Assembly: GCF_001465295.1 (NCBI RefSeq)
Contig: NZ_CP011034.1
Location: 2,220,001-2,252,000, forward strand
Source: Pseudoalteromonas translucida KMM 520
GTDB lineage: Bacteria; Pseudomonadota; Gammaproteobacteria; Enterobacterales; Alteromonadaceae
DNA: 32,000 nucleotides
Direction: 5' to 3'
Below are positions 1 to 32,000 of this stretch, in pieces; the first letter of the stretch is position 1; each line of letters starts with the position of its first letter. The notes below the pieces were generated by a model. It had not been told where the DNA came from and did no database searches. It was given only the letters and a program-made list of their open reading frames with translations. The position numbers and the translations under genes were made by a program.

Positions 1-369
1 TTTTAAACGACGCTCTTCAGAGTTCACTTGGTTAAAATCAAGTGGTAATGGCTCTGAGCGGTTAATAATATTAAGCTCAGTACCTAAAATTTCGATTTCG
101 CCTGTGGCCATATCTTTATTTACTTGGCTATCTGGGCGTGCACGTACAATACCTTTTAACTGCACACAAAATTCTTGGCGAAGCGTGTTAGCTGAACTCA
201 TTAACTCTTCAATGTCAGAATCGAATACAACTTGTACTAAACCTTCTCTATCGCGTAAATCGACAAAGATAAGTCCACCAAGGTCACGTCGTTTGTTGAT
301 CCAGCCACATAGTTCAACTTCTTGATCTATGTGAGTTTTATTTAGCTGTCCGCAGTATATAGAGCGCAT
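1..369 (-). CDS. aspS: Aspartate--tRNA ligase, N-terminal 123 codons (runs off the window start)
   Basis: Minus-strand translation from the ATG at 367-369 gives [50 protein letters not shown]... This is collinear with the E. coli AspS N-terminal OB-fold (MRTEYCGQL...[27 protein letters not shown]). It is missing from the ORF track because it is truncated. Confidence 0.9.
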
Positions 370-617
370 AGTTTTCCTGTCAGATAAAAGGGGTGCAACG
401 GTCAAAAAACATTCGTTTTAAGTAGGGTAAATCTTTTTTATAAATACGAATATAAAAATAACACCGCTAGCAATTCAAAATAATCAAATTAAGCCCTGTA
501 TTATACGCAAGTGATATGAAGATACTAGGGCGGGTGTCGTTTTTTGCATCGGATTTAAAGCAGCATATTTTATTATTTGATACACTAGAGCCACTTTAGA
601 ATTAGGCGTTAGTTTGT

Positions 618-1466
618 ATGCTATATATTGGGTGCCCACAGTGGTCAAGCAATGCGTGGAAAGGCAATTTATTTTCGAGCCAATGTAAAAATGCCGATAT
701 GCTAAGCCAATACGCGCAACATTTTAACTCTGTAGAGGGAAATACCAGCTTTTACGCCGACCCGTCCCCAAGTACTCTTTTACGCTGGGCAAACAGTGTA
801 CCCGACGATTTTAAATTTACCTTTAAGTTTCATCGGCGCTTTAGCCATGAGCTAAAGCTGACTAATGTACACAACGAGCTAACCGCTTGGCTTAACTTAT
901 TTGCACCAATTTTAGAAAAAACCGGGCAAATTATGCTGCAGCTGCCAAGTGCCTTTGGCCCTAATGATTTACCCAAGCTGGCGCAATTTATTAGCCTATT
1001 ACCTAAAGAGCTAAACTTCGGGGTAGAAGTTCGCCATCCGGCATTTTTTCAAAAGGGTGAAGCCGAAATAGCGCTTAATCAGTTATTAATGGCAAGCAAA
1101 ATAAACCGTATAGCCATGGATACCCGCGCCCTATTTGCAGTTAAAGCCAATACAGAAGCGCTGATTGATGCACAACAAAAAAAGCCGCATCTGCCCGTGC
1201 ATGCTATTGCTACAAGTGAGCAACCCATGGCACGTTTTGTTATTGCTAATTTACAAAGTGAATATAAAACCTTTTATAAGCCTTGGCTTAGTAAAGTAAA
1301 GCAGTGGCTTGATGAAGGAAAAACGCCTTATGTATTTTTTCATACCGCAGACAACCGAGAGGCACCGCTATTAGCAAGGCAGTTTTGCCAAGATCTAGGT
1401 TATAACCACAAGGTATTAAATCCATTTAGCGGCGAGGCAGAAACCCACCAGCAAGCGCTTTTTTAA
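618..1466 (+). CDS. DUF72 (YecE-like) family protein
   Basis: 282-aa ORF starting MLYIGCPQWSS...W. Its size matches DUF72/YecE proteins, and yecE also lies between aspS and cmoA in E. coli. The family name is from memory. Confidence 0.7.
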   Translation: MLYIGCPQWSSNAWKGNLFSSQCKNADMLSQYAQHFNSVEGNTSFYADPSPSTLLRWANSVPDDFKFTFKFHRRFSHELKLTNVHNELTAWLNLFAPILEKTGQIMLQLPSAFGPNDLPKLAQFISLLPKELNFGVEVRHPAFFQKGEAEIALNQLLMASKINRIAMDTRALFAVKANTEALIDAQQKKPHLPVHAIATSEQPMARFVIANLQSEYKTFYKPWLSKVKQWLDEGKTPYVFFHTADNREAPLLARQFCQDLGYNHKVLNPFSGEAETHQQALF

Positions 1467-1511
1467 ATAGCCACTTACAACAAATAAAATGATAAGAACT
1501 TAGAGAGCAAC

Positions 1512-2012
1512 ATGAGTGAATACGCACGTTATTTTACCGGCTACCCTGCAAACATTGTTGAGCAAGTATTAAACCTAATCAGCAATGATAAAGTAAGTAA
1601 CTACTTACTTAAAAAGTATCCGCAGGCACATAATATTACCAGCGACAAAGCACTTTTTAGCTACGCCACAGAGCTTAAAAAACAGTATTTAAAAAATGCC
1701 CCGCCGTTTGGTCGCGCCGCATTTAAAAAGCAAGGCGACATGGTCACTAATGCACTTGGCACGCACACCTATCGTATGCAAGGTAAAACTCGCAAGCACG
1801 ACTTGGCCATCAACAGCGATTTACTGCGCGCTCCCGAGCCATTACTAAAAGCCTTAGTGGTACACGAGCTCGCTCATTTTAAAGAAAAAGACCATAACAA
1901 AAGCTTTTATAAACTTTGTTGCCACATGGAGCCAAGTTACCACCAGCTAGAACTCGATTTACGCATTTTTTGCGTGGCTGTAGAGCAAGGCAACAATCCT
2001 TATTTAAAATGA
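1512..2012 (+). CDS. YgjP/DUF45-type (M48-like) metal-dependent hydrolase
   Basis: 166-aa ORF with an HExxH zinc motif in the typical context VVHELAHFKEKDHNKSFYKL. Confidence 0.65.
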   Translation: MSEYARYFTGYPANIVEQVLNLISNDKVSNYLLKKYPQAHNITSDKALFSYATELKKQYLKNAPPFGRAAFKKQGDMVTNALGTHTYRMQGKTRKHDLAINSDLLRAPEPLLKALVVHELAHFKEKDHNKSFYKLCCHMEPSYHQLELDLRIFCVAVEQGNNPYLK

Positions 2013-2032
2013 GCTAATTTAACGCACATTAG

Positions 2033-3046
2033 CTAAGGCAAAACTGTAAATTTAGTTAAACCTATAAGTTGCCCCGATTCTGTTACTACGTGCACCTGCC
2101 ATTTACCGACAGAATCAGTTGGAAAATTTACTTTATGGGTCCAGGCTCTATAACCTTGCTCTCGGCCACCACTTATATTTAATGTGATCCGATCTACTTC
2201 TTTATTGTTGTATAACCACACATGAAATATTTTTTCATTTAATCCTCTGGGCGCTTTAACAGCAGTCCACGTATATAACCCCTGATGATGTAGTGAATAA
2301 GAGTCTAATTGCTTAATATTACCAATAGGTTGGCGTTGCTCTAAATCAACCTCGTGCGATAAAGTAATATCGGTTAAACGCAAAGCCGCTGGCGGCACCC
2401 AACTACGTAGTTGCCATAAGCCAGCACTTAAAATACACAAAATTACCACCAATAAAGGAAATCGCCACCAGCGGGTATTGGGCATTAAGTTGCCTAAACT
2501 TGGAAGGGTAAAAATAACAGCAGTAACCAAAGCAATTGCTAAACTTTGGCTAGTGGTTACATTAAATAAAATAGGTAAAGTAACCAATATAACTACAAAC
2601 AATGCAAAGTTATGAAACACCGCAAATAGCATGCGATTTTTTGCTAACTTTTTATAATACAAAGGATCGATTACCGATATAACTGCACACATTATCATTA
2701 GCGCGGTAAAAATAGCTTGTGGATGATCCCACTGAGTTACCGCTAAAAAAAATGGCAAAGCAAAAAATAGGCTCTCTTGTTGCACCATTTGTAAAGCAAA
2801 GCGCATAAAGTTGGGCGATACCGCAACACCAAATCTTTGCTCTACTTTGTCACGCAACCAGTTATCAATAATTAACCATACCCAGCTCACTAGCAAAAAT
2901 ATGGCGATAAATTGCGAAAACGATTCTTTTCGCTCAACTAATACATAACTTGCCACACCTGAGCAAAATGCTATTACCGCTAATAACCCCGGCCGCTGTT
3001 GCATTGCAATTATAAATTTTGTTATTAAACTTTTAAAATAGTCCAT
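2033..3046 (-). CDS. Polytopic membrane protein with a soluble C-terminal domain (DUF2914-like)
   Basis: 337-aa ORF. The N-terminal two thirds contain multiple hydrophobic helices and the C-terminal ~110 aa are hydrophilic and beta-rich. The DUF assignment is from memory. Confidence 0.55.
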   Translation of the reverse strand: MDYFKSLITKFIIAMQQRPGLLAVIAFCSGVASYVLVERKESFSQFIAIFLLVSWVWLIIDNWLRDKVEQRFGVAVSPNFMRFALQMVQQESLFFALPFFLAVTQWDHPQAIFTALMIMCAVISVIDPLYYKKLAKNRMLFAVFHNFALFVVILVTLPILFNVTTSQSLAIALVTAVIFTLPSLGNLMPNTRWWRFPLLVVILCILSAGLWQLRSWVPPAALRLTDITLSHEVDLEQRQPIGNIKQLDSYSLHHQGLYTWTAVKAPRGLNEKIFHVWLYNNKEVDRITLNISGGREQGYRAWTHKVNFPTDSVGKWQVHVVTESGQLIGLTKFTVLP

Positions 3047-3187
3047 CTAATTTGGGGTCCGTACTAGTGTGCATGCTAAAGCGCTTAAAAACGTAAGCGC
3101 ATTATCTTAACGTAATTACCTGAACAACACATAAATAGCATAAAACCCCTCGGCTTATTAATAATACAATAATCGGTTAAGTAATGA

Positions 3188-4090
3188 CTATTTTGGTTGC
3201 TTTAAGTGGGTGCGCGAAATTTCTTCATTTACCCAGTGTAATAATTGTTTTATTGCCTTAGATAGCACCTGATTTTGCCGCACTATATAACCCAAACTAG
3301 TGGTTGGAAATTGCGGTAAAGCAGTCACTGTGGTGGTTAAATTGGCTTTAGAGCGCAGCGAAAACTCAGGTACAATTGCCACGCCAAAACCAGCTTCTGC
3401 CCAATCAATTTGTGCATCAACACTGCCCACTTCCATAACCCGATAACTCGGTAAATTTAAAGACGGTAGCGCATTATCTAATAGCTCACGGGTACGGGTA
3501 TCGTGGCCTAATAAAATTAATGTTGGCGGCTCAATTAGTACCATACTTTCATCGTTTTTTGCTTGCTCCCATAACGCTAAATTATTTCCCAGCGCACACC
3601 ACTTTATCTGCTGGAGTTCACTAAAATGCAGTGGCTCACTTTCTTTTTGAGCAATTACAAAGCCTAAATCGGCTTCTGCACTTTTAACCAGCGCCGATGC
3701 CTGTGACGAAGTGGTATTAAGCAAGGTAAAATCAATCCCCGGGAACTGGGTTTTAAACAGCTGAAAAGGCTCTATGAGTAACAAACGAGAAATAATATCA
3801 CTGGCTGCAATGGTGAGCGTGCCTTGGCTTAAGTTATTTATTGCATTGAGATCAGACTGACATACCTTCAATTCCCATAAGGTTTTTTGCCCAGACTGTA
3901 ATAAACGTAAACCCGCTTGGGTTAAACAAAATGGGTTACGCTCGATTAACTTTACCCGCGTCATTTTTTCTAACTGCTTAATATGCAAGCTCACATTAGG
4001 TTGCGTCATGTGCAGTGCACTTGCCGTTTTACCAAAATGCTTTAGCTCTGCTAATGTAACAAAGGTTTTTAACCAATGAATATCTAACAT
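3188..4090 (-). CDS. LysR-family transcriptional regulator
   Basis: N-terminal wHTH FGKTASALHMTQPNVSLHIKQLE followed by a ~200-aa substrate-binding domain. It is divergent from the purA-like gene. Confidence 0.9.
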   Translation of the reverse strand: MLDIHWLKTFVTLAELKHFGKTASALHMTQPNVSLHIKQLEKMTRVKLIERNPFCLTQAGLRLLQSGQKTLWELKVCQSDLNAINNLSQGTLTIAASDIISRLLLIEPFQLFKTQFPGIDFTLLNTTSSQASALVKSAEADLGFVIAQKESEPLHFSELQQIKWCALGNNLALWEQAKNDESMVLIEPPTLILLGHDTRTRELLDNALPSLNLPSYRVMEVGSVDAQIDWAEAGFGVAIVPEFSLRSKANLTTTVTALPQFPTTSLGYIVRQNQVLSKAIKQLLHWVNEEISRTHLKQPK

Positions 4091-4211
4091 CTCACTTCCT
4101 TAATATTGCCCGCATTATATGGAATCCTTATTGATATCATAATTATAATTAATTTCTCTTATTTTAACAGCCCGCATATCATATCAGCTTGTTCAATTTG
4201 GAGATTAAATT

Positions 4212-5468
4212 ATGCCGTCAATTGTTGTTGTAGGTGCAAACTGGGGTGATGAAGGCAAAGGCCGCATCGTAGATTTTTTAGCTGAGAACGCATCAGCAAG
4301 CATTCGCTTTCAAGGTGGTAATAACGCCGGTCATACCGTTGTGAATGATTTTGGCACCTTTAAACTACATCAATTACCTAGCGGTATTTTTAATCCAGAT
4401 TGCATAGCAGTACTTGGCCCTGGCATGGTAATAAGCCCTAGTGCCTTAAGTGAAGAAATAGCCGAAGTTAAAGCCGCTGGCGTTAATGTAAAACTGTGTA
4501 TTTCCGATCGAGCCACTTTATGCCTGCCTTTACATGCTCTTGAAGACACCCTTGAGGAATTACGTTTAGGGGATGCTGCTTACGGCTCTACTCGTCAAGG
4601 TATTTCGCCAGCGTATGGCGACCGAGTAATGAAAAAAGGCATTTTAGTGGGTTGGTTAAATCAGCCTGACGTTTTACTAGAGCGTATTCAATTTATGCTT
4701 GATTGGAAAATGCCACAGCTAAAAGCCCTATACCCAAGTTGTGACTTTTCGCAAACAGCTGAAGAAATGACGCAGTGGTTACTCGATGTAACCGCACCTT
4801 GGCGTGCATTTATTTGTAATGTAACAGAGCCGTTAAAAGCACTACAAAAACAAAATGCTAATTTATTATTTGAAGCTCAGTTAGGTGCAGGTCGCGATTT
4901 AGTCTATGGCGAATACCCTTACACTACCTCTTCAAACGTAACGGCCGCTTATGCAGGCATAGGCAGCGGTTTACCTGCGCTTCGTCCTGAACGTGTTGTT
5001 GCGGTAGCAAAGTCGTTTAGCTCATCTGTAGGTACAGGTACTTTAGTTACTGCAATGGAAGAGCAAGACAATTTCCGTGAAAGCGCTAACGAATATGGCG
5101 CAGTAACTGGCCGTCCACGCGACATGGGCTACTTTGATGCAGTTGCCACGCGCAACGGTGTTGAGCTACAAGCTGCAACCGAAATTGCCTTAACCAAAAT
5201 TGATTGTTTATCGGGTATGAAAGATTTAAAAATCTGTGTTGCCTATGACGGCGATCATAGCGAAAACCCAATTTGGCCACAAACGGCTGCATTAAGCCCT
5301 GTATATGAAAATATGCAACCTTGGGATGAAGACATAACCGGTTGTCGTACCTTCGACAGTCTACCAATTGCAGCGCAACAATACGTTGAGCGCATTGAAG
5401 CGTTAATGGGCGTACCAATAACTATGGTGTCTGTTGGTCCTGAGCGCGAACAGATGATTATTCGCTAA
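4212..5468 (+). CDS. purA: Adenylosuccinate synthetase, short divergent paralogue (418 aa)
   Basis: P-loop GANWGDEGKGRIVD and the QGGNNAGHTV motif, then TTSS and GAVTGRPR motifs characteristic of PurA. RBS-like GGAG lies 8 nt upstream of the ATG. Confidence 0.85.
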   Translation: MPSIVVVGANWGDEGKGRIVDFLAENASASIRFQGGNNAGHTVVNDFGTFKLHQLPSGIFNPDCIAVLGPGMVISPSALSEEIAEVKAAGVNVKLCISDRATLCLPLHALEDTLEELRLGDAAYGSTRQGISPAYGDRVMKKGILVGWLNQPDVLLERIQFMLDWKMPQLKALYPSCDFSQTAEEMTQWLLDVTAPWRAFICNVTEPLKALQKQNANLLFEAQLGAGRDLVYGEYPYTTSSNVTAAYAGIGSGLPALRPERVVAVAKSFSSSVGTGTLVTAMEEQDNFRESANEYGAVTGRPRDMGYFDAVATRNGVELQAATEIALTKIDCLSGMKDLKICVAYDGDHSENPIWPQTAALSPVYENMQPWDEDITGCRTFDSLPIAAQQYVERIEALMGVPITMVSVGPEREQMIIR

Positions 5469-5489
5469 ATAGCGCTATTGTGTTTAAAT

Positions 5490-5522
5490 AACTGTTGGGT
5501 TTAATCATGCAACCCAACAGTT
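5490..5522. terminator. Hairpin between convergent genes (possible bidirectional terminator)
   Basis: Perfect 12-bp stem aactgttgggtt (5490-5501) / aacccaacagtt (5511-5522) with a 9-nt loop. The flanks are A/T-rich but have no long T-run. Confidence 0.5.
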
Positions 5523-5592
5523 ATTAATAAAGGCCAACACTGAGCTTGGCTGGTTTTTATGACCTTAACCACATAATTATTTTAACGTATTC

Positions 5593-6282
5593 TTACAGCC
5601 CTAGCCCCGCCATAAAATCGTCATCATCACTATCTTCTGCTTCTTTTGCAGCTTTAACTTTGGCTTTTTCTGCTTTTTGTTTTGCTTCGTTTTCGATAAT
5701 ATCGTCGGGATCTATTGCTTCTACAATGTCAAAGTCGTGTAATTTAATAAACTCAGTTTTATCCATTGCCAGCTCTAAATAAAATATATTTTGTTTACTG
5801 GTGGTAAACGTTACGCGGCGCGCTTGTGGGCGATCCATTGTGGTATCTACCGATATTTGTACCTGTTTATTAATTGCCATCATTTTTGGCTGATTTTGGG
5901 TAATAGAGGTATGTAATTGCTCGCGTACTTTAGAGGTAAAGTCGCCAACTATTTGGTTCATTAGCTCGCCTAATACGTTTGATACATCGTCAGATAAATG
6001 ACTATGTGCTATTTCTTCCTCAGGCATGCCCATGTTACGCATGTAATCGCCATAAATTTCCATTGCCGCTTGCGATGTGAAATTAGTGATTACCAGCCCG
6101 GTAAAGCCACCATCAAATAACACAAAACAGCCAATATCTGGGCGCATACAAGTACGGGTAATTTTTTGCACCATAGCGGAGTAACTAACACTATTGCCAC
6201 TGGCCGATGTGAGTACCCCTGTAACCGAGTGACAAAGGGTTGCCAATATATCATCGGTGCTAATAACTTTACTTTTGCTCAT
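5593..6282 (-). CDS. CheX/CheC-like protein (DUF3334-like) with an acidic/lysine-rich C-terminal tail
   Basis: 229-aa ORF. GELMNQIVGDFTSKVREQLHTSITQNQP fits the CheC/CheX/FliY phosphatase signature E-x2-N-x22-P, counted directly. The C-terminus is ENEAKQKAEKAKVKAAKEAEDSDDDDF. Confidence 0.55.
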   Translation of the reverse strand: MSKSKVISTDDILATLCHSVTGVLTSASGNSVSYSAMVQKITRTCMRPDIGCFVLFDGGFTGLVITNFTSQAAMEIYGDYMRNMGMPEEEIAHSHLSDDVSNVLGELMNQIVGDFTSKVREQLHTSITQNQPKMMAINKQVQISVDTTMDRPQARRVTFTTSKQNIFYLELAMDKTEFIKLHDFDIVEAIDPDDIIENEAKQKAEKAKVKAAKEAEDSDDDDFMAGLGL

Positions 6283-6398
6283 TTAATAGTCTCATTTATA
6301 CTTATTTTTCATTATTCTAGCCAAGCTACTTAATTTATCACTGACTATCCAGCATAAAATGTTAAAATAGCGCCATTATTTTCAAAGAGACTGGCTTC

Positions 6399-7124
6399 GT
6401 GACCATTAAAGACAGTATTTATGCCTCTGAGCAACAAGTTAAAGACTTTAGTTTTGATCAAAACGTAGTCGAAGTTTTTCCTGATATGATCCAGCGTTCG
6501 GTGCCGGGTTACGCCACTATAGTGAGCACTATGGGTAAACTTGCCGGTGAGTATGCGCAAAGTAACTCTAACCTTTACGATTTAGGTTGCTCGCTAGGTG
6601 CGGTAACATTAAGTATGCGCCGTAATATTCGCACCGATAACTGCCATATTATTGCAGTAGATAACTCACAAGCTATGGTTGAACGTTGTAAGGTACATTT
6701 ACAGGGCTTTAAGTCAGAAGTACCGGTTACCGTTACCTTAGGCGACATTAACGAGCTTGAAATTCAAAATGCTTCAGTGGTGGCAATGAACTTTACGCTG
6801 CAGTTTATTCCGCATGCACAGCGCCAAGCCGTGCTTGAAAAAATATACGCCAACTTAAAACCCGGCGGTGTATTGCTGCTGAGCGAAAAAATAAAAGCCG
6901 AAAACGAGCTGTGTGATAATTTACTAATTGACCTACACCACGACTTTAAACGCCATAATGGGTATTCGGAGCTTGAAATAAGCCAAAAGCGCACCGCTAT
7001 TGAAAACGTAATGCGCCCTGATACGCTAAGCACGCACTTTACCCGCTTAAAAGACATTGGCTTTAGCCAAACTCAAGCGTGGTACCAATGTTTTAATTTT
7101 TGCTCAATGATCGCAATTAAATAA
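6399..7124 (+). CDS. cmoA: Carboxy-S-adenosyl-L-methionine synthase
   Basis: GTG start. VEVFPDMIQRSVPGY, DLGCSLG, IAVDNS, NFTLQF and HHDFKRxNGYSELEISQKR are nearly identical to the E. coli CmoA blocks. Confidence 0.93.
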   Translation: MTIKDSIYASEQQVKDFSFDQNVVEVFPDMIQRSVPGYATIVSTMGKLAGEYAQSNSNLYDLGCSLGAVTLSMRRNIRTDNCHIIAVDNSQAMVERCKVHLQGFKSEVPVTVTLGDINELEIQNASVVAMNFTLQFIPHAQRQAVLEKIYANLKPGGVLLLSEKIKAENELCDNLLIDLHHDFKRHNGYSELEISQKRTAIENVMRPDTLSTHFTRLKDIGFSQTQAWYQCFNFCSMIAIK

Positions 7125-7140
7125 AGAGAGTAAGTAATTT

Positions 7141-8109
7141 ATGTCTCAATGGTTTAACCAATTTTACGCCGCTATTGCCCAAAGCCCACTTAGTCACTGG
7201 CTAGAAACCCTGCCTGCGCAATTAAAACTTTGGCAGTTAGAGGCAAGTCATGGCGACTTACCACAGTGGCAAAAAGTGCTTAAAAATTTACCTGAGGTTA
7301 AAACTCAACATGTTGATATTACTACACAGGTAAAAATTGGCGCAGCGGGTGAAATAACCGATGGTGAGCAAAAACAAACCCTGCATTTATTAAAGCGTAT
7401 GATGCCATGGCGCAAAGGCCCATTTAGCGTTCACGGTATTGAAATAGATACAGAGTGGCGCAGCGATTGGAAATGGGATCGCCTGCTTCCACATATTGAA
7501 CCGCTCAAGGGCCGAACAGTGTTAGATATTGGCTGTGGCTCGGGCTATCATTTATGGCGTATGCGCGGTGAAGGCGCTCAGTTTGTAGTAGGCATCGACC
7601 CTTCTGACTTATTTTTGTGTCAGTTTCAAGCTATAAAACACTTTAACCCCGACGAAAACGTACACTTATTACCACTAGGTGTTGAAGCGCTACCCGAGTT
7701 AAAAGCATTTGATACGGTATTTTCGATGGGGGTACTTTATCATCGTCGCTCGCCTATCGACTTTTTAGCGCAATTAAAAGCACAGCTGCGCCCCGGTGGC
7801 GAGTTAGTCCTAGAAACCTTAGCCATCGAAGGCGACGAAAATACGGTACTTGTACCCACCGACCGCTACGCTAAAATGCGTAACGTGTGGTTTATTCCAA
7901 GCACCGCAGCATTAAAGCTATGGATGGAGCGCGTCGGTTTTAAAGATGTTCAAGTGAAAGATTGTGCGATTACCACCTTAGATGAGCAACGCAAAACTGC
8001 TTGGATGGAAAACGAATCGTTAGTCGACTTTTTAGATCCAAACGATACCAGTAAAACCATTGAAGGTTACCCAGCACCACTACGTGCTATTTTAACTGCT
8101 AAAGCATAG
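7141..8109 (+). CDS. cmoB: tRNA U34 carboxymethyltransferase
   Basis: 322 aa, starting 16 nt after cmo[27 protein letters not shown] and GVLYHRRSP blocks are typical of CmoB. Confidence 0.93.
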
Positions 8110-8135
8110 CGTTAACTGCAATATCAGCAAATAGT

Positions 8136-8161
8136 AAAAAACGCCTACGGGCGTTTTTTTG
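8136..8161 (+). terminator. Rho-independent terminator after cmoB
   Basis: aaaaaacgcc-tacg-ggcgttttttt: a GC core stem with A/U extension, followed by a T7 run. Confidence 0.75.
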
Positions 8162-8298
8162 TTTATTTAGCCAGCAATTAGCGGACAAGTGTCCTGTTAA
8201 TTATTTCAATACTATATTTACGCTAGCCGCGGTTACGCAATTGTTGTAAAATACGCGCGTTTCTAAGCAACCCAAAACAACTATTTTGAGGAAAACCT

Positions 8299-9351
8299 GT
8301 GAGCGAACAAAAACAGTCTCTAAGCTATAAAGACGCGGGCGTAGATATCGACGCTGGTAATGCACTTGTTGAGCGTATTAAAGGTGTGGTTAAAAAAACT
8401 CGTCGTCCTGAAGTAATGGGCGGTATTGGTGGTTTTGGCGCACTTTGCGAAATTCCAGCAGGTTATAAGCAACCAGTATTAGTTGCCGGCACTGATGGTG
8501 TGGGTACTAAGTTACGTTTAGCTATCGATCTTAAAAAGCACGACACTGTAGGTATCGACTTGGTCGCTATGTGTGTAAACGATTTAATTGTTCAAGGTGC
8601 TGAACCGCTGTTTTTCCTAGATTACTATGCAACAGGTAAGCTAGACGTAGACACGGCCGCCGACGTAGTAACCGGTATTGGTAAAGGCTGTGAAATTTCT
8701 GGCTGTGCCCTTATTGGTGGCGAAACCGCAGAAATGCCTGGTATGTACGACGGCGAAGACTACGATATGGCTGGTTTTTGTACCGGTGTTGTAGAAAAAT
8801 CAAAAATTATTGATGGCACTAAAGTAGCCGCGGGCGATCAACTTATTGCGCTTGCTTCAAGTGGTCCGCATTCAAATGGCTTCTCACTTATTCGCAAAGT
8901 GCTTGAAGTATCTAACGCAGATACAAGCGCTGATTTTGAAGGCAAAACATTAGGTGAAACATTGCTTGAACCTACTCGCATTTACGTTAAACCACTGCTT
9001 GAGTTATTCAAGCACGTTGACGTACACGCGCTTTCGCACATTACCGGTGGCGGCTTTTGGGAAAATATCCCACGCGTATTACCTGCCTCTGCAAAAGCAG
9101 TAGTAAAAGGCGATAGCTGGCAGTGGCCTAGTATTTTTAACTGGTTACAAGAAAACGGTAACATTACTACGCATGAAATGTACCGCACATTTAACTGTGG
9201 TGTAGGCATGGTGTTAGTTGTTCCAGCCGACAAACTAGAGCAAAGCTTAAGCATGTTAAAAGACTTGGGCGAAAACGCATGGCACCTTGGTGAAATTCAA
9301 GACGCTAAGCCTGGCGAAGAGCAAGTTGAAATTGTAGGTGGTGCTAAGTAA
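8299..9351 (+). CDS. purM: Phosphoribosylformylglycinamidine cyclo-ligase (AIR synthetase)
   Basis: GTG start with a [32 protein letters not shown] and DYYATGKL match PurM. Confidence 0.95.
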
Positions 9352-9998
9352 TGGCACCCACTCGTCTTGTAGTTTTAATCTCAGGCGGTGGCTCTAATTT
9401 ACAAGCCATTATTGATGCCTGTGAAAGTGGCGAGATAAATGCGCAAATAGCGGCTGTTATTAGTAACAAAGCAGACGCTTATGGCCTTGAACGTGCTAAG
9501 CAAGCAGGCATTGCTACACAAGTGCTGAGTCATAAAGATTTTGACTCGCGCGAGGCCTACGATACACAGTTAATGAGCATCATTGACTCTTTTATACCGA
9601 ATCTAGTTGTATTAGCTGGGTTTATGCGTATTCTTACTCCTAACTTGGTGCAAAAATATATTGGAAAAATGTTGAACATTCATCCATCTTTGTTGCCTAA
9701 GTACCAGGGGCTGAATACCCACCAAAGAGCAATTGATGCAAATGATGATGTTCATGGCGTAAGTGTTCATTTTGTAACTGAAGAGCTAGACGGAGGTCCG
9801 GTTATACTTCAGGCAAAAGTACCTGTACTCAAGGATGATACAGCAGACACATTAGCAAAACGCGTGCACGAACAAGAGCATATAATTTATCCTTTGGTGG
9901 TCAAATGGTTCAGTGAACACAGACTTACTATGGAAGCAGATTATGCAGTTCTTGACGAAACAAAACTTCCTGCACACGGCGCGCAGTACCCACAATAA
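9351..9998 (+). CDS. purN: Phosphoribosylglycinamide formyltransferase
   Basis: Its ATG overlaps the purM TAA (taATG). SGGGSNLQAIID, NIHPSLLPKY and HFVTEELDGGP motifs are present. Confidence 0.95.
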   Translation: MAPTRLVVLISGGGSNLQAIIDACESGEINAQIAAVISNKADAYGLERAKQAGIATQVLSHKDFDSREAYDTQLMSIIDSFIPNLVVLAGFMRILTPNLVQKYIGKMLNIHPSLLPKYQGLNTHQRAIDANDDVHGVSVHFVTEELDGGPVILQAKVPVLKDDTADTLAKRVHEQEHIIYPLVVKWFSEHRLTMEADYAVLDETKLPAHGAQYPQ

Positions 9999-10749
9999 AA
10001 AAATAAGTGCCCTGCTATTATGTGTGGGCACTTTACTTCCAACTAGCCTTATTGCCGGCGAATTGACACAGTACGAAGCTAAGTATGATATTTTACGCAA
10101 AGGTAAAAATCATGGTGAAGCCGTGCGTGAACTCAAAAAGATAAGTGACGATAACTACGAGTTAACCTATCACAGCAATATTGAGTGGATGATTTTTTCT
10201 GACTCACGCCAGGAAACCTCTAAATTTACCTTTAAAGATGGCAAAGTGAGCCCGCATCATTATTCAATGATCCGTACCGGCACTGGTCCTGATAAAGACT
10301 ACAACATTGATTTTGATGCACAAAAAAAAGTCGTTAACAGTAGCCGCAGCGAATATCCGCTTGAATGTGAATGGACTGATGACTTTCAAGATGCTATTTC
10401 GTATCAGGTGCAAGTACGCGAAGGTTTGAAAAAAGGCGAAACCAGTTTTTCATTCCCATTAATCGATAAAAAAGGTAATCGCCGCGACTACAATTTTGAA
10501 GTTGTTGCAACAGAGATGATTTCATTACCTATCGGCAACGTAGAAGCAATTAAAGTAAAACGCTTATACGATAATGACAAACGCCAAGCACTTGCTTGGT
10601 TTGCACCAGAAATGGATTACATGTTAGTGCGTATGTGGAAAGGTGAAAAAGGAATGGAACAATTTGAAGTGCAAATAAACTCATTTACCGTGACAACACC
10701 TGTCATTGCCCCACCTGCTGATATTAAAAAAGTAACAAGCCCAGAGTAA
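9943..10749 (+). CDS. Secreted DUF3108-like protein (start uncertain: GTG 9913 or ATG 9943)
   Basis: The ORF overlaps the purN 3' end. Hydrophobic signal-like segment KKISALLLCVGTLLPTSLIAGE. DUF3108 genes commonly follow purN in related gammaproteobacteria (from memory). Confidence 0.6.
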   Translation: MQFLTKQNFLHTARSTHNKKISALLLCVGTLLPTSLIAGELTQYEAKYDILRKGKNHGEAVRELKKISDDNYELTYHSNIEWMIFSDSRQETSKFTFKDGKVSPHHYSMIRTGTGPDKDYNIDFDAQKKVVNSSRSEYPLECEWTDDFQDAISYQVQVREGLKKGETSFSFPLIDKKGNRRDYNFEVVATEMISLPIGNVEAIKVKRLYDNDKRQALAWFAPEMDYMLVRMWKGEKGMEQFEVQINSFTVTTPVIAPPADIKKVTSPE

Positions 10750-10795
10750 GCAATTATTTTTAGCTACAAATGGCTTTATTACTATTAGTTTATAT

Positions 10796-10823
10796 AAAGC
10801 GCGATGCAAATCGCGCTTTTTTT
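10796..10823 (+). terminator. Rho-independent terminator
   Basis: gcgcgat-gcaa-atcgcgc stem-loop (10799-10816) followed by T7. An A-rich 5' flank could allow bidirectional use. Confidence 0.8.
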
Positions 10824-10864
10824 ATACGTTTTGTTTCGCGATTAAATCTAAAAGTTAAACTTTA

Positions 10865-11299
10865 TTAAGCCTCACTTTGCTGCTGCGCAGAAGCTGGCAA
10901 GCCAAAAACTCGATCGAACGCCCATGTAAAAACAATTGCATAAACAAAAAAGAATACAAAAAACCCAAGGTTCGCTATAAACGCACTCAGCACTGAAATT
11001 TTCAACCACAGCGCCATAACCGGTACTAAAATTAAAACAAGGCCACCTTCAAAGCCAATTCCGTGTAATAAGCGACGATTGAATGAGCGACCTTTTATTG
11101 TTTGCTGAGACTCCCAGCGTTCAAATAACGCGTTAAATATATAGTTCCAGCTAAGTGCTACGCTGGATAATACAAAAGCGAGGCCTATCGCCGAAGTTGC
11201 TGATTTATCAAACATAAAACTTATAATAGGGCCAACAAAAGCAATGGCAAATAATTCATACAACACAGCTTGTAGAATACGGCGTTTTTTAGGAGTCAT
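10865..11299 (-). CDS. PACE-family (AceI-like) small multidrug/polyamine efflux protein
   Basis: 144 aa with four TM helices as two tandem BTP repeats. KRRILQAVLYE...WNYIFNALFERWE and RLLHGIGFEGGL...FTWAFDRVFGLP parallel the AceI repeat motifs. Confidence 0.75.
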   Translation of the reverse strand: MTPKKRRILQAVLYELFAIAFVGPIISFMFDKSATSAIGLAFVLSSVALSWNYIFNALFERWESQQTIKGRSFNRRLLHGIGFEGGLVLILVPVMALWLKISVLSAFIANLGFFVFFFVYAIVFTWAFDRVFGLPASAQQQSEA

Positions 11300-11417
11300 A
11301 ATATAATTCCGATAATAAATAATGTACTGGGTCAGCTCAATATAAAAGCTCGCGTCTACTTTACTACAACAATTTTTAGCGCTCTCAACTAAGCGCTAAA
11401 TGCTAAAAATGACAAAC

Positions 11418-12182
11418 TTAAATCAATTCACCCATCTTAAATAATACAAACTCACCCGGCTGCATTTTTTTCCAGCGTTCGTCGTTAGTCAGTGGTTTTG
11501 TTGCTATAACACTAACAACATCGTTGGGCGTGGTTTCTTCGTTAAAATCAACCACCATGTCAGCATCAATAAGCGTCGCTTTTCCAAAGGGCGCACGGCG
11601 AGTTATGTAATGTAAGTTATTGGTACAGTAAGCTAAAACAAATACGCCATCGGTCAGCAGCATATTAAATACGCCCTTTTCGCGCAGCGTATGCGAAAGC
11701 GTTGCTGCATAACGAAATACCGATGCCATATCCTCTGGCTTATTTGGGTACTTAGTGCGTATTTGATCCAGCAGCCAGCAAAAAGCCAACTCACTGTCAG
11801 TATCGCCAACAGGTCGGTAATGATCTGGCTTTAAATCATGATAATTAGATAACTGGCCGTTATGCGCATAAGTAATTTCGCGCCCCCATAGTTCACGCGT
11901 AAACGGATGCGTGTTTTCAAGGCACACTTTGCCACGGTTACCTTGGCGAATATGGCTAATAACCGACACACTTTTAATTGGGTATGCTTTAACTAACTTA
12001 GCAATTTCTGACTGGTAGCTTGGCTGCGGATCTTTAAAGGTTCTGCAGCCTTTACCTTCGTAAAATGTAATACCCCAACCATCTCTATGTGGCCCGGTAT
12101 TACCGCCGCGCTCTAGCAGCCCCGAAAAACTAAAACAAATATCTGTAGGCACATTCGCCGACATGCCAAGCAATTCACACAT
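11418..12182 (-). CDS. yafJ: Class II (Ntn) glutamine amidotransferase, YafJ family
   Basis: Starts MCELLGMSAN, with the Cys2 nucleophile. HRDGWGI and THPF blocks are present. 254 aa. Confidence 0.85.
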   Translation of the reverse strand: MCELLGMSANVPTDICFSFSGLLERGGNTGPHRDGWGITFYEGKGCRTFKDPQPSYQSEIAKLVKAYPIKSVSVISHIRQGNRGKVCLENTHPFTRELWGREITYAHNGQLSNYHDLKPDHYRPVGDTDSELAFCWLLDQIRTKYPNKPEDMASVFRYAATLSHTLREKGVFNMLLTDGVFVLAYCTNNLHYITRRAPFGKATLIDADMVVDFNEETTPNDVVSVIATKPLTNDERWKKMQPGEFVLFKMGELI

Positions 12183-12462
12183 AAAATAAATAACCTTTAA
12201 ACCACGTATTAATAAATAACGTTATATTTTTATATTAAGCGTACACTATTTAGTTATGTGTACAGGCGTCTATATTTACTTAAAAAATAACATTTTACTA
12301 TCAGATTAAATTTTTTTTGTCGCTATGAATGTATAGACTAAAGCTGTAACTTACTTTATTAACGTTGGCTCTATTAAATGAGCTGCTTTTTACGGTTATT
12401 TCGATCAAAATTTAACTACGTAAGGTACTTGAAACTTAGCGTTACTAGCGCTACTCTAACCA

Positions 12463-12479
12463 AGGTGGTCTGACCTCTA
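12463..12479. promoter_or_regulatory. FadR-like operator just upstream of the fadE RBS
   Basis: AGGTGGTCTGACCTCTA contains the dyad core TGGTCTGACC. This matches the centre of the FadR consensus ANCTGGTCNGACCAGNT. The outer positions are degenerate. Confidence 0.5.
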
Positions 12480-12493
12480 ATAAGGAATTAGCA

Positions 12494-14953
12494 ATGACAC
12501 TCATATTTACACTCGGTTTAATCGCACTGCTCAGCGCAGCGGTTTACCACAGAGCAAGTTGGAACACCGCACTTGGTGTTTCTATTGCAACATTATTAAT
12601 TGGTACCTTTGCGGGTGCTTTTGGTTTAATTAGTTGGATAATATTTTTAATTATAGCGGTGCCTCTTTCTGTTACTGGTATTCGCCAGCAATATATTGTT
12701 AAGCCTCTTTTTGCTATGTTTAAAAAAGTAACGCCTAGCATGTCTGATACTGAAAAGTCAGCCATTGATGCAGGTACAACATGGTGGGAAGCTGATTTAT
12801 TTTGTGGTAACCCAGATTGGAAAAAGTTACACCAATACCCAGTGCCTAAGCTAACTATTGAAGAACAAGCCTTTATCGATGGCCCTGTTGAAGTAGTGTG
12901 CAGCATGCTCGATGACTGGGAAGCAACACACGAACTTACCGATCTTCCTCAAGATGTATGGCAATACCTAAAAGATAACAAATTTTTTGCCATGATCATC
13001 AAAAAAGAATATGGCGGTTTACAGTTCTCAGCATTTGCACAGTCGTGCGTACTACAAAAGCTAACCAGTAAATCAACCTTACTTTCGTCAATTGTTGGTG
13101 TACCAAACTCATTAGGCCCAGGTGAATTACTTCAACACTACGGCACAAAAGAGCAAAAAGACCATTACTTACCGCGCCTTGCCAGTGGCCAAGAAATTCC
13201 ATGTTTTGCATTAACCTCGCCAGAAGCAGGTTCTGATGCAAGCTCAATTCCAGACTACGGTGTAGTGTGTAAAGGGCAATGGAAAGGCGAAGAAGTTGTA
13301 GGTGTTAGCCTTACATGGAACAAGCGTTATATTACGCTTGCACCCGTTGCTACGGTGCTAGGGCTGGCATTTAAATTACAAGACCCTGATGGTTTAATTG
13401 GTGATAATAAAGAGCCAGGTATTACCTGTGCACTTATACCTACCGATACTCCAGGGGTTGAAATTGGTCGTCGCCACTTCCCGCTTAATGTGCCGTTTCA
13501 AAATGGTCCTACGCAGGGTAAAGATATATTCGTACCGCTTGATTACATTATTGGTGGGCCAGATATGGCAGGCCAAGGCTGGCGTATGCTGGTTGAGTGT
13601 TTATCGGTTGGCCGTGCAATTACATTGCCGTCAAACTCAGCCGGTGGCATTAAAATGATTGCCGTTGCAACAGGTGCCTACAGCCGTATTCGTCGCCAGT
13701 TCCGCTTACCTATTGGTAAAATGGAAGGCGTTGAAGAGTCGTTAGCAAAACTTGCCGGTTATGCATATAGCTCTGATGCTGCAGTAAGCATGTCTACCGG
13801 TGCGGTAGATTTAGGCGAAAAACCTTCGGTTGTTTCGGCTATTATTAAATACCACCTTACAGAACAAATGCGTGACTCTACCCTACACGCCATGGACGTA
13901 CTTGGCGGTAAGGGGATCATGCTTGGGCCAAATAACTATTTAGGTCGTGGTTATCAAGGTGCACCTATTGCGATTACCGTTGAAGGTGCCAACATTTTGA
14001 CCCGTAATATGATTATTTATGGTCAAGGTGCAATTCGCTGTCATCCGTTTGTACTTACCGAACTAGGTGCGTGCGAAATTGAAGACCGTGAAGAAGCGCT
14101 AAACGTATTTGATAAAGCATTAATGGGTCACATTGGTTTTACCATGTCTAACCTTGTACGCACTAAATGGCTCGCGTTAACAGGTGCTCGTTTTACAAGT
14201 GTGCCATACAAAGACGAAACCGCTGAGTTTTATCGTATAGCGTCGCGCTTTAGTGCATCACTTGCACTTATGTCTGACATTAGCATGGCAGTATTTGGTG
14301 GCTCACTAAAACGTAAAGAGCGTATCTCTGCTCGCTTAGGTGACTTACTAAGCTACCTATACTTGGTGTCTGCAACGCTTAAACGTTATAACGACGAAGG
14401 CCGTAAAAAAGAAGACTTCCCGCTAGTACAGTGGAGCTGTCAAGATCATCTGTATCATTGTCAACGTGCACTTGCTGATTTAATTAATAACATGCCTTCT
14501 GCTCCACTGCGTGGCGTATTAAAAGTATTGTTATTCCCGTTTGGCCGTCCGGTTCGTAAACCTACCGACCAGCTTGAACACAAATTAGCGCAAATACTAC
14601 AAGTACCTAGCGAAACGCGTAATCGTTTGGCAAGCTATGTGTATTTAACAAATGAGCCACTTAACCTTGTAGGTCGTCAAGAGCAAACGCTTAAAGACGT
14701 ACTTGAAGTTGAGCCATTATTTGACCGGGTATGTAAAGAAAAAGGCCTTAAACTGCCATTCTTTCAGCTTGATAAAGTAGCGCAAATGGGCCTAGAGGCT
14801 GGTATTTTAAGCCAAGCAGAAGCTGACAAGTTAGCCGCTGTAGAACAAGCTCGTTTAGACGTTATAAACGTTGACGACTTTGATCCTGCCGATTTACTCG
14901 CTGGTAAAGCAGCTCGTAATAATAAACCTAAAAAGGCTGATGCAGCTAAATAA
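12494..14953 (+). CDS. fadE: Acyl-CoA dehydrogenase, long FadE type (819 aa)
   Basis: N-terminal TM segments followed by an ACAD core ([23 protein letters not shown]) and a long C-terminal extension, as in E. coli FadE. AAGGA RBS. Confidence 0.92.
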
Positions 14954-14980
14954 GCCCAGCATCTACTTTTAAGTTATAAA

Positions 14981-15009
14981 AGCCAGCACATTATGTGCTG
15001 GCTTTTTTG
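14981..15009 (+). terminator. Rho-independent terminator after fadE
   Basis: agccagcaca-tta-tgtgctggct 10-bp stem followed by TTTTTT. Confidence 0.85.
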
Positions 15010-15144
15010 TGTGTAAGATTTTGATACACTTTTATTGTACATAAAACCAGCCATTCATTGCGTTTAAAAACTGTTCAGGTAAAACTGCTATAAATACTTT
15101 AACCTAAATTCGGGTTATAAAAACAACAGTGAAGGAACGTAACA

Positions 15145-17085
15145 ATGAAGCAAATTATTAAACTTACAATAATTACATGCGCAGTTACCCTAGCGCTCTC
15201 TGGTTGCAGTGAATCAACCAACTCATCCTCATATACAGCCCCGCTAACCAGCTCTAAAGCGCATGTAAAAGAACTGAGCACTTACTCAGCTGAAACATTT
15301 TTTGATACCACCTCAATTATGGGGAGTAGCTTTTCACCCCATGGCGATAAAATTTTAGTCAGTAGTGATGAAAGTGGCATTTACAGCCTATATGAGGTTA
15401 ATGCCCAAACAGGCGGCAAAACTCGCTTAACCGATTTTACCGACAGCACCTACCCTATCCGCTACTTTCCAAATGATGAGCGGGTGTTGTTTACCAAAGA
15501 CACGGGCGGTAACGAACGCTTTCATATTTATGTACGCGAAACTGACGGCACAGTAAAAGACTTAACCCCAGGGGATGAAACCCGTGCTAGTTTTGCCGGC
15601 TTCACTAAAAATGCCAGCCAATTTTTTATTACCAGCAATCAGCGTGATGCTAAGTTTATGGATTTATATCGCGTTAATAGTAAAACCTATAAAGTGACGC
15701 CTGTTTATCAAAATACTTTAGGACTAAATGTAGGTGCAATAAGCCCAAATGGTCGTTTTATTGCGCTGTCTAAAAGTAATAGCAACAAAGACAGCGATAC
15801 CTTTATTTTAGATACTTATACTAAAACACTAAAGCCACAGTTAATTTCAAAACACCATACACCCGCTCAATATAGCCCTGAAACCTTCTCTGCGGATAAC
15901 AAATACTTATACTACTCTACAGACGCTAAAGGCGAGTTTTCGCAGGTGTGGCGTTATGACCTAGCTTCTGGCGAGCACAGCCCAGCTTTAGCCGATGACT
16001 GGGACGTAAGCTTTATTTATTTTTCAACGTCAGGGCGTTACCAGGTAAGTGGCGTGAACGCCGATGCCAGCACCAAAGTAACCGTGATCGATACGCAAAC
16101 GAATAAAGAAATTGCCATGCCTAAGCTACCGGCAGGTAATTTACGGGGTGTGAGCTTTTCAGCTGATGAGCAAAGCATGGCCTTTTATTTAAATTCAGAC
16201 ACTGCACCTAGTAATTTATTTGTATGGCAAGTAGGCAGTAATAACGCGCAGCAATTAACTAATACACTCAGTAAAAAAATTAACCAAAACGATTTAGTGC
16301 AAAGCACTATAGTACGTTTTAAGAGCTTTGATGGTTTAGAAATACCAGGTGTTTTATATAAACCCAAGCAAGCGAGTAGCACCAACAAAGTGCCTGCGTT
16401 AATTTGGGTGCACGGTGGGCCGGGCGGACAAAGCCGCACCGGTTATAGTGCAATGCAACAGCATTTGGTAAATCATGGTTACGCCATTTTTGCAGTTAAT
16501 AATCGAGGCAGCTCGGGCTATGGTAAAACCTTTTTTCATTTAGATGATAAAAAGCACGGCACCGATGACCTTCAAGATATTGTATACGGCAAAAAACATT
16601 TACAGAGCTTAGAGTGGGTCGATACCGATAAAATTGGCATTATGGGTGGTAGCTATGGCGGCTTTATGACCGCGGCAGCCCTTGCCTTTGAACCCGAAGA
16701 GTTTAAAGTTGGGATTAATATTTTTGGAGTTACCAACTGGGTACGTACACTTAATTCTATTCCACCTTGGTGGGAGAGCTTTAAAAAGTCGCTGTACGAC
16801 GAAATGGGCGACCCGGCAACAGACGGTGATCGTCACCGCGCCATTTCACCGTTATTCCACGCTAAAAACATCATCAAGCCACTTATGGTTATTCAAGGCG
16901 CTAACGATCCGCGCGTGTTACAAGTTGAAAGTGATGAGCTTGTAGCTGCAGTTAAAGCCAATGGCGTACCAGTTGAGTATGTATTGTTTGACGATGAAGG
17001 CCATGGTTTTAGCAAAAAAGAAAATCGGATCACGGCATCAAACGCTTACTTGAAATTTTTAGAGCAGTATTTAAAAGCTGAATAA
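15145..17085 (+). CDS. S9-family serine peptidase (prolyl oligopeptidase/DPP type), lipoprotein
   Basis: Lipobox LALSGC, then an N-terminal beta-propeller-like region. The catalytic triad contexts are GGSYGG, QGANDPRV and DEGHGF. Confidence 0.88.
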   Translation: MKQIIKLTIITCAVTLALSGCSESTNSSSYTAPLTSSKAHVKELSTYSAETFFDTTSIMGSSFSPHGDKILVSSDESGIYSLYEVNAQTGGKTRLTDFTDSTYPIRYFPNDERVLFTKDTGGNERFHIYVRETDGTVKDLTPGDETRASFAGFTKNASQFFITSNQRDAKFMDLYRVNSKTYKVTPVYQNTLGLNVGAISPNGRFIALSKSNSNKDSDTFILDTYTKTLKPQLISKHHTPAQYSPETFSADNKYLYYSTDAKGEFSQVWRYDLASGEHSPALADDWDVSFIYFSTSGRYQVSGVNADASTKVTVIDTQTNKEIAMPKLPAGNLRGVSFSADEQSMAFYLNSDTAPSNLFVWQVGSNNAQQLTNTLSKKINQNDLVQSTIVRFKSFDGLEIPGVLYKPKQASSTNKVPALIWVHGGPGGQSRTGYSAMQQHLVNHGYAIFAVNNRGSSGYGKTFFHLDDKKHGTDDLQDIVYGKKHLQSLEWVDTDKIGIMGGSYGGFMTAAALAFEPEEFKVGINIFGVTNWVRTLNSIPPWWESFKKSLYDEMGDPATDGDRHRAISPLFHAKNIIKPLMVIQGANDPRVLQVESDELVAAVKANGVPVEYVLFDDEGHGFSKKENRITASNAYLKFLEQYLKAE

Positions 17086-17105
17086 GTTTGCGCTGATTAA
17101 TTTAT

Positions 17106-17129
17106 GCCTGCATTTTTGTGGGCTTTTTT
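17106..17129 (+). terminator. Possible terminator of the peptidase gene
   Basis: gcctgca-tttt-tgtgggc (7 bp including 2 G-U pairs) followed by TTTTTT. Confidence 0.45.
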
Positions 17130-17172
17130 ATGTGCTAAGGAATATAGAATATAATTCATGATTGTATTTAAA

Positions 17173-17195
17173 CTTGTTATTGAGGAAATAACAAG
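17173..17195 (-). terminator. Possible terminator of the tRNA-Asp array
   Basis: cttgttat-tgaggaa-ataacaag 8-bp hairpin abutting the 3' end of the last tRNA. On the minus strand it is followed by UUUAAAU. Confidence 0.4.
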
Positions 17196-17272
17196 TGGCG
17201 GAGTGGACGGGACTCGAACCCGCGACCCCCGGCGTGACAGGCCGGTATTCTAACCAACTGAACTACCACTCC
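17196..17272 (-). tRNA. tRNA-Asp (GUC), copy 7 (promoter-distal)
   Basis: The reverse complement is GGAGTGGTAGTTCAGTTGGTTAGAATACCGGCCTGTCACGCCGGGGGTCGCGGGTTCGAGTCCCGTCCACTCCGCCA. It folds as a cloverleaf with anticodon stem CCGGC/GCCGG, loop CUGUCAC and an encoded CCA. It is close to E. coli tRNA-Asp. Confidence 0.97.
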
Positions 17273-17326
17273 GCAGTGGTATGTGCATGGGGTAATGCAC
17301 TTACTAATTTTGTTACTGATATCAAA

Positions 17327-17403
17327 TGGCGGAGTGGACGGGACTCGAACCCGCGACCCCCGGCGTGACAGGCCGGTATTCTAACCAACTGAACTACCAC
17401 TCC
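17327..17403 (-). tRNA. tRNA-Asp (GUC), copy 6
   Basis: Identical 77-nt sequence. Confidence 0.97.
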
Positions 17404-17452
17404 GCAGAGATATCATATTACTTTATTACTGTACTTGTATTACTTAATTTGT

Positions 17453-17529
17453 TGGCGGAGTGGACGGGACTCGAACCCGCGACCCCCGGCGTGACAGGCC
17501 GGTATTCTAACCAACTGAACTACCACTCC
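17453..17529 (-). tRNA. tRNA-Asp (GUC), copy 5
   Basis: Identical 77-nt sequence. Confidence 0.97.
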
Positions 17530-17562
17530 AGCGTATATTTAAACTGTTATCTTTTTTCTTAT

Positions 17563-17639
17563 TGGCGGAGTGGACGGGACTCGAACCCGCGACCCCCGGC
17601 GTGACAGGCCGGTATTCTAACCAACTGAACTACCACTCC
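17563..17639 (-). tRNA. tRNA-Asp (GUC), copy 4
   Basis: Identical 77-nt sequence. Confidence 0.97.
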
Positions 17640-17677
17640 AGCATACAAATTTTATACTATAACAATGTTTAAATAGT

Positions 17678-17754
17678 TGGCGGAGTGGACGGGACTCGAA
17701 CCCGCGACCCCCGGCGTGACAGGCCGGTATTCTAACCAACTGAACTACCACTCC
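17678..17754 (-). tRNA. tRNA-Asp (GUC), copy 3
   Basis: Identical 77-nt sequence. Confidence 0.97.
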
Positions 17755-17795
17755 AGAATAAGAATATGTTTTACAACCATATGTTGTGTAAGCGT

Positions 17796-17872
17796 TGGCG
17801 GAGTGGACGGGACTCGAACCCGCGACCCCCGGCGTGACAGGCCGGTATTCTAACCAACTGAACTACCACTCC
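17796..17872 (-). tRNA. tRNA-Asp (GUC), copy 2
   Basis: Identical 77-nt sequence. Confidence 0.97.
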
Positions 17873-17898
17873 AGTTTTGCTTACAAGTTTTCGAAAAT

Positions 17899-17975
17899 TG
17901 GCGGAGTGGACGGGACTCGAACCCGCGACCCCCGGCGTGACAGGCCGGTATTCTAACCAACTGAACTACCACTCC
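17899..17975 (-). tRNA. tRNA-Asp (GUC), copy 1 (promoter-proximal)
   Basis: Identical 77-nt sequence. Confidence 0.97.
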
Positions 17976-18017
17976 ACATTTTCGTTGCTGTTTGAGTCTC
18001 CCCTGACAGCGGCGTGA

Positions 18018-18046
18018 ATAATACGAACCAGCCCCTATTTCGTCAA
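18018..18046 (-). promoter_or_regulatory. Sigma70 promoter of the tRNA-Asp array with a GC-rich discriminator
   Basis: The minus strand reads cccTTGACGaaataggggctggttcgTATTATtcacgccgc. The -35 TTGACG is at 18046-18041, the spacer is 17 nt, and the -10 TATTAT is at 18023-18018. A GC-rich discriminator follows and an A/T-rich UP-like tract (aaaaaacctaaataaaagcgaaaaa) lies upstream. Confidence 0.7.
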
Positions 18047-18073
18047 GGGCTTTTTCGCTTTTATTTAGGTTTT

Positions 18074-19444
18074 TTAGTCATCTGTCATCGAAAGGTTTAA
18101 AATTTCACCGCTTTTGTCATTTTTTGAGCCATTTTTAGTACTTTGCTTTTTTTCAGAATTACCAACATCGTCATTTGTTGTTGTCTTTTTATTTATAAAA
18201 GGCAGCTTCACTTTAAATTTAAGCGGTTTTTTCTGTACAAAAATACGAATTGCCAGCCAACCCATTAATAAAACGCACAGATTTCCAACAATAATTAAGC
18301 TGATCAAAACCCAATTCGCCATTTTTTCTGCTATGGGTTCACTCTCAATCATTAAATCAGGATTAATTAAGGTCGCAGGAGCAACTGCCGGTACCGCTTC
18401 TATTGGGCGTGCAATTTCAAATTTGTACGTTGGCAGCGTTGCCATAAACTCACGATCCTTTATATTTGTGCCAAAAATAGACAGCTCGACACTATATCGA
18501 CCCCAACCATAATTTTTAATTGCTAACTGTCTCGTATGTTTTGCATCCGACTCTATACTAAACATTTGTTCTTCGTTATTAGGGTAGTAAATTTTACCCT
18601 GCATAATTACGGTTTCTGGCTTAACTATTGTGTCATCTATATTAATAGCTAAAAGGTGCTCGTTACTTTCTTGCTCTGCTAATGTTATGTCGTAACTTAC
18701 AGGGGCAGAATGTACCATAATGCTACTTTGCACTATTCGACGTTGTAACAAGGGAGTTACTATGTAGAGCTCGGGGATCCACTCTCCTTCTGGAAAATCT
18801 AATTTAAACTCGCCCGTAAAAACGCCATCGTTTGGACGTTCGTCAAACCCTTGGCCATCGTCTTTAAATTCAGCGACTTCTTGAGTACTCGCTCCAAAAT
18901 TAGCAGCCTCTGCACTATTAGTACTTACAAAATCAACATTTAAGGTAACGACATCTCTAAATAGATTGGCATTTATGGGAGCACCGTCATTTAAAATTTT
19001 TCCGGTGATTTTTATTGTCTCGCCTCTAAACAGCATTTCCGGTAACGGCTCTGCCTCTAGTGATACCTCGCCTAATACGACAATGCGGCTGTCGGGTAAT
19101 ATACTACCTATAACTTGCCAAGGGCCAGCCATGGGGTTGCGTATGGTAACCAAATCATAACTAAGCTCGTCATGCCAACTTAAGTCAGGGTTTTTAACTG
19201 ATTCGGTAGCAAAATATTTACTGCCATCGGGCCTTACTAAAATAACAGCCGGTGAGCCTGGCTTTCTAAAAAAAAGTAAGGTTATTTCAGCTACTTTACT
19301 GTCAATACGAAAACGATTATCTAATAAAGGGATTTCATTTTGCCTCCCATCACGCTTTAGTACTTCAACTTGTTTAACGCCATATGCGCTGGTTGCAAAA
19401 AAACTAGCAGATACTAATGCGGTTACCAAATAAAAGGTTTTCAT
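18074..19444 (-). CDS. Secreted, C-terminally membrane-anchored protein of unknown function (TIGR03503-like)
   Basis: 456 aa. N-terminal signal peptide MKTFYLVTALVSASFFATSAYG, one TM helix near residues 375-400 (WVLISLIIVGNLCVLLMGWLAIRIF), and a K/S/N/D-rich tail. It starts 9 nt after the dnaQ stop. The family name is from memory. Confidence 0.6.
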   Translation of the reverse strand: MKTFYLVTALVSASFFATSAYGVKQVEVLKRDGRQNEIPLLDNRFRIDSKVAEITLLFFRKPGSPAVILVRPDGSKYFATESVKNPDLSWHDELSYDLVTIRNPMAGPWQVIGSILPDSRIVVLGEVSLEAEPLPEMLFRGETIKITGKILNDGAPINANLFRDVVTLNVDFVSTNSAEAANFGASTQEVAEFKDDGQGFDERPNDGVFTGEFKLDFPEGEWIPELYIVTPLLQRRIVQSSIMVHSAPVSYDITLAEQESNEHLLAINIDDTIVKPETVIMQGKIYYPNNEEQMFSIESDAKHTRQLAIKNYGWGRYSVELSIFGTNIKDREFMATLPTYKFEIARPIEAVPAVAPATLINPDLMIESEPIAEKMANWVLISLIIVGNLCVLLMGWLAIRIFVQKKPLKFKVKLPFINKKTTTNDDVGNSEKKQSTKNGSKNDKSGEILNLSMTDD

Positions 19445-19453
19445 AATATGGCC

Positions 19454-20167
19454 TTAATCAGCGCGCCATATACAGTGGCCGCCTTCATTATTAACAATAT
19501 CTAATCGTGCTTCGTGTGCAGCTTGTTCAGCCTCACTGGCGCTTAATACTACTAGAGGCGCTCGTTGTGCGCTTAAGCGTCGTATTCCACCTTTTTGCTG
19601 ATCGGTATCGTCATTTTTGTTTTGATTCAAATTTAGCTTAACTTGCCCGCCTGTCATTGCTAGGTAAACGTCGGCTAATATTTCAGAATCCAGTAATGCG
19701 CCGTGCAAGGTTCGCTTAGCGTTATCTACGTCGTAACGACGGCATAGCGCATCTAGGTTGTTCTTTTGTCCTGGATGCAAGTCACGCGCCATTTTAAGCG
19801 TGTCGAGTACTTGGCAGAAGGTGGCCGTTTTAGGATAGCCCTGGTTAAGTAGAGAAAATTCATTATCCATATGGCCAATATCGAACGGCGCATTATGAAT
19901 AACCAGTTCTGCCCCCTTAATATAATCAAAAAACTCTTGAGCAATTTGATGAAACAGTGGTTTATCACGTAAAAACTCATTAGTGATACCGTGAACGTCT
20001 ATTGCTTCTTCTTCACTGTTGCGCTGTGGGTTAATATACACATGAAAGTTATTGCCGGTTAAGCGGCGATTTACTAATTCAACACACCCGATTTCGATAA
20101 TACGATGCCCTTGTTTAGGGTCGATGCCGGTGGTTTCTGTATCTAAAACTATTTGTCTGCGTGCCAT
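19454..20167 (-). CDS. dnaQ: DNA polymerase III epsilon (3'-5' proofreading exonuclease)
   Basis: Exo I DTETTG, Exo II HNAPFDIGHM and Exo III HGALLDSEILADVY. 237 aa. Confidence 0.95.
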   Translation of the reverse strand: MARRQIVLDTETTGIDPKQGHRIIEIGCVELVNRRLTGNNFHVYINPQRNSEEEAIDVHGITNEFLRDKPLFHQIAQEFFDYIKGAELVIHNAPFDIGHMDNEFSLLNQGYPKTATFCQVLDTLKMARDLHPGQKNNLDALCRRYDVDNAKRTLHGALLDSEILADVYLAMTGGQVKLNLNQNKNDDTDQQKGGIRRLSAQRAPLVVLSASEAEQAAHEARLDIVNNEGGHCIWRAD

Positions 20168-20235
20168 ATCGAATTAATCCTGACTCTGGTATCTTCCTAT
20201 AATCACTTTATTGTACATAATATCAAGGTAAAACA

Positions 20236-20700
20236 GTGGAAAAAACCGTAGAGATTTATACTGATGGTTCGTGTTTAGGTAATCCAGGCCCCGGTGGTTA
20301 TGGTATATTCATGATTTATAACGAACATGAAAAAAAATTAAGCCAAGGTTATAAACTAACGACTAATAATCGCATGGAAATGCTTGGCGCAATTGTGGCT
20401 CTAGAAGTATTAACTCGCCCATGTGTTATTAATATCACTACCGATAGCCAATATGTAAAACAAGGAATTGAGTCTTGGATCACGAATTGGAAAAAGCGCG
20501 GCTGGTTAACCTCAGCTAAAAAACCGGTAAAAAATGTCGATTTATGGAAACGCCTCGATTTAGCGTGCGCTAAACACACCGTAACCTGGAAATGGGTTAA
20601 AGGGCATAGCGGCCATAAATACAACGAAATTGTAGATGACTTAGCGCGCGATGCCGCTGGCAGTAAAGATTTACTCGATGATGTAGGTTATCAACCTTAA
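20236..20700 (+). CDS. rnhA: Ribonuclease HI
   Basis: GTG start. [26 protein letters not shown]-like, TDSQYV and HSGHxxNExxDxLA motifs. It is divergent from dnaQ, as in E. coli. Confidence 0.95.
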
Positions 20701-20721
20701 AGCTGATTAGCACATACCAAA

Positions 20722-21489
20722 TTACTTTTTATTTTGCTCACAATGCTTTAAGTGTTGCTTTGAAGTTTGCCTAAGGCCCCCTTCTACTGTTGTAAAGCGC
20801 GGGCGAGCATGCCACTTAGGTTTAATGGGTGTGAGCGGTGCAACACGTTTACGTGCCACCAGCATGTAAACACTGCCCATAGGTTTTAAGTATTGTTTGG
20901 TAAAGCTGCGCCAAAACGCAAAACGCGACAATCGATTACCACGCGCCAGTGATGAGTAAATAAAGCGCTCATCACTCACTATTTCAAATCCCAATAAATT
21001 AAGCCAATCTTTAACCCGTGCTGGTGTAAAAAAGCGCCCTGTCCATGGTAGTTTCTGGCCACTAAACGGCAGTAATTGGGCAAGCCCACATAAACTAAAC
21101 GGATTAAAGCCCGTTATCACAATATACCCACCAGGAATTAAGCTGCGATGTGCTTCGCGTAAAATATGATGAGGATCTGAGTGATACTCTAAGCAGTGAC
21201 TTAAAATACATGCATCAATAGTGTGCTCATAAAATGGTAATTCGTCTATATCGGCAATAACGCCGGTGTAAGCGCCCGCTTGCGCTACGCACACTTGGTG
21301 TTTTATTAAACATTTACTGGTGTTTAGCTCGCCACTCAAACTGCCCAACTTAAGCATATGGTAGCCAAACATACGGGGAAGCCACGGCGCTAATTTACGT
21401 TCAATCTCACAGCGTAAATAATCCCCATGAGGAAACTGCTGCCATGACAACGGTTTAGGTCCTTCTTGAAAACTAAGGGCTGGTTTCAT
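20722..21489 (-). CDS. yafS: Class I SAM-dependent methyltransferase, YafS-like
   Basis: MKPA...LAPWLPRMFGYHMLKLGSLS... is collinear with E. coli YafS. It occupies the same position between rnhA and gloB. Confidence 0.75.
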   Translation of the reverse strand: MKPALSFQEGPKPLSWQQFPHGDYLRCEIERKLAPWLPRMFGYHMLKLGSLSGELNTSKCLIKHQVCVAQAGAYTGVIADIDELPFYEHTIDACILSHCLEYHSDPHHILREAHRSLIPGGYIVITGFNPFSLCGLAQLLPFSGQKLPWTGRFFTPARVKDWLNLLGFEIVSDERFIYSSLARGNRLSRFAFWRSFTKQYLKPMGSVYMLVARKRVAPLTPIKPKWHARPRFTTVEGGLRQTSKQHLKHCEQNKK

Positions 21490-21542
21490 TTTATGAGCTC
21501 GTTATACTAGGTGTTAACTGTCACTTTATAGAGCAACGTTAC

Positions 21543-22316
21543 ATGGTGCAAGTCAAAGCAATTAAAGCCTTTTCAGATAATTATATTTGGTGCTTAACTA
21601 CAAGCAATAATACGCAAGCTTGGGTAGTCGATCCGGGCCAAGCAGAGCCAGTACTGGATTATTTGGCGCAGCATAATTTAACCTTAGCGGGTATTTTAAT
21701 TACCCACCATCATTACGACCATACCGATGGCGTAGCAAGGCTGGTTAGCGAAAACCCAAGTATTGCTGTTTACGGCCCAACTAACAGCCCGTTTAAGGGG
21801 ATTACTCGGCCACTTACTGATGGCCAAAGTATTACAGTGCTTAATACTGCTTTTAATATTATAACGACACCCGGGCATACCCTAGATCATATTTGTTATG
21901 TTAATGAGCAACTTGCCTTTACTGGTGATACTTTATTTAGTGGTGGTTGTGGGCGTTTATTTGAAGGCTCTGCTGAGCAAATGTGGCTCTCATTTAATAA
22001 ATTGCGCGAACTGCCTGCAGATTGCAAAGTTTATTGTACTCATGAATACACTCAAGCTAACCTCGCTTTTGCAGCAGCCATTGAACCGCGTAACCCAGAA
22101 CTACTTGCCTATAGTAAAAAAGTAGATGAACTGCGCAGCAAAAATGAAATTACTTTACCAAGCACTATCGGCCAAGAGTTAAAAATAAATCCTTTTATGC
22201 GCAGCGATTTGCCTAACATTACTGAACTATTACCAAAAGAATTTTGCTCGGTTACAAAAAACAATGAACCTTGGGAAAACTTTGCAGGTCTGAGAAAGTT
22301 CAAAGACCATTTTTAA
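21543..22316 (+). CDS. gloB: Hydroxyacylglutathione hydrolase (glyoxalase II)
   Basis: Metallo-beta-lactamase motif THHHYDHTDG, then TPGHTLDH, GDTLFSGGCGR and EYT. Confidence 0.93.
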   Translation: MVQVKAIKAFSDNYIWCLTTSNNTQAWVVDPGQAEPVLDYLAQHNLTLAGILITHHHYDHTDGVARLVSENPSIAVYGPTNSPFKGITRPLTDGQSITVLNTAFNIITTPGHTLDHICYVNEQLAFTGDTLFSGGCGRLFEGSAEQMWLSFNKLRELPADCKVYCTHEYTQANLAFAAAIEPRNPELLAYSKKVDELRSKNEITLPSTIGQELKINPFMRSDLPNITELLPKEFCSVTKNNEPWENFAGLRKFKDHF

Positions 22317-22472
22317 TCCGCTAACCAATAGCCATACGTACTTTTTGCTTAACAATCAAAAAGTTAAAATTAGCATTTGATTATTGCTAAGTGTTTTAAA
22401 AGGTCACAAGTGGCAATGTTAGCTCATAACGGGTAGTATTCGCCGAGTTTTTTACCCCATGTATTGGTATTT

Positions 22473-24056
22473 ATGAATAAATCTCCCCTATTACTGGTTT
22501 TAGTATTAGCACTAAGTGGCTGTCAAACGTTAACAAACGAAAACACTGACTCACAAGCCGCAACTCAAGCAAATAAGCAGCTTGGAGGCGCAAGTCCACA
22601 CGATATTAGCAATGCATTAATGAGCAGCGCCAAGTATCAACACGCTAAAAATGCTGACGCTGAAGCGCCTATTTTTGATGATGTATGGGAGCGTATTCGT
22701 TACCAACTTGCAATAGAGGTGCCGCAAAATCGGCCCGTAGTTACCGAGCGTAACTATTATGCAAAGCATCAAGCTTATTTAAATCGTATTTCGAAGCGTG
22801 CCGAACCTTATTTGCATTTTATTGTTGAAGAAATAGAAAAACGTGAAATGCCAATCGAAATTGCACTGCTGCCTATTGTAGAGAGTGCTTTCGATCCGTT
22901 TGGTTACTCGCACCGCACTGCGTCGGGTATTTGGCAATTTATGCCACAAACCGGTGAGCGTTTCGATTTAAAGCAAAACTGGTGGTATGACGGGCGTCGC
23001 GACATAGTACAATCAACTCGCGCTGCACTTGATTACTTGTCGTATTTACACAAAACCCTTGAGGGCGATTGGCTCAATGCGATTGCAGCTTATAACTCGG
23101 GTGAAGGTCGTTTGTTACGCGCGATTAAAAAGAATCGCAAAAAACATTTGCCGACCGATTTTTGGTCACTTGATTTACCTAGCGAAACCACTGCCTATGT
23201 ACCAAAATTATTAGCACTGGCCGACTTATTAAAGCGCTCAGATGACTTTAATGTTACGTGGAATCCAATTATAAATGCACAAGTTGTTGAAGTAGTCGAA
23301 ATAGGCTCACAAATTGACTTAGCACTTGCTGCAGAAATGGCCGATATAACACTCACTGAGTTGTATAGGTTAAACCCTGGTTTTAATCGTTGGGCAACCG
23401 ATCCTAATGGTCCGCATTCTTTACTATTACCGGTTGATAAAGCTGAGCAGTTTAGTCAAAAATTAGCTAATACTGATATTAAAAACCGCTTACGCTGGCA
23501 GCAATATACGGTTGAGCGTGGCGACAGTTTATCGGTTATTGCCAAAAAGTTTACCACCAGCACCAGTGCAATCCGATCATTAAATAAGTTAAGCTCAAAT
23601 ACAATTAGAGTCGGTCAGCAACTATTAGTGCCGCTAACTGATGGCGCAATTAATAGCGAACATTTACCAGAGAAAATGCGCTCTGCGGCCAGTAATACCA
23701 GCCGTACTAAGCTTTCGCATACGGTTAAAAGTGGTGACACACTGTGGGATATTAGCCGTGAATACGATGTCACTATGGATGAGCTTGCAAAGTGGAATAA
23801 GCTGAAGAAAAGCGCCACTCTGCGTTTAAATCAAAAGCTAACAGTATATAAATCAGCTAATAAAGCAAAGACAGTAGCAAACACTACGCATCGTACAATT
23901 ACGTATAAAGTGCGCCGTGGTGATTCGTTAGCGCGTATTGCGTCTAAGTTTAACTTAACTGTAAACGACATTATTAAGTGGAATAGTTTAGCCGGGCAAA
24001 AATATTTACAGCCAGGGCAAAAGCTTAAATTAAAAGTAGATGTTAGAAGCAGTTAA
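22473..24056 (+). CDS. mltD: Membrane-bound lytic murein transglycosylase D with three LysM domains
   Basis: Lipobox LALSGC. SLT catalytic block LLPIVESAFDPFGYSHRTASGIWQFM. LysM repeats begin YTVERGDSLSVIA, HTVKSGDTLWDIS and YKVRRGDSLARIA. I prefer the ATG at 22473 to the upstream TTG at 22464. Confidence 0.9.
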   Translation: MNKSPLLLVLVLALSGCQTLTNENTDSQAATQANKQLGGASPHDISNALMSSAKYQHAKNADAEAPIFDDVWERIRYQLAIEVPQNRPVVTERNYYAKHQAYLNRISKRAEPYLHFIVEEIEKREMPIEIALLPIVESAFDPFGYSHRTASGIWQFMPQTGERFDLKQNWWYDGRRDIVQSTRAALDYLSYLHKTLEGDWLNAIAAYNSGEGRLLRAIKKNRKKHLPTDFWSLDLPSETTAYVPKLLALADLLKRSDDFNVTWNPIINAQVVEVVEIGSQIDLALAAEMADITLTELYRLNPGFNRWATDPNGPHSLLLPVDKAEQFSQKLANTDIKNRLRWQQYTVERGDSLSVIAKKFTTSTSAIRSLNKLSSNTIRVGQQLLVPLTDGAINSEHLPEKMRSAASNTSRTKLSHTVKSGDTLWDISREYDVTMDELAKWNKLKKSATLRLNQKLTVYKSANKAKTVANTTHRTITYKVRRGDSLARIASKFNLTVNDIIKWNSLAGQKYLQPGQKLKLKVDVRSS

Positions 24057-24069
24057 ACTGCAACAAGGT

Positions 24070-24100
24070 ATAACTAAGGCGCTTATAGCGCCTTAGTTAT
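24070..24100. terminator. Bidirectional terminator hairpin between mltD and the kinase gene
   Basis: Perfect 13-bp stem ataactaaggcgc (24070-24082) / gcgccttagttat (24088-24100), followed by TTTTA on the + strand. Confidence 0.7.
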
Positions 24101-24101
24101 T

Positions 24102-25175
24102 TTAGGCTTGTGCTAATATTGCTTTAAGGGTGCTTTGCTTTGCAATAATATCTTTATAAAGCGCAAACTGATTTTGCGCCCGCTCTAAATTATGGTTGGC
24201 ATGTTTGATTGCAAAATAATTATCGCCATCAATATAATCTGTTAAAAATCGCAGGCCAATCATAAAGGTCATCACTTTAGCACCTAGCCAAAAGCTTTGT
24301 TTTTCTTGCTCGGTGATCAGGTTTTTTAATGGCTCTACGTAACCTTTAACTATGGCTGCAAATATTTCTTCACGCACACCTACATTACTTAAATCGGTGG
24401 AGTCTTCTTGCTCTGGTGAGCAAAAAGTGCGTACCATATCACCAAAGTCGTAAAGCCAATACCCTGGCATACAGGTGTCTAAATCAATTACCGCTTTAGC
24501 ATTATGTGATTGCTCACAAAACAGCATATTATTTATTTTTGTATCGTTATGACAAGGCCTTACTGGTATAGATCCTGCTAATGCTTGCAGTTCATCAATA
24601 AGTGTAAATTGCGATAAACAAAAATCAACCTCAGCTTGGCAACTAGCTAAGCGCTGCTCTGGGTCAAGACTAATTGCAGTTTTAAACGCCTGCGCGCGCA
24701 TGGCTAAGTTATGAAAATCAGGGATCACATGGTGTAATTGTTCTGCATCAAAATCCTCTAGCGCCACAGCAAATTGACCAAAGGCATTCGCCGCAGTTTG
24801 CGCTTGGGTAGCATTGGTTACTACATCGTCGCTGTAACTGCCACCAATAAACTCTAGCGCTCGCCATACACCCTGATCACAGTTAACTAAATAGTCATTA
24901 TTAATAGTCGCTACGTGGCGAATAATATCTAAGTTGTACTCACCCAATTGCTGCTTGTTAGTTAAGTGTTGCTCTATTAAACGGGCATTTTTTACGAGTA
25001 AATCTGGCTCAGGAAACACATCAACATTGAGCTTTTGCAATACTAATAACTGTTGCGGAGTGCTAAGCAGCATAGTGCAGTTTATATGGCCACTACCAAT
25101 TGCTTTCATTGTTATGTGTTTATTGCCAAGGCCAAAGCTTTGCGCTAATTGCACCGCGATAGGATTTAAATTCAT
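24102..25175 (-). CDS. APH-fold phosphotransferase, anomeric sugar kinase-like (NahK/AmgK-like)
   Basis: 357 aa. Brenner-type catalytic loop HNDTKINNMLF and metal-binding DLDTCMPG. The N-terminal GSGHIN glycine-rich loop fits protein-kinase-like-fold small-molecule kinases. Confidence 0.7.
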   Translation of the reverse strand: MNLNPIAVQLAQSFGLGNKHITMKAIGSGHINCTMLLSTPQQLLVLQKLNVDVFPEPDLLVKNARLIEQHLTNKQQLGEYNLDIIRHVATINNDYLVNCDQGVWRALEFIGGSYSDDVVTNATQAQTAANAFGQFAVALEDFDAEQLHHVIPDFHNLAMRAQAFKTAISLDPEQRLASCQAEVDFCLSQFTLIDELQALAGSIPVRPCHNDTKINNMLFCEQSHNAKAVIDLDTCMPGYWLYDFGDMVRTFCSPEQEDSTDLSNVGVREEIFAAIVKGYVEPLKNLITEQEKQSFWLGAKVMTFMIGLRFLTDYIDGDNYFAIKHANHNLERAQNQFALYKDIIAKQSTLKAILAQA

Positions 25176-25223
25176 TTTTATTTCGCTATTTTTACGCCTA
25201 AAAAGGCAAGTACGTGCTATTTA

Positions 25224-26108
25224 TTAATGTCGTAATTTATATAAGGTTGCAGCAACGCTGACAAATTCTGACTTGTAGGTAACGCCGTACCAAGATTCTT
25301 GAGCACGGTAAATACTCACAGCTTGCTGCTTGGTGCTAATTGCGCGCTGAATCTGATCCGGTAAATAATACTCCATTTTTACAGCTGTATCGTATTGCTG
25401 TAAAAAGGCAGTAAAACCTTGTTCTAAGTATTGAAAAAATGAGGGGGTTACTCCCCAAAAGCTCATAGAGCCCAATGCATCTTTCGCAATACCTTCGCGC
25501 ACTCCTGCCGGGTTATCACCCATTATTTGCCCTGCTTGTTGTTGAATATTTAAGTATTCAACTATTCTCAGCAGTTGGTTGTTTTCGACTTGGCAAACAC
25601 CCCGATTTACACCGCCTTCCCCCGATAACGTATCTATTATAGGATAGCCTACCATGGCCCAATTACCTTGGTGTTTAAAGTGCTCACTAAGGAGCTTAAA
25701 CGACGATGCACCATAGTAATCATCGGCGGTAATAACAATTGCCGGATTATTAATCACGTCTTTGGCACATAATAACGCATGCCCAGTACCCCATGGTTTT
25801 TCGCGCTGTTGGGCAAGTTGCTCAAATTGTTTTGGCACTAAATTGGTATGCTGCTCGATAAGTACAACGTCTATATTTGCTGCTAAACGCGGTAAAATTG
25901 TTTGCTCTATTTCGCTGCGCACCGCTTGGTTAATAATAAGTACCACCTGCGTTACACCGGCGGCAACTGCATCGGCAATGCTTAATTCCATAATGGTGCA
26001 ACCAAGCCCACTAATTTCAGCAATTTGTTTATTACCGCCAAAACGACTTCCTAAACCTCCCGCTAAAACCACCAAACTCAGTGCATGTTTTTTTGTTGTT
26101 GTATTCAT
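25224..26108 (-). CDS. Sugar-1-phosphate nucleotidyltransferase family protein
   Basis: 294 aa. N-terminal LAGGLGSRFGGNKQ signature (GxGxR...K), plus WGTGHAL and ITADDYY blocks typical of NTP-sugar pyrophosphorylases. Confidence 0.75.
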   Translation of the reverse strand: MNTTTKKHALSLVVLAGGLGSRFGGNKQIAEISGLGCTIMELSIADAVAAGVTQVVLIINQAVRSEIEQTILPRLAANIDVVLIEQHTNLVPKQFEQLAQQREKPWGTGHALLCAKDVINNPAIVITADDYYGASSFKLLSEHFKHQGNWAMVGYPIIDTLSGEGGVNRGVCQVENNQLLRIVEYLNIQQQAGQIMGDNPAGVREGIAKDALGSMSFWGVTPSFFQYLEQGFTAFLQQYDTAVKMEYYLPDQIQRAISTKQQAVSIYRAQESWYGVTYKSEFVSVAATLYKLRH

Positions 26109-26112
26109 TAAA

Positions 26113-26556
26113 TTATAACTTACCTAACCAAGTTGTTAGCCAAGGCTCGACAACTGGCCAAGGCTCAAAGTCTTCGCAGGCATCAACTTCTAAGCGGTTA
26201 CCAACAGGCTTAGCTTGTAAGTCACGTAATAATTCATCAAAGCTGCGCCCTGCACCACAAAAGGTGTCGCCGTAGCTTCTGTCGCCCATGGCAATAATTC
26301 CAAATGGCTTGTCGGTTAACATAGGAAAAGTACTATTTAACTGATTATAAAAATCAGCTAAGTTATCAGGTACATCGCCTTGACCGGTTGTTGAGGTAAT
26401 AATTAAAATATGTGACGCACTTTGAATGTCGCTCAACACTGGCTCATTAAATACCGTAACGCCATGCCCCGCTTGCTCTATTGTTGTGGCTACTTCGTCA
26501 CTTAAACGCTCTGCACCGCCATATACGCTGCCTACAAAAATACTAATATGTGCCAT
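26113..26556 (-). CDS. yqcA: Flavodoxin (YqcA/MioC-like)
   Basis: 147 aa. The FMN loop is STTGQGDVPDN, with IFVGSVYGGAE at the N-terminus. It lies 3 nt downstream of truC, as in the E. coli yqcC-truC-yqcA cluster. Confidence 0.85.
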   Translation of the reverse strand: MAHISIFVGSVYGGAERLSDEVATTIEQAGHGVTVFNEPVLSDIQSASHILIITSTTGQGDVPDNLADFYNQLNSTFPMLTDKPFGIIAMGDRSYGDTFCGAGRSFDELLRDLQAKPVGNRLEVDACEDFEPWPVVEPWLTTWLGKL

Positions 26557-26559
26557 TAA

Positions 26560-27324
26560 TTAATAATCCTTTTCTTCATCTGGCCAACCTAGTTGTTTGC
26601 AAATGCTGAGCATTGCATCACCTAGTGGCGCTTTAATTTTTATTGGTTCATTACTATAAGGGTGCACAAAGCTAAGCTCAGTTGCAAATAACATTAATCT
26701 GCGCAGCTCAAAATGCTCCCTAAAAAATTGATTATGCTGATTATCGCCATGGTTTACATCGCCAATGATAGGCAGTGATAAATGCTTTAAATGCCGACGA
26801 ATTTGATGTTTACGCCCCGTTTTAGGAAAACACTCAACAAGGGAGTAGCGCACTGTAGGGTACTTGCCAATAGGAATGGGTAAGGCTGCTTGGTATAAGC
26901 AATTAAACTGAGTTTGCGCTTCTTGTGGCGCTTTGTCTTGATCGGCAAACTTATCTGCTATTTTGTCCAGCTCTTCTTTTAGTGGTTTATCTAAAAATAC
27001 CGACTCAGGTGCAAAACCACGTACTAAGGCTAAATAGCGTTTACTCATAGTGCCTTCAATAAATAACTGATTCATATCGCGGGCAGCTTCTGAACTTAGC
27101 GCAAACAGTAACACCCCCGATGTGGGTCTATCGAGCCTATGTACCGGAAAAACATGCTGCCCAAGTTGATCGCGCAGCATTTGCATAGCAAACTGGGTTT
27201 CGTGCTTATCTAAAAACGAGCGATGCACTAATAAGCCTGAAGGTTTATCTATGGCTACGTAGTTTTCATCCTGATACAAAATAGTCAGTTCGCCATACTC
27301 AATTGGTGCTGGGCGCTCACTCAT
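26560..27324 (-). CDS. truC: tRNA pseudouridine(65) synthase
   Basis: RluA-family catalytic motif HRLDRPTSGVLLFA. 254 aa. The gene order matches yqcC and yqcA. Confidence 0.85.
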   Translation of the reverse strand: MSERPAPIEYGELTILYQDENYVAIDKPSGLLVHRSFLDKHETQFAMQMLRDQLGQHVFPVHRLDRPTSGVLLFALSSEAARDMNQLFIEGTMSKRYLALVRGFAPESVFLDKPLKEELDKIADKFADQDKAPQEAQTQFNCLYQAALPIPIGKYPTVRYSLVECFPKTGRKHQIRRHLKHLSLPIIGDVNHGDNQHNQFFREHFELRRLMLFATELSFVHPYSNEPIKIKAPLGDAMLSICKQLGWPDEEKDY

Positions 27325-27637
27325 TTGGCTCTCCTAAAAAGGCATCAAGGGCTGTTAACAGAGTAATAATTTCACCGCTGCCTTTTTTACTCGCAAGCGT
27401 CATTTGTGCCATAGGAGCAATTGCAAAGTTGCGCGGCAATGGCTGCTCGTCAATAATTAGTTGCTCAAATTTTTTAATAAATACAAACTGTAACCACTGC
27501 TCAAACGCCATGGTGTCGTGGCAAAAAGGCACGTTTGACTGTAATGCTTCTGCTGCTATTGGCTCATTTTGCCAAAGCTGATGCTTTTTTAAAAGTGCGC
27601 TTAACTGCACTAAATAAGCTTGAGTTTGCTGGTACAT
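27317..27637 (-). CDS. yqcC: YqcC-like protein (DUF446)
   Basis: I chose the internal ATG at 27637, preceded by AGAGGG. This gives a 106-aa product, MYQQTQAYLVQLSALLKKHQLWQ...FEQWLQFVFI. The longer 147-aa ORF adds a low-complexity extension. The gene overlaps the truC start by 8 nt. Confidence 0.7.
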   Translation of the reverse strand: MYQQTQAYLVQLSALLKKHQLWQNEPIAAEALQSNVPFCHDTMAFEQWLQFVFIKKFEQLIIDEQPLPRNFAIAPMAQMTLASKKGSGEIITLLTALDAFLGEPNE

Positions 27638-27847
27638 AACCGCCCTCTTAAAACTAGATGAAGTAATAATACCATTTGTATTTATTAAGAGGGAAATTAT
27701 AGTAACTGAAAGTACACGCTTAATATTACCCCCGCTTGCTCGGTTATTTAGCAAAATCAAAACTCAAACTCTATAACCGCGGTTCCCTCAATCTTTGCTA
27801 TGGCGTATAATTGACGCAATTTTGTAGTAAAAACAATTGAGAAAACG

Positions 27848-28876
27848 ATGAGTAAGCAAATAGCGACATTAGGGCAGCTTTTAGATAATGCAGGTACTCA
27901 GTGGCGCGCGTTTGATATTGGTAGGCACATAACTAAGCTTGATAAAAAGCAATTTTTAGATATAGAGCAAGCACAAGTCCCTTACCCATATCCGCTTGCT
28001 GGTCATGCATGGTTAGCTATTCAGTTTTGGGATAGTAAAGCGAGTAAAGAACCTTATGTATGGTTTTTAAAATTTCCAGTTGATGAGCAAAGCAAATTGG
28101 TGAGTGCGAGTCGCGATCACTTTGCCGACATGGTAATTGAAGCACTCGGCACACAGCTTACCGGTGAGCAAGCCGACGGTAAACTTGATAACAACCCTTA
28201 TGTTTTTACACCAAATGCCAATAAATTAGCAGCCTTTAATGCGCAACTTAAAGTATTATTAAAGCAACCTGCATCACAGTATTACGAGCATACGCAGTTG
28301 TACTTTAGTGGCAAGCTGGGTTTTGAAAATTGGCAAAGTGTGGCACTACAAGGCATTGCCGATTTTGCACTGCGCCTAGATAATGAGACTAACTTAGTTG
28401 ATATACAAAAAGCCTGGCCTCATTTGCCCGCTGAGGTATTACAGCCCCTTAGCGCCATGCTTGAGCATGTAGAAATACCGCCCTCATTTAGCCAGTTACT
28501 AGTAGAGTACGGCCAAGCAGCTATAAAAAATAACGACCCGTTTGCTGTTACAGTAGCGCTACGCTCGCTTTCTAAAGCGCAAGCGCAAGGCTTAACCGCT
28601 CAATTAGTCGATAGCGTATTAACTTCATCTGTTAATCAAGATGCTGATGTACTGCTCACTATTGCTGGGCGTTGCTTTAAACAACTAGAAGACCCTGAGC
28701 GCTTACATGTGTTTATGGATAACTGTGCGCATCATCAACAAATTACTGAACTATTTGTGAGTATTTTTGCTGATTTAGTTGCAATACCCACTATTCGCCC
28801 GCATTTATTAGGCTTATTACGTAAAGAAAATCGTAGCGAAACCCTCGCGCGTGCAATTGGAAGGTTATTCTCTTAA
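27848..28876 (+). CDS. DUF3549-like protein of unknown function
   Basis: 342-aa ORF with no recognisable catalytic motif. The family name is from memory. Confidence 0.55.
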   Translation: MSKQIATLGQLLDNAGTQWRAFDIGRHITKLDKKQFLDIEQAQVPYPYPLAGHAWLAIQFWDSKASKEPYVWFLKFPVDEQSKLVSASRDHFADMVIEALGTQLTGEQADGKLDNNPYVFTPNANKLAAFNAQLKVLLKQPASQYYEHTQLYFSGKLGFENWQSVALQGIADFALRLDNETNLVDIQKAWPHLPAEVLQPLSAMLEHVEIPPSFSQLLVEYGQAAIKNNDPFAVTVALRSLSKAQAQGLTAQLVDSVLTSSVNQDADVLLTIAGRCFKQLEDPERLHVFMDNCAHHQQITELFVSIFADLVAIPTIRPHLLGLLRKENRSETLARAIGRLFS

Positions 28877-29176
28877 ATGGCAAGTTTATGGACGTTCATA
28901 CTGATTGGTAGTGTAATTTACTTATTTTGGCTAAACCGAAAAGTAGCCGAGGCGGCGAACGTTCATGCTAAACGCCAAAGCGAACAACTGCAGGTGCAAT
29001 TAATGAGCGTTGCCTGTAGTAAACGCCGCTTTGGCTTTTTAAAAAGTGGTAAACCTGGAGTGAAAAGCGAATTTATTTTTGAGTTTTCAAGTGATGGCGA
29101 AAATGCCTATCAGGGAATACTGATCATGGAAAATGAGTATTTAAAAAGTGTGGTTATTCCACCGCATAAAATATAA
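28877..29176 (+). CDS. DUF3301-like small membrane protein
   Basis: 99 aa. N-terminal TM helix LWTFILIGSVIYLFWL. The ATG immediately follows the upstream TAA (taaATG), which suggests translational coupling. Confidence 0.55.
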   Translation: MASLWTFILIGSVIYLFWLNRKVAEAANVHAKRQSEQLQVQLMSVACSKRRFGFLKSGKPGVKSEFIFEFSSDGENAYQGILIMENEYLKSVVIPPHKI

Positions 29177-29240
29177 CCTTTATACTGCGCTAAAAGTTTA
29201 ATTTAGGGTAAGGGTAAATTAAAAAAGTGAGTAAAACACA

Positions 29241-29269
29241 AAAAACTAAGGCGTAACTAAAGTTACGCC
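29241..29269 (-). terminator. Rho-independent terminator of the GGA-repeat sRNA
   Basis: The minus strand reads GGCGUAAC-UUUA-GUUACGCC (29269-29250) followed by UUAGUUUUUUG. The + strand has no T-run after the hairpin, so it is oriented for a minus-strand transcript. Confidence 0.8.
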
Positions 29270-29610
29270 CCAATTGACAAACATCCTGTTAGGTATCCTT
29301 TACCTGTGTAATCCGTATTATCATCCTCTGAACGAGCAAACAACCTTGTTCACCCTCACATTGCATCCTGCAATATCCTCTTGCCACCTTGGCTGTCCTG
29401 CGTAAACTAACGCTCCGGCTACTTCCTGTAGCACCATCCTTGATTATCCATTAGTAGCTCCAGCCACTTAAGCGCATCATGCACTTTCCTGTTCATCCTT
29501 GCGTCCGTGTTAACTTGTCCGTTTTGCTTCTTGCTAGCGTCTGCTATGTTGCCTACTTCCTTATCCTTGGCAATCACTCAATCATTGAGCTGTGTCGTCT
29601 TGACAAAGTA
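29241..29610 (-). ncRNA. csrB: CsrB/RsmB-class CsrA-sequestering sRNA candidate (5' end approximate)
   Basis: There are 18 GGA on the minus strand between 29284 and 29566, and 0 GGA on the plus strand over the same span. Twelve are AGGA and eight are AGGAU, including CAGGAUG at 29282-29288 and 29364-29370. Several sit in hairpin loops: AGGUA-AAGGA-UACCU (29291-29305), UUGC-AGGAU-GCAA (29361-29373) and GCUAC-AGGAA-GUAGC (29418-29432). No ORF of 60 aa or more is present. A terminator lies at the 3' end and a GacA-like box lies upstream. Confidence 0.8.
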
Positions 29611-29770
29611 AAGTTTAAAGCAAATGGCTAGTAGGTATAGTACCTAGCTGTTAATTATTAAATGGCATTTATATTAAAAAACAAAAATAATAAAAATAAC
29701 CTTTAATATCAATCAAATAGGTAATAAAAAACTATTTCCACGCAATTTAAACTGACAACTCGCACAGCGA

Positions 29771-29788
29771 TGTAAGATATATCTCACG
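29771..29788. promoter_or_regulatory. GacA/UvrY/VarA-type upstream activating palindrome
   Basis: TGTAAGatatatCTCACG compared with the consensus TGTAAG-N6-CTTACA, or the enteric/vibrio variant TGTGAG-N6-CTCACA. The left half is perfect and the right half matches 5/6 to the CTCACA variant. It lies ~165 bp upstream of the predicted sRNA start, across an A/T-rich tract. Confidence 0.55.
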
Positions 29789-29849
29789 GTCATATATCCG
29801 TTTTGGGATATTAACCACCAAGACAGGCTACCTTTAACCTAAATTAAAT

Positions 29850-30491
29850 TTAGTTTTTTGACTTAAATAACAATTCGCCCGCAACCTTATTAAAAGTAAG
29901 CTGCTTAAAGCTTTCAAACCCTTCGGTTTTAAAAAACTGAGTATGCTCTTTGCGCGTTACAAACACCGCCATACCTGCAGACTCAGCATTAGATTGAACT
30001 AGGTCATTTAGGCCTCTTAATAAATAACGCCCAAATCCTTGGCCATGAAAATGCGGATCGACCGCAATAAAAGCTAAAAAATAGTAGTTGCCCTGCTGCT
30101 GTAGTGCATCTCTAATTGTTTGCTCTTTATCTATTAATTGATTGGTTTGTAAGTAACCAGCACTTAACATTAGCTTTAAGCGCCAATGCCAATAACGCTG
30201 CGCCTGTAATTGGCTGTTTGATTCGAACACGCAGGCAACGGCTTTAAGTTTGTCGTTACGATATAAACCAATAAGTGGCTGTTTCTCTTGCCAAAAGCTA
30301 CTTAGCTCTTCGCGAATTAATGACCGAAGCTTTTTTTCGTAGGCCGATTTACTCTCTTGCTCATAATTGAGCATAGTTTGTAAAATAGGATCGTCGTGGT
30401 ACGCCTGATAAATTAAACTCGCGGCAATACTTATATCTTCTGCGGCTAAATACTGTACGCTAAATGTATCGGCTTGGGTGGTCACAGTCAT
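29850..30491 (-). CDS. GNAT-family N-acetyltransferase
   Basis: 213 aa. Acetyl-CoA-binding motif A, FIAVDPHFHGQGFGRYLLRGL. Confidence 0.8.
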   Translation of the reverse strand: MTVTTQADTFSVQYLAAEDISIAASLIYQAYHDDPILQTMLNYEQESKSAYEKKLRSLIREELSSFWQEKQPLIGLYRNDKLKAVACVFESNSQLQAQRYWHWRLKLMLSAGYLQTNQLIDKEQTIRDALQQQGNYYFLAFIAVDPHFHGQGFGRYLLRGLNDLVQSNAESAGMAVFVTRKEHTQFFKTEGFESFKQLTFNKVAGELLFKSKN

Positions 30492-30774
30492 TTATTATTC
30501 CTTTTTTGTATTAGAACAACATATCATTATTTTCGCCTTGTGATTAAGCCATTAGCTTGTCGTTATAATCACTCACTAATTTAATGCGATTGGGTTTACT
30601 CATAGCTACAACTTACAAACATAATAAATTTATATTTTTTCTGTAAATAAGCGCTTTATTAACTCACTTTCTAAACTATAGCTGTAAAGTTATTAATGGT
30701 AAATTCAGCGTGAGTTTAGCTAGCTTAGACTATAGTTTATTTATAATCTTATTTTGACACGCTAGGAGCACAAC

Positions 30775-31011
30775 ATGGATACAACAAAGCACGATATAAA
30801 TACGCTGTTTGCACAACTTGGCTTACCTAGTTCTGAAGCTCAGATTGATGCTTTCATTGCTTCTCATGAGATTGCAGATACAACGTTAATACAAGATGCA
30901 CCTTTTTGGGATGAATCTCAACAGCATTTTTTAGCTGAATCACTGGCAGAGGACAGTGATTGGAGTGAAGTTATTGATGAGCTTGATGTACGCCTTCGCC
31001 AAGGCAATTAA
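30775..31011 (+). CDS. DUF2789-like small acidic protein
   Basis: 78-aa ORF with a GGAG RBS. The family name is from memory. Confidence 0.55.
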   Translation: MDTTKHDINTLFAQLGLPSSEAQIDAFIASHEIADTTLIQDAPFWDESQQHFLAESLAEDSDWSEVIDELDVRLRQGN

Positions 31012-31132
31012 TTTTAAGGTAATTGATTTAATTTGGGACATTTAATGTGCCCCTCTCTATTTATTGTTACTATAGCCTCCACGCAGCAGCTTCATGCTGC
31101 GTACCTATTTATACTAAAGAGTTATAAACCTA

Positions 31133-31396
31133 ATGAATGCTGCTGTATTTGATGCAATTAAAGTCCTTCTAGACGAAGGCAAAGTACCTACTGTCGCGCT
31201 TACTAAAAGTCGTTTAATTAAGCCGGTGCCTATGCCTGTTATTATTGCGGCGGTGAGTCAGTATAAAAACAATCCAGATTCAATTTATAACCTAATGAAA
31301 AGCCAAGTACAACCGAGTGGTAGCGATTCTAAAACTTCGCAGTTAGATAGAATTGAAGAAAAGCTCGACCGGTTACTTACCCTGCTAGAAAAATAA
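31133..31396 (+). CDS. Small hypothetical protein, possible KfrA_N-like DNA-binding N-terminus plus C-terminal coiled coil
   Basis: 87 aa. AVFDAIKVLLDEGKVPTVALTKSRL resembles the KfrA N-terminal helix-turn-helix pattern, and the C-terminus is LDRIEEKLDRLLTLLEK. The similarity is weak. Confidence 0.4.
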   Translation: MNAAVFDAIKVLLDEGKVPTVALTKSRLIKPVPMPVIIAAVSQYKNNPDSIYNLMKSQVQPSGSDSKTSQLDRIEEKLDRLLTLLEK

Positions 31397-31412
31397 TAAT
31401 TCGAGACTATAA

Positions 31413-32000
31413 ATGTTCGTTGTTGATTTAACCTTTGATTGCTACCAAGACACCACTTTAGAGAAAGCCGAACAAGCTATTAACCGCTTGGTTAATGCGC
31501 TACGTTTTAATGGCCAAATAATGGGCGAAGAATTTCCTACTGTTTTAAAAGATGGTTACTTTATTACCCGTGTTATGTGCCCAAACGAAGATGCCATGCA
31601 CCCGCTTAATAATAGTCCGTTTGTAAAACACAGCATTGAGCAATTGCACAGCGCTGGTTTACTTGCGCCAAAAGTAAAAATTATTGGTCAAGATATTCAC
31701 TCTAATGGGTCTGATTGCTGCGCCGAGCCTTCTAGCTATATTTTATACACCACGTATGTGCATACTTGTAGCCCACTTTATTGTGGTGACGACTTTTTAC
31801 CGGTACCGCTATTTCGGATCCCAGCGATTGCTAATGGTGATTATAAAACCTTAATTAAATGGCAAGAAGACTGGCAAGCCTGCGATCAAATTCAAATTAA
31901 TGGCGCAACACGTTGTGAGTTTCCTGCTCTTGAAGAAATTTCGAGTATTAAAAGCGACTTATACCGCCGTGGTAAAGACATTACTAAACGAATTAGCTTT
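31413..32000 (+). CDS. Cys-rich Zn-ribbon-containing protein (DUF2310-like), truncated by the window end
   Basis: The open frame runs from the ATG at 31413 to the window end (196 codons): MFVVDLTFDCYQDTTLEKAEQAINRLVNALRFNGQIMGEEFP...CSPLYCGDD... It is absent from the ORF track because it has no stop. Confidence 0.6.
   Translation, partial: MFVVDLTFDCYQDTTLEKAEQAINRLVNALRFNGQIMGEEFPTVLKDGYFITRVMCPNEDAMHPLNNSPFVKHSIEQLHSAGLLAPKVKIIGQDIHSNGSDCCAEPSSYILYTTYVHTCSPLYCGDDFLPVPLFRIPAIANGDYKTLIKWQEDWQACDQIQINGATRCEFPALEEISSIKSDLYRRGKDITKRISF

Follow-up and report, generated by a model that had tools for sequence, protein, structure and literature searches.

The closest described relative of the RNA considered here is Pf1, a CsrB-family sRNA of Pseudoalteromonas fuliginea BSW20308 (PMC9927453, Microbiol Spectr 2023), which was followed by Pf2 and Pf3 as further Csr sRNAs of the same strain (PMC11882849, Commun Biol 2025). 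Pf1 lifts the repression of glycogen synthesis by CsrA in an E. coli heterologous assay, is included in the CsrA targetome obtained by RIP-seq, and strains deleted for it are altered in motility, carbon metabolism, biofilm and T6SS expression (PMC9927453, PMC11882849). For Pseudoalteromonas, Pf1-like sequences were counted in 252-260 sequences or genomes, and the binding of GacA at the Pf1 box CGTGAGACATCTCTTACA is a proposal of the Pf1 papers (PMC9927453, PMC11882849); a minimal 28-nt promoter of Pf1, D4-12, which does not include the box, was reported to be active (PMC9927453). In 2006, csrB1, csrB2 and csrC had been predicted in P. haloplanktis TAC125 by CSRNA_FIND (Kulkarni et al. 2006, PMC1488887), and the class criteria for CsrA-sequestering sRNAs used here are taken from the same study (PMC1488887).

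In E. coli, csrB is annotated with 369 nt, adjoins yqcC and carries 22 GGA motifs, in agreement with the length, site count and yqcC neighbour that had been stated for it in a first-pass annotation of the present DNA. The GGA nucleotides of E. coli CsrB have a predicted probability of being unpaired, P(unpaired), of 0.80, as against 0.36 for the rest of the molecule. Further likenesses are offered by RsmY, RsmZ and RsmX of Pseudomonas, RNAs of about 110-130 nt, and by the multiple CsrB copies of Vibrio, all of them multi-GGA decoys of CsrA/RsmA with GacA-box promoters in Rfam clan CL00106. However, these Csr RNAs show no synteny with the locus described below and are not its best Rfam match, and the Pseudomonas RNAs have fewer GGA.

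The 32,000-nt stretch of P. translucida KMM 520 analysed here (the window) very probably encodes an orthologue of Pf1, a CsrB-class CsrA sponge of about 365 nt at 29604-29240 on the minus strand. The sRNA gene was placed at 29240-29604 on that strand by GGA counts, by alignment to Pf1 and by a sub-threshold Rfam match to CsrB, its 5' end being a putative one. A CsrB/RsmB-class sponge had been proposed for this site by the first-pass annotation, and that reading is supported by GGA density, unpaired motifs, a terminator, an upstream box, synteny and the orthology with Pf1. In terms of the features by which the class was delimited (PMC1488887), the locus is intergenic, has AGGA/ARGGA density on one strand, ends in a Rho-independent terminator, displays unpaired GGA and has an 18-bp site upstream. 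The RNA belongs to a family that has been described from the genus before, as Pf1 and as a member of the CsrB class, and the window adds a further Pseudoalteromonas species. Since Pf1 was characterised in a sister species and csrB was predicted in the genus in 2006, the locus is therefore not a discovery.

The RNA lies within a 673-bp gap (29177-29849) between a DUF3301 gene on the plus strand and a GNAT-family acetyltransferase gene on the minus strand, the latter located upstream of the RNA at 29850-30491 (Pfam). No open reading frame of at least 90 aa is found in this gap. Its description as the largest ORF-free gap of the window was roughly right, but the tRNA array interval at 17086-18073, with one spurious ORF, is longer. 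On the other side, the DUF3549 gene (27848-28876, plus strand; Pfam) and the DUF3301 gene (28877-29176, plus strand; Pfam) converge on the RNA terminator, so the RNA is no 5' UTR. Beyond them, on the minus strand, are the yqcC/DUF446 gene (27317-27760), truC (26560-27324) and a yqcA-like flavodoxin gene (26113-26556), each assigned by NCBIfam and Pfam. Genes for csrA and gacA are absent from the 32-kb window.

Read along the minus strand, the window thus has the order GNAT, RNA, DUF3301 and DUF3549 (both on the plus strand), yqcC, truC and yqcA-like flavodoxin, while the minus strand in E. coli reads syd, csrB, yqcC, truC and yqcA. The partial synteny with E. coli csrB that had been suspected from the proximity of yqcC is borne out by the agreement of yqcA, truC and yqcC in both order and strand. 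In the window, unlike in E. coli, DUF3549 and DUF3301 separate the RNA from yqcC, and the upstream neighbour is the GNAT gene and not syd. This synteny supports a positional orthology of the window RNA with enterobacterial csrB. In P. haloplanktis the predicted csrB1 shows the gene arrangement found at the window locus (-> <- <-) and was classed by its upstream 18-bp site (PMC1488887). Flanked by PSHAa1973 and PSHAa1975, this csrB1 probably corresponds to the window locus; a literature search on PSHAa1973 and PSHAa1975 returned nothing beyond Kulkarni et al. 2006 (PMC1488887).

The feature that first drew attention to the locus is its one-sided density of GGA. A motif count in 29241-29610 gave 18 GGA on the minus strand, of which 12 are AGGA and eight are AGGAU, and no GGA on the plus strand, so that the earlier count of 18 against 0 was reproduced in full. 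The CAGGAUG motif, of which several matches had been claimed, is present, but in just two exact copies. Counted over every 370-nt interval of the 32 kb, TCC on the plus strand averages 2.0 (sd 1.9), and 29241-29610 is the unique maximum with 18. It had also been stated that base composition would predict only a few GGA; in mononucleotide shuffles of the G/A-rich strand, 10.1 +/- 2.6 GGA were obtained, and at least 18 occurred in 27 of 10,000. Composition therefore accounts for part of the GGA excess, but the peak is genuine, as is the asymmetry between the strands.

The RNA ends in an intrinsic terminator hairpin with the core GGGGCGUAAC-UUUA-GUUACGCC at 29244-29275 on the minus strand, detected by a terminator scan and followed by a U-run that extends to 29240. 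The stem at 29275-29244 has 14 pairs with a T-run after it, as expected from the orientation-specific terminator that the first-pass annotation had placed at this end, and it is the sole terminator-like site that the scan found in 29100-29900. In 14 aligned orthologues it is invariant or near-invariant, with 98.5% of cells paired.

At the other end, a candidate upstream activating box (UAS) of the GacA/UvrY type, CGTGAGATATATCTTACA, was found at 29771-29788 on the minus strand, by the consensus TGTRAGN6CTYACA with at most one mismatch. It is the single match at that stringency in 32 kb, and its start lies 184 nt from the putative 5' end of the RNA. The box is conserved among orthologues, in 19 of 22 of which it stands 176 nt from the 5' leader; the longer spacing in the window is due to a 9-nt T-rich insertion that is common to its close relatives. 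In E. coli the corresponding box, TGTGAGAGATCTCTTACA, has its start 191 nt ahead of the 5' end annotated for csrB; with 184 nt in the window, the far-upstream architecture is therefore alike. An IHF site was also sought in the spacer between the UAS and the promoter, where a scan gave two overlapping one-mismatch matches that were judged too weak.

The core promoter at 29597-29624 on the minus strand is the equivalent of the Pf1 promoter D4-12 (TTTGCTTTAAACTTTACTTTGTCAAGAA), which it matches in 27 of 28 positions. Its putative -10 hexamer, TAAACT at 29617-29612, was located by orthologue variation: in the same columns other orthologues have TAGAAT, TATTAT or TAGTAT, with T1, A2 and T6 kept, and variation of this kind across species fits a -10 hexamer. 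The promoter is without a good -35, as expected of an activator-dependent promoter. G29604, 7 nt downstream of TAAACT, pairs with position 11 of the RNA, and in 4 of 14 sequences this pair has covaried from GC to AU, which places 29604 inside the transcript. From this pattern we infer that transcription starts near G29604.

The identification with Pf1 is carried by direct comparison. The Pf1 promoter and 5' sequence published as Data Set S1 align to the window with 81% identity over 270 nt, a similarity that falls inside the published range of the Pf1 family, 73.5-100% (PMC9927453). Furthermore, 70 nt of this published Pf1 sequence have an exact match in P. fuliginea KMM 216 at the locus orthologous to that of the window. 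Among the collected loci, the Pf1 box CGTGAGACATCTCTTACA has one exact match, at 5498-5515 on the minus strand of the P. fuliginea KMM 216 locus, and its position there corresponds to that of CGTGAGATATATCTTACA in the window. By BLAST, the window is 75.5-81% identical to the corresponding locus of P. fuliginea KMM 216. Both RNAs have a locus downstream of DUF3549-DUF3301, a box of the type CGTGAGA.AT.TCTTACA, the 5' leader GTCAAGAnGACA, dense GGA and an identical terminator. They differ in size, as the P. fuliginea orthologue has about 470 nt and 25 GGA and the window RNA about 365 nt and 18 GGA, with two 110-nt modules against one, and in the distance of the box, 176 nt against 184 nt. The functional evidence on Pf1 comes from P. 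fuliginea; the window orthologue is described here by its sequence anatomy, conservation, structural covariation, synteny and orthology.

A search with the Rfam models of Csr RNAs had been suggested by the first-pass annotation, and its outcome was divided. At gathering thresholds only seven tRNAs were found in the window, and at 15 orthologous loci the same threshold likewise returned tRNAs only and no Csr family. In E-value mode, with an 801-nt slice as input, the best match was CsrB (RF00018), whose full model length was aligned to 29239-29529 of the minus strand with 30 bits and an E-value of 2.2e-6. CsrB is thus the best match, but its 30 bits fall well short of the 71 set as gathering score. 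In the alignment to the CsrB model, high posterior probabilities are reached at the terminator and at several CAGGAUG hairpins. At seven orthologous loci the E-value mode gave just two weak matches, both to CsrC and both sub-threshold; stricter filters on the longer input probably hid the CsrB match there. That every Rfam model stays below its threshold is probably the reason for the missing annotation of the gene, and the practical value of the locus is this annotation gap, in which automated pipelines miss a gene that has no Rfam match at threshold. The assembled alignment and structure could seed an Rfam family.

Similarity to the enterobacterial RNA was also sought without covariance models. 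A blastn search with the region against E. coli genomes yielded nothing meaningful, and an nhmmer profile of 14 Pseudoalteromonas RNAs, run against the E. coli csrB locus, gave a single match, inside csrB, with an E-value of 0.56, which is not significant. Homology with enterobacterial CsrB therefore rests on synteny, upstream box and architecture and not on alignable sequence. In that architecture the two RNAs are much alike, with 369 nt in E. coli and 365 nt in the window, 22 and 18 GGA, and boxes at 191 and 184 nt; in both, loops and linkers hold the GGA, for which P(unpaired) is 0.80 and 0.86 respectively, and both end in an intrinsic terminator.

A span-limited fold predicts about 17 short hairpins in the window RNA, among which the three GGA-loop hairpins named in the first-pass annotation (29305-29291, 29373-29361 and 29432-29418) are present in the sequence and all recur. 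All hairpins given here are on the minus strand, with loops in brackets. The hairpin UUGCC[AAGGAUAAGGAAGUA]GGCAA at 29549-29573, predicted by two folds, holds two GGA in one loop, both of which are kept in 13 of 13 orthologues with P(unpaired) of at least 0.97. Two adjacent GGA-loop hairpins, AUCA[AGGA]UGGU and GCUAC[AGGAA]GUAGC, are predicted at 29418-29444 by the span-limited fold. In the latter, all five pairs show compensatory changes (AU to GC or the reverse in 6 sequences, UA to CG or the reverse in 5) and 98.5% of cells are paired. At 29358-29376 the same fold gives AUAUUGCA[GGA]UGCAAUGU, with the core UUGC[AGGAU]GCAA, which has 96% of its cells paired across orthologues and is aligned with high posterior probability to the CAGGAUG hairpin of the Rfam CsrB model. 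The hairpin AGGUA[AAGGA]UACCU at 29291-29305, also from the span-limited fold, keeps its GGA in 13 of 13 orthologues.

The predicted fold as a whole agrees with the comparative data. Across an alignment of 14 species, 83% of cells are paired and compensatory changes are seen at 24 pairs, while controls with the partners displaced by 1-3 columns give 30-43% and 3-10 pairs; none of 500 shuffles came up to the observed values. Loop enrichment of GGA, which the first-pass annotation had proposed to examine by folding, was found: P(unpaired) in the window RNA is 0.86 for GGA and 0.39 for other nucleotides, which ranks GGA top among frequent trinucleotides, and in 21 orthologues the values are 0.70-0.82 for GGA and 0.37-0.42 for the rest. 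A comparison with relatives had likewise been proposed, and in it the GGA proved better conserved than the linkers, while the hairpins show compensatory changes. Identity across species is 0.87 for GGA nucleotides and 0.71 for the others, and a value of at least 0.87 was reached by 14 of 10,000 random triplet sets. Over a shorter evolutionary distance, five strains about 97% identical to the window have 3-9 substitutions in the RNA, none of them inside GGA, and 17-18 in the 226 nt upstream; between such close relatives the spacer upstream has changed about 4-fold faster than the RNA. These strains were found by an exact look-up of the DUF3301 protein, while that of the DUF3549 protein gave no record.

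Other explanations of the locus have to be weighed against the Pf1 orthologue. It is quite improbable that the RNA binds CsrA as a different paralogue, one like Pf2, Pf3 or CsrC instead of Pf1/CsrB. Such a reading draws on the presence of three Csr sRNAs in Pseudoalteromonas (PMC11882849) and on the CsrC identity of the sub-threshold Rfam matches in two orthologues. Yet it is to this locus that the 5' sequence and the GacA box of Pf1 map in P. fuliginea KMM 216, with 81% identity to the window; Pf2 and Pf3 are flanked by other genes (PMC11882849), and the synteny is with E. coli csrB, whereas csrC is located at yihA/yihI.

Still less credence is due to a purine-rich spacer or 3' region of convergent genes, in which GGA would be compositional and no independent functional transcript would be made. 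The approximately 10 GGA in shuffles of the G/A-rich strand are what such a spacer would lead one to expect, but not the selective conservation and predicted unpairedness of GGA, nor hairpins with compensatory changes, nor a promoter, UAS and terminator of its own that are conserved genus-wide. Against it stand also the slower evolution of the RNA relative to its upstream spacer in close relatives, by about 4-fold, and an orthologue that is expressed and functional in P. fuliginea (PMC9927453, PMC11882849). Hardly any weight at all can be given to a small protein, for instance that of the 52-aa GTG ORF at 29419-29577 on the minus strand, which does appear in the list of open reading frames. 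No ORF is conserved in the 22 orthologues, whose longest ORFs disagree in strand, frame, position and sequence, and the indels among orthologues are not multiples of three.

For the Pf1-orthologous sponge, a course of action can be proposed along the lines of described Csr systems. By analogy, a response regulator of the GacS/GacA (BarA/UvrY) type would bind the 18-bp palindromic box at 29788-29771, about 175 nt upstream. The bound regulator would then activate a sigma-70 promoter whose -35 is weak and whose putative -10 is TAAACT at 29617-29612, and the transcript would run from near G29604 to the intrinsic terminator at 29275-29240. The RNA is modelled as a chain of short hairpins and single-stranded linkers that would display 18 GGA, mostly as AGGA or AGGAU. 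Bridging of two GGA motifs by a CsrA dimer is established for CsrB and RsmZ; if the same holds here, each dimer would take two motifs and one RNA could sequester several dimers. Sequestration would free the target mRNAs of CsrA, which in P. fuliginea concern motility, glycogen/carbon metabolism, biofilm and T6SS. Both GacA dependence and CsrA binding of the window orthologue are thus expected by analogy. The RNA would accordingly be a master antagonist of CsrA, a protein that in the genus governs motility, carbon storage, biofilm, T6SS and temperature responses, which gives the locus its biological importance.

The range of the RNA within the genus was followed through its neighbour. A search with the DUF3549 protein collected 26 loci, all from Pseudoalteromonas, with 77-87% identity; the DUF3549-DUF3301 arrangement is identical in all related loci, and BLAST with the intergenic region gave matches in all 26, in unchanged position and orientation. 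With the 5' leader GTCAAGAnGACA and the terminator, both conserved, taken as boundaries, 22 orthologues of the RNA were delimited; they measure 334-582 nt, have 18-30 GGA and 0-1 TCC each and fall into length classes of 334-365, 401-405, 470-472 and 579-582 nt. The window RNA contains a single copy of a 110-nt GGA-bearing module at about 29360-29469 on the minus strand, identified by BLAST and TRF, with 8 of its 18 GGA, and no tandem repeat was found in it by TRF. The window segment 29361-29489, however, has 2-3 BLAST matches each in the loci of several species (L001, L003, L013 and others), and TRF gave a period of 110 with 2.9 copies at the orthologous locus L026. By these sequence comparisons, the larger steps in length are tandem copies of the 110-nt module, with 1-3 per orthologue. 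Each added module brings about 6 more GGA, such that one copy goes with 18 GGA (the window), two with about 25 (Pf1) and three with about 30.

No mention of variation in module copy number was found in PMC9927453 or PMC11882849. A tentative suggestion, somewhat short of an even chance, is that gain and loss of the 110-nt module tune the CsrA-titrating capacity among Pseudoalteromonas species. Module copy number is in this respect a modest lead on the evolution of sponge capacity; should it alter how strongly the sponge acts, evolution would have in it a simple dial for setting a global regulator. Across the different copy numbers of the module, the UAS, promoter, 5' leader and terminator are constant.

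Orthologues of the Pf1/CsrB RNA gene (window 29240-29604, minus strand) vary in length with the copy number of a tandem 110-nt GGA-bearing module, of which one, two or three copies are present. The length classes are about 361-365, 470-472 and 579-582 nt, with ~6 GGA gained per additional copy. A single copy lies at ~29360-29469 in the window, and the multi-copy form was found in the related Pseudoalteromonas locus L026 (4999-5321) as well as in L001, L003 and L013. In two further related loci, the best sub-threshold Rfam match was not CsrB but CsrC, a model of the same RNA clan, at 34.8 bits in L021 (4852-5107, minus strand) and 23.8 bits in L012 (4953-5131, minus strand). Evidently, what the present Rfam clan models pick up in this family is just its generic GGA-hairpin features.

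Of the 22 orthologues, 19 have a spacer of 176 nt from the GacA box (window 29771-29788, minus strand) to the 5' leader, the inferred RNA start at ~29604. In the window (29605-29788) and its ~97%-identical relatives this spacer is 184 nt because of a 9-nt T-rich insertion, located at columns 147-155 of the alignment of orthologous upstream regions (A2). The corresponding box distance of E. coli csrB is 191 nt. In a 97.5% identical strain (L030; ENA ERZ15271651 contig_510, 2460-3300), homology to the window reaches only ~48 nt beyond the GacA box in the upstream direction and is lost from window ~29836 onward, and an IS110-family transposase gene occupies the place of the GNAT acetyltransferase gene (window 29850-30491, minus strand); both the RNA and the GacA box are intact.

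On the other side, a DUF3549-DUF3301 gene pair (27848-29176, plus strand), in which the DUF3549 stop adjoins the DUF3301 start, is located between yqcC and the csrB-type RNA, a position kept in all 31 Pseudoalteromonas loci fetched, whereas in E. coli no gene separates yqcC from csrB. The yqcC/DUF446 gene itself (27317-27760, minus strand) was listed as a 147-aa ORF with a TTG start, which is probably overlong: its Pfam match spans residues 46-140, and the product of the gene as called in close relatives is 106 aa long.

Elsewhere in the window, seven tandem tRNA genes are arrayed at 17199-17975 on the minus strand, spaced by ~110-130 nt and scoring an identical 70.4 bits each with Rfam; the three with a displayed alignment are identical and carry the anticodon GUC (Asp). 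A spurious 92-aa ORF (17326-17604, plus strand) overlaps this array. At 4212-5468 on the plus strand, adjoined by a LysR-type regulator, lies a gene for an adenylosuccinate-synthase-like protein that barely passes the NCBIfam equivalog cut-off (403.1 versus 402 bits) and may be a divergent purA paralogue.
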